A stretch of 64,000 nucleotides of DNA from Promethearchaeota archaeon (GTDB lineage Archaea > Asgardarchaeota > Lokiarchaeia > Sigyniarchaeales > SOKP01), in contig JBHLLU010000018.1 in NCBI GenBank assembly GCA_048938895.1, forward strand, positions 11,282 to 75,281. Direction: 5' to 3'. Each line of letters starts with the position of its first letter. Position 1 is the first letter of the stretch. The position numbers and the translations under genes were made by a program. The notes beneath the pieces are model-generated. The model was not told where the DNA came from and searched no databases. It saw only the letters and a program-made list of their open reading frames with translations. Positions 1 to 64,000 of this stretch are shown in pieces.

Positions 1-111
1 ATCAATGCTGCGGGATTTTATGGAGAGTTAAAAGATTGGCCGATGTTTATTATGCTTCTAGTATTTACAATTGTTTCACTTTTATTTGCTATATTATTAG
101 TATTTATCTAA
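1..111 (+). CDS. 3' end of a membrane protein (partial)
   Basis: Frame 1 open from the window start: INAAGFYGELKDWPMFIMLLVFTIVSLLFAILLVFI*, TAA at 109-111; hydrophobic C-terminal helix. Confidence 0.6.
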   Translation: MNAAGFYGELKDWPMFIMLLVFTIVSLLFAILLVFI

Positions 112-133
112 TATCAAATTCTATAAGAAAGCA

Positions 134-1339
134 TTAAAATACATCGCGTTTTTTAAAATCTCGAATATTTTGATCACTATACCCAAGATTTCTTAGAATC
201 TCTTCATTATTTTGACCTGGTTTAGGTGCGATACTTCTGGGTTTTAATGGCGTCCGAGAATATTTTATAGGTGAGGCTACATATTGTATTTTTCCAAATT
301 TAGGATGAGGCATTTCTATTACCATTTTACGAGCTTTTATTTGAGGATCCTCGCAAGCTTCTGCGAAAGATTTTACAGGCATTACACAAGCATCAAGATT
401 TATAAAAATATTCATCCATTCCTTTTGTGTTTTCTTTGAGATTTCATTTTGGATTTCTAGAAAAACTTGTTCTTTTCCTTCCCCTTGCTCAAATTGTCTT
501 GGTAATAAATCTTCACGTCCCAACCCTTTGCAAAACTCTCTCCAAAATTTTACTTCTATAATTCCAACAGATAAAAACTTATCATCTTTGGTTTTATAAA
601 CATTATAAAAAGGAAAATCTCCATGTAAAACATTTATACCCTCTCCTTGATCTTTAGCAAAATAATATGATGCAACAAGAGGCATAAAGGAAAAAACAGA
701 ATCTGTCATTGATATATCTATAAATTGACCTTTTTTATCACTATTGTTATCTCTTTCTATTATTGCACCTAATATACCTATTGCTGTTACCAGTGCACCT
801 CCAATATCTGCAGCTTGAACTCCTGGATTTATGGGTGTTCTTATTTGTCCTTCTCTTCCATAGACTTTTCTTTCCTTTGTCATGTCCAAAATACCACAAA
901 TACCTATATAATTAAGATCATGACCAGCTATTTGTTCATAGGGGCCATTTTGCCCATAACCAGTTAAAGAGCAACAGATTATTGAGGGATTAATTGAGGC
1001 TAAAGTCTTATAATCTATACATAATTTTTCCATTACTTTCGGTCGAAAAGTATCAAGTACAACATCGGCTTTTTTAACTAGCTTATAGAAAATTTCTCTT
1101 GCTTCAGGTTTTTTCAGATTTAGAGTTATAGATTTTTTGTTTCTCATCAAAATAGAATGAAACGCACTTTCACGATAACTTCCTTTTTGGTAAAAAGGAG
1201 GAGGATTATCATAAACATAATTAGGCATTTCTACACGGATAACTTCAGCCCCAAGATCACCTAAAATCATAGAACAATAAGGACCGGGTAACATTCGGCT
1301 TAAATCAATAATAACTTTACCTTCTAAAGGCAATGACAT
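134..1339 (-). CDS. Family III CoA-transferase (CaiB/BaiF)
   Basis: N-terminal LEGKVIIDLSRMLPGPYCSMILGDLGAEVIRVE, RNKKSITLNLK and GHDLNY motifs. Confidence 0.95.
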   Translation of the reverse strand: MSLPLEGKVIIDLSRMLPGPYCSMILGDLGAEVIRVEMPNYVYDNPPPFYQKGSYRESAFHSILMRNKKSITLNLKKPEAREIFYKLVKKADVVLDTFRPKVMEKLCIDYKTLASINPSIICCSLTGYGQNGPYEQIAGHDLNYIGICGILDMTKERKVYGREGQIRTPINPGVQAADIGGALVTAIGILGAIIERDNNSDKKGQFIDISMTDSVFSFMPLVASYYFAKDQGEGINVLHGDFPFYNVYKTKDDKFLSVGIIEVKFWREFCKGLGREDLLPRQFEQGEGKEQVFLEIQNEISKKTQKEWMNIFINLDACVMPVKSFAEACEDPQIKARKMVIEMPHPKFGKIQYVASPIKYSRTPLKPRSIAPKPGQNNEEILRNLGYSDQNIRDFKKRDVF

Positions 1340-1409
1340 AATAAATTAAAATTAGGAATTCATAATTAAATGTTTTCGATAAAATTTGAGAAAAAAAAAA
1401 TTTAATTAA

Positions 1410-2834
1410 TTAAGAGAAAACCTGTCTCCTCCTTCTTTCAATCCATGATATCTTTCCAGATTTACTCAATAGAAATATTTCAAATTCATTATTTTTCCAA
1501 ATTATAATCCAAGAAGACTTTGCAAAAAAATTTATTGGATTCTTAATTAATTTCAAATCTTTAAGTACAGTCTGAGATTTAAAAAATTCAGGCATGAATT
1601 TGATATCTATTAAATCGGTTTGGTTTTTACCAATTGAGTTCTTTTGTGATTTGTAACTGTAGAAGAAGTCGAAAGGTGTGTTTGACAAATTATTATTTTC
1701 AACGTTAAAAAATTCAATGTTATTTAAATTCTCTATATTTTCTTTAATTGAAATTCTATTGAATCCAAGATACAAATGCTCTAATTGATTTAATATTTTT
1801 AATTGTTTAATTGCTGTTATTTTATTGTTCCGAAGATCTAAAAATTTTAATTTTTTTAGGTGATCTAGCCCATTAATTTCAGAAATTTGATTATGACTTA
1901 GATCCAAAAATTCTAGATTAGTGAGATTATCAAGTCCTTTAATTTTAACTATTCTATTATTACTTAAATCTAATCTTTTTAAATTTTTAAGACTGTCCAG
2001 CCCTTTAATTTCTTTAATTTCGTTATTCCGCAGATTTAAAATTTCTAATTTTGATAGGTGATCTAAATTTTGTATTTCAGTAAGGCGATTATCATAAATC
2101 ATCAGTGATTTCAAATTAGAAAGATTTTTAATTCCTTTAATCTCATGAATTTCATTATTATTAAGGTATAAGTATTCTAGATTTCTTAGATTTTCTAATC
2201 CTTTAATTTCTCTAATTTTATTCCATTGAAGTTGTAAAGAATTTAGATTATTTAATTTATCCAAACCCTCTATTTCTGTTATTCTGTTAAAGTTTAAATT
2301 AAGTTTCCTTAAATTTGTTAAATTTTTCAAACCTTTAATTTTTAATATATTATCAATACTTCTACTGCTTAAATTAATAATTTGATAAACTCCAAAAGGA
2401 AAAAACAGCTTACCCTCAAAATTTATATATTCGATGGACTTCAATAATGATTTTAATTCAGGATTACCGGATTTTTCCAATGCTTTTATTATTAAAATAT
2501 TACAAGATTCTGATTTTTCATGTTTTAAAGCCCATTTAATGGGTTTTATTGCTTGCTCAGGGAAGTTTTTAATAATAATAGAGGCTGCGTTTCCTCTTAC
2601 TAGTTCATTAAAATCAGAAATTAACAGATTCTCAAGGAAGAAGTATATATTTTGGTCTTTAGAACCAATCAAACCTAAGAATTTAACACTCGAAATCCTA
2701 CTATGAATATTTTTTTCAATAGGATTTTCAATAACAGAAATTAATAGATCTGAAGCTTCACTTTTATCCAAATTCTTTTGTTTATAATTTTCATAAATTT
2801 CTTTTGGTGATATGGCTGACATTCTATAGCTCAA
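1410..2834 (-). CDS. Leucine-rich repeat protein with N-terminal HEAT-like region
   Basis: About 10 SDS22-like 22-aa LRRs (LxxLxLxxNxIxxIxGL); ELVRGNAASII HEAT-like segment. Confidence 0.9.
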   Translation of the reverse strand: MSYRMSAISPKEIYENYKQKNLDKSEASDLLISVIENPIEKNIHSRISSVKFLGLIGSKDQNIYFFLENLLISDFNELVRGNAASIIIKNFPEQAIKPIKWALKHEKSESCNILIIKALEKSGNPELKSLLKSIEYINFEGKLFFPFGVYQIINLSSRSIDNILKIKGLKNLTNLRKLNLNFNRITEIEGLDKLNNLNSLQLQWNKIREIKGLENLRNLEYLYLNNNEIHEIKGIKNLSNLKSLMIYDNRLTEIQNLDHLSKLEILNLRNNEIKEIKGLDSLKNLKRLDLSNNRIVKIKGLDNLTNLEFLDLSHNQISEINGLDHLKKLKFLDLRNNKITAIKQLKILNQLEHLYLGFNRISIKENIENLNNIEFFNVENNNLSNTPFDFFYSYKSQKNSIGKNQTDLIDIKFMPEFFKSQTVLKDLKLIKNPINFFAKSSWIIIWKNNEFEIFLLSKSGKISWIERRRRQVFS

Positions 2835-3345
2835 TTATCTCTGCTTCCATTTTATCTGTATCTATAATAGCAAATGTCGATTTTCCTGTCAAATAACCAC
2901 ATAATTCTCCAGGATTTAATACTATAACACCATTCTTATTTTTCTTATTAACTAAACTATGAGTGTGTCCAGTTAATATAATATCAAACGCCCCAGAATT
3001 AGCTAATGCGTTTATTGTTTCTTGTTTTGGCATATGAGATACAAATATTTTCTTTCCTCCTAATTCTAAAATTAATTCGTTTCCATTTTGAGCAAATGTA
3101 CATATTTGACCTAAATTTTGCTTTAAAAATAGACGTTCCCCATCATTATTCCCAAATACCCCAAAAAAATTGCTCTTAACAACATCATCTAGTTGATCAA
3201 ACCATTTTTTAACAAATGGAGCAACATAATCCCCACAATGTATAAGGGCGCCGGCTTTTTTTTCGTTTATAATTGAAACTGCTTTTAGAATATTATCCAT
3301 ATGATCATGACTGTCTGATATACATGCTATTTTCATCCTTAACAT
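2824..3345 (-). CDS. YfcE/MJ0936-family metallophosphoesterase
   Basis: SDSHD, HCGD, GNND, GHTH and NPG motifs. Confidence 0.93.
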   Translation of the reverse strand: MLRMKIACISDSHDHMDNILKAVSIINEKKAGALIHCGDYVAPFVKKWFDQLDDVVKSNFFGVFGNNDGERLFLKQNLGQICTFAQNGNELILELGGKKIFVSHMPKQETINALANSGAFDIILTGHTHSLVNKKNKNGVIVLNPGELCGYLTGKSTFAIIDTDKMEAEIIEL

Positions 3346-3434
3346 TCTCCTATAGTATAAAAATAATAGGAATTAGATATAATTAAATTCAATTATTATA
3401 TGTTTTATATTAATACTATTAATATGATTTTAAA

Positions 3435-4511
3435 ATGATAGAGGAATTCTTTAAAACCGAGAAAGCTCTTATTGACGGAGAACTAGAGAAATACTTTAAT
3501 CAATTAAATAAAATTGAAAAAGATATTCTTCTCAAAGATTTTATTACTCAACTAAAAGAATTTATTTTAAATGCGAAGGCAAAAAGAATTCATCCTATTT
3601 TATTGAATGCTGCTTTTTCTGGCATTGTAAATCCAATGTATTGGGGAGATCAGATCGAGCAAATTCGAGAAGTTTCTATTGCGGTTGAGTTATTACATAG
3701 TGGGCATTTAATACATGATGATCTATTAGATAATGATACAATGAGAAGAGAAAAACCCACTTTTCATATGCAGCTAAAAAATGAATTAAATCAAATATAT
3801 AGGGATGTGAATGTTCCAAATAAGGACGAGATTGTGAATCTATATGGAAGAGATATGTCAATTTTAGGTGGAATGCAAGGATATCTATTAGGATTAGATA
3901 TATTGAAATCAGGTAAATTCCCAGAGCAAATTAAATTACTAGCTATCAACGAATATACACAAGCAATGGACTATTTAATGAAAGGGCAATTAATTGAAGA
4001 ATACATGAATTATAATAATATTACAATGACTTTGGAACAATATCTAAATATTGCTGAATACCAAAGAGCAAGATTGTTTGAGAAATCCGCTAAAATTGGT
4101 GCAATCTTAGCTAAAGGTAATATTCATTATCAGATTAAACCTTTAAGTGATGCATTATTAAGTATTGGGCAAGCTCATGCAATCAGAGATGATATTATAG
4201 ATTTAGAAGATGATATTCGAGCAAAAAATAGATCCAAAATAGTGTATATTTTAGCAGTTCATAATACAGATGAGGAACAATCAAAAATTCTAAATGAATT
4301 ATATCATAAGGAAACGCTAACTAAAACTGATGTTAAAAATGTAAAAGATATTTTTACTCAAACAAATGCATTAATCATTGCAGAACATTTGGCTAAAAAT
4401 TTAGTTGAACAAGCAAAAAATAATTTAAAGGATATATATCCTGATCTTAATAAGAAACAAAAGATATTTTTTAATCAATTTTCTGATTTCGTCTATGAGA
4501 GAGAATTCTAA
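3435..4511 (+). CDS. Polyprenyl synthetase (GGPP synthase-like)
   Basis: ELLHSGHLIHDDLLDNDTMRR first Asp-rich motif, GQ motif, second motif DDIIDL. Confidence 0.9.
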   Translation: MIEEFFKTEKALIDGELEKYFNQLNKIEKDILLKDFITQLKEFILNAKAKRIHPILLNAAFSGIVNPMYWGDQIEQIREVSIAVELLHSGHLIHDDLLDNDTMRREKPTFHMQLKNELNQIYRDVNVPNKDEIVNLYGRDMSILGGMQGYLLGLDILKSGKFPEQIKLLAINEYTQAMDYLMKGQLIEEYMNYNNITMTLEQYLNIAEYQRARLFEKSAKIGAILAKGNIHYQIKPLSDALLSIGQAHAIRDDIIDLEDDIRAKNRSKIVYILAVHNTDEEQSKILNELYHKETLTKTDVKNVKDIFTQTNALIIAEHLAKNLVEQAKNNLKDIYPDLNKKQKIFFNQFSDFVYEREF

Positions 4512-4528
4512 ATCATTCTCCTATTCCT

Positions 4529-5125
4529 TTAAGCAACAACATAAGGAATATGGAGTTTTCTTAACATTATATCATTTAATTCTTTAAAAACTTCTAAAAC
4601 ATTATAGTTTTCTAATGATGATGTTCTATAAAATCCATCTAATTTATGAGCTTTTCTATATTCTTGAATTAAGGAATTTGGTACAATTTCTGAATTAGTC
4701 GTCTTATCAAGTAAATCACTTTTACTCCCTACTAGAAGAATTGGTATTTCAGGATTCGATGCATATTTAATGATTTGATCATACCAAAAATCTAACTGAT
4801 TGAACGTTAATCTCTTCACTAAATCAAATACTAATAATGCTCCGTTAGCACCTTCTATGAATCTAGGAAGTAAGGGTTTGAAACGTTCTTGACCACCAAA
4901 ATCAAAAATAGAATTAACAACAAAATTTTCCTTTTGTTGGTTTGGATTTTCTTTTAGGTTAATTTTTATATGAACTGAATGAAAATTTATTCCAATTGTA
5001 GGTGATGTATCAAAATCAAATGAATTAAAACAGTATCGATTGAAAAGGCACGTTTTTCCAACAGCATTTGCTCCACATATCACTATTTTAAAGCTATAAA
5101 TAACATCTCTTCCATTATATCCCAT
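4529..5125 (-). CDS. Rab-like small GTPase
   Basis: G1 GANAVGKT, G2 PTIG, G3 DFGGQERF, G4 SKSD; start moved to ATG 5125, which follows a GGAGG Shine-Dalgarno. Confidence 0.92.
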   Translation of the reverse strand: MGYNGRDVIYSFKIVICGANAVGKTCLFNRYCFNSFDFDTSPTIGINFHSVHIKINLKENPNQQKENFVVNSIFDFGGQERFKPLLPRFIEGANGALLVFDLVKRLTFNQLDFWYDQIIKYASNPEIPILLVGSKSDLLDKTTNSEIVPNSLIQEYRKAHKLDGFYRTSSLENYNVLEVFKELNDIMLRKLHIPYVVA

Positions 5126-5251
5126 TGGTTTAAATCCTCCCATAAAAGTGAAAACGATATATTGATTTATTTGAAAAATTATTCCAAATTTAAATATATT
5201 ATTTGAATAATCAAAACTGACCACTATTAAAATATTAGAAACGCTATTATT

Positions 5252-6862
5252 TTAAAAACCTACAGCTTGACCATCCTTACGCCAATCTGATGCTCCCAAA
5301 TAACCATTATCTAGCTGATAAATAATTTGACCTCCACCGAATCTTGTATAATCTTTTTCAGATAATTTATGGCCTAATTGAGATAATTTAGAAATAACCT
5401 CCTTCTTGTGCCCCACTTCGAGATAGACATTTAACCCATGAGAAATCCGCCATCGTAGAGCATCAAGTGCCGTTTGGGGATTCTGATGATAATCGAAGAG
5501 ACGAACCATTAATTGACAATGTCCCTGTGGTTGCATAGATCCTCCCATAACTCCAAAGCTCATTAAAGGTTTACCCTTGCAAGTTACAAATGCAGGGATT
5601 ATTGTATGGAAGGGGCGTTTATTTGGTCCAACTTGATTAGGATGTCCTTCTTCTAAAGAAAAGCCATTTCCTCTATTTTGAAGGCTAATTCCCGTTTTGG
5701 GAATAACAATACAAGATCCAAAACCAACATAATTTGATTGAATATAAGATACCATCATACCATCAGAATCTGCTGAGGTTAAATATACGGTGTCTTCCAT
5801 CCTAGGAGATTTAACTTCAAAATTTTTGGCTTTGTTTAAATTAATCTCATCTGCTCTTTTTTTTAGGTAATTGGGATCTAAGAAATCTAAAGGGTCAAAT
5901 TCTAACTCCTTTGGATCTGCAATATATTTATATCCATCAATAAACGCTATTTTCATTGCTTCAATTTCAAGGTGCATTAATTCACAGGAATCTAATTCTA
6001 ATGAAACTAAATCGAAATTGTTGAGGATGCCAAGCATAATTAAAGCAGTTAGACCTTGACCATTCGGGGGGAGTTCGTGTAATGATACATTTCTATAATT
6101 CAATGAAAGTGGATCTTCCCATGTTGCTTCATGCTTCTCTAAATCTTCTTGTGATAAACTTCCTCCTGTGTTATTAGCATGTCTAATAATTTTTTTAGCT
6201 ATTTCTCCATGATAAAAAGCATTACCCTCTGTTTCTGCAATTAATCTGAGTGTGTTTGCTTGATCGGGAGCTTTAAATAATGTTCCAGATTTTGGTGCTT
6301 TCCCATTTGGAAAAAATGTCTTGTAAAAATCAGAAAATCTTTCTTTAAAATTTGAAATGAATCGTTCGTACGAATCGAGTTGAGATTGCCATATTTTAGA
6401 TGTTATCGGAGAAACTAGAAATCCTTTTTCAGCATACTTGATTGCGGGTTTAAATAACTCGCTAAAAGAAAGTCTACCATACTTTTTTGATAATTCAACC
6501 CATGCAGATACGGCTCCTGGAACAGTCACAGAGTCCCACCCAATTAATGGCATTTCTTTTCGATTAGAGAACCTTTTTGGATTCCAGGACTTTGGAGATC
6601 TTCCTGATGCATTTAATCCTATAAGCTTTTTTCCATCCCATAATAACGCAAAAGCATCACTACCAATTCCATTCATTGTGGGTTCAACGACTGTTAATGT
6701 TATTGCTGCAGCGATCGTAGCATCAATTGCATTTCCTCCTTTAAGGAGCATTTGAAGACCTGCCTGAGAAGCTAAAGGTTGAGATGTAGATACAATATTT
6801 TTAGCCAAAATTGGCATTCTTTGAGAGGGATACTTAAACTCCCATTTGAATTGTGGATTCAA
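5252..6862 (-). CDS. ggt: Gamma-glutamyltransferase family protein (YwrD-like)
   Basis: GGNAIDA, DTVYL autocleavage Thr, RPFHTIIP, GVMGGSMQPQGH and DWRKDG motifs. Confidence 0.93.
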   Translation of the reverse strand: MNPQFKWEFKYPSQRMPILAKNIVSTSQPLASQAGLQMLLKGGNAIDATIAAAITLTVVEPTMNGIGSDAFALLWDGKKLIGLNASGRSPKSWNPKRFSNRKEMPLIGWDSVTVPGAVSAWVELSKKYGRLSFSELFKPAIKYAEKGFLVSPITSKIWQSQLDSYERFISNFKERFSDFYKTFFPNGKAPKSGTLFKAPDQANTLRLIAETEGNAFYHGEIAKKIIRHANNTGGSLSQEDLEKHEATWEDPLSLNYRNVSLHELPPNGQGLTALIMLGILNNFDLVSLELDSCELMHLEIEAMKIAFIDGYKYIADPKELEFDPLDFLDPNYLKKRADEINLNKAKNFEVKSPRMEDTVYLTSADSDGMMVSYIQSNYVGFGSCIVIPKTGISLQNRGNGFSLEEGHPNQVGPNKRPFHTIIPAFVTCKGKPLMSFGVMGGSMQPQGHCQLMVRLFDYHQNPQTALDALRWRISHGLNVYLEVGHKKEVISKLSQLGHKLSEKDYTRFGGGQIIYQLDNGYLGASDWRKDGQAVGF

Positions 6863-6967
6863 AATAATGTCCTAATTTTCAAATAATTGTAATTTATAAT
6901 AATAATATCTAAAAATTTATCTTTTTTTTATTAATCTATATCCCACATAACTTTCTTATCAATAAAA

Positions 6968-7876
6968 ATGTATGAAACATCCCCTCCAGAGCAAATTATT
7001 ATAAGACCTCCAGTTGAAGCTTATTCCGTTCATATTGCAGTTACAGGAGGATGTTCATGGAATAAATGTAGATTTTGTGGGACTTACAAGGGAATGTATG
7101 GATTTATCCAAGAATATTCATTACGATCTTTGGAGGATATTAAAAAAGATATTGATCAAGCAGCTAAATATAATTATCATGGCTTCCCTGTATTTTTAGC
7201 GGGAGGAAATCCCACCTCAGCTCCCACGGATTATTTAGTTGATATTCTTAAGTATGTAAAAGTTAAACTAAAAAATATTCCACAAATAAGTTGTTATTCA
7301 AAAGCATTAGACATTTTAAGAAAATCCGATGAAGAATTACAAATATTAGCCGAAGCTGGATTAGATATTGTATATATGGGATTAGAAAGTGGTTCTAATA
7401 CTATATTACGGTTAATGAAAAAGGGGACTAACGCTGAATCCTTCATAAAAGCGGGTAAAAGACTATTAAGTGCAGGAATTAAATTATCTCTTTATATCAT
7501 TCTCGGTTTAGGAGGACATAAGTATTCTGAAGAACATGTCAGAGAAACAGCTAGAGTTTTGACCGAAATAAATCCAACTATTTTTCGATTTCGAACATTA
7601 AATATTTCCCCTAGCATGCCACTTTGGGAAGATTTAGAGTCAGGAGAATTCACTTTATTAAGTCCTCTTGAAAACTTGAAGGAAGAAAGAGATATAATCG
7701 CAAATTTAGGAGAAAATGTCACTTCCCAAGTATTTAATGACCATATAAGCAATTATTGTTCAATAGAATCATCGAATATAAAAAAAGACAGAGAAATGTT
7801 TATTAGAACGTTAGACTCATATTTAAATGACCCAATTATCAAAAACATGCCGCGTAAGAACCTAACGCGTATGTAA
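6968..7876 (+). CDS. Radical SAM protein
   Basis: IRPPVEA..GCSWNKCRFC cluster motif; YMGLESG. Confidence 0.9.
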   Translation: MYETSPPEQIIIRPPVEAYSVHIAVTGGCSWNKCRFCGTYKGMYGFIQEYSLRSLEDIKKDIDQAAKYNYHGFPVFLAGGNPTSAPTDYLVDILKYVKVKLKNIPQISCYSKALDILRKSDEELQILAEAGLDIVYMGLESGSNTILRLMKKGTNAESFIKAGKRLLSAGIKLSLYIILGLGGHKYSEEHVRETARVLTEINPTIFRFRTLNISPSMPLWEDLESGEFTLLSPLENLKEERDIIANLGENVTSQVFNDHISNYCSIESSNIKKDREMFIRTLDSYLNDPIIKNMPRKNLTRM

Positions 7877-7877
7877 A

Positions 7878-8375
7878 TCATTTAATTTCATCATCAATGG
7901 CTTTGAAAGATTTTTTATATTGCATAACAGCATCTGCAAAATAATTATATAATTTTACAAGTTGATTATAACCCTTTTCATTTTCCAGAATTTCCTTATT
8001 CTTTTCCAATTCTTCCCGTAATTCTACCAATTCTTCTTCCCATTTAATCATCCTACTCAAAATACTTTTACTGAACTTAAGTAGTATCAAACCCGCAGAT
8101 TCAGCAGTATATATTAATTTACCTTTTTCAGAAATCTTCTCTTTTTCTATTAATTTCATTTCCAAAAATCGATTTAATTCCTCTGAAACTTTCCCTGCTG
8201 ATAATCCCGTTATCCTTTGAAGTGTTTTTTGAGTTAAGTGTTTTCTAGTCATAAATAAACCTAAAATCTTAATAAAATATGGATCTCGGCCAGCGAACAT
8301 GGGTGTTGATTCGAGTAGGTTTAAAATCTCATCCTCTATTAAAAATACTTCAGGATCAAATACAATTTCACTCAT
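7878..8375 (-). CDS. GbsR/MarR-type winged-helix transcriptional regulator
   Basis: LTQKTLQRITGLSAGKVSEEL HTH plus C-terminal helical region. Confidence 0.8.
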   Translation of the reverse strand: MSEIVFDPEVFLIEDEILNLLESTPMFAGRDPYFIKILGLFMTRKHLTQKTLQRITGLSAGKVSEELNRFLEMKLIEKEKISEKGKLIYTAESAGLILLKFSKSILSRMIKWEEELVELREELEKNKEILENEKGYNQLVKLYNYFADAVMQYKKSFKAIDDEIK

Positions 8376-8395
8376 TTTTTTTCTCTTAATTATAA

Positions 8396-8935
8396 TTACG
8401 TTTGTGGTAATGTTTTCTTATAAAATCCTGGAAATACTTCCTTATAAAACTCAAATATCTCCAATAATTCACCTATTCTCTGAGCAAGGTGTTCAGCACC
8501 TTTTTTATTCAGTGATTTTAAATCTAAAAGTTGCTTTTTTTTGTTTTCCAAATAGACACCCATAGAAGTAAGACTATTCATCATCACATCTATGCCTCTT
8601 ATTGTTAGTTCTGCAAGGTCTCCATAATATGAATACCGATATGTATGAGTTTTTGGAATTTTTTCTTTTTGAAGTCTACCCATACCTAGCATTACTGACA
8701 AAATTGTAGATATGGTACCCATTGATAAACCTGTAAGCTTTTTTAATTCTTTTTGTGTCAGAGAGCCATGGATTAATAAATAAGAGGATAATTGGAGCAT
8801 ATTGTTGTTCACTCTTTTACGTGTACCGATATCTACAAAAAATTCTGCTAATTTATCTTCATATTTTTTTAATTTCTCACTAAAAAGGTATATCTTGCCC
8901 TTTGTCTCCTCTGTGTTATCTTTATTCTCAGTCAT
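8396..8935 (-). CDS. GbsR/MarR-type winged-helix transcriptional regulator
   Basis: LTQKELKKLTGLSMGTISTIL HTH; paralog of the neighbouring gene. Confidence 0.8.
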   Translation of the reverse strand: MTENKDNTEETKGKIYLFSEKLKKYEDKLAEFFVDIGTRKRVNNNMLQLSSYLLIHGSLTQKELKKLTGLSMGTISTILSVMLGMGRLQKEKIPKTHTYRYSYYGDLAELTIRGIDVMMNSLTSMGVYLENKKKQLLDLKSLNKKGAEHLAQRIGELLEIFEFYKEVFPGFYKKTLPQT

Positions 8936-9000
8936 TTCATATATATATAATATTCAAACAAAAATAAATATTTTCTCATTTCGAGCTTTGTGAAAAAACA

Positions 9001-9093
9001 TTTAAATAGGTAGTTTCATATATTGTGTATGGTTTCATAAATTTCATGAGATGTGAAACCAAAAGTTAATAAATTAGGTTTGCCTAATTTATT
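9001..9093. promoter_or_regulatory. Divergent promoter with TATA box and putative operator inverted repeats
   Basis: TTTAAATA at 9001 after an A-rich BRE; IR GGTTTCA(9031)...TGAAACC(9060); perfect 11-bp IR AATAAATTAGG-tttg-CCTAATTTATT (9068-9093); lies between the regulators and the ABC operon. Confidence 0.55.
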
Positions 9094-9169
9094 GTGAATA
9101 AAATTAAATTTAACAAAAAAAAATATATAATTCTGAATAAATATTGGTGTAAAAAAACTGTCCAAAGAA

Positions 9170-10117
9170 ATGGTAATTCAAACAAAGAATTTAACGAAAT
9201 ATTATGGAAAAAGTAGAGGAATAGAGAATTTAAACTTAGAAATCTTTAAAGGGGAAATCTTCGGATTACTTGGACCCAATGGTGCTGGAAAAACTACAAC
9301 TATTAGAGTTTTACTAGATTTTCTTAGGAAGACTTCCGGAGGAGCAAAAATCTTTAATCTCGATGTTCATCTCGATTCTGTAGCAATTAGACAAAGAACT
9401 GCTTATTTACCAGGGGAATTGGGATTGTTTCAAGAAAAAACTGCTCGCCGGAATATCGAGTATCTCCTTGGATTATATCAGAATGATATTCCAGACCGAC
9501 GTATAGATGAATTGGCAGTAGTATTTGGATTAGAGCTTGATAGAAAAGTGAAGGAACTAAGTAAGGGCAATAAACAAAAAATAGGGATAATACTTGCACT
9601 TGCTCCAGAAGTAGAACTTTTAGTACTTGATGAACCTACTTCTGGCTTAGATCCTCTTATTACAGCAGAATTTTATAATATCCTTCATAAACAACAAGAA
9701 GAAACAGGTTCTACTGTGTTATTAAGTTCTCATCTTTTAGGTGAAGTTGAAAGAGTAGCTCATAGAGTTGGGATTATCCGTGAAGGTACGATAGTCGAAG
9801 TAGCAACCATTCAACAATTAAAACGTATGGCTATGAAAGAGATCAATGTTGAATTTAAATCTGCAAGTGATTTGGAGAAATTTTCAGAAAAACTTCCAAG
9901 TGAGAAAGTAGAGAAGGTTGTACTAAATGATACTCACGCTTCCTTTTTAGTATCTAGAGAAGAATTATCAAAAGTGCTTAATCTTCTTTCAGAAGTGGAT
10001 ATAATTGATACTGATATTACAAGTCCCGCATTAGAGGATATTTTTTTGAAGTATTATACTGTATCCCCTATAAAGAGTAAAAATAACATTAAGATAAAGG
10101 AGGAGGTGGGATCATAA
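9170..10117 (+). CDS. ABC-2 type transporter ATP-binding protein
   Basis: Walker A GPNGAGKT, signature LSKGNKQK, Walker B LVLDEPTSGLD, SSH switch. Confidence 0.96.
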   Translation: MVIQTKNLTKYYGKSRGIENLNLEIFKGEIFGLLGPNGAGKTTTIRVLLDFLRKTSGGAKIFNLDVHLDSVAIRQRTAYLPGELGLFQEKTARRNIEYLLGLYQNDIPDRRIDELAVVFGLELDRKVKELSKGNKQKIGIILALAPEVELLVLDEPTSGLDPLITAEFYNILHKQQEETGSTVLLSSHLLGEVERVAHRVGIIREGTIVEVATIQQLKRMAMKEINVEFKSASDLEKFSEKLPSEKVEKVVLNDTHASFLVSREELSKVLNLLSEVDIIDTDITSPALEDIFLKYYTVSPIKSKNNIKIKEEVGS

Positions 10118-10939
10118 ATGAAACAGTTTGTTACAAGCATAAAAGAATATCTCCTGTCTAAAAAATACATCATATTAATATTAGGAGGGATAATAGGTCT
10201 TTTAAGCTATTTCATAATATATATGGTCGAAGATATGGATCTTAGTGCAATACAAGATATCATATCTGCTTGGCCAGAAGGGATGCTGGAATTTTTCGGT
10301 GATGTTGAAATTTTCTCCAATGTTTATGGATTTTGGAGTTTAGAAATTTTAGCTTTTATATGGTTATATGCAGGAATTTACATCATATACATGGCTAGCG
10401 GACTTCTTTCACAAGAAGTCGAAGAAAAAACTATAGATCTTACACTCTCAAAACCAATCACTCGTTATAACTTCCTCGGGGGAAAAATTGCATTTCTTTA
10501 TATATTTATAATTTCCACAATGGGAATATGCTTCCTTATAACTATGGGAGGAATGAGCTTTTCTTCCGTATTTCATGAGGAAGGATTATTCTTTGATAGA
10601 CTATGGCTTACTTATATAATTGTTGTTCTTTTCTTAGGTGTTCTCGCAATGTTTGCCAAGTTTTTTTCTACAATTTTTCTTACATCTCGAAAATCAATGG
10701 CATTTGGTGTGGTAGTATTATTCTTAATGTTCTTTCTTGGTGAATTCTATATTTACATGGATGAATCAATCCAAAGTATTAAATACATGTCAGCTTTTTA
10801 TTATTTTAATCCTGCTGAATATTTGGTTCACTCAGACTTCCCCCTTTACATAAGGGATCTTATTGTATTAGGTTCAGTGAATGCCTGCTTGATAACAGCA
10901 AGCCTACTTGTCTTTAATAAAAAAGATATACCTATTTAA
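10118..10939 (+). CDS. ABC-2 type transporter permease
   Basis: Six hydrophobic helices; EVEEKTIDLTLSKPITR motif; abuts the ATPase gene. Confidence 0.92.
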   Translation: MKQFVTSIKEYLLSKKYIILILGGIIGLLSYFIIYMVEDMDLSAIQDIISAWPEGMLEFFGDVEIFSNVYGFWSLEILAFIWLYAGIYIIYMASGLLSQEVEEKTIDLTLSKPITRYNFLGGKIAFLYIFIISTMGICFLITMGGMSFSSVFHEEGLFFDRLWLTYIIVVLFLGVLAMFAKFFSTIFLTSRKSMAFGVVVLFLMFFLGEFYIYMDESIQSIKYMSAFYYFNPAEYLVHSDFPLYIRDLIVLGSVNACLITASLLVFNKKDIPI

Positions 10940-11092
10940 CCCATTTTTTTCCTATTTTTCTAGAGAAAACACACAAAGTTTTATATACTAAATTTTCTTT
11001 AATAATAAAATTCAAAATTTTTTACTTTTTAAATCGAAAATTCATGAGTTCCTCGATTAAATAGTAAAATCTTTCAGAACTGGTGATTTCTC

Positions 11093-12565
11093 ATGTCAGA
11101 TTATTATAGAAAAAAAGTTCACTCAAGTAAGCTTATTGCAACATTTGATGATGTTCTAATACTACCTGGTTTTACCAATTTTTCCCCAAGTCATGTAGAT
11201 TTATCTTCGAATTTGGGAGGAAAGTATCATTTTAATCTTCCTATAATTTCATCTGCGATGGACACAGTTACGGAACAAAATATGGCAATAAGTATGGCAT
11301 TACATGGAGGTCTTGGTGTTTTACATCGGAATTGTCCTTTTGAAAGGCAACTTGAAATGGTTCGAATAGTAAAAAGAGCTAGATCTTTTGTTATTGATGA
11401 TGTTGCAACCATTAGTCCAAACGCTAAAGTTTCAAAAGCAAAATTTATGATGGAAAATTACAACATTAGCGGAATTGTTGTTACAGATGATGAGAATAAG
11501 GTTTGTGGAATCTTTACAAAAAGAGATATCCCTTTTCTTGAACATGATATTAAAAATGGAGCTATCAAGGATTATATGACTAAGGATGTTATTTCTATTA
11601 AACCAGGTGCTTCACGAGAAGATGCCTTAAAGATATTATACGAATCACGCAAAGAGAAGCTTCCAATTATTGATGAAAAAGGATTTTTAAAGGGATTAAT
11701 TACTAAGAAAGATTTAGCACCAGAATTTCCATTCGCCTCCAAGGATGAAGAAGGGCATTTATTATGTGGATTAGCGTTATCTCCTAGGTTTCCAGAATCT
11801 TCTCATGCTCAAACCTTACTTAAAGAAATAGATAAATATGTAGATATATTTTTTATTGATGTCGCTGATTTTTATAAGAAAGATGACATTGAAGGTACTG
11901 TAAAACTAATGAAATTTTTGGAATCTGATTTTGTGTTAGGTAACATAGGCACATATCAAGCAGCAGAATATTTAATATCCAAAGTCGATTTTGTTGAAGA
12001 AAAATTTATTGGATTAAAAGTTGGAATGGGTTCAGGTTCAATTTGCACCACTTCTCAACAAACTGGGGTAGGAGCACCGACTCTTTTTGCTACTGCCCAA
12101 GTTGCTGATGCGATTCAGGATTATAGACCAAATCTATCACTCATTGCTGACGGTGGATTTAAGAATCCTGGTGATTTACCAAAAGCATTTGCAGCAGGTG
12201 CGGATTTAATTATGTCTGGACATTTTTTTGCTGGCACTGACGAGTCTCCTGGTTTTATAGATACCATAGCAGGAAGAAAGGTAAAAGTTTATAGAGGAAT
12301 GGGTTCAAAAGAAGCACGAACATCAGGATACATTTCAGATCGATATGTAGAGGGATCAAAAATGCTCACTGAAGGTGTATCTAATTACGTACCTTATGTA
12401 GGTGATGTTCTTGGTGTATTAGCAACTTTAAAAGAGGGTTTAGCTAATGGTATGATTTACGCAGGAGCAGAATCAATTAATAAAATGAAAGAAGCTCCTT
12501 TAGGTATTGTTTCAGTTGTAGGCCAGCGTGAAACTGCACCCCATGATCTCATCGGAAAATTTTAA
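11093..12565 (+). CDS. guaB: Inosine-5'-monophosphate dehydrogenase with CBS pair
   Basis: [30 protein letters not shown] catalytic Cys, IADGG and YRGMGS motifs. Confidence 0.97.
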
Positions 12566-12681
12566 ATCCCTTCTTATGTTCATTTAAGAGAATTATTATT
12601 AAATCTCTATTAATAAGTTTTAAACCACAATAAACTTTAGTTTGTTATTATCATTAATATAATCAATTAAGAGTAAATAAA

Positions 12682-14295
12682 TTGATTGATATGAAGAGAA
12701 TTGAAAGAGCAATTGTAAGTGTTTTTGACAAAAAAGATATGTTAGATTTTGTTAAAGTACTAGTTAATGAATTCGATGTAGAAATCCTCTCAACAGGAGG
12801 AACAGGTACTCTATTAAAAGAAAATGGAATAAATTTTCAAAAGATATCTGAATTTACCGAATCACCTGAATTGTTTGATGGAAGAATAAAGACATTGCAC
12901 CCTAAAATAGAAGGAGGATTATTATATCGTAGACATATGCAGAAAGATATTGATGAGGCTACTAAATATAACATTAAACCAATTGATATGGTTGTTTGTA
13001 ATTTATATCAATTTAAAGAAGCTATTGAAAAACCGGGAACTAATATTGAGGAGGCATTAGAAATGATAGATATTGGTGGACCAACAATGATACGTTCCGC
13101 AGCAAAGAATTTTCCTGATGTTATAGTAGTTCCAGGACCAGAACACTATAGTAATATCATTGATGAACTTAGAAATAATAACGGAGAGATATCTGAGAAA
13201 ACTCGGCTTTATCTTGCCCAAAAGGTGTTTTCAATCATGGCTGACTATAATGGTACAATAGCAAATTATCTTCAGCATTATTACAACCCTGGAGCTATTT
13301 TACCAGAAACAATTACTAAGGTTTATACTAAAGTCCAAGATTGTAGGTATGGAGAAAATTGGGACCAATCAGCCGCGTACTATAGAGATCTTTCAGTTAA
13401 ACTAGGATTACATAACTTCAGGCAATTAGGCGGTAAGGAAATTTCATTTAATAATTTTCTAGATATTGATTCTTGTGTTCAAATGTTACTAGATTTTGAT
13501 AAAGAAAACTATGTAACCGCAATTTTAAAGCACACATCTCCTAATGGAATAGCTATTGACAAGAAGGACCAATTAAGATGTGTTCAAATGGCTTTTAAAT
13601 GTGATCCAATGTCTGCATTTGGAGGAGTCTGGGGTGTAAATAAAGAATTAACTGTTGATGTGGCAGATTTTATCATTAATAGGGAAAAAATCTTAACAGA
13701 CGTTATTTTAGCACCTTCATTTGATCCTGAAGCTCTTGAAATACTTAAACAGAAAAAAAATATCAGAATCCTTGAAATAGGTGATTTTCTTGAACATAAA
13801 AAGGAAATTTATAGAAATTTAGAATTACGTTCAGTTCTGGGTGGAGTTTTAATTCAGGAATATGATAACAAATCTATCATTAAAGAATGGAATGTCGTAA
13901 GTAAAAAGAAAGTAACCGAAAGGGAGAAGGAAGCACTAATTTTTGCTTATAGAGTGTCGAAATGGGCAAAATCAAATTCAGCCTGTTTTGCACAAGAAAA
14001 CAAAGACGGATTTTTTACAATCGGAATTGGTGCGGGACAACAAAGTAGAGTACATGTGGTTAAATTAGCGGCCCAAAAGGCGATTGAGTTTGGCCATGAA
14101 GAGGAATTGAAAGACTCAGTAATGGGTACTGACTCTTTCATGCCTTTTCCTGATGCATTAGAAGCTGCAGTAAAAGTAGGGACCAAAGCAATTATTCATC
14201 CTGGTGGGAGTATAAATGATGAATCCGTTATTAGCCGTGCTGATGAATTAGGGTGTGCATTAGTATTTTGTGGTAAAAGAGTATTCCGACATTAA
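12682..14295 (+). CDS. purH: Bifunctional AICAR formyltransferase/IMP cyclohydrolase
   Basis: STGGT, GRIKTLHP, IDIGGPTMIRSAAKN, KSN, GAGQQSRV, PGGS and C-terminal RVFRH. Confidence 0.97.
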   Translation: MIDMKRIERAIVSVFDKKDMLDFVKVLVNEFDVEILSTGGTGTLLKENGINFQKISEFTESPELFDGRIKTLHPKIEGGLLYRRHMQKDIDEATKYNIKPIDMVVCNLYQFKEAIEKPGTNIEEALEMIDIGGPTMIRSAAKNFPDVIVVPGPEHYSNIIDELRNNNGEISEKTRLYLAQKVFSIMADYNGTIANYLQHYYNPGAILPETITKVYTKVQDCRYGENWDQSAAYYRDLSVKLGLHNFRQLGGKEISFNNFLDIDSCVQMLLDFDKENYVTAILKHTSPNGIAIDKKDQLRCVQMAFKCDPMSAFGGVWGVNKELTVDVADFIINREKILTDVILAPSFDPEALEILKQKKNIRILEIGDFLEHKKEIYRNLELRSVLGGVLIQEYDNKSIIKEWNVVSKKKVTEREKEALIFAYRVSKWAKSNSACFAQENKDGFFTIGIGAGQQSRVHVVKLAAQKAIEFGHEEELKDSVMGTDSFMPFPDALEAAVKVGTKAIIHPGGSINDESVISRADELGCALVFCGKRVFRH

Positions 14296-14499
14296 AGAAT
14301 TTTTAGCCATAACTAATTTCTCCTTTAATATTTTGATGAAATCATGCTTTCGGGCAATTATTTTCTGGAATAAACAAAGTTTAAAAAGATGTTTGCATAA
14401 TTTTATAATACTCAAAAAATCAATTTTACTTTTTAATTTTATAATTTAAATGAGGAGAGAATAAGTAATTAGTTTCTTTTAAGAGGCGCTCTAGTAAAA

Positions 14500-14787
14500 A
14501 TGGACTTTTTTATGAACAACTTGAAAGACACACTTGATGCGATAAATAAATTAATTGATAACAAGATATATATTGTAAACACGAAAAGAATCAGAAGATG
14601 TTTTAACATTAAGTCATCAGAACGCTCTAAGATCAATTTTATATGGAGATCCTTGAAATTCCTTGAACAAGAAGGAATATTATCATTAAATGGTATTACA
14701 AATCCAAAAACTTATAAAATTTTGGCGGATCAAAAAATTGATATTAACAAATTTCTAAATCAGATAGAAAAAGATAAAAAGCGCTGA
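14500..14787 (+). CDS. Small basic hypothetical protein, probable winged helix
   Basis: 95-aa ORF; IWRSLKFLEQEGIL..PKTY resembles a wHTH recognition helix and wing. Confidence 0.7.
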   Translation: MDFFMNNLKDTLDAINKLIDNKIYIVNTKRIRRCFNIKSSERSKINFIWRSLKFLEQEGILSLNGITNPKTYKILADQKIDINKFLNQIEKDKKR

Positions 14788-14789
14788 TT

Positions 14790-17519
14790 TTATACTAATT
14801 TTAATTCACGTGATAATTCCAATAATTTTTCTTGTGAATCTTTGTCATCTGGATTGTTAATTAGACGTTTTTGATAGAAAATAATATTTGAGTATTTAAC
14901 TTCAATTCGATTAAACAGTTTCACCCATGAATCAAAAAGGTTGACAAGCTCATATACTTCAGGATCTTCTTCAAATGATTTTAATTCGTTTTTATCAATG
15001 GATGAAAAAAGTTCTTTATAACTTTTTGTACTTACCCCTTGGTCTCTTAAGAATTTTTTATTAAATTTACGAACAAAAGCATCCAGCCCACTACGCCATT
15101 TTACATATTTCCTATTTATTTTATCAATAATTTCTTGTATGAGCTTTATCTCCTGAGGAAAAATAGTTTCTTCCTTTTTAGAAAGTATTTTTTTAATTCG
15201 TTCAAATTCCAATTCAAATATATTTATATAATTATTGACATTTTTCTCAAATTCAAATAAAACTGTATTATAATCTTTAGCAAACAAGATCTCCTCGCTT
15301 GAAAAAGTTAAGGTTGCTTCATCAAATGTTCCCTTCAATTTTTTTGTCTTCACTAATTCATCAAAAACTATTCTCAAAAAATCAATTTCGTCTTGTCCTA
15401 ATTCCTTTTCATAGAATAAATCATTAAATGAGAAAATAAGACTATTTTCTAACATCAGATTTCGAATTCCTCTTTCAGTATAAAATAATATATCCCCTTC
15501 ATATTCATAAAATATTCCTTTCAGTTTTCCATCTTTTTGTAAATCTTTTATAAGTTCTTCAATTAACTCAGATTTGATGTCCAAATTTCCTAACGTAATA
15601 AAATCTTCTGATTTTGATTTATCTAACAACATATATTTAATATCATTTTTAGCCTCTTCGATTTTCGATAGATTGAAAATAAACCAATCATCCTTCTTAA
15701 AATAAGTAATACCGATCTCATCAATATACTTCATAAATGAATTCATATCCATACCAGTTTTCTCGAGGTATGTACTCGCTCTGATTTGGTCCTTATTTTT
15801 AATTTCTTCAGCAATTGATCTTAAGTTCTCATCAATATTTGTAGTTATTAAATTTTCTTCAATTTTTAATTCATTTGCTAATAATTTAATTCGATTCGAT
15901 TTTTCTACTTCATCGGTTATCTGTTTAATATCTTCAATTTTCTTCGTTATGTAATTTGAATAATAGAAAATCTCTCTTTTCTTATCCCAAATCCCACTTC
16001 TCTGATCAATAATTTGGTCAAATACATCTAATAGCAGAATCTGATTGATATTCAATTTTCTTGAAATTTTGTTAACATCGAAAAAACCAAACACTTTTGA
16101 GTTTTGAATTTCATTTGATATTTTAAGAGTTCCTAAGTTGGTTAACCATTGAGTTCCTTTATGATATCTGGTCAAAAAATCATTAGGTACATTCTTAATT
16201 AAATTAAGAAAGTCATTTTCTGTAAGTCTTTCTCTGTAAGATTTAAGATCTATTACGTTATTTTTAGCAGCTTCTATATTTATTTGTTCAATTATTTTTT
16301 TTTGTGAATAAAATGATTGCTTTTCCTTTCCCATTAATAATGAGTCTTTTTGATTCGTCTTAATATCATTTATGATATTTACCATAAACTCAGGTGGTAG
16401 ATAATTATATTTTCTGATATTAATAATACCCTTTTGGATTAAATCATCTTCTAATTCTGATTTAATGTGTTTATATGAGTAGAAAATTCCTAAATCTGAG
16501 TAATATCCATTAATTATTTTAAACTTTATTAAAGTATCAATTAAAAGTTTTAACTCTGAATCGGTGTGAATTATTTGAGAAAATGATTTTTGAATTTTTT
16601 CATTAGATATTTTCAAGGCTTCCTTGAATAATTTTAGTAGTTTTAATTTTTCGAGTTCGTAAATGAAAATTAAATTATTTTTATTCTTTGTATAGAAAAT
16701 TATCTTTTTATCATTCAAACCTAAATTTTCAATTTGTTTTATATAATCCCTTAGCTTTATATTAGATTTAGATGATATCTCTGAAAAATTGGTTTTTTTC
16801 ATAAGACTTTGTTTATCTAATAATTCCAACAATTCTTTTTCATTAGTTGCATCAACGTTAATTTCTTTTAAATCGGGAAAATATTTAGAAAGGACTTCCA
16901 ATAAATTAGGAATGATATCTGATTTAAAATCATTAAAAAATGATGAAATTAATGATTTTGAAATTTCTCTTAGAGAATATAGCTGGTTAAAATTCAATTC
17001 TTTACAGAAACCAAGCAAAGAAATCAATGATTGCAAATTGTCTTTACTTACTTCCTTAGAAAGACTTTGTAATAAAAGATCTTTAATATTTTTAACCAAA
17101 TCTGGCTCTTTCTTTACTAATTCCTGTAAGAAGAAATGAACATTATCTCTAACGTCAACAGATTTGTCTTTTAAGAATTTTGCAAGTTTTTCAAAATATT
17201 CTTTTACATAATCATGATTTGATAAGAGTTTGAATCCTATAATAATAATTGAATTAACTCGCAGTTTGGGATCATTAGATTTGAGTAAATTCTGAATCTT
17301 TTTAAATATTCGCTCAGTTAAAATATTTGAATCATATTCTGCTAGAACACTTAATATATATGTTGTAGCTACAACACTTTCAGGTGCATCTAATAACTGC
17401 TCCAATTTTTCTACAACAGTAACCACTTTTTGAGATTTATTTTTACTAAGAAATTTGTTTAGTTTATCAACTAGTGGTACAAGAACCAAATCGTTTTCAA
17501 AATCCTTTAGATTAAACAT
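14790..17519 (-). CDS. Large protein with N-terminal HEAT repeats and multiple PCI/UFL1-like winged-helix modules
   Basis: DPKLRVNS and SVDVRDNV HEAT motifs; repeated LKG.F / G..Y wing motifs; C-terminal helical region. Confidence 0.65.
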   Translation of the reverse strand: MFNLKDFENDLVLVPLVDKLNKFLSKNKSQKVVTVVEKLEQLLDAPESVVATTYILSVLAEYDSNILTERIFKKIQNLLKSNDPKLRVNSIIIIGFKLLSNHDYVKEYFEKLAKFLKDKSVDVRDNVHFFLQELVKKEPDLVKNIKDLLLQSLSKEVSKDNLQSLISLLGFCKELNFNQLYSLREISKSLISSFFNDFKSDIIPNLLEVLSKYFPDLKEINVDATNEKELLELLDKQSLMKKTNFSEISSKSNIKLRDYIKQIENLGLNDKKIIFYTKNKNNLIFIYELEKLKLLKLFKEALKISNEKIQKSFSQIIHTDSELKLLIDTLIKFKIINGYYSDLGIFYSYKHIKSELEDDLIQKGIINIRKYNYLPPEFMVNIINDIKTNQKDSLLMGKEKQSFYSQKKIIEQINIEAAKNNVIDLKSYRERLTENDFLNLIKNVPNDFLTRYHKGTQWLTNLGTLKISNEIQNSKVFGFFDVNKISRKLNINQILLLDVFDQIIDQRSGIWDKKREIFYYSNYITKKIEDIKQITDEVEKSNRIKLLANELKIEENLITTNIDENLRSIAEEIKNKDQIRASTYLEKTGMDMNSFMKYIDEIGITYFKKDDWFIFNLSKIEEAKNDIKYMLLDKSKSEDFITLGNLDIKSELIEELIKDLQKDGKLKGIFYEYEGDILFYTERGIRNLMLENSLIFSFNDLFYEKELGQDEIDFLRIVFDELVKTKKLKGTFDEATLTFSSEEILFAKDYNTVLFEFEKNVNNYINIFELEFERIKKILSKKEETIFPQEIKLIQEIIDKINRKYVKWRSGLDAFVRKFNKKFLRDQGVSTKSYKELFSSIDKNELKSFEEDPEVYELVNLFDSWVKLFNRIEVKYSNIIFYQKRLINNPDDKDSQEKLLELSRELKLV

Positions 17520-17558
17520 TTTTTTTAAAAAATAAACAACTATAATGGAAGGTAATTT

Positions 17559-18284
17559 TTAATCTAATAAGAATTTTTTGAATGGTTGAATTTCTAATAT
17601 ATCCTTCATGTCTTTAATAATAAAGGTAGGATTTGAATTCTCTAGACTTTTCCTAGAACCATGGCCAGAAAGTATAGCTATGCTCTTAATTTCAGCGTTC
17701 TTTGCGCACTCAATGTCTGGGGGAAGATCACCGACATAGTACACATTGGTTTTATCAATTGAAATATTAAGATTTTTCTTTATTCTCTTCAAAGCAGCAT
17801 ATATTGGATAAGCATCTGGTTTTCTAAAGGGGGTATCGTCTCGAGAAATAAATACAGAAAAATATTTAGTTAAATCAAATTTCTCTGTAAAATAATTTAG
17901 GCGACTTCTGCTTGTATTTGAAACAATCCCTAAAATAAAATCCCCTTCTTGAAATTTAGTTAAAACAAATTCAAGATTCGGTCTTAAAGTATCATATATC
18001 TCATATTTGGGATATGTTTTCCTAAATTTAATAAAAAAAAGACATCTCTTCCATAAACTTGGAATATATTTCTTGTATACTTTATTAACTCTTAATAAAG
18101 CTTTTATTCTATTTTTTGAATCTGCTTCTTCAAACATTCGAGCTAAATCTATTAACCGCAAGTTTTCAATGTTTTTCCAATTGTAAAAGCTCTTTTTCAA
18201 AAATATAGATGCTGTATACTCTAAGGCTTTTTGTGTAATAATAACTCCGTCAAAATCAAAGAGTATTATTGGTTGATGAGTCAT
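17559..18284 (-). CDS. HAD-superfamily hydrolase (phosphoglycolate phosphatase-like)
   Basis: FDFDGVI motif I, SN motif II, KP motif III, VGDLPPD motif IV. Confidence 0.93.
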   Translation of the reverse strand: MTHQPIILFDFDGVIITQKALEYTASIFLKKSFYNWKNIENLRLIDLARMFEEADSKNRIKALLRVNKVYKKYIPSLWKRCLFFIKFRKTYPKYEIYDTLRPNLEFVLTKFQEGDFILGIVSNTSRSRLNYFTEKFDLTKYFSVFISRDDTPFRKPDAYPIYAALKRIKKNLNISIDKTNVYYVGDLPPDIECAKNAEIKSIAILSGHGSRKSLENSNPTFIIKDMKDILEIQPFKKFLLD

Positions 18285-18387
18285 ATGTGTGTTTTAAAAT
18301 AAGATTTAACACTTAAATTTATTCATGTAGATTAAATAATTAAAGGTAAAATATTAAAAAAAATGAATTAATTTGTATTTAATTCTT

Positions 18388-19065
18388 TTATGAATCTATC
18401 TCATCTGGTTCAACTGACACATGGGAAAGCAACCAATCAAGTTGTCTCTCTTTTTTGTTGACATTGAGAACTGTAGGTAAGATCATGACCTCATCAGCCT
18501 TACCGGGCATTATTGTGAACTTTCCGGCCCTAAGCATAAAGAATTCAAAAACATCCGGAATTTCCTTCTTAAATCTTAAACTTTTTGCAGGGAATCTCTC
18601 AGCTGAAGTGAAAATACCTGATTTATGGAAAATTTCGTTTCTTTCGATTTTATAGTATTCAAATCTTGTACTAAGTACCACTATCCCCAGTATAAACGCC
18701 AAGATTACTGACATAACCATATAGAATTGCCACGGTAATCCAAGATCTATTTTAATTCCTGTAAGATCAACTGAAAAATTTGGTAAAACTAAGAAAATTA
18801 CAAGCAAAAGAATTATAAGAACAGCCAGAATTAAAAGGAAGAATTTGGTTGATGAAAAATCAAAGGCAGTTACGAAAATATTAATAAAGAAGACAATGAA
18901 CCAAACATATCCTAATGCTGAAGAATGTTCTCCCTCATTAAGAGTAATAAGTACCTGAATTAACCATAGTATTAACGAAGTTACCAGCAAAGGCCAATAA
19001 AAAATTACCTTAGGATAACTCCTCAAATATATTTCAGTTGGACGTTCACTTTTTTTTTCAGACAT
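18388..19065 (-). CDS. Hypothetical membrane protein (4 TM plus soluble C-terminal domain)
   Basis: Four hydrophobic stretches followed by a beta-rich tail. Confidence 0.8.
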   Translation of the reverse strand: MSEKKSERPTEIYLRSYPKVIFYWPLLVTSLILWLIQVLITLNEGEHSSALGYVWFIVFFINIFVTAFDFSSTKFFLLILAVLIILLLVIFLVLPNFSVDLTGIKIDLGLPWQFYMVMSVILAFILGIVVLSTRFEYYKIERNEIFHKSGIFTSAERFPAKSLRFKKEIPDVFEFFMLRAGKFTIMPGKADEVMILPTVLNVNKKERQLDWLLSHVSVEPDEIDS

Positions 19066-19199
19066 AATAATTCTTCTCTACGTCTTTTATTTTTTAATTT
19101 AAAGAGGATTATTAAAATAATAGATAGATGTGTTATTTAAATATTAGTATATTATTGATTAACCTAAAAAGCACCCCAAAAAATGTTACTAAAATTTGG

Positions 19200-19949
19200 T
19201 TAATAATAAGTTCCCATTGATTTTACCATTCTATATGAGAGTTCGACAGATCTATTCCCATTTTCACTTATTCCCATATGACCTGGTAATAAATACTTGA
19301 TGTTTAAGGTATTTACAAACTTTATCGATTTTATTAAGGTTGGGAGTGAACCACCTGGAAAATCATACCTTCCAAAATTCCCTCCTACAAAAACTAAGTC
19401 TCCAGGAATTAAAATTTTTTTCTCTGACTCGTAATAACAAATAGAACCTGGTGAATGACCCGGAGTATGGTAAATTTTAAAATTAAATTCAGGAGTTATT
19501 TGAATTTCTTTCATATTTTGTAAATCAAGAATTTTTAGAGGTCTAATCTCAATTCCGAATTTTTTTGAGGTTAGACCAAACATACCAGGTAAGATCTTTC
19601 TTTCTTCTCCCCTTTCTAAAATTCTAGCAGCCTCACCGTAAGCGTAGATTTCAGGAGGATTATCCTTCAAAATATCTAGTAATTTGTAGATCCCTAAGAC
19701 ATGATCAACATGTTCGTGGGTCAAAAATACTTTTGTAATGTTATCATATTTTAGATTAAATTTTTGCATTCCCTTGAATAATCCATCAAGTGAGATTGCA
19801 TTTCCAGCGTCAAATAAGCTTAACTCGCTTGTATTCCCATTTACTATAATATATTGATTGCAATCAAGCATTTGATTTTCTGAAAAGTAATAGATGTTGT
19901 TTAATATTTTTCTTCCTAATTTCTCAGAATCATCTTTAGAAAAAAACAT
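19200..19949 (-). CDS. MBL-fold metallo-hydrolase
   Basis: THEHVDH, TPGHSPGS, GD and PGH motifs. Confidence 0.94.
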   Translation of the reverse strand: MFFSKDDSEKLGRKILNNIYYFSENQMLDCNQYIIVNGNTSELSLFDAGNAISLDGLFKGMQKFNLKYDNITKVFLTHEHVDHVLGIYKLLDILKDNPPEIYAYGEAARILERGEERKILPGMFGLTSKKFGIEIRPLKILDLQNMKEIQITPEFNFKIYHTPGHSPGSICYYESEKKILIPGDLVFVGGNFGRYDFPGGSLPTLIKSIKFVNTLNIKYLLPGHMGISENGNRSVELSYRMVKSMGTYY

Positions 19950-20054
19950 TGTAAATTAATTTTGATCCTTTTTTAAACAAATAAACTCAGCTTGATTTTA
20001 ATTTTTTTCTTTTAAAAGCTATAATTATTAATATTCAAAAAACCAATAATAATT

Positions 20055-20435
20055 ATGATTAAAGAACCCAAAATTGAGGATTTAAAACGTAAAATCAATT
20101 TTGGTATCAAATTTTGGCTTCAATTTGAAAATAAGAGTATTTTGGGTAGTGGATGGGCAAATTTATTAAAATGTATTGAAAAAAATAAAGAAGGGTCTTT
20201 AACTCAGGCAGCTAGAGAGTGTAATTATTCCTATAAATATGCTTGGAATATTTTAAAGAGAATTGAGAAAAGAACAGGGATGTCAGTTGTAATCACAGGC
20301 AAAGGAGGTCCCGGAGGAGGTGGATGGATTAAACTCAATGAATGGGGGGAATACCTTTTAAATACTTATATTAAGTATTATAAAGAAATTAGTAAAATTG
20401 AACAAAATCTTGAAGGAACTATGAAATCTACTTAA
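20055..20435 (+). CDS. ModE-family winged-helix protein
   Basis: GSLTQAARECNYSYKYAW...GGPGGGG signature. Confidence 0.9.
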   Translation: MIKEPKIEDLKRKINFGIKFWLQFENKSILGSGWANLLKCIEKNKEGSLTQAARECNYSYKYAWNILKRIEKRTGMSVVITGKGGPGGGGWIKLNEWGEYLLNTYIKYYKEISKIEQNLEGTMKST

Positions 20436-20542
20436 TAAATAAATTTTAATTTAAAAAATGATTAATTTCATTAAGATTAGTGCAATGATATAGATTTTTT
20501 TTGAAAAGGGGTTTGAAAGAATTAGAGGTATGAGGTTTTAAT

Positions 20543-20971
20543 ATGGGTGAAGATCGTTTGCAAAAATTTGGTAAAGTCAGAGTATCTCAGATTATGATTA
20601 AAGATCCCTTGTCTATTACCCCAAATGAGAAAATCAGTGCAACAGAGCTTTTAATGCTAAGGAAAAAGGTGGGTGGCTTACCTGTAGTTAAAGATCAGAG
20701 AAATAAGGAATTAGTTGGAATTATAACTCAACGCGATATACGTCTGGCTAGGTTTGCTATGAACCTGGAATCACCAAATACCTCTGTTAAAGATTTAATG
20801 ACCTCTGAGCCTTTTACTGTCAAAGAATATGACACAATAGAGAAAGTTTTAGAATTAATGTTTGATAAAAATGTACAACGTTTACCTGTGGTAAATGATT
20901 TCAACCAATTGATTGGTTTAATAGTACAAAACCAAATCTTAAAAAAACTATTTGATTATATGAAAACATAA
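20543..20971 (+). CDS. CBS-pair protein
   Basis: GLPVV..LVGIITQRDI and RLPVV..LIGLI CBS motifs. Confidence 0.93.
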   Translation: MGEDRLQKFGKVRVSQIMIKDPLSITPNEKISATELLMLRKKVGGLPVVKDQRNKELVGIITQRDIRLARFAMNLESPNTSVKDLMTSEPFTVKEYDTIEKVLELMFDKNVQRLPVVNDFNQLIGLIVQNQILKKLFDYMKT

Positions 20972-21049
20972 TAAATTTATATAAACTATTAGATCATAAT
21001 TTTTGTAAAACAATTTAGATCACTTAAAAAAAATAATCACTGATTTATA

Positions 21050-22573
21050 ATGGCATTACCCTTACCTGGTACACCAATTATAATTGATATTGGATCTGCT
21101 TATGTGAAGGTCGGATTTGCAGGGGAACCAAGCCCCAGGTTTGTCTTTCCATGTATAACAGGTACTGAGAAATATAAAGCTGTAATGGTTGATGTGAGTG
21201 CAAGGAGCATATACGTTGGTAATGATGTTTCAAGGATGAGGGGTGTGCTTAAGATCAAACATCCCATCGAACGTGGCGCAATTATGGATTGGGATAGCTT
21301 CTACGAAATCCTTAATTATATATTCTACAGTCTGCTTAGAATAGAAAATTTAGCTGAGTATCCCGTATTTTATTGTGAACCCCCTTTCATGAATAAAGAA
21401 ACTAAAGAATACATCGCCAGACTTCTATTTGAAACTCATAGAGTTAGAAGTCTAATTATGATGCCAACACCCTTGCTATCTCTCTTCAGTGTAGGACTGA
21501 CAACAGGATTAGTCGTTGAAAGTGGTGATGGATTAACTTGGGTATGTCCTATTATAAATGGTCAAATGGTTCAACATTCTGTACAAAAACTTTCTTTAGC
21601 AGGAGTCGATGTTAATCACAATTTAAAAAACCTTCTAATGCGAGAAGGAATAAATATAGCCTCCAGTGCCGCAGATGAAATTATTCAAGAAATAAAAGAA
21701 AAAAATTGTTATTTCGTTCTAGATCCAAGAAATCAACCAAGAACGAATGATATGTTTAACGTTCCTATGCCAGATGGTTCAACCATAAATATTCCTAATT
21801 ATATTCTTTCTCAAGCTCCAGAAGTACTTTTTGAACCGAGTATGTTAGGATATAGTACCGTTATGAACATACCCGATGCTATTATTGCCAGCTTAAGAGT
21901 CATAGATAATAATTATTGGCATGAACTATTATCTCATATAGTAATTTCAGGAGGAAACCTCTCTTATAGTGGATTCGAACAAAGATTTGAATCGGAATTA
22001 AATAATGTTCTACCTCAACTTGGTTCAATCCCGAGACCAAAACCAACATTATCAGTAGTAAAGAACGAATTAATTCAACTTCAAGTAGCAGAAATGTCGA
22101 AGAAAAAGCATGATACATGTAGTCATTGTGGAGCGTTTATAGATCTTTCTTCAGGCATTGAACATTGTCCTTCATGTGGAGGTAGATTAGCCTTACCTGA
22201 AATAAAAATAGGGTTAACTTCTCAAAATGGAAAACCAAAACCTAAAAGTGGAATCTGTCCTTTTTGTAAAAAAGAAATTGCTGATATATCATCTCTTTTT
22301 TGTCCGTATTGTGGAAGATCAATAGAAAGTTTAGAGGATTCGGAACTTAAAGAAGCTAAAAAGAAAAAAACACAAGTAGAGGAATTTACTGAATATATGG
22401 AAGCTTCAAGCAAAATTTCAAAATTTTTTGTACCTGACAATCTGCAATTTACAATTTTTAATGGAGCAGCTATACTAGGAAGTTTACCATCGTTTCAGAA
22501 TCTTTTTATTACCTATGAGCAATTTCAATCTAATAGAGATTTATTATATAGAGACATTAGCGAAATCCTTTAA
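21050..22573 (+). CDS. Actin-family protein with inserted zinc-ribbon domains
   Basis: IDIGSAYVKVGFAGE, HPIERG, ESGDG, EIKEK, APEVLF, SGG and GAAILGSL actin motifs; four CxxC pairs inserted. Confidence 0.95.
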   Translation: MALPLPGTPIIIDIGSAYVKVGFAGEPSPRFVFPCITGTEKYKAVMVDVSARSIYVGNDVSRMRGVLKIKHPIERGAIMDWDSFYEILNYIFYSLLRIENLAEYPVFYCEPPFMNKETKEYIARLLFETHRVRSLIMMPTPLLSLFSVGLTTGLVVESGDGLTWVCPIINGQMVQHSVQKLSLAGVDVNHNLKNLLMREGINIASSAADEIIQEIKEKNCYFVLDPRNQPRTNDMFNVPMPDGSTINIPNYILSQAPEVLFEPSMLGYSTVMNIPDAIIASLRVIDNNYWHELLSHIVISGGNLSYSGFEQRFESELNNVLPQLGSIPRPKPTLSVVKNELIQLQVAEMSKKKHDTCSHCGAFIDLSSGIEHCPSCGGRLALPEIKIGLTSQNGKPKPKSGICPFCKKEIADISSLFCPYCGRSIESLEDSELKEAKKKKTQVEEFTEYMEASSKISKFFVPDNLQFTIFNGAAILGSLPSFQNLFITYEQFQSNRDLLYRDISEIL

Positions 22574-22722
22574 AACTAAAATATTTCTATTTTAATTCTA
22601 TAAAATAAATTTGTATCTATTTTTAAGAATATCTTATTTAAATGTTCTATTTATAGATAATTTTTAATTCCAAGGTAAATTTAAACAATTAAAATTTTAT
22701 TCATAAAGCCTAGGTTTTTTAT

Positions 22723-23817
22723 TTGAGGAACAAATTACGCTACTTTACCATAATTTTTCTTGTGTTTATTTTTACATTAAATGTAATTCCAATTGCATTG
22801 GCTAAAACACGAAAAATCTATTTGACTGATTTTCTATATAACAATGAAATTAATGGTGAGGGATTTAAGAATGGGATAGATGGAACAAGTGTTCTAATTG
22901 AAGCAACAGCACAAGCATTAGAAATTTTAGATCAATATAATATGAATCCTCATGATATTGAGGATTTAGAGTCTAAACTAAAATCGGATTTAGAAGAAAT
23001 GTTTGATAATGATGATGTAGTACTTTACGATTTATATTTCTTACTGAAAGCATTAAATATTTTAAAATATTCTATAGACGCACAGTTAATAGGTAGAATC
23101 TATGGATATTTAAACCAAACTGAACAAATTGGAGGAGGTTTTTCATTTTCAAACAAATCTTCATTAGCAAGTCTAAGTTCTACATATTTTATTGTCCAAG
23201 TACATTCCTTTATAGATAAACCTGTACCAAACGCAACAATTCATAGGGATTGGGTACTTTTATGTAATAATAGTGATGGCGGATATGGGGGGAATGAAAG
23301 TCTATCCTCAACTTTACTCAATACATACTACGCAGTTTCAATTTTAAACAATTTAGGTTTTATAACCGACTTAATTGACGAAAACCAAACTCTAACATAT
23401 CTCAACACATTTTATATACAGAATCCATCTGATAAAAACAACTATGGTGGTTATCTCCCTGATATAACAGCAAATTATGCTCTGTTAAGTAGTACATACT
23501 ATTGTATAAAAGCAATTTCAATCATAGATGATACTCAACTCAATAACAATCCAACTACAAGGTGGGTGTTAAGCCGTCAAAATTTTCAAGATGGAGGTTT
23601 TGCTGATATATCTGTGGGAACAGATCAAATGAGTTCTTCTGTAATCTCATCGTATTATGCTTTTAATACTTTAAAGATATTAGATCCTTCCTTATCCAAA
23701 TTAGCTTCAGAAGTTTTTATGGTGGAATTTAATTACTGGGTACTGGTAATTATAATGGCAACAATAGGATTAATTGCGGGATTAGGAGTTGTAATTTGGA
23801 GAAGAAGAAGAATTTAA
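22723..23817 (+). CDS. Secreted, membrane-anchored prenyltransferase/squalene-oxidase-repeat protein
   Basis: Signal peptide; repeats GGGF..STYF, DGGYGG..TYYA, QDGGF..SYYA; C-terminal TM plus RRRRI. Confidence 0.8.
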   Translation: MRNKLRYFTIIFLVFIFTLNVIPIALAKTRKIYLTDFLYNNEINGEGFKNGIDGTSVLIEATAQALEILDQYNMNPHDIEDLESKLKSDLEEMFDNDDVVLYDLYFLLKALNILKYSIDAQLIGRIYGYLNQTEQIGGGFSFSNKSSLASLSSTYFIVQVHSFIDKPVPNATIHRDWVLLCNNSDGGYGGNESLSSTLLNTYYAVSILNNLGFITDLIDENQTLTYLNTFYIQNPSDKNNYGGYLPDITANYALLSSTYYCIKAISIIDDTQLNNNPTTRWVLSRQNFQDGGFADISVGTDQMSSSVISSYYAFNTLKILDPSLSKLASEVFMVEFNYWVLVIIMATIGLIAGLGVVIWRRRRI

Positions 23818-23892
23818 ATATTAAGGCTACTTCAGGATGAAGAAAATTTATTATACCCTTTATTAATCTTGTTTTAAGGATAAACTAAAATC

Positions 23893-24756
23893 ATGACTGA
23901 TAAAATTCTGGATGGAAAAGCTTTAGCAGATAAATTGAATTTAGAGCTTAGGGGAGAAATAACTCTTGCTGAAGAAAAAACGGGAATAAAACCCAAATTA
24001 GTTACTATTATAGTTGGCAAGGATCCTGCTTCAAAAGTATATATAAATATAAAAAAAAGAACCTGTGCTTTAATTGGGATGGATTCTGAAGTATTAGAAC
24101 TTGATGAGGGAATCTCAAAGGATAAACTCTTAGATGAAATACAAAAGTATAATCAGGATCCTAATATCCACGGCATCTTACTCCAAAAACCCATTCCTAA
24201 AGCTTTATTTAATTATTCTTTAGAATTTTTCCAGAAAATTCTCCCACAAAAGGATGTAGATGGCTTGAATCCATATAATAAGGGGAAACTTTTTAATTAT
24301 AACGAAGAATTAGCAGCTTGTACACCCAAAGGCATTATTGCTCTATTGGATCATTATAATATAACATTAAAAGGAAAGGAGGTTGTAATAATTAATCGCT
24401 CTGATCTCGTTGGAAAGCCCTTAATCTTTATGATGCTAAGACGAAATGCTACAGTTACAGTTTGTCATACTTCTACTGTTAACATTGAAAATCATATGAG
24501 AAGAGCAGATATACTAGTTGTCGCAATACGACAACCTAATTTTGTAACCCGTGATAAAATAAAGGAAGGTGTTATAATTATAGATGTAGGGACTAACAGA
24601 GTCAATGGAAAACTATGTGGAGATGTAGATTTTGATGATGTTTACGAGAAGTGTAGTTATATTACTCCATCTCCCGGAGGTATCGGTCCCCTTACGGTTC
24701 ATTTTTTACTCCGCAACAGTTTTACAGCTTATAAAAACCAATTAGGATACATCTAG
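23893..24756 (+). CDS. folD: Methylenetetrahydrofolate dehydrogenase/cyclohydrolase
   Basis: KDVDG, CTPKG, RSDLVGKP, DVG, GDVDF and TPSPGGIGPLT motifs. Confidence 0.97.
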   Translation: MTDKILDGKALADKLNLELRGEITLAEEKTGIKPKLVTIIVGKDPASKVYINIKKRTCALIGMDSEVLELDEGISKDKLLDEIQKYNQDPNIHGILLQKPIPKALFNYSLEFFQKILPQKDVDGLNPYNKGKLFNYNEELAACTPKGIIALLDHYNITLKGKEVVIINRSDLVGKPLIFMMLRRNATVTVCHTSTVNIENHMRRADILVVAIRQPNFVTRDKIKEGVIIIDVGTNRVNGKLCGDVDFDDVYEKCSYITPSPGGIGPLTVHFLLRNSFTAYKNQLGYI

Positions 24757-24921
24757 CTATAATATTTTTAGATATTAACTTTTTATAAATCTAAAAACCA
24801 TTAAGATTATATCTAAATGAATTTTAAAAATAGATAGTAATAAAAACTTTCATTATTACTAATAAACAAACTAGCGAATTTTATTAATTATTTAATAATA
24901 GAAGAACGTTCTTAAGAAATA

Positions 24922-25377
24922 ATGGCAATCTTAGAAGTTGGAATCAATATTGGTATGAAAAATCTAATCGAAATCAAGTACTATTCATCTTCTGATGATG
25001 TATTAGATCCTAATTTACGTGCTGGTTTTCTAACTGCATTAGAAAGCTTTACTAACGAAGTTTTTGGAGATGACATAAACGTTATATCTCTTGCTAGCTT
25101 TAAATTAGTCTGCTATTGCGAAATGATTCAAATACCTGGTGATGAAGCAGAAAATATGCAACCACTATTATCATTTGCCATTATAGAAAAAGGAACGGAA
25201 GTCCCAGTAGTTAAAGAACAACTTAACGAGATTATAACTTATTTCTTAAACCGTTACTCATTAAATGACATTTTTTCTAAAAAACCCAAATATTTCATAG
25301 ATTTTGAATCTCGAATCAATGAAATTTTAGGTGACTTAAAATTAAAAACAGAGGATCGTTTTAGAAGTATTTTTTAA
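24922..25377 (+). CDS. Longin/roadblock-like domain protein
   Basis: DPNLRAGFLTALESFTNEVFG helix typical of Asgard longin-like proteins. Confidence 0.6.
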   Translation: MAILEVGINIGMKNLIEIKYYSSSDDVLDPNLRAGFLTALESFTNEVFGDDINVISLASFKLVCYCEMIQIPGDEAENMQPLLSFAIIEKGTEVPVVKEQLNEIITYFLNRYSLNDIFSKKPKYFIDFESRINEILGDLKLKTEDRFRSIF

Positions 25378-25401
25378 ATAAATAATCATAGGGATTGATT
25401 T

Positions 25402-26598
25402 TTGAGTTCAAATATTGGAGCAGAAGCCAAAGTAAAATACCAAGAATATTTAGATGCAGGATCTTTAGAACAAAAAATTAAATTGTTAGAAGAATTCATC
25501 TCTTTAGTTCCTAAACATAAAGCAACAGAGAAAATCATAGCACTAAATAAATCTCGAGTTTCTAAGATGAAACGCGAACTTGAGGAACGAAAACAAAGAC
25601 AAAAAACCACCCAAAAAGTTATTAGTCCTTTTTCAATAAAAAAAGAGGGGATTCAGATTGTTCTTATAAGTGCTTATTATACTCCAGGTACGGGCAAAAC
25701 CTCCCTTTTAAATTATTTAACTGGTGCTGCTGATGAAAAAATTGGAAAATTTACTGCTTTACCTGAAATAGGAATTTATCGATATCAAAAAATTCGATTT
25801 CAAATTGTAGAGATGCCTTCTATAATGAAAGGTGCAGCGGAAGGTATAGGAAATGGAAAAGAAATACTTTCTCAATTAAGATCATGTGATCTAATTTGTG
25901 TATGTATTGACCTATCAAGATCAGTTGAAGAACAAATGAATTTACTTTTAGAAGAATTAGACAAAGCAGAAATCAGACTCAATGTAACTCCCCCCCCTAT
26001 AAAAGTTCAAAAAACCGGCTCAAACAAGATACAAGTCTTATATCTAACGGGAGATGCTAAAAAAGTAGAAGATATTGAAGAGTTCACTGAAAAAGTAAAA
26101 GAAATTGTATCTGAAAATGGAATTAGAAATGCTATTGTGAAAATTCTAGGACCAATCTCGCTTAATGATCTTGTAGATGCTTTAACACCTTCTGTTGTTT
26201 ATAAGCAAGCTCTCATCATTGCTACGAAGGGTGATCTACCTCATACTGAAGAGCAGTTCGATAAATTAAAGGAAAAATATAGTAAAAATTTTACAAAAAT
26301 AATCGGGATTAGTGTACATACGAAAAATTTCCCTCATGATTTTGGAGAACTAATTTTATCATATCTTAAGAAAATAAGAATATACACAATGAGCACAAAT
26401 GGAAAAATTGCTGAAAAGCCACTTATTATGGATGAAAACTCGACAATAAAAGATGCAGCTATCAAAATACATAAAAGTTTTTTTGAGTCTTTTGATCATG
26501 CTGTAGTTATTAGAGAAGGTGCTCGTCAAAAACGTAAGAGAGTAGGATTAGATTATCATTTAAAAGATAAAGATATCATAGAAATTCATACGTTGTAA
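25402..26598 (+). CDS. DRG/OBG-family GTP-binding protein with TGS domain
   Basis: PKHKATEK, GKTS, GNGKEILS, KKIRIYT, IH and KRVGLDYHLKDKDIIEIH TGS motifs. Confidence 0.92.
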   Translation: MSSNIGAEAKVKYQEYLDAGSLEQKIKLLEEFISLVPKHKATEKIIALNKSRVSKMKRELEERKQRQKTTQKVISPFSIKKEGIQIVLISAYYTPGTGKTSLLNYLTGAADEKIGKFTALPEIGIYRYQKIRFQIVEMPSIMKGAAEGIGNGKEILSQLRSCDLICVCIDLSRSVEEQMNLLLEELDKAEIRLNVTPPPIKVQKTGSNKIQVLYLTGDAKKVEDIEEFTEKVKEIVSENGIRNAIVKILGPISLNDLVDALTPSVVYKQALIIATKGDLPHTEEQFDKLKEKYSKNFTKIIGISVHTKNFPHDFGELILSYLKKIRIYTMSTNGKIAEKPLIMDENSTIKDAAIKIHKSFFESFDHAVVIREGARQKRKRVGLDYHLKDKDIIEIHTL

Positions 26599-26616
26599 AA
26601 TTAAAAATATCGATGA

Positions 26617-29286
26617 TCAATACTTTATCTGATCGATTAAATTAGGAATATTTATTACCTCACTTTTATAATTTGTTCCTAAATCATAAATCCCTTCCAA
26701 AATACTTTTTATACTTTCTAAGCTATATATTAAATTCTCTAAATAGCCAATCAAATCTCCCTTGTGAATGATAATTTTATATTCTTTTTCAAAATAGTCA
26801 CATATCTGTTCTATTGTTAATTTCTGATTTATTCTTAAATCAATTATCATTTTTTCAAGGTTTAATCTTCCACAATCACAATATGGGGAATCTTTACAAG
26901 TGCATCTGAAAATATCCGTTATCCACTTTGATACGAAATCAATAAACTCTTGAGAAAATGTTTTCCTTTTTCGTACATATTCAGCATTCATTAATGACAG
27001 AACACTGCCGCTAAATAAATTATTACTCCGATATCTCATATTAACATTTTTAGATAAATCCGCAACGATTCCCTTAGCTAGATAAACATTTTTAATAGGT
27101 TTAAGATCCAGTGCAACCTCTATTACAGATTTTTCTTTATCTTTTAAGTTTTCTACAATTTCTAAACATTCATCTATGGTTAAAAATGATTTTGCAATAG
27201 CTTGTCCTAAATGGGTTGGTTTGTAGATAAAAGTTTCTTTAATTCTTATTAGTTGCCTTTCTTGTAATTTTTTTAAAAATATATCTAATTCATAATTATT
27301 GTTAATTAAAAAACTAAAAAACTTCTCAATAACCTCTCTTTTTATGCCTTGATTGAACATTGAAATTAAAGCTAATAATTCTGTAAGACTTTTACTTTCA
27401 TTAGGGATCAATTCAAAGTCTTTAATCTTCCCATTTAGTAATCTAATGGCAATTTCCTCTTCAGTCATTTTCATTTTAGGGGAGTAAACTTTTCCTGGTT
27501 CAACAAGAAGATATGCTAATCCCTTTTCATGCTTTTTCAATCTTCCACATCGCCCTAGCATCTGCTCAAATTCAGCAACTGACAACCATTTTATACCCAT
27601 TGCTAATGACTCAAAAATTACTTGGCTCGCTGGAAGGTCTACTCCTGCTGCTAATGCTGCTGTAGCCACTACACCTGCAATCCTTTGAGATCGGAAATTC
27701 TCTTCAATAACTTGTCTTTCTTCATTTGTTAGCCCAGAATGATATGCAGACACATTTATTCCTTTTTCTTGCAGATTTGAAGTAATAGTTTCACACTTTT
27801 TCCTAGTATTTGTAAATACTATCGTCTGTCCTTTAAATCCAAAATGTGATTTTTTAGTATAAGCAGCTTTAACTAATTTTGAAATTTGTTTGTATTTTTG
27901 AGCTTCAGTATTACATAATAGGAGGTGTCGTTCAATGGGAACTGGTCTATTGTTATATCTTATCAATTCACAACCTAACTTATCCGCTAATATCTTTGGT
28001 TCCCCTAATGTTGCACTTAAATAAAGAAATTGGGCTTCTGTGTAAAACAATTTTAATCGAGTAATAAAACCATCTAATAAGTAACCTCTGTCAGAGTCTA
28101 TTAAAGTCTGGATCTCGTCGATAATGATAGTGTTTATATTTCCCAAATAAGATATTTTTCCGCTCCTTAAAATGTAATCTATTGCTTCATAAGTAGCTAT
28201 AATTACATCTGCATTGGTTAAATCCTCAAGAGTTATTTCTTCACTCTTTTCAAATAAAGATTGTCCTACCTTTTTTACAATCTTTAAATCCAAAGACTTA
28301 TATTTTTCTTTAAATTCTTCATTTCTTAAATTTGCTAAAGCAACAATGGGTACAAGGTAAAGCATTTTATTATTTCGATTTTTTAATAATTTAGAGATCC
28401 CCGCTAATTCCCCAATTAATGTTTTACCTCCTGATGTTGGTGCCATTATTAGTTGATTTGAGTAATCTTCTATTAATCCATGTTCAATAGAAATAGCTTG
28501 AATTGGTAACAAAACATTCAGCATTTGCTCTTTTAGAATAATTTTGAAAGCTTGAGGAAGCTCTAAATCTTCAAATTTTTGATTTAAATACCTTTTACTA
28601 ACAGGAGATCTTTTTTCCACATCATAAAGAGTAAGATTCTTATTAACTACTGGATTAAAGTCAACTTGGAATGCATTTATAACTCTTTTTATATCTTTGA
28701 ACTTCAGTATCATATGTGTAAAAAAATTTTTCAATTTTGGATTTATCCGTGATTGATTTATAAACCCTCGAAGCTTTGCTTCCTTTATTATGATGTCATA
28801 CGCACAATCAGAACATATCATTTGACCTTTAAGAGACTTTATTTGAATTTTATCATCTAAAATTGTGAATTTTTGAGTTTTTAGACAAGAATAACAGAAT
28901 GTTAAATTTTTTATTTTATACTCACTTATTTGGAAATTTTTGAGCATATCAATCATTGAAGTGAAATCCTCATTAGACGATTGATTTGAAAAAGCTATAA
29001 ATTTATTATTAACTGATTGTAAAAATTTTTTAAAGAGACGAGGGTCAACTGGTGTAATAGAACTATTTTTTTCAATTTTATTAAACTGTAAGGGACGAAT
29101 CCGATTTTTGAAATCTAAACCTAAAAGTAATGAGCCTTTAAAAAAAGGTTCATTAATATAAGAGAATTTAAAATCTTTCTCTTTATATCTCTTTAAATAG
29201 AAAAAATTGATATTGAAATTCAAATCTTTCTTAGATTTATGTTCTCTATCTATTACAATAAAAAAATTCCGTGAGGGTATGCTCAA
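26617..29286 (-). CDS. Archaeal SF2 DEAD/DEAH-box helicase (Ski2/DUF5814-like)
   Basis: PTSGGKT, DEIQ, SAT, YHSGL, QMLGRCGR motifs; C-terminal CTCKDSPYCDC. Confidence 0.92.
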   Translation of the reverse strand: MSIPSRNFFIVIDREHKSKKDLNFNINFFYLKRYKEKDFKFSYINEPFFKGSLLLGLDFKNRIRPLQFNKIEKNSSITPVDPRLFKKFLQSVNNKFIAFSNQSSNEDFTSMIDMLKNFQISEYKIKNLTFCYSCLKTQKFTILDDKIQIKSLKGQMICSDCAYDIIIKEAKLRGFINQSRINPKLKNFFTHMILKFKDIKRVINAFQVDFNPVVNKNLTLYDVEKRSPVSKRYLNQKFEDLELPQAFKIILKEQMLNVLLPIQAISIEHGLIEDYSNQLIMAPTSGGKTLIGELAGISKLLKNRNNKMLYLVPIVALANLRNEEFKEKYKSLDLKIVKKVGQSLFEKSEEITLEDLTNADVIIATYEAIDYILRSGKISYLGNINTIIIDEIQTLIDSDRGYLLDGFITRLKLFYTEAQFLYLSATLGEPKILADKLGCELIRYNNRPVPIERHLLLCNTEAQKYKQISKLVKAAYTKKSHFGFKGQTIVFTNTRKKCETITSNLQEKGINVSAYHSGLTNEERQVIEENFRSQRIAGVVATAALAAGVDLPASQVIFESLAMGIKWLSVAEFEQMLGRCGRLKKHEKGLAYLLVEPGKVYSPKMKMTEEEIAIRLLNGKIKDFELIPNESKSLTELLALISMFNQGIKREVIEKFFSFLINNNYELDIFLKKLQERQLIRIKETFIYKPTHLGQAIAKSFLTIDECLEIVENLKDKEKSVIEVALDLKPIKNVYLAKGIVADLSKNVNMRYRSNNLFSGSVLSLMNAEYVRKRKTFSQEFIDFVSKWITDIFRCTCKDSPYCDCGRLNLEKMIIDLRINQKLTIEQICDYFEKEYKIIIHKGDLIGYLENLIYSLESIKSILEGIYDLGTNYKSEVINIPNLIDQIKY

Positions 29287-29403
29287 ATATGAAACCTTAT
29301 AAAAAATTCATTTGCATTAAAGATTAATGAAAAAGTACACTTCAATTTTTCGAAATAGAATGAAAAGTGTCTTTAAAATTGCATAGTTTAAAAGAATAGG
29401 TGT

Positions 29404-29565
29404 TTAAAATCCAAAAACGCGTTTTATTTTATCATAGACTTCTTTTATCTGTTTAAGTTTTCCCTCATCCCCTTGATTTAAAAAGTGTTCAATCCATTGT
29501 CCAAACGCGCCACCTTTAATCCATTCTAGAAAGTACTCAACTGATTGACGTTCCTCTGCTGACAT
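29404..29565 (-). CDS. Small hypothetical protein (53 aa; below the ORF-track cutoff)
   Basis: Read manually: MSAEERQSVEYFLEWIKGGAFGQWIEHFLNQGDEGKLKQIKEVYDKIKRVFGF*; coding-like composition in an otherwise AT-rich gap. Confidence 0.65.
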   Translation of the reverse strand: MSAEERQSVEYFLEWIKGGAFGQWIEHFLNQGDEGKLKQIKEVYDKIKRVFGF

Positions 29566-29715
29566 TTTTTATTCGGGTTCTTTCTAATTTAAGTTTTTGA
29601 TACTAATTAACTTTTTATAAATATAATAAATTATACCAATTTATAATTTAATAATTCTAAATCAATTAAATAAAGTTATTGAAAATTTTAATAAAATGTT
29701 ATATGTGATGATAAA

Positions 29716-30672
29716 ATGTCAGTAAGGATCAAAACACCTAATCTTGATGATATCTTCGAAAAATGGAAACAAAAAGCAGCAAGAATAGATCGGAAAAAGA
29801 TGGAAAAACAGTTTGGAACAAAAGGAGCAGTTTTCTCTTTAGATGCTATTAGTGCTGCTGAGTATGTTAAGGATACAATGAAGGAAGCAGCTATTTACTT
29901 TGCTGTTAAAAAATCTCTTGGACCCGCTCCTAAAGGGAAAGAAGAAAATATTGTTACAGCGCCTCGAGTGGGTAGAGAGCAATTCTATTCTTTTAAGGGT
30001 GCTACTAAAATAAATAAGGAAAATTGGAAAGGCAATGAAAAAGTTCCACAATATGAATCTATTCAAGCAGTTCCATGTAAGAATTGTAAAGGCAAAGGAT
30101 ATTTAGAAAATAAATGCAAAACATGTAAAGGGACTGGAAAAATTGAGGAAACTATTACTGTTTTAGTAGGCGAGGAACAAAATAAAGAAAAAAAAATATT
30201 TTCTTATTCTTGTGGTGCATGTTATGGAACTGGAAACAGAACAGAGCCTTGTAAAGAATGTGGAGGACATAAAAGTATGTATAAATATGAGACACTTCCT
30301 GTTCCCTTCAAAACAGTAATAACTGGAGTTCCAATACTTCATAGTAGTGCCCAAACAAAATATGAAAAAGAAATTGGGGATGATCTTCATAGCATGATTG
30401 AAGATGTTGAGGGCATTAGATTTAGTGATTTCAAAGAATTAGAATCTAAAGCAGAAGCTTCATTAGGTTATATGAACAAAAATATAAGTAAAACCATTGG
30501 TGCTGCTAGAAGTGATTATAAAAAACATGAGAAAGACAGTGACGCACAGATCACTACACAAATTTATTTGTTCCCAATGATACAGATGTTTTGCGAAACT
30601 AAAAAAGGCCAAAAATTTGAATTATATAGTTTGGGCTCAGGAAATAAATTTATGACTTATTCTAATTTCTAA
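29716..30672 (+). CDS. DnaJ-type zinc-finger protein without J domain (SSUH2-like)
   Basis: CKNCKGKG, CKTCKGTG, CGACYGTG and CKECGG repeats; no HPD motif. Confidence 0.75.
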   Translation: MSVRIKTPNLDDIFEKWKQKAARIDRKKMEKQFGTKGAVFSLDAISAAEYVKDTMKEAAIYFAVKKSLGPAPKGKEENIVTAPRVGREQFYSFKGATKINKENWKGNEKVPQYESIQAVPCKNCKGKGYLENKCKTCKGTGKIEETITVLVGEEQNKEKKIFSYSCGACYGTGNRTEPCKECGGHKSMYKYETLPVPFKTVITGVPILHSSAQTKYEKEIGDDLHSMIEDVEGIRFSDFKELESKAEASLGYMNKNISKTIGAARSDYKKHEKDSDAQITTQIYLFPMIQMFCETKKGQKFELYSLGSGNKFMTYSNF

Positions 30673-30689
30673 ACATTTTTTCCTCTTTA

Positions 30690-31289
30690 TTAGAAAAAGA
30701 TTTTATCAAAGACTTGAGGCAAATTTTCAATTATTTGTTTTCTTGTAGCAGCTATTAAAGTAATAGCGATAATTCCTCCTAACCCAAATTGGATGATTCC
30801 ATTCAATATTAACTCGTATACAGCAGCAACTACTCCGTAGATGAAGATTTCATATAGGAAATATCCATATGCCATTAAAAAACCTCCAGCTATTACACCT
30901 AAAATGTCTCTGTAATTAATTTTTTCAAAATTTTTTTTAGGATCAGCAATTAAACCTACTAAAAATCCTTCTAGACCTTTAATTACTAAAGTTCCAGGAG
31001 CATAAATAGGGTAGGCTAATAGGATATCGGCAAGACAAGATCCGATTCCTCCAGATAACCCTCCTATCAATGGACCAAACATCAATCCACAAATCATGAC
31101 TCCAGCATCACCGATGTTGATGTAACCTTGAGTTGCAGGAATTGGAATTGAAATTACTATAGTTAATACACAAATCAATCCTGAAAACACACCAGTTATT
31201 GAAAGAGATATGATTATTCTTGGTGTAAGACGTTTTCCATGACTACCACTTCTTAATGAGTTATTACTTTCTACTATTATTATCGCCAT
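30690..31289 (-). CDS. ECF transporter S component
   Basis: IPIPATQGYINIGD, GGIGSCLAD and TLVIKGLEG motifs. Confidence 0.92.
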   Translation of the reverse strand: MAIIIVESNNSLRSGSHGKRLTPRIIISLSITGVFSGLICVLTIVISIPIPATQGYINIGDAGVMICGLMFGPLIGGLSGGIGSCLADILLAYPIYAPGTLVIKGLEGFLVGLIADPKKNFEKINYRDILGVIAGGFLMAYGYFLYEIFIYGVVAAVYELILNGIIQFGLGGIIAITLIAATRKQIIENLPQVFDKIFF

Positions 31290-31476
31290 TGTATTTGTTA
31301 TCTAATTTCTTGAATCTTTTAGTCTATATAAAATTAATTTACGCAATAAGGATATAAATAGATGAAGAATATCATTTGATTTTTTTTTCTATAAATAAAA
31401 TTTAAATGGAATAATCTATATTTATTAACTGATTTACGATGGATCGTAAATTTAAGAAAAACTAATGTGATTTAAA

Positions 31477-32235
31477 ATTCTTATATGGGTTATTCTATTT
31501 GCCATTTTAGGAAGTGTTGGAGCAATAATGGCTGCTTCACTCTTTTTGGTCTTAAATGAAAATATTCAAAAAAAAATCATTCCCTCACTTTTATCATTTG
31601 CAACGGGTGTATTATTAACTGCTTCTTTATTAGGATTAATTCCAGAAGCAATTGAAAGTTCAGGTGGAGAAGCCCACGTAATTACACCAACTGTTCTTAT
31701 CTCAATATTCGTTTTCTTTTTCTTGGAAAAAATTATTGCGTGGAGAAATTGTCGTGATAACTCCTGTGAAGTTCATTCTCATGCTACAGGACCTATTATT
31801 CTTTTAGGTGATGGGATTCATAATCTTACTGATGGTATTGTTATCGCTGCAGCATTTCTCACTGAATTTAATCTTGGAGTGATCGTTGGTATAACAATAT
31901 TGTCTCATGAAATCCCACAGGAAACGGGAGATTTTGCAATTTTACTACATTCAGGTTATTCGAAAAAAAAGGCAATATTATTTAACTTGCTTTCTAGTTC
32001 CGCAACAATCCCCGCAGCAATCCTTTCTTATTTCTTATTAAATGTTTTTGATGTATTTGTTCCTTTTTTACTTGCTGTATCAGCAGCTAGTTTCATATAT
32101 ATTGCTTTAACGGATTTAACACCAGAATTACATAAAGATACTCAATTGAAATATACTATTCGCCAATTACTGCTTATAATACTAGGGATTGCATTAATGT
32201 GGTTTTTATTATCTTTGGGTATGCATGAACATTAA
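31477..32235 (+). CDS. ZIP-family metal transporter (start uncertain)
   Basis: GDGIHNLTDG, HEIPQETGDF, LTPELH; frame stays open upstream of ATG 31528 and encodes the rest of TM1 (ILIWVILFAILGSVG). Confidence 0.9.
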   Translation: MLIWVILFAILGSVGAIMAASLFLVLNENIQKKIIPSLLSFATGVLLTASLLGLIPEAIESSGGEAHVITPTVLISIFVFFFLEKIIAWRNCRDNSCEVHSHATGPIILLGDGIHNLTDGIVIAAAFLTEFNLGVIVGITILSHEIPQETGDFAILLHSGYSKKKAILFNLLSSSATIPAAILSYFLLNVFDVFVPFLLAVSAASFIYIALTDLTPELHKDTQLKYTIRQLLLIILGIALMWFLLSLGMHEH

Positions 32236-32255
32236 CTAATAAAATTTATTTCAAA

Positions 32256-32720
32256 ATGATAGATATAGATTATATTGTATTAAAAACTCTTATGAGATCG
32301 GAAGGAGGATTAAAAATCGGGGAAATCAAAAAGATATTAGATAATGATTGTTTTTTAACCCATTTAGAAATCTTTCATGATAATGGTATCTCACATTCAA
32401 CATTGGGAAGCTGTATTAAGAGACTTAAAAAAAAAGGTTATGTTGACTATGAACCCTATCATAAAGCAATTTTAACTCAATATGGTTTTGAGCTCGCAAA
32501 AGAATTAAATAGACACAGTCGTCTTCTTGAAGTTTTATTATTCAATGAATTGGGTTTAAGTTCAAAAAAATCTCATCAGGAAAGTGAAAAGTTAAGCTTT
32601 CTTTTATCATGTGAAATAATAAATAAAATTTGTGAGAAATATGGTCATCCAAAAAAATGTCCTTGTGGAGAACCAATACTAAATTCACAAGTATGTGCTT
32701 GTTCTGAACGGGATCTATAA
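32256..32720 (+). CDS. DtxR/MntR-family metal-dependent regulator
   Basis: LKKKGYVDYEPY, RHSRLLE and HPKKCPCGEPI motifs; downstream of the ZIP gene. Confidence 0.9.
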   Translation: MIDIDYIVLKTLMRSEGGLKIGEIKKILDNDCFLTHLEIFHDNGISHSTLGSCIKRLKKKGYVDYEPYHKAILTQYGFELAKELNRHSRLLEVLLFNELGLSSKKSHQESEKLSFLLSCEIINKICEKYGHPKKCPCGEPILNSQVCACSERDL

Positions 32721-32958
32721 ATCAAAAATAAAATATTTACCCTCTTTTAGAGCCAACCATAATTTTGAAAAGTTCTGTTCCTTAAGTGGTGCCGACTAAT
32801 TAGGTCCCCGAAAATAGTGCATCCATTTCTATATGGTTATGGATAAAATATTAGATAATTTTTTGCAAAATGTTGTTTTTACCACACTACTCATACCTAT
32901 AACATTTATCTTTAACCCTATTCCAATATTTATCTCTCTCGATAGAACGATTTAAAAA

Positions 32959-33198
32959 TTATGGCTCAAATTTTTTGCCGCTAATCACTTTTTCAATTGC
33001 TACTAGACACGCTTCCTCCCAATCATCGTCAGGATCAATACTTTCACTACAATTAGGACACCAATCATCAGAATACCCTTCATCAAAATCATCATTTTCC
33101 ATATCACCATTTAGGGTACCACCACAATAAAAACAAACACCATCATCATATCTGTCTAATATTTCAGAAATTATGTCAATTTTTTTTTTTGCATTCAT
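32959..33198 (-). CDS. Small acidic zinc-finger hypothetical protein
   Basis: CFYC...CPNC pairs; Asp-rich. Confidence 0.75.
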   Translation of the reverse strand: MNAKKKIDIISEILDRYDDGVCFYCGGTLNGDMENDDFDEGYSDDWCPNCSESIDPDDDWEEACLVAIEKVISGKKFEP

Positions 33199-33272
33199 CT
33201 TTACAAAAGATTAATTATTTAAAATATAATAAAATAAGAAAAAAAACAATATAAGTATTAATTAACTAGATA

Positions 33273-34310
33273 TTAATAAACAAATGAACTGGCTTCTTTT
33301 AACCTCTTCTCAGCAATTGTAACAATATCACTAATTATTTTTTGCACACTATCTATAGAGTCAATAACTCCAATACTTTGTCCTAAAAGAACAGCACCCT
33401 CCTCTATATCACCATCATATGTCATTTCATAATGCTTTTGGTCTTCCATTGCCATTTCAGGAGTGATCTGGGCCTCTAGAGCCATCTTTTCCTCTTTAGA
33501 TGATACAACACCATGATTTAATGAATATTTATTTTTCCATAGACGAATTGGTCCTAGAACTCCTGTTACCCACGTTGTATCACTTGCTTTCGCGGGAGGT
33601 ACAATATTTTTATATCTATCATGAAATTCACTCTCCTTCGAAGCGATAAATCTGGATCCCATAGCAATTGCTCCCGCGCCCATAGCTAATGCGGAAGCCA
33701 GACCCTCCCCACTAGCGAACCCACCACATGCTACGACAGGAAAATCTGGGTGCTTTTGCTTAACTTGTTGGAGAAGTACTAATGTACTTACTTTTTCATA
33801 GCTCTGGTGCCCACCACCTTCCCAACCTGTTACTACTAGACCATCCACCTCTGCCTCAACACACTTGTCCGCTAACCAAAGAGCTGGAGCTACATGAAAA
33901 TGTTTGATTTGTGATCCACTTTCTTTTAATTTCTGAAATGTCCTTGACTTAGGTAAAGTTCTTGACGAACCTGCGCTTGTGATGGCATATACACATTGTT
34001 CTCTGAGTTTTGGGTTATCCATAATAAATTTTGGGATTTGGCGACACAGATTTCCTGCATCAAGTTGTAACCTTGCTGTTCTGATGTTAAATCCAAAAGG
34101 TTTATTTGTATGTTCTATTACAAACTCCATGTCTTTTTTCATTTCTTCGATACTATTCTTTCCAAACATATTTGTATGGCTTAAAACACCTAAACCTCCT
34201 GCTTCGGAAACAGCTACGGCTAACTCTTTAGTATAAAAAGGTCCCATCGGTGCGGAAATTATCGGATGCTTTATCCCCAACATTTCTGTGACTATCGTTT
34301 TTATACCCAT
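33273..34310 (-). CDS. Nitronate monooxygenase / FabK-like flavoprotein
   Basis: HPIISAPM, AVSEAGGLG, EGGGH, GGF and MGSRF motifs; ATG start at 34310. Confidence 0.92.
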   Translation of the reverse strand: MGIKTIVTEMLGIKHPIISAPMGPFYTKELAVAVSEAGGLGVLSHTNMFGKNSIEEMKKDMEFVIEHTNKPFGFNIRTARLQLDAGNLCRQIPKFIMDNPKLREQCVYAITSAGSSRTLPKSRTFQKLKESGSQIKHFHVAPALWLADKCVEAEVDGLVVTGWEGGGHQSYEKVSTLVLLQQVKQKHPDFPVVACGGFASGEGLASALAMGAGAIAMGSRFIASKESEFHDRYKNIVPPAKASDTTWVTGVLGPIRLWKNKYSLNHGVVSSKEEKMALEAQITPEMAMEDQKHYEMTYDGDIEEGAVLLGQSIGVIDSIDSVQKIISDIVTIAEKRLKEASSFVY

Positions 34311-34634
34311 TTTCCTTACCACTTTTACTTCTATCAATTTTAAAACAAATTAGAATTTATAAGAATTGGAACTTATAAAAAGTTTTTAATTCTTTATAAA
34401 GAAAGCGTCGAAAAGATTTAGCACATAATAATTCAAAATTTCGAATATCTAAGTATTGACATAAATTGTTTATATTGATTCATTCTTAATTGAAACTAGG
34501 CTCGTTCTAAATAAGTTTAAATATCTGTATCCTATTTTGTTTTTAAGAATTAATTTGTATTTAATAATTTATATCAACCTTTTTTCAAATTTGAATCTGA
34601 TAAATAAGAAATGCATTTTTAGGCGATTTTTAAA

Positions 34635-35672
34635 GTGGGAGACGTCATTAACTTAAAATTGATTGTTCTCGGGGAAGGAGACGTAGGGAAGACGTCAATA
34701 ATAAACGCTTTTCTAGATGAGGAATTTTCTGAAAGCTATATGCCAACAATTGGGAGTGTGACGACTAGAAAGGAGTATCTCCTAAGCGAAAACGCTATGT
34801 CTATTAAATTAACGATATGGGATCTTGGAGGCCAAAAATCATTTAATCCCTATAATCCTGCTCATTATTCTAATGCTGATCTTGCTATATTGGTATTCGA
34901 TTTAACGAAACCAGAAGATACACTAAAAAATCTCAAAAAGGAATTTGAAGAAAAATTAGGTAATTCTAAAGAAGAATGCATATCTCTTTTAGCTGGCAAC
35001 AAATTGGATCTTTTTGAAGAGAATTCTACCATTAAAAAGACCTTACAAAATTTCCTTAAAGAAAGAGATAACTTCATTTTAATGTCAGCTAAAAATTCTA
35101 TAAATGTTAATGATTGTTTTGAGCTTCTCCTATATACTTACTTAAAAAGAGCAGAATTATTAGCATCTGATCTGATTCAAGAGGGCACTGCGAACGATTT
35201 CTTAAAATTAATAGCTAAAGATGAAAAATTTTTACAAACAAAATTAACAAATATAAACACCATTGAAAGTGTCATAGAAAAAATGAGTTTAAAGTCTGAA
35301 TCAAAAACAATCGATTTTACTGAAGATGATACTAATGAATTGAAATATCAAGAATTTTTACAACAGGAAATCTATAAAGTTCGTAATCAGAAAAATGATA
35401 TATTTGATCAATTTTTAATAAATCTTTCTGAGTTTGAAAAAGCTCTAACTCATATAAAGAAGACCCATATCAAATCCACAGGAGAAATGGTTGATGCCTT
35501 ACGAAATTTATTAATTACATCTAAAAATGATTTTGAACAAAATATTAAGTTAATTCAAAAATTAAATCTAGAGGAGCATGAGTTAATGATTATCAACTCC
35601 AAGCTCAAAACTGAAAGTCAAGATATAAATAGTAAGGAAATTCTCCATCAAGATAATATATATAATATTTAA
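34635..35672 (+). CDS. Rab-like small GTPase with C-terminal helical/coiled-coil extension
   Basis: GEGDVGKTS, PTIG, WDLGGQ, NKLD and SAK motifs; about 170-aa extra C-terminus. Confidence 0.92.
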   Translation: MGDVINLKLIVLGEGDVGKTSIINAFLDEEFSESYMPTIGSVTTRKEYLLSENAMSIKLTIWDLGGQKSFNPYNPAHYSNADLAILVFDLTKPEDTLKNLKKEFEEKLGNSKEECISLLAGNKLDLFEENSTIKKTLQNFLKERDNFILMSAKNSINVNDCFELLLYTYLKRAELLASDLIQEGTANDFLKLIAKDEKFLQTKLTNINTIESVIEKMSLKSESKTIDFTEDDTNELKYQEFLQQEIYKVRNQKNDIFDQFLINLSEFEKALTHIKKTHIKSTGEMVDALRNLLITSKNDFEQNIKLIQKLNLEEHELMIINSKLKTESQDINSKEILHQDNIYNI

Positions 35673-35692
35673 TTTAGAATGGGGGGATAAAA

Positions 35693-36604
35693 ATATCAAA
35701 TACAGAACCAATTTCAACAAAAGATTTACAAAATTTGAAAGATCAAATGAAGAAAATTGATCAGAAATTAAATCAGCAAATAAAAGCACTTGATCAAAAA
35801 GCTCTTGATCAGATGAGTAAATCTGAAAAAAAATTAACTGATCAATTGAAGAAAATCGAACAAAAAATTGACGAGGATCTAAATAAACTTAATCAAACGT
35901 TAAGTAACCAGATCACTAAAGTTGAACAGAATTCATCTGAAAGGTTAGATAAACTTGAGAAGAGTTTAAACGAGCAAATTAACAGTATTAATAAAAAAAT
36001 TGAAGATATTACTAATATTTTTGATCAAGAGTTAAAAGAAAAGTTTAATATCTTAAATGAAACAGTAGAAGGTAACTATAAAACATTAATCGAAGAATTA
36101 GAAAATTCTTCTAATAAGCTTGATACTGATATTAAATTTCAAGTCAGTAATGTTGAAGATAAAATAAAAATCATAATTGAAAGCATACAAGCTGTAAATG
36201 ATGATTTCTCCCTAAAATTTCAAAGAATGAAAGAGGAATTTGATACTAAAGAGGAAGTTCTGAGAGATATGCTAAAGAAATTTGAAGATGATACGAAAGA
36301 TTATAGAAATACTCTTAAACCTGAGTTAGAGGAGATTAAAAGCCAACAAGATTTATTTAAAATAACTGTTGATGTACTAAAAAAGCAACTATTTGAAAGT
36401 GCTAAAGAATGGATTGAAGATGAAATTAAGTTAGCATGTAAAAATAAAGAAAGAGAAATTTTGATGAATTTATGGGTTGATGAACTTAAAGATGTTATAA
36501 ATAATTTAGATAAATTAAAAGAATCCAATCCTAAGGAGCTTAAACTTCATTTAAATGAAATCTCAAGCACCATTGAATCGTTTCGGCAGAAATTTATAAA
36601 ATAA
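35693..36604 (+). CDS. Coiled-coil protein (probable ATA start at 35693)
   Basis: Long helical K/Q/E/D-rich repeats; GGGGGA SD precedes an in-frame ATA. Confidence 0.8.
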   Translation: MSNTEPISTKDLQNLKDQMKKIDQKLNQQIKALDQKALDQMSKSEKKLTDQLKKIEQKIDEDLNKLNQTLSNQITKVEQNSSERLDKLEKSLNEQINSINKKIEDITNIFDQELKEKFNILNETVEGNYKTLIEELENSSNKLDTDIKFQVSNVEDKIKIIIESIQAVNDDFSLKFQRMKEEFDTKEEVLRDMLKKFEDDTKDYRNTLKPELEEIKSQQDLFKITVDVLKKQLFESAKEWIEDEIKLACKNKEREILMNLWVDELKDVINNLDKLKESNPKELKLHLNEISSTIESFRQKFIK

Positions 36605-36732
36605 AACTATTCTTACCATTGTTTTCTCATTTCCCCCTTATAATTCAATTGTCTTAGATACCATTAAAACAATAGACTTGTTTTTATTAATGTAGAAATT
36701 AATTAACAAATGAGGATTAAATATAAAATTTA

Positions 36733-37710
36733 GTGCCAGTGCTAATGACTCCAAATATTATTTCAATTGGTGAATTATTAGTAGAGATAATGCGAACAGA
36801 ATTAGATATCCCACATGGAATTACTGGTGAAAAATATCAAGGTCCATACCCTAGTGGAGCTCCAGCTATTTTTATTGATTCTGCTTCTCGAATGGGAAAT
36901 CCCTTTAATTTGACTGCAGGCTTTATAGGAGTGGTAGGCAATGATGAATTTGGGGACTGCATAATTAACAAGCTAAAAAATGATGGAGTTGATGTATCCC
37001 AGATTAAAATATCTGACTCAGAAGCTACTGGAATTGCTTTTAACCAATATAACTCAGACGGTTCACGGAAATTTATATTTACTCCTGGAGCTGCCGGGAA
37101 AACCAATCCATCAGATGTAAACGATTTTTACTTTAAAGACATAAGATGTTTGCATATTACGGGAAGCGCTCTTTCAATTAGCAATACTTCACATGAAGCT
37201 TGTGAAAAAGCAATCAAAATAGCGAGAAAAAAAAATCCTAAGGTAATCATCTCTTTTGATCCTAATTTAAGACCAGAAATGCTTAATTTAGATTTGATCC
37301 TTAAAATCTGCCAACCTGTTTTAAAAAAAACCGAAGTTTTACTTCCAAGTGGAGAAGAGGCAGAAATACTGGCAAATTCCAAAGGATCTTTTAAAGCCTG
37401 CCAAAATCTTTTGGAGATGGGACCGAATATCATAGTTTTAAAACAGGGAAAAGAAGGCTGTATAATATTTACAAAAGAAAATTATAATGGAATTAAAGTT
37501 AAAGGTCTAAAAGTTGATGAAATCGATCCAACAGGAGCTGGAGATTCATTTGGAGGAGCATTTTTAATTGGTTATTTAATGAGATGGGATTTAATTAAAA
37601 TCGCTCGATTTGCCAATGCTGTAGGAGCGTTAAAAGTGCAAAGTTTTGGACCTATGCCAAATACTTCTTATAGAGAGGTTATCGAATTCGTAGAAAAGCA
37701 CTATACCTAA
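36733..37710 (+). CDS. PfkB-family carbohydrate kinase
   Basis: PSGAPAI, GNDEFG, FDPNLR and DPTGAGDSF motifs. Confidence 0.95.
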   Translation: MPVLMTPNIISIGELLVEIMRTELDIPHGITGEKYQGPYPSGAPAIFIDSASRMGNPFNLTAGFIGVVGNDEFGDCIINKLKNDGVDVSQIKISDSEATGIAFNQYNSDGSRKFIFTPGAAGKTNPSDVNDFYFKDIRCLHITGSALSISNTSHEACEKAIKIARKKNPKVIISFDPNLRPEMLNLDLILKICQPVLKKTEVLLPSGEEAEILANSKGSFKACQNLLEMGPNIIVLKQGKEGCIIFTKENYNGIKVKGLKVDEIDPTGAGDSFGGAFLIGYLMRWDLIKIARFANAVGALKVQSFGPMPNTSYREVIEFVEKHYT

Positions 37711-38072
37711 ATGGATTAAACAGATAGAAAGATTTTTTGATTCTTGAATATTGGAACATTAAATAATCCTTAAAATTGTTTGATAATGCCTTTTAAATAA
37801 ATTTTATCCACATTTTGTTATTTTAAATTCGATAAAGGATTGTAGGACATTGTTTTTACATCGGTAATATTTAAATTTAATCATTGGGTGTGTCCAAATT
37901 CCCAGAAAAAAAAAGCAAAAAATCAAAATTTAAATAGCAAAAATAAGTATTATTCATAAGAACAAATTGATGTGCAAAATAATGTTCTATTTATATCGAA
38001 AGCTATTTGAACAAAATAGATATTTTTGCAATCACAATAATTAAATTTTATAGTTTCTAATCCTAATTCTAT

Positions 38073-39569
38073 ATGAATAAAGATATTTTATATCCAAAAA
38101 GTAATAGTATGACAGACGAGATCGAAGGAGAGGAAAAGGAAGATAAATCGGAAAAAGAAATTGAGAGAATAGATAAAGAATTTCTCTCAAAAGCTAAAAA
38201 TTCAAGAGATATGATTGATAAAAAGTTGAGAACATTCGAAGATACTATAGAAAATATATCAGAAACAATAACTAACGGCGAGAAAGAAGAAGATAAGGGA
38301 GAACGTGAGAAAGAAATAGAAGAAATTAGTGAAGAAATAAAAGAAGCACAACTTAAACTTGATTCAATATCAAAGAAAATTGATGATAAAGAAGAATACC
38401 TTGCTGCTATTGAAGATACGATATCAGTGCTTGAAGATAAATACAATCGAAAAACAGAGGAAACGAAAAATTTAGAGGAAAGGTTTGAAATTACACAAGA
38501 AAGCAAGAACAATCTTGATGAAGAATATAAAGAATTATTAAGAAATAATGAACAACTTGTAAAGACTTATGAAAGTAGACAAGTAGACCTAATTGTTCTT
38601 ACAGACTCCGTTAAAGAAAAAGTTGCCACTCAAGATGAATTAAGAACTAAAATTTCAAAATTGAATCAAGAAATTTTGGAAAACGAATCAAAACTAGAAA
38701 AGCAAAGAGAAGAATCAGAAGCATTAGAAAAAAAGATAAAAAGCCAGAGTGCTGAAAATGAAACATTAAGATTTTATCTAAATAAGAATAAAGTTGAACT
38801 AGAGCATTCTAATTCCGAAATTCAAGCAAAAGAAGAAGAAAAGAAACTTTTAACAGAACAGATTGAGAAAAAAGAAACAAGAATAAAAGAGATTGAACAA
38901 AGAATTGAGGACTATCACGATGGGTTTCCAGAAATGGAAAAACAAAGGGAAACCTACGAAGAACTACTGGCTAAATATAAAATACAACTTGCAGACAAAC
39001 AACAACAATTGATTGATATGGAATCTCGAATTCAAGAATTAAAAGAATCTAATGAATCTTTAAATGAACAAATTACTACTAAGCAAAATTTAATAGAAGT
39101 AAATGAGAAGAGGATTGAAGATCTTAAGAAGGATATTGAGACCTCAAATATAGAATATCTTGAAAGAGAAGATCGACTTAATGCGTTAACTGAAAAATAT
39201 AAGCGTATGGAATCAGATCATGAAAAATTAAAGAAAGCTAAAGAGGCAATTGAAAGTAGTACGAATGATTCTCGTATTATACTACAACAATTGAAGGAAG
39301 AATTAGAAAATCAAGAAAAGGAGATTAGAGATAAAGAAAGCCGGATTCACAGATTAGAAATTTTATCAGCCATTTATAGAGCATCTAAATTTTTTGGTGG
39401 AATATTGATAGGAGTTGGAATATTTTTTGCGATATGGATTATTGGAATATTCTTCAATATTATAGATGTAGGAGAAATAAATGTGAATACATTCTTAATG
39501 GTGATTTTTCTTTTAGTGGGATCTATTCTCTCAATAATATCTGGGATATTCCACCTTGAAAAATCATAG
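38073..39569 (+). CDS. Long coiled-coil protein with C-terminal TM hairpin (ATG 38109 is an alternative start)
   Basis: About 420 aa E/K-rich heptads followed by two hydrophobic helices. Confidence 0.85.
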   Translation: MNKDILYPKSNSMTDEIEGEEKEDKSEKEIERIDKEFLSKAKNSRDMIDKKLRTFEDTIENISETITNGEKEEDKGEREKEIEEISEEIKEAQLKLDSISKKIDDKEEYLAAIEDTISVLEDKYNRKTEETKNLEERFEITQESKNNLDEEYKELLRNNEQLVKTYESRQVDLIVLTDSVKEKVATQDELRTKISKLNQEILENESKLEKQREESEALEKKIKSQSAENETLRFYLNKNKVELEHSNSEIQAKEEEKKLLTEQIEKKETRIKEIEQRIEDYHDGFPEMEKQRETYEELLAKYKIQLADKQQQLIDMESRIQELKESNESLNEQITTKQNLIEVNEKRIEDLKKDIETSNIEYLEREDRLNALTEKYKRMESDHEKLKKAKEAIESSTNDSRIILQQLKEELENQEKEIRDKESRIHRLEILSAIYRASKFFGGILIGVGIFFAIWIIGIFFNIIDVGEINVNTFLMVIFLLVGSILSIISGIFHLEKS

Positions 39570-39612
39570 TTTAGAATTATATTATAAAACTCTAAAATTT
39601 AATAATTTAAAA

Positions 39613-41493
39613 TTGACTGAAAAAGAACAAGAAGGAATTACTCCCTCAAAATCGATAAGCTTATCATCAGGAATTCTTTATGGAATAGGTTGTGGAATTG
39701 GGGGATCAGTATTTATATTATTAGGAACAGCTATAGATCAAGCACAATCTGGTGTTTTGATTAGTTTGATTTTGGGAGGCATTTTAATTTTTATCACTGC
39801 TTTAAATATTAGTGAATTATCAACTAGCTTACCTATCTCTGGGGGCACCTATAACTTTAGTAAGGAAGCTTTAGGTGGATTTTTAGCATTTATAATTGGA
39901 TTTTTTTTATGGATCGCTAATATCGGAACATTTTCTTTTTCTGCTCAAGCTTTTATAGTTGTTCTAGAAGGATTTTTTCCATTACCTGTAATGAAAAATA
40001 TTTTTATTATCATAGCAATTTTATCAATTTTTTTTACAGTTTTAATTATATATAGAACTCAAAAATTAGCTATGAAGACATTTATAAGTTTAACTATAGT
40101 TTTGTTAATCTTATTCAGCATTTTTATCGTATCTGGTCTTTTTATCGCCCCTTTTAGTAATTCTTCAAATTATGATACAAAATTTTTAACTTCAAATACA
40201 GATTTAATAAGCGTCGTTCTTATGTTCTCTCTTCTCTTTATCTTTTTTGCCAGTATCATTACAAATTTAGCTTATTTAACTGTTAATCTGAAAAATCCTT
40301 CAAAGAATATCCCAAAAACAAATATTTTTGCAGTCCTTATAACACTTGGTATCTATTTACTCATTACAATTGTGTCATTGATTAATATTGGTAGTAATTC
40401 TGGAGACTCCCCAATATTTTTAGCTTTGATTCTTAATGATATATTGGGATTTTTCGGATACTTATTAATGGGTATAGCTTTCACGATTTCGATCTTTATT
40501 GCAATGAATGCCGCTTTAGGATCAGCTGTGAGTGTATTACATGCTTTAGCGAGAGATCACTATGTATCCCAAAAACTATTGAAAAAAAATGAGAAAACAG
40601 GTATTCATACGTTAGCATTAATAATTACTTCAGGAATTGCCTTTTTTTTCACTATTTTAGCAATAGTCTTCGCTGATGTAGGTTTTACAGCTAACATTAC
40701 AACTTTTATTTACTTTTTTGGATTAGCTTTTGTTAATTTTGCGGCAGTGAATCTTAGATATAAGAGAAAAGAGTTAGATCGCCCATTTAAAGCCCCTTTT
40801 TTTCCATATTTACCATTAATTGTAGGTTTTGCTTGTTTGATTTTAGCTTTTGTTCTGAGTATTAATGCAGTTCTTTTAGGATTAATTATTTTTGTAGTGG
40901 GTATCACATATTATTTATTGACAATTGCAGATCGACATTCAGTAATTTTTACCTTAGCAGGTATGAAATTTTTCGCATTTATTATTGTAGGAATTTTTAT
41001 CTGGATTGTTAATAATCAAAGTATATTGATATCTCCTTCAAGAGGATTTGTGAATATTTTTTCTTTTGTTCTATTACGTATTCTTATTTTCATCTGCATA
41101 TTTTCAATCGCAACGATATTTCTAGATATATTTCCACTTAAAGAATTAGTATTTTTCTTTATAAAAAGAGTAAATAAGAAGGAAGTAGCTATAGATGTAG
41201 GTGTTGGTAGGATTATTGAACTAAAGAAACTTAAATCAAAATTAATATATTACATCAATTTAATTATAGCCCTTATCCAGATAGCCTCTTCAATTTTTAT
41301 TTTTACTTTAATTTCTTTATTTTCTTTAGAAATTATTTCTATAGATAGTGTTACTTTTGGTACCACTGAAATTCCTCAGAACACAGCTGAATTCCTTTTC
41401 AATGCAATTCTATTGTTTTTTGGTACAACTTTATTACTTGGCGGTGTTTTTAGTATATTTCTAAATCGAGAAACAAAATCCCTTGGCATTTAG
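39613..41493 (+). CDS. APC-family amino acid permease with extra C-terminal TMs
   Basis: GCGIGGSVF, ELSTSLPISGGTY, NPSKNIP, LARD and RPFKAPFFP motifs; TTG start. Confidence 0.9.
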   Translation: MTEKEQEGITPSKSISLSSGILYGIGCGIGGSVFILLGTAIDQAQSGVLISLILGGILIFITALNISELSTSLPISGGTYNFSKEALGGFLAFIIGFFLWIANIGTFSFSAQAFIVVLEGFFPLPVMKNIFIIIAILSIFFTVLIIYRTQKLAMKTFISLTIVLLILFSIFIVSGLFIAPFSNSSNYDTKFLTSNTDLISVVLMFSLLFIFFASIITNLAYLTVNLKNPSKNIPKTNIFAVLITLGIYLLITIVSLINIGSNSGDSPIFLALILNDILGFFGYLLMGIAFTISIFIAMNAALGSAVSVLHALARDHYVSQKLLKKNEKTGIHTLALIITSGIAFFFTILAIVFADVGFTANITTFIYFFGLAFVNFAAVNLRYKRKELDRPFKAPFFPYLPLIVGFACLILAFVLSINAVLLGLIIFVVGITYYLLTIADRHSVIFTLAGMKFFAFIIVGIFIWIVNNQSILISPSRGFVNIFSFVLLRILIFICIFSIATIFLDIFPLKELVFFFIKRVNKKEVAIDVGVGRIIELKKLKSKLIYYINLIIALIQIASSIFIFTLISLFSLEIISIDSVTFGTTEIPQNTAEFLFNAILLFFGTTLLLGGVFSIFLNRETKSLGI

Positions 41494-41530
41494 ACCATCA
41501 CCGATCTATTCCACAAAGGAGAAGTTATAT

Positions 41531-42283
41531 ATGAAAAAATTCCCTAAAATTAACCTCCATATTCATTCCGATTTCTCTGATGGAAAAAATAGCATAATGC
41601 AAATAGTCCAAAGTGCATTAAAATCAGATTTAGAATATATTGCGGTAACAGATCATTTCACTGATTCTTGGAAAGAATGGGTGTCAAGTTTAAAGAACGA
41701 AGAAAAAGTTTCAGAATATTTAAGAGAATTATTTCAAGCCCAAAATTTCTTAAAATTTAAAAAGAAGAAATTAATGCTTCTTAAAGGTCTTGAAATAGAT
41801 CTTTCAAGCTCTGAAAATTTTATAAGAAAGATTCACCCTTCCAGATTTGATCTAATCTTATTTGAGTACCTTGAAAATGTTGAAACCTTAGCTTTTTTAA
41901 AGAATATTCTTACTTTTTGGAAGAAAAAATCAAGTAATATGGTGAATTTTCCAATTTTAGGATTAGCACATTTCGATCCATCCTTTTTTATCTACGACAA
42001 CTTAGACATATTAATTTACTTTCTTAAGGATAATAATATATATTTTGAATTCAACCCAAGGTACCCCAATTATTATTCACGTAGAAATTTAAGATTCTTC
42101 GAAGAAATAAAAGATGCTAATATCCCTGTTGGAATAGGATGTGACTCTCATAAGAATATTAATTTAGATCATATACAGGAACCGCTAGAGATGATTTCTT
42201 ATTATAATTTAGAAAATAACTTTCAGATACTTTTAGATATTTTGAGAAATAAATTTAATGTTTTTGCTGAGAATAGTAGCTAA
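41531..42283 (+). CDS. PHP-domain protein
   Basis: NLHIHSDFSDG, TDH, GLE, AH and GCDSH motifs; ATG follows AAGGAG. Confidence 0.92.
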   Translation: MKKFPKINLHIHSDFSDGKNSIMQIVQSALKSDLEYIAVTDHFTDSWKEWVSSLKNEEKVSEYLRELFQAQNFLKFKKKKLMLLKGLEIDLSSSENFIRKIHPSRFDLILFEYLENVETLAFLKNILTFWKKKSSNMVNFPILGLAHFDPSFFIYDNLDILIYFLKDNNIYFEFNPRYPNYYSRRNLRFFEEIKDANIPVGIGCDSHKNINLDHIQEPLEMISYYNLENNFQILLDILRNKFNVFAENSS

Positions 42284-42659
42284 GAAAGAACCTAAACGCT
42301 CTTTCAAATGAAATATCAATCAGATTTTCATCTTTATCTTTAGGATTTGATACAATATCCTTTATAAATCCTTTACCGATACTAAATATTTCTTTTATCG
42401 CATTTAATCTTTTACTGATTGGCATAACTGCTATTTTTTCTATACTATTATTATATAAAGATTCCCATTCTCTCAAAGCTTTCAAAGCGATACCTTTCAT
42501 TGCTAACTCAGGAATATCTATAAACTCACAGATAATTTTGGATAATCCCCGAATTAGTTTTGAATAAGTACCTGAAAATAGATCCCTCTTATAATCTTGC
42601 TCAATACTCTTAAGTGCAATTTGATCAAATTTTACTGCTTGAGAGATTATAATCCCCAA
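42255..42659 (-). CDS. Hypothetical protein
   Basis: 134-aa ORF with TTG start after AGGAG; overlaps the convergent PHP gene end by 29 nt. Confidence 0.65.
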   Translation of the reverse strand: MGIIISQAVKFDQIALKSIEQDYKRDLFSGTYSKLIRGLSKIICEFIDIPELAMKGIALKALREWESLYNNSIEKIAVMPISKRLNAIKEIFSIGKGFIKDIVSNPKDKDENLIDISFERAFRFFLSYYSQQKH

Positions 42660-42807
42660 CTCCTAATTATCTAAATATATAATCTGTGACTACAGAGATA
42701 TAAATCTGCTGATTTTTTATTTATATCAATATATTTAAACCACTTTCTTTTCATAGTTCAAATAGCTTTGAAGCATTTCAAAAATCTTTTTAAATCCTTT
42801 TTATTTA

Positions 42808-43575
42808 ATGTTTTTTATGAGTTTAGAAGAAAAAATTGATCTAGCATCAAAATGGATCATAGAGTCAGAACGGTTAGTTGTCTTTACTGGGGCAGGGTGC
42901 TCAACTGGAAGCGGTATCCCCGATTTTCGTGGTCCAGATGGATTATGGACTAGAAGAGATAAAGGATTACCCCCTCCAAAACCAAAAGTTCCTTGGGATC
43001 TGGCGGAACCTAATGCTAATCATTTTTCAATAGTAGAGTTATTGGAAATGGGAAAATTAGATTATCTTATCTCCCAAAATATTGATGGGTTTCATGCTAA
43101 ATCGGGTATTCCCTTTGAGATTATGAGTGAACTTCATGGTAATCGGTTTTTCATGAAATGCCTTTCATGTAATAAGAAAATGTTATTTGAAGAAGCGGGA
43201 TGGGATAAAGATGTTTGGGGTCGTGGAATGAGGAAGGATCCTGTCCGAGAAGGGCAACCAAAATGTCCGCATTGTGAAGGAAGGTTAATTAACAGTATTG
43301 TAGACTTTGGCGATCCTTTACCCTACGATGAGCTTCAAGAAGCTATTGTACGTTCTCAAAACTCTGATGTGTTTTTTGTAGTAGGATCATCGTTAGTAGT
43401 TAACCCCGCAGCCAGTATGCCAGGAATTGCTAAACAAAACGGGGCAAGACTGATTATCATTAATAAGGGTGATACGCCTTATGATATGGTTGCAGACATC
43501 AAATTTGATGAAAAAATCGAAGATGTTCTTCCAGGGATAATGGAACGAGTAAGAAGTGCTGTAGAAAAAAATTAA
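42808..43575 (+). CDS. cobB: NAD-dependent protein deacylase (sirtuin)
   Basis: TGAGCSTGSGIPDFRG, QNIDGFH, ELHG, Zn CxxC pairs and GSSLVVNPAA. Confidence 0.95.
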   Translation: MFFMSLEEKIDLASKWIIESERLVVFTGAGCSTGSGIPDFRGPDGLWTRRDKGLPPPKPKVPWDLAEPNANHFSIVELLEMGKLDYLISQNIDGFHAKSGIPFEIMSELHGNRFFMKCLSCNKKMLFEEAGWDKDVWGRGMRKDPVREGQPKCPHCEGRLINSIVDFGDPLPYDELQEAIVRSQNSDVFFVVGSSLVVNPAASMPGIAKQNGARLIIINKGDTPYDMVADIKFDEKIEDVLPGIMERVRSAVEKN

Positions 43576-43598
43576 TATTCCTTACTAAAATATTTAAT

Positions 43599-44432
43599 GT
43601 GCTATTTTTGATGAGATCCCTCGAGAAAAATCAAGGCAAAAAGATAAAAAAGTTTATTTATAACAACGGGAGACTTCTTGAAAGAAAACTATTTTCATAT
43701 TTTTTCGAAAATGGAAAAAAGATTGATGTTATCAATGCGTTAGTGGCATATCAGAATAATGATGGAGGTTTTGGGAATGGAATTGAACCAGATATATTAT
43801 GCCCAGATAGCACTGCTATTGGAGCTGAGATCGCTATGTATATTCTTGATCTTCTTGAATGGAAAGACAATGATATTACAGATAAATTAATTAATTGGAT
43901 TATTACCAAACAGAATGAAAAGGGATATATTAATCATCCTCCTAAGAATATGTATAATTATCCCTATCAAGAATGGTGGGGTGGTCCTGATGATATTAGA
44001 ATACTCGCTATATCTGGATATCTTAAAAAATGGGATTTGAATATCCCTGATTTCTTCGGAAAAGTTAAAACTTTTTATTCTAAATGCTCTATTCCCGAAG
44101 AATTTAAACTCTATGATTATCCTTACTTTATATATCTAAAATACTTAGGGAAGGGTAAAGAGGAGAAAGAGACATTTCAAACGCTTATTACCCAAATTCC
44201 CAGTATTCTTGAAAAAAATAAAGAACATTATCTTTTATTTAGTAAACATTGGTATGATTCCCTTGAATTTTTAGATAACGAAGTAATAGAAATTGAAGTA
44301 AATAATTTCTTTAATGGTCTTCAAGACGATGGTGGTCTTAAAATAGTTTACCAGAACTTACCTTGGTGGAGACCTATATGGACTTTAGACGGGTTAATAT
44401 TATTAAAGAAGTCAGGTATGATTGAATTTTAA
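43599..44432 (+). CDS. Hypothetical alpha/alpha-toroid protein (prenyltransferase-repeat-like)
   Basis: GRLLERKLF..YQNNDGGFGNGIEPD and LQDDGG motifs. Confidence 0.75.
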   Translation: MLFLMRSLEKNQGKKIKKFIYNNGRLLERKLFSYFFENGKKIDVINALVAYQNNDGGFGNGIEPDILCPDSTAIGAEIAMYILDLLEWKDNDITDKLINWIITKQNEKGYINHPPKNMYNYPYQEWWGGPDDIRILAISGYLKKWDLNIPDFFGKVKTFYSKCSIPEEFKLYDYPYFIYLKYLGKGKEEKETFQTLITQIPSILEKNKEHYLLFSKHWYDSLEFLDNEVIEIEVNNFFNGLQDDGGLKIVYQNLPWWRPIWTLDGLILLKKSGMIEF

Positions 44433-44591
44433 CTTATAATTAATTTTATTTTAATTTAGCAAATATATCATACCTTTCAATAATAAATACTTTTTATGAA
44501 CCAATTAATCAATGGAATTTTCAGATTTCCTACAAAAATATATAAACAACTATAATAATAATTATTTTAATACTAAGAAATTCAATTTACA

Positions 44592-44705
44592 AAAAAAAAT
44601 GATTAGACTATGACTAAAAGTTTTCAATTTGCATGAAGAAAATGATTAGATCATGACTTAACATTTCCATTTAACATAAAAAAAATGATTAGAACATGAT
44701 TAAAA
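44592..44705 (+). repeat. 43-bp imperfect tandem repeat (about 2.6 copies) overlapping the next gene's start
   Basis: ATGATTAGA at 44599, 44642 and 44685, each preceded by an A-run and followed by nnATGA(C/T)T. Confidence 0.85.
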
Positions 44706-47326
44706 ACAAACTTTTGATTAGTATATTGACATTTTTGTTAATAGGCAGTATTATTATCCAAATTGTATCACTTCCAACAAATAATTATATGCAAACTAAG
44801 ATTAAAGAGAAAGATGACATTCCGATAAATGAAATTGAACCAATAGACCTTGGGATTCTCCAACGAAATTATAAAGCTGACGGATCAATTATGGAGGTAG
44901 AAGAAGGTATTAATCAAGCAGATTCAACAACCCCCGGTGTTGAATTGGGAGATCATCCATTAGGGATAGATCAAATTCGATTTATTCCTAATAATGAATT
45001 AGCATTTGTTTGTCCAGGATTACCAGATTTTGTTAATCTAAATGATGTAAAGATCAAGCTACTTGAAAATGGAATTGCTTCACCCCCTTATCAGAATATG
45101 TTGGATATACCTTGTAGTTATGAAGCCACAGGAGGACAAGTTGTGGATGCAACAAGTGGAGATGTTGATGGTGATATGAAAGATGAACTTGTAATAATTG
45201 ATGAATACGGAAGAGTCCGGATTTATAAATACAATTCGACTTTAAAGAAGTTTAACATTACTCAATATGATCTAGATATAAGTGAAGAACATTATTTTTA
45301 TAGTCTTTCTCTGAATCAATTTAATACAGATCTAGGTTTAGAAATAGTAATTGGATGTGGTTATGGAGAAAAAATCCAAATCTGGGATCCAGTGAATGCT
45401 GTAGGCAATTATTATAGCCCAGGTGTACAAACAACTATAAATGGAGAATACGGTGGTATTGCTGAATTCCATATTACTGAAAATACAAACCTTATGGATT
45501 TAGAAACTGGAGATTTTAATGGAAATGGGTTCCCTGATATTGTTACTCTCGCAATGGATGGAGATTTATTAGCATTTGAATTTAACTCAGGAGTTATAAA
45601 CCAATTATGTGGAGTCGAATTGAGTAGTGGTGATTGGCAAGGTTATCCCCATAATTTCCCAATGGGTCTAGCTACCGGAGATTTTAATGGAGATTCTCGG
45701 TTAGATATAGCTGTTATGGTGTGTGATGTTGCAGGTAGTCCTGAGGATATATATCATTGTGAATATTATTACGTTCAAACTGTTTATTGGAAAGGATTTT
45801 CAGCAGGAGGTGAGGACTTTGTGGATTTAGGTGAGATGGATATGGCACTTTACAATGTCTTTTTTCCTTCAATTGGAGCGGGTGATATTGATGGGGATGG
45901 ACTATCTGAAACAGTATTAGTTGGGAAAAGTGGATATGGTATAGAAGGGGAGTCATGGGTCGTGTTGATTTTTGATGATTGGGCTATTCCCCAAACATCT
46001 CCAATAGTAACCTTTTCTGGTGAATCACAATGTCCTTGGGCTGCAAAATCCTTCTCTTTTTCTGATGTAGATTTGGATGGGATTGATGAAATTTGTTTTT
46101 CAAGTGTCGAGAAATATGGAAATATTTACGAGGAAAAATATTTAGAACAATTAGAAGGAAGAAATACATCTGTAGTTAAAATTAATACAGAAACAAATCC
46201 ATGGACTGCTACGGTGTTATTTTCAAGTACAGATATAATCGGATATCCCGTTCCAGGAGATTATGATGGGGATGCGGTTGTAATAGAATATTCTGGTCAA
46301 CATTTCCCTCGAATAACACCTCAAATCCCTATTTTTGTTTTGGCAGCACCACCTAATTATTTTGATCTAAATGGTGACGGTAGTGGTACTGCTGTATCAA
46401 AAGAAGAAACCACTTCAATGGATGTGACCGAAAGATTTAGTGTTATGGCGGGAATGAGAGTTTCTTTTGAAACCGGATTTGAATTATTTGGCACAGGGTT
46501 AAAATTTAAAACTAGTTTAGAGGTCAATTATCAATTTTCTCAAACTCAAACTACTACACAAACTGAAACGATAGGTGTACGATATTCATCTGGTCATATG
46601 GAAAATCAGATCATTTGTAATGCAATTGATTATGAATCTTATTTATATGTGGTAACAAAGCATCCAAAGTCAGAAATGATAGGAAAAAATATGTCAATAG
46701 ATGTACCTATAAAAGCATCTATCTATAGTATTACAGAGTCTTTATATAATAGTGGTAATTCTACAAATTATATTGGTTCTGAAACTTATACACATACACC
46801 AGGAAAACCTGAAACTTATCCTACCCGAGAAGAAGTAAATGCATTAGTAGGTGTTGTGAAGATTATTGACAAAATAGAAGTACCCCAGGGGACTGGTACC
46901 AGCTGTGGAAGTACATTAAAATATACAAGGGAAAATGCGAAATCTGTTGAAAAGGAACGTGCAATGCAACTAATTTTCTCAGCGGGTATGGAAGCAGGAG
47001 GCTTTGGGCTTGATATAAGTGTAGGTTTTGGTCTTTCTAGGGCTAATAAAGTCACTTATGGTGAAAGTATGACATATGAGGGTACAGTTGCATGTATCTC
47101 CGATGCTAATGATTGGATGAACCATAAATATTCATGGGGTCTCTTTATACAAAATATTGAACCAGATGAAGGTTTTTCATATCAATTGGTCCACTATTAT
47201 GTAGAAGATGTTCTTAGTGATGGTACTCCTTCCGAAGCAGTTCCAGGTTACAATCCAATTTTAGTTATTGGAGTATTGATCATTTCACTTATTGTCCTAA
47301 TATATTTTAAAAAACCGAAAAAGTAA
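44696..47326 (+). CDS. Cell-surface FG-GAP/VCBS beta-propeller protein with C-terminal sorting/anchor signal
   Basis: N-terminal signal; about 7 repeats of GD(F/V/I)(N/D)GDG..(D/E)I; C-terminal VPGY plus TM plus KKPKK. Confidence 0.88.
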   Translation: MIKNKLLISILTFLLIGSIIIQIVSLPTNNYMQTKIKEKDDIPINEIEPIDLGILQRNYKADGSIMEVEEGINQADSTTPGVELGDHPLGIDQIRFIPNNELAFVCPGLPDFVNLNDVKIKLLENGIASPPYQNMLDIPCSYEATGGQVVDATSGDVDGDMKDELVIIDEYGRVRIYKYNSTLKKFNITQYDLDISEEHYFYSLSLNQFNTDLGLEIVIGCGYGEKIQIWDPVNAVGNYYSPGVQTTINGEYGGIAEFHITENTNLMDLETGDFNGNGFPDIVTLAMDGDLLAFEFNSGVINQLCGVELSSGDWQGYPHNFPMGLATGDFNGDSRLDIAVMVCDVAGSPEDIYHCEYYYVQTVYWKGFSAGGEDFVDLGEMDMALYNVFFPSIGAGDIDGDGLSETVLVGKSGYGIEGESWVVLIFDDWAIPQTSPIVTFSGESQCPWAAKSFSFSDVDLDGIDEICFSSVEKYGNIYEEKYLEQLEGRNTSVVKINTETNPWTATVLFSSTDIIGYPVPGDYDGDAVVIEYSGQHFPRITPQIPIFVLAAPPNYFDLNGDGSGTAVSKEETTSMDVTERFSVMAGMRVSFETGFELFGTGLKFKTSLEVNYQFSQTQTTTQTETIGVRYSSGHMENQIICNAIDYESYLYVVTKHPKSEMIGKNMSIDVPIKASIYSITESLYNSGNSTNYIGSETYTHTPGKPETYPTREEVNALVGVVKIIDKIEVPQGTGTSCGSTLKYTRENAKSVEKERAMQLIFSAGMEAGGFGLDISVGFGLSRANKVTYGESMTYEGTVACISDANDWMNHKYSWGLFIQNIEPDEGFSYQLVHYYVEDVLSDGTPSEAVPGYNPILVIGVLIISLIVLIYFKKPKK

Positions 47327-47335
47327 AATCTATTA

Positions 47336-47385
47336 ACTTTTAATTCTTTTTTTCTTCTTTTTTTGTTGGATTATTTTTATTTTCC
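47336..47385 (+). terminator. Oligo-T terminator
   Basis: Runs of T immediately after the stop of 44696..47326. Confidence 0.5.
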
Positions 47386-47615
47386 CTTCATAAAGAAGAA
47401 TATTCAAAATAAAATTCACTAAATTATTCCTTATTAAATTTATTGGTAATTTAATTAATAGACACTAAATTTTAAAGAAATTTGGAGGAAAAATTTTAGA
47501 AATAGGATTTTTAATAATAATATATTAGCAAATTCAAATAAAAACTTAGGGTTAATTATGGTAGTCTATTTTGCAATTATTGCAAAAATAAATGGAATAA
47601 TAGATTTTAAATAAA

Positions 47616-49262
47616 TTATGGAGATTTCAATTTAGCAAAAATTTCTTTATTATTATTTAATTCTTTTAATATCTTTCTTGCTTCTTTGTTTGATAATGAA
47701 AGAGAAATATCACTATTACGGCTCAAAGATCCTGTGAATATTTGTTGATTATCAGCATAAATTACAATATTTTGGCTTGCAAATTCTGGGTTAGCTCTGA
47801 TAATTATTTTTTGTTTTTTTACTTCAATATCCAAATCAATCCTATTATCTTTTTTTGTTCTACTTGATGGAATTCCTCTTCCTCTTGATAGATGCTTAGA
47901 ACTAATTGGATTTACAACAACATCATTACCAAAATTATAAATCTCGAACTCCAGTCTGTCATTTTTGAAATCCCTAACCTCAACTACAGGTCTAGCTAAA
48001 TCTTTATCTCTAAAACCATGAGGAACTTTCACTGTCATTCTTAATATTAAAACAGTTGAAATATCTCCTCCTTCAATGAAAATTATCGTATCGATAATAG
48101 AAGGTAACATTCCTAGTTCTATACGCCCAATAAATCTTTGTATTGCATCAATTGCCGAAGAAGAGTGAACAACTCCAACCATACCAACACCAGAAAGGCG
48201 AAAATCTGCATAAATTTCGAAATCTTTAGTTGTTCTAACTTCATCAAAGATGGTAAAATCAGGCCTTACCAACAAAAGTATATCAGCAGAATTTTCAAGA
48301 TTACCCTCCAATTTAGTATATTGAGTAATTTCAGGTCTAACTTGTAAATCTCTTACACTTTCTAATGTTTTAACAACTTTATTTTGTTTTAAATAATAAT
48401 TTGCCAATGCAGCACAAAAAGTGCTTTTACCAGCTCCAGGAGAACCACACACGAGTATTCCTTCCGCCCTTTCCAACCTTCTTTGTAATTTGGCATCGAT
48501 AGAATAATCTGATAATTTTAAATTTACAAGCGGACGAACCGCTGTTATTTCTACCTCATTAGAAAAGGGAGGACGAGTGATAACGATTCTAAATTCTCGT
48601 AACTGAGCAACAACAGCGCCCATTTTCTCGATTTCAATGAATGAATGTTCATCTTCTCTTACATTTTCAATGATTTCAAGTGCAATATCTTCAATGAGTT
48701 TTGGAGAGATTATTTCACTATTTATTTTTTCTAATTGCCAATTACCAGGAGATCCTCTTTTCGCATAAGCAGGCAAATTTTTCTTTAAATGAACACTCAT
48801 TGTTTTGTCATCAAAATACTCTAGTAATTTGAGTGAAAGAGCTTCTTTTGGTCTATGGAATCCACTTTCTTTTACAAAAAATACTTCTAATCCTTCAAAT
48901 ATTCCTACATCTCCTTGGATTCTATCAGCAGTTATAAGTACAGCATCGTTCTTCAAAGTAGTTTCTCTTATCAATGCATCAAGTTCTCCTCCTGGTGCCA
49001 TTTTAATTTCTTCCCTTGTAGGACGATTTCCCACTATTTTTAACTTGATTTTATTTTCTTTATTAAATTCTCTTAATGCTTTTAAAACATTTAAACCAAG
49101 AAATCCAATTTCTCTATGGATATTTGTCCTATATTCAATTTCAGCAATAACTATGTTTGGTATTAATATCTCAGGTTCATCCCCTAACTCACCATTTTCA
49201 ATCAAATCAAGGATAACTCCGTTAAAAATTACAGATGTATCGCATACAAACTTATCTCCCAT
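47616..49262 (-). CDS. PINc/VapC-family ATPase (PINA, MJ1533-like)
   Basis: PIN motif VCDTSV; GSPGAGKST, ESVRDLQ, FDEVR and GVGMVGVVH motifs. Confidence 0.93.
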   Translation of the reverse strand: MGDKFVCDTSVIFNGVILDLIENGELGDEPEILIPNIVIAEIEYRTNIHREIGFLGLNVLKALREFNKENKIKLKIVGNRPTREEIKMAPGGELDALIRETTLKNDAVLITADRIQGDVGIFEGLEVFFVKESGFHRPKEALSLKLLEYFDDKTMSVHLKKNLPAYAKRGSPGNWQLEKINSEIISPKLIEDIALEIIENVREDEHSFIEIEKMGAVVAQLREFRIVITRPPFSNEVEITAVRPLVNLKLSDYSIDAKLQRRLERAEGILVCGSPGAGKSTFCAALANYYLKQNKVVKTLESVRDLQVRPEITQYTKLEGNLENSADILLLVRPDFTIFDEVRTTKDFEIYADFRLSGVGMVGVVHSSSAIDAIQRFIGRIELGMLPSIIDTIIFIEGGDISTVLILRMTVKVPHGFRDKDLARPVVEVRDFKNDRLEFEIYNFGNDVVVNPISSKHLSRGRGIPSSRTKKDNRIDLDIEVKKQKIIIRANPEFASQNIVIYADNQQIFTGSLSRNSDISLSLSNKEARKILKELNNNKEIFAKLKSP

Positions 49263-49864
49263 TATGAATTACTTTCCTCTTTACTTAATAATTGAAATTT
49301 CTTTACACTATAATAGATTGGTTTACTTAATCTATCAACTGTTGCAACAATTAAATCTTTGCGTGAACTTAATGCAACCCTGGAGATCTTATCAAGATCT
49401 CTTAACTCTATAGGATTACCCTCAAATACAGGAAATATTAAGAATTGAGCACTATCCTTCTCAAAATCAGCACCTCTCTTATAGACTCGAAATTCTATCC
49501 CATTCCCATATCCCATTCGAACAATATAACCTCTTTTCCTTAAATCCATATATATTATATATTTATGCCATAAACGGTTATCGAATTTTGTAAAATAGGT
49601 AAGTAATCCTTCGAAATCATAAAGTTGATTATTTTTATTATTTTCCTCCCACAGATTTAATCTATGTCTTTCTATTAAGAGTAATACCTCAATAGCATCA
49701 AGAATTAGTACATTTTGGTTATCACTATCTTGTTCAATTGTTCCAATATAAGAGCTGTTATAGAATTCTTCAAATCCTCTACTATCAGTAATAAAGACCT
49801 TATCTTCTTTAATCATTCCCTCTAACTGAATCTTTTCAGTTTTCTCATTTGATTCTTCATTCAT
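49262..49864 (-). CDS. endA: tRNA-splicing endonuclease subunit (probably structural beta subunit)
   Basis: YIIYMDLRKRGYIVR..EFRVYKRG and SSRKDLIVA motifs; catalytic Tyr/His appear replaced; TAATG overlap with the PINA gene. Confidence 0.88.
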   Translation of the reverse strand: MNEESNEKTEKIQLEGMIKEDKVFITDSRGFEEFYNSSYIGTIEQDSDNQNVLILDAIEVLLLIERHRLNLWEENNKNNQLYDFEGLLTYFTKFDNRLWHKYIIYMDLRKRGYIVRMGYGNGIEFRVYKRGADFEKDSAQFLIFPVFEGNPIELRDLDKISRVALSSRKDLIVATVDRLSKPIYYSVKKFQLLSKEESNS

Positions 49865-50031
49865 GTAGTATTATAAAGGAATTTTTAATAATTAATGAAT
49901 TTATCTCTGTTCTTCAATGTTATAGGAACTAACTAACCAACTATTAAAATCAAAAAGATAAATAGGTAGTAGAAATTTTTTAATCTAGACAACCTGATTA
50001 AACCATTATATACCATTAAACCATTAAATAA

Positions 50032-50610
50032 TTGTTTACCATGAAAGAAATTAGATCAAAATTGTTAGAAAAATTAAAAAATTCAAAGAAAATCGTGTTC
50101 ATGGGTATCGGGGAGGAGAAACTCTCTGATGATGGAGTTGGACCATATATAATTAGCGAACTCCTGTCTTTTTCTAATGAAAAATTTCTATTTATTAATG
50201 CGGGAGTTGATCCTATGACCAGATTAGATGATGTCGTTAAATTTCAAGCTTCTCATCTTGTTATTTTAGATACTTGTACATTGAGCAAACCTCCTGGGAC
50301 TATGGCAATAATCGAGCGTAAAAATATTAAAGAATCTGTACCAATATCTTCACACACAATTCCTATCCATATTGTTATTGATTTATTGGCAGAAAAATTG
50401 CCTAATATTAAAGTTTTTATGATAGGTTTTGTACCGAAAAGTCTTGAGGGATTTACTGATTTAAATTTATATAGAGAAAATGAAATTACACTAGAAGAAA
50501 GGAGTGAAAATGAAGATCTTCCCTTTTTTGAATTTAATCTTACAGAGACTGTAGAAAATTCAGCAAATTCATTAATAGAAATTATTAAAGAAATACTTAC
50601 TCAAATTTGA
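50032..50610 (+). CDS. Hydrogenase maturation protease (HycI-like)
   Basis: MGIGEEKLSDDGVG, ILD and SSHTIP motifs. Confidence 0.88.
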   Translation: MFTMKEIRSKLLEKLKNSKKIVFMGIGEEKLSDDGVGPYIISELLSFSNEKFLFINAGVDPMTRLDDVVKFQASHLVILDTCTLSKPPGTMAIIERKNIKESVPISSHTIPIHIVIDLLAEKLPNIKVFMIGFVPKSLEGFTDLNLYRENEITLEERSENEDLPFFEFNLTETVENSANSLIEIIKEILTQI

Positions 50611-50613
50611 TTG

Positions 50614-50802
50614 CTATTTCTTCTTCTCAGAAAGTTTTGTAACTATATTTGTAATAATTTCTATAACTCTATTGACTTCGAGTATTTCCTCATCATGTAG
50701 TTTTTTTTTTAATTTATCAAGAAATTTAATTACATCATCAGCTTTTCGAATATACCTAAGATAATCCGAACCTTCTTTATTAAGTGAACCTCCCCATGCC
50801 AT
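50614..50802 (-). CDS. Small hypothetical protein
   Basis: 62-aa ORF with ATG start and amphipathic helices. Confidence 0.6.
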   Translation of the reverse strand: MAWGGSLNKEGSDYLRYIRKADDVIKFLDKLKKKLHDEEILEVNRVIEIITNIVTKLSEKKK

Positions 50803-51264
50803 AATTTACTCAAATATTCCTTCATTACTTTTTTAATTCAATACTTCCTAAAGTTGTTAATTGTTGATTAACTTTAACCTCGTCAGTCACTCATCTATTT
50901 AATTAATCTTTCATTTATGGAATATCTAAAAATACTGGAAGAAATTCGAAAATCGTATGACTCAATAATTCATTATTTATTTGAAAACGTTTAATTTAGT
51001 CGAAATTAAATAAAATAGATTTTGAAAACCAAAATTACGTTATTAAAATCACTATAAACGATAAACGATTTATCTCATAATTCTTATTTCTATATTAAAT
51101 TTTAATAAGAAATGTTAAAAATTTTAATAATCTCCTTCCAGATTTAATACTTCTGATAGTGTGTATTTTTGTAAAAGTTTTATAAATGAATTTTTGATAA
51201 AAATAACTAATCGTTTAATTTAATAATTGAAGATTTAATTTATTCGATTCTTAAGTGATGCAAT

Positions 51265-52317
51265 ATGGTAATAGAAACTGATATTACAAGAATGTTGGGA
51301 ATTAAACATCCAATATTAAGCGCTCCAATGGGTCCTTTTTACACCACAAAATTGACTGTAGCAGTATCAGAAGCAGGAGGACTAGGAGTCTTAAGCCATG
51401 TTACTGTACATGGCACAGTTACATTAGATGAAATGAAAAAAAGCATGGAGTACGTTGTAGAACACACAGATAAACCTTTTGGATTTAACATCAGAACAGC
51501 GAGGTTACAACCAGATGCGATAAAACTTTGTAGGCAACTTCCCCAATTTATCATGGAAAATCCAAGAATTAAAGAACAATGTGTTTATTTAATCACAAGT
51601 GCAGGATCTCCAAGATTAATGTATAACAAACACTATGAGAAATTAAAAGAAAGTGGTTCAAACATCAAACATTTCCATGTAGCACCCTCGTTATATCTCG
51701 CACAAAAACTGATAAATAGTGGTGTAGATGGATTAGTGATTACAGGGGCTGAGGGTGGGGGACATCAATCATATGAAAATATTAGTACTTTAGTCTTATT
51801 ACAACAGATTAGAAAAAATTTACCAGATGTTCCAATAATCGCTTCAGGAGGTTATGCAACAGGTGAAGGATTAGCTTCTGCTATATCTATGGGTGTGGGT
51901 GCTATAGCAATGGGTACTCGTTTCATATCCACTAAGGAATGCGAATTTCACGATAACTATAAGAAAATTGTTGTGGAATCTAAAGCCTCAGACACTGAGT
52001 TAAAAACAGGAATTTTTGGACCAGCTAGAGTGTGGAAGAATGAAAAGACTGAGAACCATAACCTTGTTGAAAGTAAAAAGGAAAAGCAAGCTGCCGAGAC
52101 TTCAATGTCGAACGTTGAAAGAGAATTAGCCGAATTAGAAAGAACTTATGAAGGAAATGTTGAAGAAGGTATAGCTTTTTTAGGACAAAGTGCTGAACTT
52201 ATTGATAGTGTTGAGTGTGTAGCTGATATAATAAATAGCATTGTAAATGATGCTGAAAAATGTCTAACTGCTGCCTTTAATAATATTAAAAAAATAACGA
52301 TTGAACAACTTACCTAA
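51265..52317 (+). CDS. Nitronate monooxygenase / FabK-like flavoprotein (paralog of 33273..34310)
   Basis: Same motifs as the paralog (HPILSAPMGPFYT, EGGGHQSYE). Confidence 0.92.
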   Translation: MVIETDITRMLGIKHPILSAPMGPFYTTKLTVAVSEAGGLGVLSHVTVHGTVTLDEMKKSMEYVVEHTDKPFGFNIRTARLQPDAIKLCRQLPQFIMENPRIKEQCVYLITSAGSPRLMYNKHYEKLKESGSNIKHFHVAPSLYLAQKLINSGVDGLVITGAEGGGHQSYENISTLVLLQQIRKNLPDVPIIASGGYATGEGLASAISMGVGAIAMGTRFISTKECEFHDNYKKIVVESKASDTELKTGIFGPARVWKNEKTENHNLVESKKEKQAAETSMSNVERELAELERTYEGNVEEGIAFLGQSAELIDSVECVADIINSIVNDAEKCLTAAFNNIKKITIEQLT

Positions 52318-52509
52318 GAATAATTTTTTTTGAATTTTCTTTTTTTCTCCAATTTTGTACTTTAAGAGTTTATTTTGAAGTAAATAAATTCTAGAATAAA
52401 AGTTTAAAAATCTATTATCCCATAAGTTATGTGAAAAATCTTACAATGTTTTATTTGTAAACTCTGTAAGAATGCTAAATAATTTTAATAACGGGTTAAT
52501 AACTACAAA

Positions 52510-52935
52510 ATGATTCAAGAGTTAATGATTATAAATAACGCAGGAATAGCTTTGTTTTACCATAGTTTCATTGATGAAAACAAAACTGATGATCATCAAT
52601 CTTTAGCAGGATACTTTGATATAATCTGCAGGTTTACAAAGAATAGTTTCAAAGAAAGTCTAAGAATGTTGACTCTCGATAGTTTTATCTTCTTCTTTTT
52701 CACCCATAGAACTAAATATCATTTAGTTCTTAAATGTTCAAATCAAAAAATAAATAGTCCTTTACTTGAAGATATCGCAGAAAGCATATTGGACGCTTTT
52801 TTATTCTTATTTAAGGATAGCCTTGATAATTTCGATGGAGAAATATCCCATTTTAAGTCCTTTTCCACTACTATAGAGGAACTCATAACTTCAAAATTAA
52901 AGGGTTATAAAGAACCTATTTTTATTGAGTATTAA
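52510..52935 (+). CDS. Longin-like domain protein
   Basis: MIQELMIINNAGIALFYHSF start, LAGYFDII helix and FDGEISHFKSF end, typical of Asgard longin-fold proteins. Confidence 0.75.
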   Translation: MIQELMIINNAGIALFYHSFIDENKTDDHQSLAGYFDIICRFTKNSFKESLRMLTLDSFIFFFFTHRTKYHLVLKCSNQKINSPLLEDIAESILDAFLFLFKDSLDNFDGEISHFKSFSTTIEELITSKLKGYKEPIFIEY

Positions 52936-52973
52936 TAAATTCTCAATAAGTACATCTAAAACAATAAAAATAA

Positions 52974-53003
52974 AAGAGAAAAAGTTGCCGGCTTTTTTCT
53001 CTT
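52974..53003. terminator. Hairpin between convergent genes (possible bidirectional terminator)
   Basis: AAGAGAAAAAG-ttgccgg-CTTTTTTCTCTT. Confidence 0.5.
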
Positions 53004-53052
53004 ATTATCCCCGTGCTAACCCTGTTATACTTTTATGAAATTAATGGAACAA

Positions 53053-53307
53053 CTAGGCTCCACCAGCCTGTGTTGCCATTACCGTGATTACGTCCTTCTT
53101 TGGATGAATTCCTATTTTAGCAAACTTTAATTGGTCTGGTAGAACCTTTCCCTTAAAAATAAATTGGATTGCTAATATTGGGTTTAATTTATATTCCCTT
53201 TGAACAGTTTTTTTAATTTCTGCTATTGAGTTATTTGGATCAAGCTCAATAAGCTTGATAGCTTGGTCAGGGGGAACACCTGTTAGACGAAATCGATATT
53301 GAGTCAT
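53053..53307 (-). CDS. Ubiquitin-like protein
   Basis: Beta-grasp pattern; QFIFKGKVL resembles ubiquitin RLIFAGKQL; C-terminal GG followed by Ala. Confidence 0.85.
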   Translation of the reverse strand: MTQYRFRLTGVPPDQAIKLIELDPNNSIAEIKKTVQREYKLNPILAIQFIFKGKVLPDQLKFAKIGIHPKKDVITVMATQAGGA

Positions 53308-53461
53308 TTTAATTCAATTTTTTTTTTAGTTTTTGTTGATCATTATTATCTTAAAGAAATATTGGGTCATTTTTTACTTAAGGTCTTTGGTATTTTATGC
53401 TAAACTTGAGTTTGATGGATTTTACAATATAATTTTTGAGATATTAATACTATCCTCAGAT

Positions 53462-53662
53462 TTAATCAAATCGAAAAGGTTCAGGAGGGCGTCCGGGAGG
53501 TCCTGGAGGACCTGGAGGTGGAATTGGTTCTGGTTGTGGGGTTGGGCGAGGTGGGAAACGGCCTAGTCTGCTTTCAATATATAAAAGACGTTCTTCTAAT
53601 TTATTTAATCTATCTTCAATTATTTTAATTCTATCTAAGATATTAGGATTTTCTAACGACAT
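53462..53662 (-). CDS. Small coiled-coil plus polyproline protein
   Basis: IEDRLNKLEERLLYIESRL heptads, then PPRPTPQPEPIPPPGPPGPPGRPP. Confidence 0.75.
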   Translation of the reverse strand: MSLENPNILDRIKIIEDRLNKLEERLLYIESRLGRFPPRPTPQPEPIPPPGPPGPPGRPPEPFRFD

Positions 53663-53846
53663 ATTTTACTATTATCTTGAAAATTTTTTGATTTTAATTC
53701 AAGTTAAAAATTACTTTCCAGATTATAAAATTTTATCTAAAAGCTATTATTAGAAATATATACTTTTTTCATAATGCTTAGTATTTCATATATTTTTTGG
53801 TATAAGTTTAGTAAAAAAGTACAATTTTATATAATTAGATTTATAA

Positions 53847-54974
53847 TTGAATATTATGGAAAGCTGGAATATATCAAAAAAGTTAAAAAATGAATTTTTA
53901 AAAAAATCTAGCAATATTGAGGATAATAGCAGGAGAATCTTATTTATACTTAGAAATTTAGGTCCACAAAGATTCACTAACATAATAAAATATTCGGGAT
54001 TAAGCAGATCTACAGTATCCAAATATTTGAATCTCCATAGAAAATACAAAAACATTGAACAAAGAATATTTACAGATAAACAAACAAATAAGCAATATCG
54101 TGGGTATGTAATTACTGAGAGAGGAATTGAAAAACTTGGAGAACAACCTTTAAAGCTAAAAGAGGAGTTATTTATTGTAAATGAATTAAAAGAAAATGTG
54201 AGAAAACTCGAAGATTTAATATATTTCTATAAGGAAATAAGTGTTGAGGATGCTTTTATTATTCATATCGTAAGAATCATTTCCAAAATTGGGGACAATT
54301 TCTTTGAATTACAGCAAGATAGAGATCTTTATTTATCACTTTTTTATATCTTCTATAATTCGATCTTAGGGCAAGGTGCTTTTGCCAGAAAGTATTGGCA
54401 TTTTGATGAACCAACCCCTGAAAAGTTTGTTGGATATAAATTAAATTTAGAGCAATTTTGTGAGGTATATAAAGTTACAAAAGAAGCAATTAATTACTTA
54501 GCTAGATCTAAATTAATCAAAAATGAATTTGGCTTTTATTTAATTCAGAGAGAAGATACAGATTTTTTTTTCCACGAAGAAGATTTACTAGGAACTACTG
54601 CTTTAAGACTTATTAAAGACAAACTAATTGATGAAATCATTAATCTTCAAGAGGGAATATATGATATGATTTATGATTTAGACATTATGGCTGAAGAGAT
54701 TACAGAACAACTAAAAGAAATGGGATTGATATGGGATGCTATTCAATCACAATTTCAATTATTGGTCTTAAACCAGGTTATTAAGAATGCCATTGAAATG
54801 GGATTTTTAGATATTGAACGGGAGAAAATAATGGAAGGTGTAACACAATCCCAAAAATTATTACTGTCTGAAGAGGGAACAAATCTTAAAGAATCAATTC
54901 TGAATGGTAATAAACTTGATATAAATTTGAACAATCTTACTATAATTTCAAATCAAGAAACTCAATTGGGGTAG
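53847..54974 (+). CDS. Winged-helix transcriptional regulator-like protein
   Basis: GPQRFTNIIKYSGLSRSTVSKYL HTH and YVITERG wing. Confidence 0.78.
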   Translation: MNIMESWNISKKLKNEFLKKSSNIEDNSRRILFILRNLGPQRFTNIIKYSGLSRSTVSKYLNLHRKYKNIEQRIFTDKQTNKQYRGYVITERGIEKLGEQPLKLKEELFIVNELKENVRKLEDLIYFYKEISVEDAFIIHIVRIISKIGDNFFELQQDRDLYLSLFYIFYNSILGQGAFARKYWHFDEPTPEKFVGYKLNLEQFCEVYKVTKEAINYLARSKLIKNEFGFYLIQREDTDFFFHEEDLLGTTALRLIKDKLIDEIINLQEGIYDMIYDLDIMAEEITEQLKEMGLIWDAIQSQFQLLVLNQVIKNAIEMGFLDIEREKIMEGVTQSQKLLLSEEGTNLKESILNGNKLDINLNNLTIISNQETQLG

Positions 54975-55045
54975 GTCTTTAAAAGGATTGGGATTTTAAT
55001 TGAACACACCTGAAAATTAACAAAAATCCTAATTTATTTGAAGAC

Positions 55046-56650
55046 ATGATAAAATCTCAATTAATTTGGTTCTCTATTTTTTCTGTAATTATCTTGTTTC
55101 TAACAATTAGGCAACACCAACAAATCAAAGAATTCATAGTTAACGATTATATCAAATTAAAACTTGAAAATGGACAAACAAATATCTACGTAAAAAATCG
55201 ACGTTTTATGCAATGTATGTATTTATTATTGAATCTTCATGTTGATAGAATTGAAGAATATGATGAAATTGAGTCAATAGATGATGCTGTTGTCAAATTA
55301 GATCGTTCAATGGAAAGAGATCATAATCAAGTTCCCCCTGAAACAGAATTTTGGGGACATTGTTCTAATCTGCAAGTTTGGGCCGAAAATGGCTATGACA
55401 CTAGAATTCTGCATCGAAATCTAGCTTTTCCATTATTAAAAAAACTAAGTGAAGTTGGTGACCCTATCGCAAAGAAAGTATTTTCTGAGGAAATTGCAAT
55501 AAGACTTGCAAGTAAACATTCTACTGTAACTCAGTATTTAACTCAAAATGGGTATTTAAAATATTTAAGCTCCGATGAATTTGAGAGTATTTTAGATGAC
55601 ATAAATCCTATTATTTTAGATAATATAACCGCTGAATTAAATCAAATTTTTGGGCAAAACCAGAATTTAGATCTATCTGGCTCAATCATTTATATAATAA
55701 ATCGATTACTTGGGAATTTTGGAATTGAACATGTTTCTCTACTAACCTCAAAAATCATAAATGAAATTCCTGTTAAATATAAAAAACCATTTGTTGAATT
55801 TGTATATAATCTTCTGAAGACAAGAAACAGGTTTCCATTAATTCAATATCTTAATAGACATATGGAATATTTTAAAGATTTTGAATTTGAGCATAGTTTT
55901 ATTAAATATGATAATAGAATAATCGGAATCTTTAAAGATGAAAGGGTTTATTTAAATAACCAAAACATCCAATCTCTCAAAAAATTAACTGTAACCAGAG
56001 AGAAATTAGAAAATGTAAAGAATTTAGATTTAAGTAATAATCAAATTTCTGAATTAGATGGAATTGAAAGATTTCCACACCTAAATGTGTTAAAACTCAA
56101 TAATAATAAACTTGTAAATATAGATGGAATTGGTAGTCTTAAATACTTAGAAAAGTTATTTCTAAGAAATAATCAGTTATGTGATATAACAAATCTTAAT
56201 AAGTTATATAACTTGAAACATCTTGATTTGTCTCATAATCAGACGATAACTGAAATTCCTGAGGTTTTGAATAAATTACCTAATTTAAAAACCATTAAAT
56301 TATGGAATTGTCATATTGAAAAATTTTCTAATTCTACTGAGAAATACTTTTGGATGAACCAAAATTATAGGTATTTCTCAGGATATGATGAAAATGACAA
56401 AAATTTTTATGAGAGTAGATACAATAGAGTTACTTCATCTGATAATAAATTATACAAACATTTTGTAGAATGGATTCTAAAAATGAGGAACATGATGACT
56501 CAATTTAAGTTTACTTATCAAGATGTCAATAGATTTAATGAAGAAACATTAAAAAATGCGATTTGGGCAGGAAGATTAACAAATGATTTCAAGAAATGGT
56601 TATTGGATAAAAAATACCAGAAGAGAATAACTTCATTTTTTTTAATCTAA
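55046..56650 (+). CDS. Lokiarchaeal leucine-rich repeat protein
   Basis: N-terminal EFWGHCSNLQVWAENGYDTRILHRNLAFPLLKKL domain plus about 5 LRRs; true start may be later. Confidence 0.87.
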   Translation: MIKSQLIWFSIFSVIILFLTIRQHQQIKEFIVNDYIKLKLENGQTNIYVKNRRFMQCMYLLLNLHVDRIEEYDEIESIDDAVVKLDRSMERDHNQVPPETEFWGHCSNLQVWAENGYDTRILHRNLAFPLLKKLSEVGDPIAKKVFSEEIAIRLASKHSTVTQYLTQNGYLKYLSSDEFESILDDINPIILDNITAELNQIFGQNQNLDLSGSIIYIINRLLGNFGIEHVSLLTSKIINEIPVKYKKPFVEFVYNLLKTRNRFPLIQYLNRHMEYFKDFEFEHSFIKYDNRIIGIFKDERVYLNNQNIQSLKKLTVTREKLENVKNLDLSNNQISELDGIERFPHLNVLKLNNNKLVNIDGIGSLKYLEKLFLRNNQLCDITNLNKLYNLKHLDLSHNQTITEIPEVLNKLPNLKTIKLWNCHIEKFSNSTEKYFWMNQNYRYFSGYDENDKNFYESRYNRVTSSDNKLYKHFVEWILKMRNMMTQFKFTYQDVNRFNEETLKNAIWAGRLTNDFKKWLLDKKYQKRITSFFLI

Positions 56651-57591
56651 GAATGTTTTAACATTTCTTCAATTGGTTTTAGTGCACGGGTTGCAATCTC
56701 AGGAGGCACCTTAACCTCGAATGATTTATCATCTAAATTTTCTAGAAGGTATTTAATTAACTCTAGGTTATGTTTCTTCATGTTATAGCAAATCAATTTG
56801 TTTTTTGCTAAATAAAATTTCTTATTTTGAAAATCTTGTGCCATCCGCTCTACTAATCCCTGCTCAGTTCCGATAATGAATTCAAATTCATCCTCAGAAC
56901 TATTCTTAACGAAATTATACATTTTTTGTGTTGATCCAACGAAATCAGCTAAAGCCCTTACATCTCTAACACATTCAGGATGAACAAGAAGTTTTGCTTT
57001 AGGATAACGTACTCTTATAGTCTCTATATCCTCAACAGTTATCTGAGAGTGAACATAGCAATGTCCGTTATTAGGCATTTTTATTGTTCTAATTTTTGAA
57101 ATTTGTTCAGTATAATCTGCCAAATTTGCGTCAGGACCGAATAAGACTTCTTGTACTTTAAATTCATTACTAATCCATTTGGTTATTTTTACTGCATTTG
57201 AGGATGTACAGCAAATATCTGATTCTGCTTTTACTGCAGCAGTAGAATTAACATAGACAACAGCTGGTACTCCAGGATGTTTTTCTTTACAATTTCTAAC
57301 CATATCAGGGGTAAGAAAGGCTGCCATTGGGCAACATGATTCATAATTCGGAATTAATATATGTTTATCTTGATTTAAAATCGAAGCAGTTTCAGCCATA
57401 AAATCGACTCCTGCAAATATAATATATTCAGATTCTGCCTTTTCCTTTGCTGTTCGAGATAATCCGAGGGAATCTCCTTTAAAATCAGCGATTTCTTGAA
57501 TTTCTATGGGTTGATAATAATGTGCTAAAATTAGTACATCCTCTTGTTTTTTTAAATTTAGTATTTCTTCCTGTAATTGTTTTGTTGTCAT
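56647..57591 (-). CDS. nadA: Quinolinate synthase
   Basis: LAHYYQ, GDSL, FMAETA, CPMA, YVNS, CTSSNA, CYVH, HPEC and CYNMK motifs. Confidence 0.97.
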   Translation of the reverse strand: MTTKQLQEEILNLKKQEDVLILAHYYQPIEIQEIADFKGDSLGLSRTAKEKAESEYIIFAGVDFMAETASILNQDKHILIPNYESCCPMAAFLTPDMVRNCKEKHPGVPAVVYVNSTAAVKAESDICCTSSNAVKITKWISNEFKVQEVLFGPDANLADYTEQISKIRTIKMPNNGHCYVHSQITVEDIETIRVRYPKAKLLVHPECVRDVRALADFVGSTQKMYNFVKNSSEDEFEFIIGTEQGLVERMAQDFQNKKFYLAKNKLICYNMKKHNLELIKYLLENLDDKSFEVKVPPEIATRALKPIEEMLKHS

Positions 57592-57746
57592 TTTTCATTA
57601 AGGATTTAGTGTGTTATATCATTATAAGGTTCTAGAAAAAATAAGGTGTTGGATTATAAAAAATTGTTATTTTGGAAGAAAATCGAGATTAATAAAATTA
57701 TTAAATTCTAATGATTTGAATTTAATATTATAGGGGTATAAACATT

Positions 57747-59420
57747 ATGGATTTTGTTTATAAAGAAGAATATTGGTATATCAGTTCATTTCTAAATTCC
57801 TCTTACCAAGATGGAAAAAAAAGAAGTAAAGACATTCAAGTAAAAATTATAGAACGTCTCAACAATATACAAAAGGAAGATATTTATTTTAAAATCCGAG
57901 ATGAACTTGGTGATGATATTATAGATATGGCTAAAAATATCTCTTTATTGTGTACTTGGGTTCCTTATCTGGAGAATTTTCCTTATATTGATGAAAATAA
58001 TCAAAGAGAGTATGATACATTAGGATTCTTCCAATTTGATGTCGATTATTATGGGAAAACTCCTTCTAAAAAAGAAATTATAAAATCGAATTATATTCAG
58101 CAGATACCTCAAATAATTATGACATTTTTAAGAGAATATTCCATAAAGGAAGAATCTAAGGGGATTCTCATTGATTTAGAAAGTCCTATGTATATCTTTG
58201 TTGTTTCCAATAAAGTGAAACCAGAGGAAATCTCCTGGACAAGAGAAAATATCGAAAAAAATAAAAAGATTATTAGTTATTGGACAGCTGTATATTCAGG
58301 ACAGTGGGAAGATTACTCAGAGAATTTATTTGACAAACGCATTGAAAATAATTTATCTAATCGGCTTTCAGAATTGCACTTTATTCGTAGAAATTCCGGG
58401 TTCATATATATGGCAGAAAATAATTATACTAACTTCTTTGATTCATATATGAAAGAATATGTACTAACTCCGACTCCAAAAATGAGAGCCGTTCAGTTTG
58501 CATTAAGAACAATGAATGAATCCTTAGATCTCCTATTTTTGAAGACTCAATTAGAAGAATTTAAGGATGTCAACACGATTGAAAAAAAAATTCGGAATCT
58601 TCGACTTCTTAGAGGATTAATCCAAACGAAATTAAGTTTGGTATATAATGAATTAGATTATAATAGAAGAGAGCACTATACAGGAGTTTTAAAACATCTA
58701 CTTACAGAATTTGAAATTGATGATATTGTTTCTCGGATAAATAAAAAATTTAATATAATCTATGACTCAATAGAAGGTCTATATGTGAAAAAAAATGAAG
58801 AACTTCAAAAGAGAACCGAAAAAGGGCTTAATCTACTTAATTTACTTTTTGGTGCAGGAATTCTAGCAGATCTGGGGAGCGTAATTATGATTGCACTAAG
58901 TATGCAGGAAGGTGACTTCAGTTCAATATTGTTAAATAGTATCATCGCGATTATAATAAGTGGAATTTTGGTAACTACTGTTATTTTTTACATCTATACC
59001 AAAATTCAGATTAAAAAAGAAGATATTATTCATGCTGTAGATGCAATTATTGAAGATGAGAATGGAAGTATTGTATTAATAAAGAGAAAGTTTCCTCCTT
59101 ATCAAGGTTTCTATGCATTACCTGGAGGTTCAGTTGAAAAAGGTGAAAGCCTTAAAGATGCTCTGATTAGAGAAGTTAGAGAAGAAACAAATCTTCATGT
59201 AGAACCGATTGAAGAAATTGGATTATATAATGAAGAAGGACGAGATCCACGAGGTAAAGTCTATAGTACTGTTTTTAAATGCAAAATCTTAGGAAATGTT
59301 TCAGATATAAATTTGGGAGAAGAAACGACTGATGTGAATTTCTTCTCAAAAGATCAAGTAAGTGTAATGGAATTGGCTTTTGATCATAAAAAAATGCTTA
59401 GAGATTCAAATTTCATTTAA
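57747..59420 (+). CDS. CorA-like membrane protein fused to a C-terminal NUDIX hydrolase
   Basis: Long helical stalk, two TM helices, NUDIX box GGSVEKGESLKDALIREVREETNL, GRDPRG and LAFDH motifs. Confidence 0.8.
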   Translation: MDFVYKEEYWYISSFLNSSYQDGKKRSKDIQVKIIERLNNIQKEDIYFKIRDELGDDIIDMAKNISLLCTWVPYLENFPYIDENNQREYDTLGFFQFDVDYYGKTPSKKEIIKSNYIQQIPQIIMTFLREYSIKEESKGILIDLESPMYIFVVSNKVKPEEISWTRENIEKNKKIISYWTAVYSGQWEDYSENLFDKRIENNLSNRLSELHFIRRNSGFIYMAENNYTNFFDSYMKEYVLTPTPKMRAVQFALRTMNESLDLLFLKTQLEEFKDVNTIEKKIRNLRLLRGLIQTKLSLVYNELDYNRREHYTGVLKHLLTEFEIDDIVSRINKKFNIIYDSIEGLYVKKNEELQKRTEKGLNLLNLLFGAGILADLGSVIMIALSMQEGDFSSILLNSIIAIIISGILVTTVIFYIYTKIQIKKEDIIHAVDAIIEDENGSIVLIKRKFPPYQGFYALPGGSVEKGESLKDALIREVREETNLHVEPIEEIGLYNEEGRDPRGKVYSTVFKCKILGNVSDINLGEETTDVNFFSKDQVSVMELAFDHKKMLRDSNFI

Positions 59421-59508
59421 CTAAATTAAAATCGTGATTTATTTCTCATAAATTTATTATTTTTAGCTAAATTCTTCAGATTCAAACAAAATTAAAAGGT
59501 GAAGAAGT

Positions 59509-60079
59509 ATAATAATTATACCAAGTCCAGAAACAGGAAAAGAACCTCAAATTCATGAATCCGTGTACATTGCTCCAACAGCAGTTATCATTGGCGATGT
59601 GACTATTGGAGAAAATTCAAATGTTTGGTTTGGAGCAACTCTTAGAGGAGATTGGGGTTCTATTAAAATTGGAAAAAATACAAGTATTCAAGAAAATGTA
59701 ACCATTCATCTAGAAGCCGGTAGTCATGTAATTATAGGAGATGATTGTATTATAGGTCATCATGCAAATTTTTGAAGATTTTACTTCAATCTGCAGAATG
59801 ATTCACGGACCTTGTACAATTGAAAATGGTTGTGTTGTAGGTATAGCATCAAACGTTTTGCATCGTTCCAAACTCGGAGAAGGTTCAGTTTTAGCAGCGG
59901 GAGCAGTGCTTTTAGGTAAAGAGATTCCTCCTAGAAGTCTAGCGGTAGGTATTCCCGCTTCTATAAAAAAGGAAGGAATATACAAAGGAAAACTTGAGGG
60001 TGCTAAGACATCCAAATTATATTCTAAAAAAGGTCAAATGTTTAAACAGTATTTTGAAAAAAACGCTAAAAATAAATAA
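59509..60079 (+). CDS. Gamma-carbonic anhydrase family protein interrupted by a 31-nt insertion (intron, recoding site or pseudogene)
   Basis: Hexapeptide repeats, LRGD, IQENVTIH; the GHHA and MIHG halves are in different frames; no ATG start. Confidence 0.8.
59767..59797 (+). other. Structured 31-nt insertion, candidate BHB/BHL-type mRNA intron
   Basis: Removal restores CAT CAT GCA ATG ATT CAC (HHAMIH); internal hairpin TTGAAG/CTTCAA; TGCA/TGCA central helix. Confidence 0.45.
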
Positions 60080-60105
60080 GCTATTCTTTTATTTTTTCTA
60101 TTTTC

Positions 60106-60846
60106 TTATTTTGAACAAAAACAATCATCATTCTTAACAATGTTGATAATATTAAATCTAAGATCAAGCAAATTAACCATTAAAACTTTGTTTTCTAGAT
60201 TAGGGAGTTCTAAAGCTGTTTTAATTACTTCTAAAGCTTCTAAGGTGCCTAATATACCGGGAGTAACTCCTATAACTGGTAGAGGACCTTCTTCTTTCTG
60301 AGATTTAATTGGTTCTGAAAACACACATTGATAGCAAGCTGTCTTTTTCGGATTAATCGTTATAATTTGACCATAAAAATCTTTAATACCTGCAATAACA
60401 CATTTTAAATTATTTTCGATGGCTATTTTATTAACTAGAAATTTGGTTTTAAAATTATCACTACAATCGACTATAAAATCATAGTTTTTCTCAGTTAAAT
60501 ATTTCTTTATTGAATTCTCATCTATATAATCCTTAAATACATTAATTTGAACTTCAGAATTCAATTTTGATAATATTTCTTTAGCAGAATTTACCTTGTC
60601 TTGTCCAATTTGAGATTCATTATAGAGAATTTGCCTTTGCAAATTAGAGATATCCAAAACATCGTTATCAATAATTGTCAATTCATTAATACCCGCTGCA
60701 GTCAAATACATTGAAAATGGTGAACCTAATCCACCACAACCAATCTGAAGTATTTTAAGGTTAGATAATTTCTCTTGTCCCTTCTCTCCAATTTCAGGAG
60801 AAATGATTTGCCTAGTATACCTTTCCTTTTGCTTTTCAGTTAGCAT
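60106..60846 (-). CDS. HesA/MoeB/ThiF (E1-like) adenylyltransferase
   Basis: RYTRQI, GCGGLG, SNLQRQ, DCSDN and CYQC motifs. Confidence 0.93.
   Translation of the reverse strand: MLTEKQKERYTRQIISPEIGEKGQEKLSNLKILQIGCGGLGSPFSMYLTAAGINELTIIDNDVLDISNLQRQILYNESQIGQDKVNSAKEILSKLNSEVQINVFKDYIDENSIKKYLTEKNYDFIVDCSDNFKTKFLVNKIAIENNLKCVIAGIKDFYGQIITINPKKTACYQCVFSEPIKSQKEEGPLPVIGVTPGILGTLEALEVIKTALELPNLENKVLMVNLLDLRFNIINIVKNDDCFCSK

Positions 60847-64000: not shown

What the first reader, a model, noticed from the sequence alone, without database searches (positions are those of the whole stretch)
59755..59805. Candidate archaeal-type intron (or recoding element) inside a protein-coding gene
Seen: the gamma-CA gene reads ...GGT CAT CAT GCA [AATTTTTGAAGATTTTACTTCAATCTGCAGA] ATG ATT CAC GGA. 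Deleting 31 nt gives IGHHAMIHGPCTI, matching the family metal-binding pattern, and both halves are otherwise intact. The RNA can fold as an outer helix ATCA/TGAT (59759-62/59799-802), a 4-bp central helix TGCA/TGCA (59763-66/59792-95), a 3-nt bulge GAA and an inner hairpin TTGAAG/CTTCAA. That is a relaxed bulge-helix-bulge/loop. Known: EndA-spliced mRNA introns occur in crenarchaeal cbf5. Inference: this may be an mRNA intron in an Asgard metabolic gene. Caveat: textbook cleavage of the best fold removes 29 nt and creates a stop; the 31-nt excision needs the helix shifted by one (with an A-G pair). Alternatives are a +1 frameshift at TTT-TGA (10 extra aa), a mobile-element footprint in a pseudogene, or an assembly error.
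Basis: partly seen in the sequence, partly recalled or inferred. Interest (0 to 1): 0.85.

Follow-up and report, generated by a model that had tools for sequence, protein, structure and literature searches.

The report
Spliced-out intron inside archaeal protein gene
A 31-base insert that breaks a carbonic-anhydrase-like gene of an Asgard archaeon is most likely a small intron cut out of the messenger RNA by the tRNA-splicing enzyme, and the same genome and its relatives carry similar inserts in essential genes.

Summary
A 31-nt insert (59767-59797, or equally 59768-59798) with an in-frame TGA splits a gamma-CA-like hexapeptide-repeat gene between GHHA and MIHG.

It is not an assembly error or a pseudogene. 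Of 43 same-genus orthologs, 8 carry it at the same site and 35 are uninterrupted. The 7 carriers placed on a tree form one clade. Both gene halves evolve at pN/pS about 0.12, while the insert read in the +1 frame gives 1.05.

One species has a 30-nt version, with the lost base in the hairpin loop. That rules out +1 frameshifting as the shared mechanism.

A scan that did not use the splicing motif found four more interrupted genes in this genome: RNA polymerase A', ribosomal protein L11, DnaG and a flavodiiron protein. Applying the bulge-helix-bulge (BHB) cut rule to each restores the ortholog's protein exactly.

The gamma-CA motif is relaxed (3 of 4 central pairs). A more stable 29-nt register would create a stop codon.

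No RNA data exist, so splicing is inferred, with confidence about 0.8. I found no published report of coding-sequence BHB introns in Asgard archaea.

The parts
59509..59767 (+). Exon 1 of the gamma-CA-like (left-handed beta-helix, hexapeptide-repeat) gene, ending ...GGT CAT CAT GCA A. The start is uncertain. No ATG, GTG or TTG lies in frame after the stop at 59500-59502, and ATA ATA ATT sits where two sister species have ATG.
   Evidence: profile positions 6-83; start codons of the sister species.
59768..59798 (+). Proposed intron, 31 nt, in the in-frame BHB register (cuts at 59767^59768 and 59798^59799).
   Evidence: It is absent from 35 of 43 orthologs. Removing it gives ...IIGHHAMIHGPCTI....
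59799..60079 (+). Exon 2 (TG ATT CAC GGA ... TAA), completing the gene.
   Evidence: profile positions 83-170; pN/pS.
59773..59775 (+). In-frame TGA inside the insert. It is conserved in all 8 carriers and forms part of the hairpin's 5' strand.
59762..59765 (+). 5' strand of the central helix (AUGC), pairing with 59793-59796 (GCAG). A62 opposite G96 is unpaired in all carriers. U63:A95, G64:C94 (G:U in one species) and C65:G93 do pair.
59793..59796 (+). 3' strand of the central helix (GCAG), lying within the intron.
59766..59768 (+). 5' bulge AA^A, with the cut after its second base.
   Evidence: The cut rule is taken from passages of PMC2738675.
59797..59799 (+). 3' bulge AA^U, with the cut after its second base.
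59754..59761 (+). 5' strand of the outer exon-exon helix. AUC (59759-61) pairs with GAU (59800-02). AGGUC (59754-58) pairs with GACCU (59808-12) across a 5-nt bulge.
   Evidence: The synonymous sites in these pairs are invariant in 8 of 8 carriers.
59800..59812 (+). 3' strand of the outer exon-exon helix (GAU ... GACCU).
59772..59789 (+). Inner hairpin UUGAAG / AUUUUA loop / CUUCAA. Pair 72:89 changes from U:A to G:C or G:U in other species. The 1-nt deletion of the 30-nt variant lies in the loop.

Best explanation
The 31 nt are a small archaeal-type intron in the pre-mRNA of a gamma-CA-like gene.

Proposed mechanism:
- The exon ends pair with each other (AUC/GAU, extended by AGGUC/GACCU).
[quoted passage not shown] Its two A-rich 3-nt bulges are AA^A and AA^U.
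- The heteromeric splicing endonuclease (two EndA paralogs, one of them encoded 10 kb upstream in this window) cuts after the second base of each bulge.
- RtcB joins the exons.
- The product reads GCA|ATG, giving ...IIGHHAMIHGPCTI... and restoring the His-x4-His spacing that uninterrupted orthologs have.

What is shown:
- The insert is real and was inherited within one clade.
- The gene around it stays under strong purifying selection, while the insert itself is not constrained as coding sequence.
- The frame relation of the insert is not conserved (31 nt versus 30 nt).
- The same genome has four other gene interruptions whose BHB-rule excision exactly restores the ortholog's protein.

What is inferred: cleavage by EndA, ligation by RtcB, and use of the 31-nt register rather than the 29-nt one.
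For: (1) Distribution. 8 of 43 same-genus orthologs are interrupted at this site and 35 are not. The 7 carriers placed on a tree form one clade with 99/94 support.

(2) Selection. In all 21 pairs of 7 carriers, dN/dS is 0.04-0.10 with pS of 0.24-0.72. Pooled pN/pS is 0.128 for the N half and 0.114 for the C half. The insert read in the +1 frame gives pN/pS of 1.05. The 30-nt carrier has pN/pS of 0.10-0.23.

(3) Length variant. G052 has a 30-nt insert whose missing base lies in the hairpin loop. The insert therefore has to be bypassed in a way that does not depend on reading frame.

(4) RNA-level constraint. In the in-frame register, 82.1% of 112 cells pair, a value reached by 0 of 500 shuffles. 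The covariation score is 0.167, reached by 5 of 500 shuffles. Three pairs show changes on both sides. Pair 59769:59792 occurs as A:U, G:U and U:A. Synonymous sites within 5 codons of the junction are codon-invariant in 5 of 8 columns, against 13 of 106 elsewhere (Fisher p=0.0024; codon table).

(5) Precedent in the same genome, found by homology alone. 3455 ORFs of G023 were run by tblastn against G000, giving 33 adjacent-HSP pairs. These include inserts of 85, 47, 35 and 37 nt in RpoA', a flavodiiron protein, L11 and DnaG (identities). In each, a 4/4 central helix followed by NN^N on both strands reproduces the G023 protein. Central 4/4 pairing occurs at 2.5% of 300,000 random junctions, so 4 of 5 has P of about 2e-6. 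None of these four 3' exons starts with ATG.

(6) The same pattern across the genus. rpoA1 shows 9 intron instances in 7 genomes, all with 4/4 central pairs, including an exon-intron compensatory change GGGC/GCCU to GGAC/GUCU. L11 shows 13 instances in 10 genomes, 9 with 4/4 and 4 with 3/4 central pairs. Relaxed 3/4 motifs therefore occur in an essential gene.

(7) Machinery. The genome has two PF01974 EndA paralogs and one RtcB. Passages of PMC5829648 say that Asgard archaea have the (alpha-beta)2 EndA with the L1 loop linked to broad specificity.
Against: - No RNA evidence exists. No listed holder of this stretch is an RNA run.
- The gamma-CA motif is only 'relaxed'. It has 3 of 4 central pairs, with A.G opposed in all 7 aligned carriers. 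At least 3 of 4 central pairs arises at 17% of random junctions per register. A preprint on Asgard tRNA introns warns that relaxed motifs are common by chance (passages).
- A competing 29-nt register pairs better: 87.5% of cells, and more stable by 0.2-5.7 kcal/mol in 61-nt RNAs. It would create a stop codon.
- The MFE folds often prefer a plain exon-exon helix.
- The 3' exon begins at a conserved ATG, so separate translation of the C half is not excluded for this gene.
- In G000 and G064 the gene has no canonical start codon. Recent decay in those two genomes cannot be excluded.
Confidence: 0.8

Rival explanations
1. Split gene. The N half ends at TGA 59773-75. The C half is translated separately from ATG 59798, by reinitiation or an internal start, and the two roughly 90-aa fragments assemble into one beta-helix.
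For: All 8 carriers have the in-frame TGA and an ATG directly after the insert. This model works for both the 31-nt and the 30-nt inserts. Purifying selection on both halves fits it as well.
Against: - It does not explain the near-fixed length of the insert, the hairpin with compensatory changes, the conserved GCAGA end (GTAGA in two carriers), or the frozen synonymous sites in the exon flanks.
- By eye, no GGTG-like ribosome-binding motif lies before ATG 59798, unlike the gene's own 5' end.
- The stop and the ATG are 22 nt apart with a hairpin between them.
- Four other interruptions in the same genome cannot work this way, because their 3' exons do not start with a start codon.
- The break lies between the two His residues of the HxxxxH motif.
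Confidence: 0.1
2. Translational recoding. The ribosome passes the insert by a +1 frameshift at TTT-TGA (or by readthrough or hopping), adding about 10 residues.
For: The +1 frame is open through the insert in the 7 carriers with a 31-nt insert. TTT-TGA or CTT-TGA is present in 3 of the 8 carriers: G000, G004 and G064.
Against: - Five of 8 carriers have ATG, ATC, GCT or TTC before the TGA, with no slippery re-pairing possible.
- The 30-nt variant would need stop-codon readthrough instead of a frameshift.
- The insert read in the +1 frame has pN/pS of 1.05, against about 0.12 for the gene.
- Matched take-off and landing codons that keep the frame exist in only 2 carriers (from the sequences).
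- Ten extra residues would sit inside the metal-binding HxxxxH motif.
Confidence: 0.03
3. Dead or dying gene. The insert is a mobile-element footprint or a duplication in a pseudogene. An assembly artefact is a related possibility.
For: G000 lacks a canonical start codon. The insert has an in-frame stop.
Against: - Both halves are intact in 8 species at pS of about 0.5-0.7, with pN/pS of about 0.12.
- The 31-mer is unique in the genome.
- The insert is present in contigs of a second sample (X2) and of another study (X5), as well as in the probable source run X1.
Confidence: 0.04

Closest known systems
BHB intron in cbf5 pre-mRNA of Crenarchaeota (Watanabe 2002; Yokobori 2009, PMC2738675, passages read)
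   Same: A short intron inside a protein-coding sequence. It has a relaxed BHB at the exon-intron borders, predicted cuts between the 2nd and 3rd bulge bases, a patchy distribution among relatives, and a hetero-oligomeric EndA as the expected enzyme.
   Different: The host genes differ (gamma-CA-like here, plus RpoA', L11, DnaG and a flavodiiron protein in the same genome). The phylum differs (Asgard/Promethearchaeota). There are several introns per genome and several sites per gene. No cDNA or in vitro cleavage evidence exists here, whereas the cbf5 intron has both.
BHB intron in the 5' UTR of HVO_1309 mRNA, Haloferax volcanii (PMC7714728, passages read)
   Same: An mRNA substrate of the archaeal splicing endonuclease.
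   Different: That intron lies in a UTR, not in the reading frame. The enzyme there is homodimeric and takes strict BHB motifs. That paper states that, up to 2020, cbf5 was the only other mRNA case reported.
Non-canonical tRNA introns of Asgard archaea (bioRxiv 10.64898/2026.10.13.758758, passages read)
   Same: The same lineage, the same presumed enzyme, many gains at varied positions, and a mix of canonical and relaxed BHB motifs.
   Different: Those introns are in tRNA genes. The preprint's main text does not contain the word mRNA (0 occurrences).
HAC1/XBP1 unconventional mRNA splicing in eukaryotes (recalled; only a reference-list title linking RtcB to HAC1 splicing was seen)
   Same: Non-spliceosomal excision of a short intron from a coding mRNA by a protein endonuclease, followed by ligation (by RtcB in metazoans). 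Removal changes the reading frame.
   Different: The endonuclease is IRE1, not EndA, and the cut sites are paired stem-loops rather than a BHB. That splicing is regulated by stress. No regulation is shown here.
Programmed +1 frameshift of prfB (RF2), and phage T4 gene 60 bypass (both recalled)
   Same: A stop codon just after the break point, with a hairpin nearby. CTT-TGA is present in one carrier.
   Different: The slippery site is not conserved, the insert length varies between 30 and 31 nt, and the skipped sequence shows no coding constraint.

Membership tests
Archaeal BHB (EndA-spliced) intron | Canonical hBHBh': 4 of 4 central base pairs between two 3-nt bulges, plus a flanking helix | tested here: not met
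   The in-frame register has 3 of 4 central pairs. A62 is opposed to G96 in all 7 aligned carriers, and the 30-nt carrier has the same flanks.
Archaeal BHB (EndA-spliced) intron | Relaxed BHB: at least 3 of 4 central pairs, 3-nt bulges and at least one flanking helix | tested here: met
   The central helix scores .|||. The outer helix AUC/GAU pairs in 7 of 7 (one U:G) and is extended by AGGUC/GACCU. The bulges are AA^A and AA^U. This class is permissive: 17% of random junctions reach 3 of 4 central pairs.
Archaeal BHB (EndA-spliced) intron | Cutting after the 2nd base of each bulge yields the functional, in-frame product | tested here: met
   Cuts at 59767^68 and 59798^99 give ...GHHAMIHG..., identical at the junction to the 19 uninterrupted orthologs examined. 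The better-paired 29-nt register gives a stop.
Archaeal BHB (EndA-spliced) intron | The host encodes the splicing endonuclease (a broad-specificity type) and an RNA ligase | tested here: met
   Two PF01974 paralogs (open frames of 209 and 202 aa) and one RtcB are present. The L1 loop of the alpha subunit was not examined. The claim about Asgard EndA type comes from passages of PMC5829648.
Archaeal BHB (EndA-spliced) intron | A spliced mRNA and/or a circular intron observed | not testable with these tools
   No RNA run holds the stretch. The runs that were laid are DNA contigs.
Archaeal BHB (EndA-spliced) intron | Compensatory changes in the helices among homologous introns | tested here: inconclusive
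   Three pairs change on both sides (59769:92, 59770:91, 59772:89). The covariation score is 0.167, reached by 5 of 500 shuffles. With only 7-8 related sequences, the central and outer helices hardly vary.
Programmed +1 ribosomal frameshift site | A conserved slippery codon before the stop, a fixed +1 frame relation, and a skipped-into frame under coding constraint | tested here: not met
   A slippery site is present in 3 of 8 carriers. One carrier has a 30-nt insert. pN/pS of the +1 frame is 1.05.
Gamma-class carbonic anhydrase (NCBIfam NF050158) | A score above the curated cut-off of 250 bits | tested here: not met
   The halves score 79.3 and 53.5 bits. The joined protein was not scored. 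It is safest to call this a gamma-CA/PaaY/CaiE-like hexapeptide-repeat protein with the GHxxxxHG motif. Enzyme activity is not established.

The most novel reading that the evidence does not exclude
EndA/RtcB splicing of messenger RNAs may be a regular layer of gene expression in this Promethearchaeota (Asgard) genus.

Short BHB introns have repeatedly entered and left protein-coding genes, including essential ones. rpoA1 has at least 3 sites and L11 at least 3 sites. In rpoA1 of two species, two adjacent introns leave a 5-nt micro-exon, and the second BHB can form only after the first intron is removed. One genome carries at least 5 such introns, while a smaller relative (G023) shows none by the same test.

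In the gamma-CA gene, the choice between the 31-nt register (full protein) and the 29-nt register (stop codon) could even act as a switch.

This would make split protein-coding genes, spliced by a protein enzyme, common in the closest prokaryotic relatives of eukaryotes.
Probability: 0.6. Interest if true: 0.92.

Novelty: new member of a known kind. Interest (0 to 1): 0.85.

Why it matters
Endonuclease-spliced introns inside archaeal protein-coding sequences were known essentially from one gene, cbf5, in Crenarchaeota. A 2020 paper says so explicitly (PMC7714728, passages).

Here the comparative evidence points to the same mechanism in an Asgard genus. It appears in a metabolic gene and also in RNA polymerase A', ribosomal protein L11, DnaG and a flavodiiron protein. 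Presence or absence varies by lineage, several sites occur per gene, and in one case splicing appears to be sequential.

If RNA data confirm this, three things follow:
- Gene callers and pseudogene calls for Asgard genomes will need correcting, because essential genes currently look 'frameshifted'.
- How introns are gained and lost in coding sequence can be studied in the closest relatives of eukaryotes.
- It gives a concrete substrate set for studying the specificity of the Asgard splicing endonuclease.

Tried and rejected
RNA evidence. The look-up of sequencing runs listed 20 holders and none is on record as RNA, so no RNA holder is listed. Read laying on 4 DNA contig sets showed the insert in X1 (probably the source), X2 and X5. 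It also showed 'skips 31' joints at 59765->59797 in X1 and X2. Those joints are DNA contigs laid at 85% likeness, so I read them as co-occurring intron-less relatives and not as splicing.

Mobile-element idea. The 31-mer has no second copy in the genome at up to 3 mismatches.

Ribosomal hopping. Matched take-off and landing codons that keep the frame exist only in the two carriers with ATG before the TGA (from the sequences), so I rejected it as a general mechanism.

Thermodynamic folding. Folding does not single out the in-frame BHB. The 29-nt register and a plain exon-exon helix are more stable, so I rely on comparative evidence instead.

BHB-only scanning. This is unspecific. In one L11 locus, dozens of (x,y) pairs had 4/4 central pairs and an open frame, and only one reproduced the ortholog protein. 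I therefore defined junctions by homology first.

Weaker hits of the genome scan. C115, C33, C73 and C71 are adjacent HdrA/MvhD-like genes with their own start codons, not introns. C99 is low-identity, low-complexity noise.

Reciprocal scan. 3864 G000 ORFs of at least 130 aa were run against G023, giving 41 adjacent-HSP pairs. No intron-like interruption appeared in G023 at 55% identity or more.

tRNA introns called by ARAGORN. These gave only rough BHB layouts, because the boundaries are imprecise and I took the best of +-3 shifts. I use them as colour only.

Literature. Eight searches found no report of BHB introns in Asgard protein-coding genes.

Rows left out.
- The tree holds 7 carriers, 19 intron-less orthologs and 8 outgroups. 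G052 and 16 further intron-less orthologs were not fetched.
- L11 was inspected in 30 of 52 matching genomes. Fourteen further genomes show open frames of 139-142 aa, which hints at interruptions I did not examine.
- The FDP and DnaG introns were not traced in relatives.
Full report
THE OBSERVATION. The window reads GGT CAT CAT GCA (59755-59766), then 31 nt AATTTTTGAAGATTTTACTTCAATCTGCAGA (59767-59797), then ATG ATT CAC GGA. The upstream frame stops at TGA 59773-59775, and the downstream part is open in the +1 frame as far as TAA at 60077-60079. Both halves carry hexapeptide repeats (Pfam PF00132). In NCBIfam the best family is gamma carbonic anhydrase NF050158. The N half covers profile positions 6-83 and the C half, from MIHG on, covers 83-170. 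The profile therefore runs straight across the break and the 31 nt are extra. Each half scores far below the family's 250-bit cut-off (79.3 and 53.5 bits), so I call the gene gamma-CA-like. Because A's flank the insert, excising 59766-96, 59767-97 or 59768-98 gives the same product.

NOT AN ARTEFACT AND NOT A DEAD GENE. The 31-mer is unique in the 4.65-Mb genome at up to 3 mismatches. DNA contigs from a second sample of the same study (X2 record 12, 1 difference) carry the insert. So does a 952-nt contig from a different study (X5 record 19, 49 differences, with its 4 gaps all downstream of 60069).

Of 54 genomes of the genus, 43 have an ortholog at E<=1e-30. Of these 43, 8 have an open frame of only 90-100 aa and 35 have 181-195 aa. 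I read the junction in 22 orthologs: 3 have a 31-nt insert at exactly this site, and 19 read GHHA|MIHG without interruption. A pattern scan found 7 carriers among the 54 genomes, and the eighth (G052) was found through its short open frame. On a tree of 34 rows, the 7 carriers form one clade with 99/94 support. G052 and 16 other intron-less orthologs were not included.

Across all 21 pairs of the 7 carriers, synonymous divergence is high (pS 0.24-0.72) while dN/dS is 0.04-0.10. Pooled pN/pS is 0.128 for the N half and 0.114 for the C half. G052 shows 0.10-0.23. Both halves have therefore stayed under purifying selection, in their own frames, through several speciations. The cell must get past the insert.

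WHICH WAY PAST THE INSERT? Four observations argue against translational recoding.
- A slippery codon before the TGA (TTT or CTT) exists in only 3 of 8 carriers. The others have ATG, ATC, GCT or TTC.
- Read in the +1 frame, the insert has pN/pS of 1.05. Its nonsynonymous rate is about four times that of the gene, and its 'synonymous' rate is lower. It evolves as constrained non-coding RNA, not as a peptide.
- G052's insert is 30 nt. The prefix (6 nt), stem and suffix (9 nt) are unchanged, and the lost base is in the hairpin loop. A +1 shift would wreck that gene, yet it is intact and constrained.
- Hopping between matched codons keeps the frame in only two carriers.

What remains is removal of the insert from the RNA, or separate translation of the two halves (stop at TGA, restart at ATG 59798).

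THE RNA STRUCTURE. I aligned 61 nt from 7 carriers. The in-frame BHB register (register 2) has these parts:
- an outer helix 59759-61/59800-02;
- a central helix 59762-65/59793-96;
- bulges 59766-68 and 59797-99;
- an inner helix starting at 59769:59792 and running into the hairpin 59772-77/59784-89.

In this register 82.1% of cells pair (0 of 500 shuffles reach this), and three pairs change on both sides. A62 opposite G96 never pairs. The 29-nt register (register 1) pairs 87.5% of cells and is more stable by 0.2-5.7 kcal/mol. However, its pair 59766:59792 is broken in 3 of 7 carriers and shows no compensation. The alternative partner 59769:59792 pairs in 5 of 7, as A:U, G:U and U:A. RNAalifold adds an exon-exon helix AGGUC/GACCU (59754-58/59808-12).

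The exon flanks carry an RNA-level footprint. In the 8 carriers the codons around the junction are ATA GGT CAT CAT GC(A/T) | ATG ATT CA(C/T) GGA CCT. The third positions that sit in pairs are identical in 8 of 8, while the 19 intron-less orthologs vary at every one of them. Among amino-acid-invariant, degenerate columns, 5 of 8 within five codons of the junction are codon-invariant, against 13 of 106 elsewhere (Fisher p=0.0024). The three near columns that vary are the bulge base 59766, a base in the unpaired 5-nt loop, and one pair broken in a single species. A split-gene model predicts none of this.

On its own, though, the gamma-CA BHB is weak evidence. At least 3 of 4 central pairs occur at 17% of random junctions in this genome. 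A recent preprint on Asgard tRNA introns makes the same warning (passages).

THE DECISIVE CONTEXT: OTHER INTERRUPTED GENES. To test the intron idea without using the motif, I fetched a complete single-contig relative that lacks this insert (G023, 2.27 Mb). I ran its 3455 stop-to-stop ORFs of at least 80 aa against G000 with tblastn, and listed adjacent HSP pairs that abut in the query but are separated in the genome. There were 33 such pairs. Besides the gamma-CA gene, four high-identity cases (80-92%) emerged:

| Gene | Insert (nt) | Position in the protein |
|---|---|---|
| RNA polymerase subunit A' | 85 | between GHFGHI and ELARPV |
| flavorubredoxin-like flavodiiron protein | 47 | THRGS/SYNAY |
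| ribosomal protein L11 | 35 | GGPPI/GPAVG |
| DnaG primase | 37 | AIFGQ/TEGLL |

The family names come, where each downstream exon starts inside its profile, at positions 80, 35, 22 and 25. In all four, a perfectly paired 4-bp helix between exon and intron end is followed on both strands by a 3-nt bulge. Cutting after the second bulge base gives exactly the G023 protein. That cut rule is the one stated for cbf5 in PMC2738675. The helices and bulges are:

| Gene | Central helix | 5' bulge | 3' bulge |
|---|---|---|---|
| RpoA' | UAUA/UAUA | GA^U | AA^A |
| flavodiiron protein | GCUC/GAGC | AA^A | AA^G |
| L11 | GCCU/GGGU | AU^U | AA^A |
| DnaG | GGCC/GGCU | AA^A | AU^A |

Central 4/4 pairing occurs at 2.5% of 300,000 random junctions, so 4 of 5 has P of about 2e-6, or 1.4e-4 if three registers are allowed per junction. 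None of these 3' exons begins with a start codon. RpoA' and L11 are core components of transcription and translation (established knowledge, not tested here). Pseudogene and split-gene readings therefore fail for them. The gamma-CA bulges in the in-frame register (AA^A, AA^U) look like these.

THE SAME ACROSS THE GENUS. For rpoA1, 51 of 54 genomes matched. Of those 51, 41 have open frames of 974-1007 aa, 7 have 81-109 aa, 2 have a TGA inside a match that is 30 nt longer, and 1 is cut by a contig end. The interrupted ones use three sites:
- Site A, after GGGCAU: 30 nt in G017, G069 and G045, and as the first of two introns in G062 and G043.
- Site B, after CAUAUAGA: 85 nt in G000 and G022, and 35 nt in G062 and G043.
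- Site C, upstream: 30 nt in G049 and G048.

All 9 instances at sites A and B have 4/4 central pairs and give the identical spliced peptide. At site A the exon codon change GGG to GGA is matched by a C to U change in the intron (GGGC/GCCU versus GGAC/GUCU). In G062 and G043 the two introns leave a 5-nt micro-exon, and the site-B helix exists only after the site-A intron is removed. Site C has 3 of 4 central pairs, with 6 of 6 inner and 5 of 6 outer pairs.

For L11, 30 of 52 matching loci were read. Twenty are uninterrupted at sites 1-2 and 10 carry one or two introns (site 1 of 36-37 nt, site 2 of 35-36 nt). G048 has a 28-nt intron at a third site. Of 13 instances, 9 have 4/4 and 4 have 3/4 central pairs, taking the best of the translation-equivalent registers. 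Relaxed motifs like the gamma-CA one therefore occur in a core ribosomal protein gene. The reciprocal scan found no intron-like interruption in G023, so intron load differs between lineages.

THE MACHINERY. G000 has two PF01974 (tRNA_int_endo) genes with open frames of 209 and 202 aa. One lies in this window (ORF 49262-49864, minus strand). It also has one RtcB. Passages of PMC5829648 state that Asgard archaea have the (alpha-beta)2 EndA with the L1 insert associated with broad substrate range. I did not check the L1 loop here. ARAGORN finds only 25 tRNAs, 13 of them flagged with introns, in a genome that is 98.7% complete. This fits the heavily interrupted tRNA genes described in the preprint.

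VERDICT AND COMPARISON WITH WHAT IS KNOWN. The insert works like the cbf5 mRNA intron of Crenarchaeota, and I file it as a relaxed BHB intron. Three qualifications apply:
- the canonical 4/4 criterion is not met for this gene;
- a better-paired 29-nt register exists and would truncate the protein;
- no RNA evidence is available.

I put the intron at 0.8, a split gene with restart at 0.1, recoding at 0.03 and decay at 0.04.

The titles of the closest public relatives read Promethearchaeota or Promethearchaeia, so 'Asgard' is reasonable. Eight literature searches found no report of BHB introns in Asgard coding sequences. A 2020 paper states that cbf5 was then the only coding example, besides a Haloferax 5'-UTR case. 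The library is incomplete and supplements were closed.

The mechanism is of a known kind. What is new is the host genes, the lineage and the multiplicity. Interest is high because essential genes of the closest relatives of eukaryotes appear to be split by enzyme-spliced introns, and this can be tested directly with one RNA-seq library.

Noticed in passing
L157:1090-1174 (+) = G000 contig C159, about 9090-9174: An 85-nt insert in RNA polymerase subunit A' lies between GHFGHI and ELARPV. Its BHB has central helix UAUA/UAUA, and excision restores the ortholog sequence. Across the genus, rpoA1 has three such sites. In G062 and G043 two adjacent introns leave a 5-nt micro-exon, and the second BHB can form only after the first intron is removed.
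   Followed up: yes
L159:1204-1238 (-) = G000 contig C165: A 35-nt insert in ribosomal protein L11 (GGPPI/GPAVG) has outer helix GGACC/GGUCC and central helix GCCU/GGGU. Ten of 30 inspected genus loci carry one or two introns at two sites, and G048 has a third site. Fourteen further genomes show open frames of 139-142 aa that were not inspected.
   Followed up: partly
L158:1668-1714 (-) and L160:1566-1602 (-) = G000 contig C144: A 47-nt insert sits in a flavorubredoxin-like flavodiiron gene and a 37-nt insert in DnaG primase. Both have 4/4 central BHB helices and exact in-frame restoration. Their distribution in relatives was not traced.
   Followed up: partly
window 49262-49864 (-): One of the genome's two splicing-endonuclease (PF01974) paralogs lies in this window, about 10 kb upstream of the interrupted gene. 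The other is on contig C83.
   Followed up: partly
window 59500-59517: The gamma-CA-like gene has no ATG, GTG or TTG start after the upstream stop. ATA ATA ATT stands where G002 and G004 have ATG and where G048 and G060 have TTG. G064 likewise reads GTA ATA ATT. This could mean an ATA or ATT start, or recent loss of the start codon.
   Followed up: partly
G000 contigs C115 (about 14700) and C33 (about 51900): In HdrA/MvhD-like genes, an in-frame TGA (CWK*GYG) stands opposite a Cys-containing stretch (CNWCSYVG) of the G023 homolog. These are probable selenocysteine codons.
   Followed up: no
whole genome G000: ARAGORN finds only 25 tRNA genes, 13 of them flagged with introns, in a genome that is 98.7% complete. 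Many tRNA genes are probably hidden by non-canonical introns.
   Followed up: no
window 59765-59797 in runs X1 and X2: Metagenome DNA contigs that 'skip 31' at this site sit beside contigs that carry the insert. Intron-less relatives appear to co-occur with carriers in the same sediments.
   Followed up: partly
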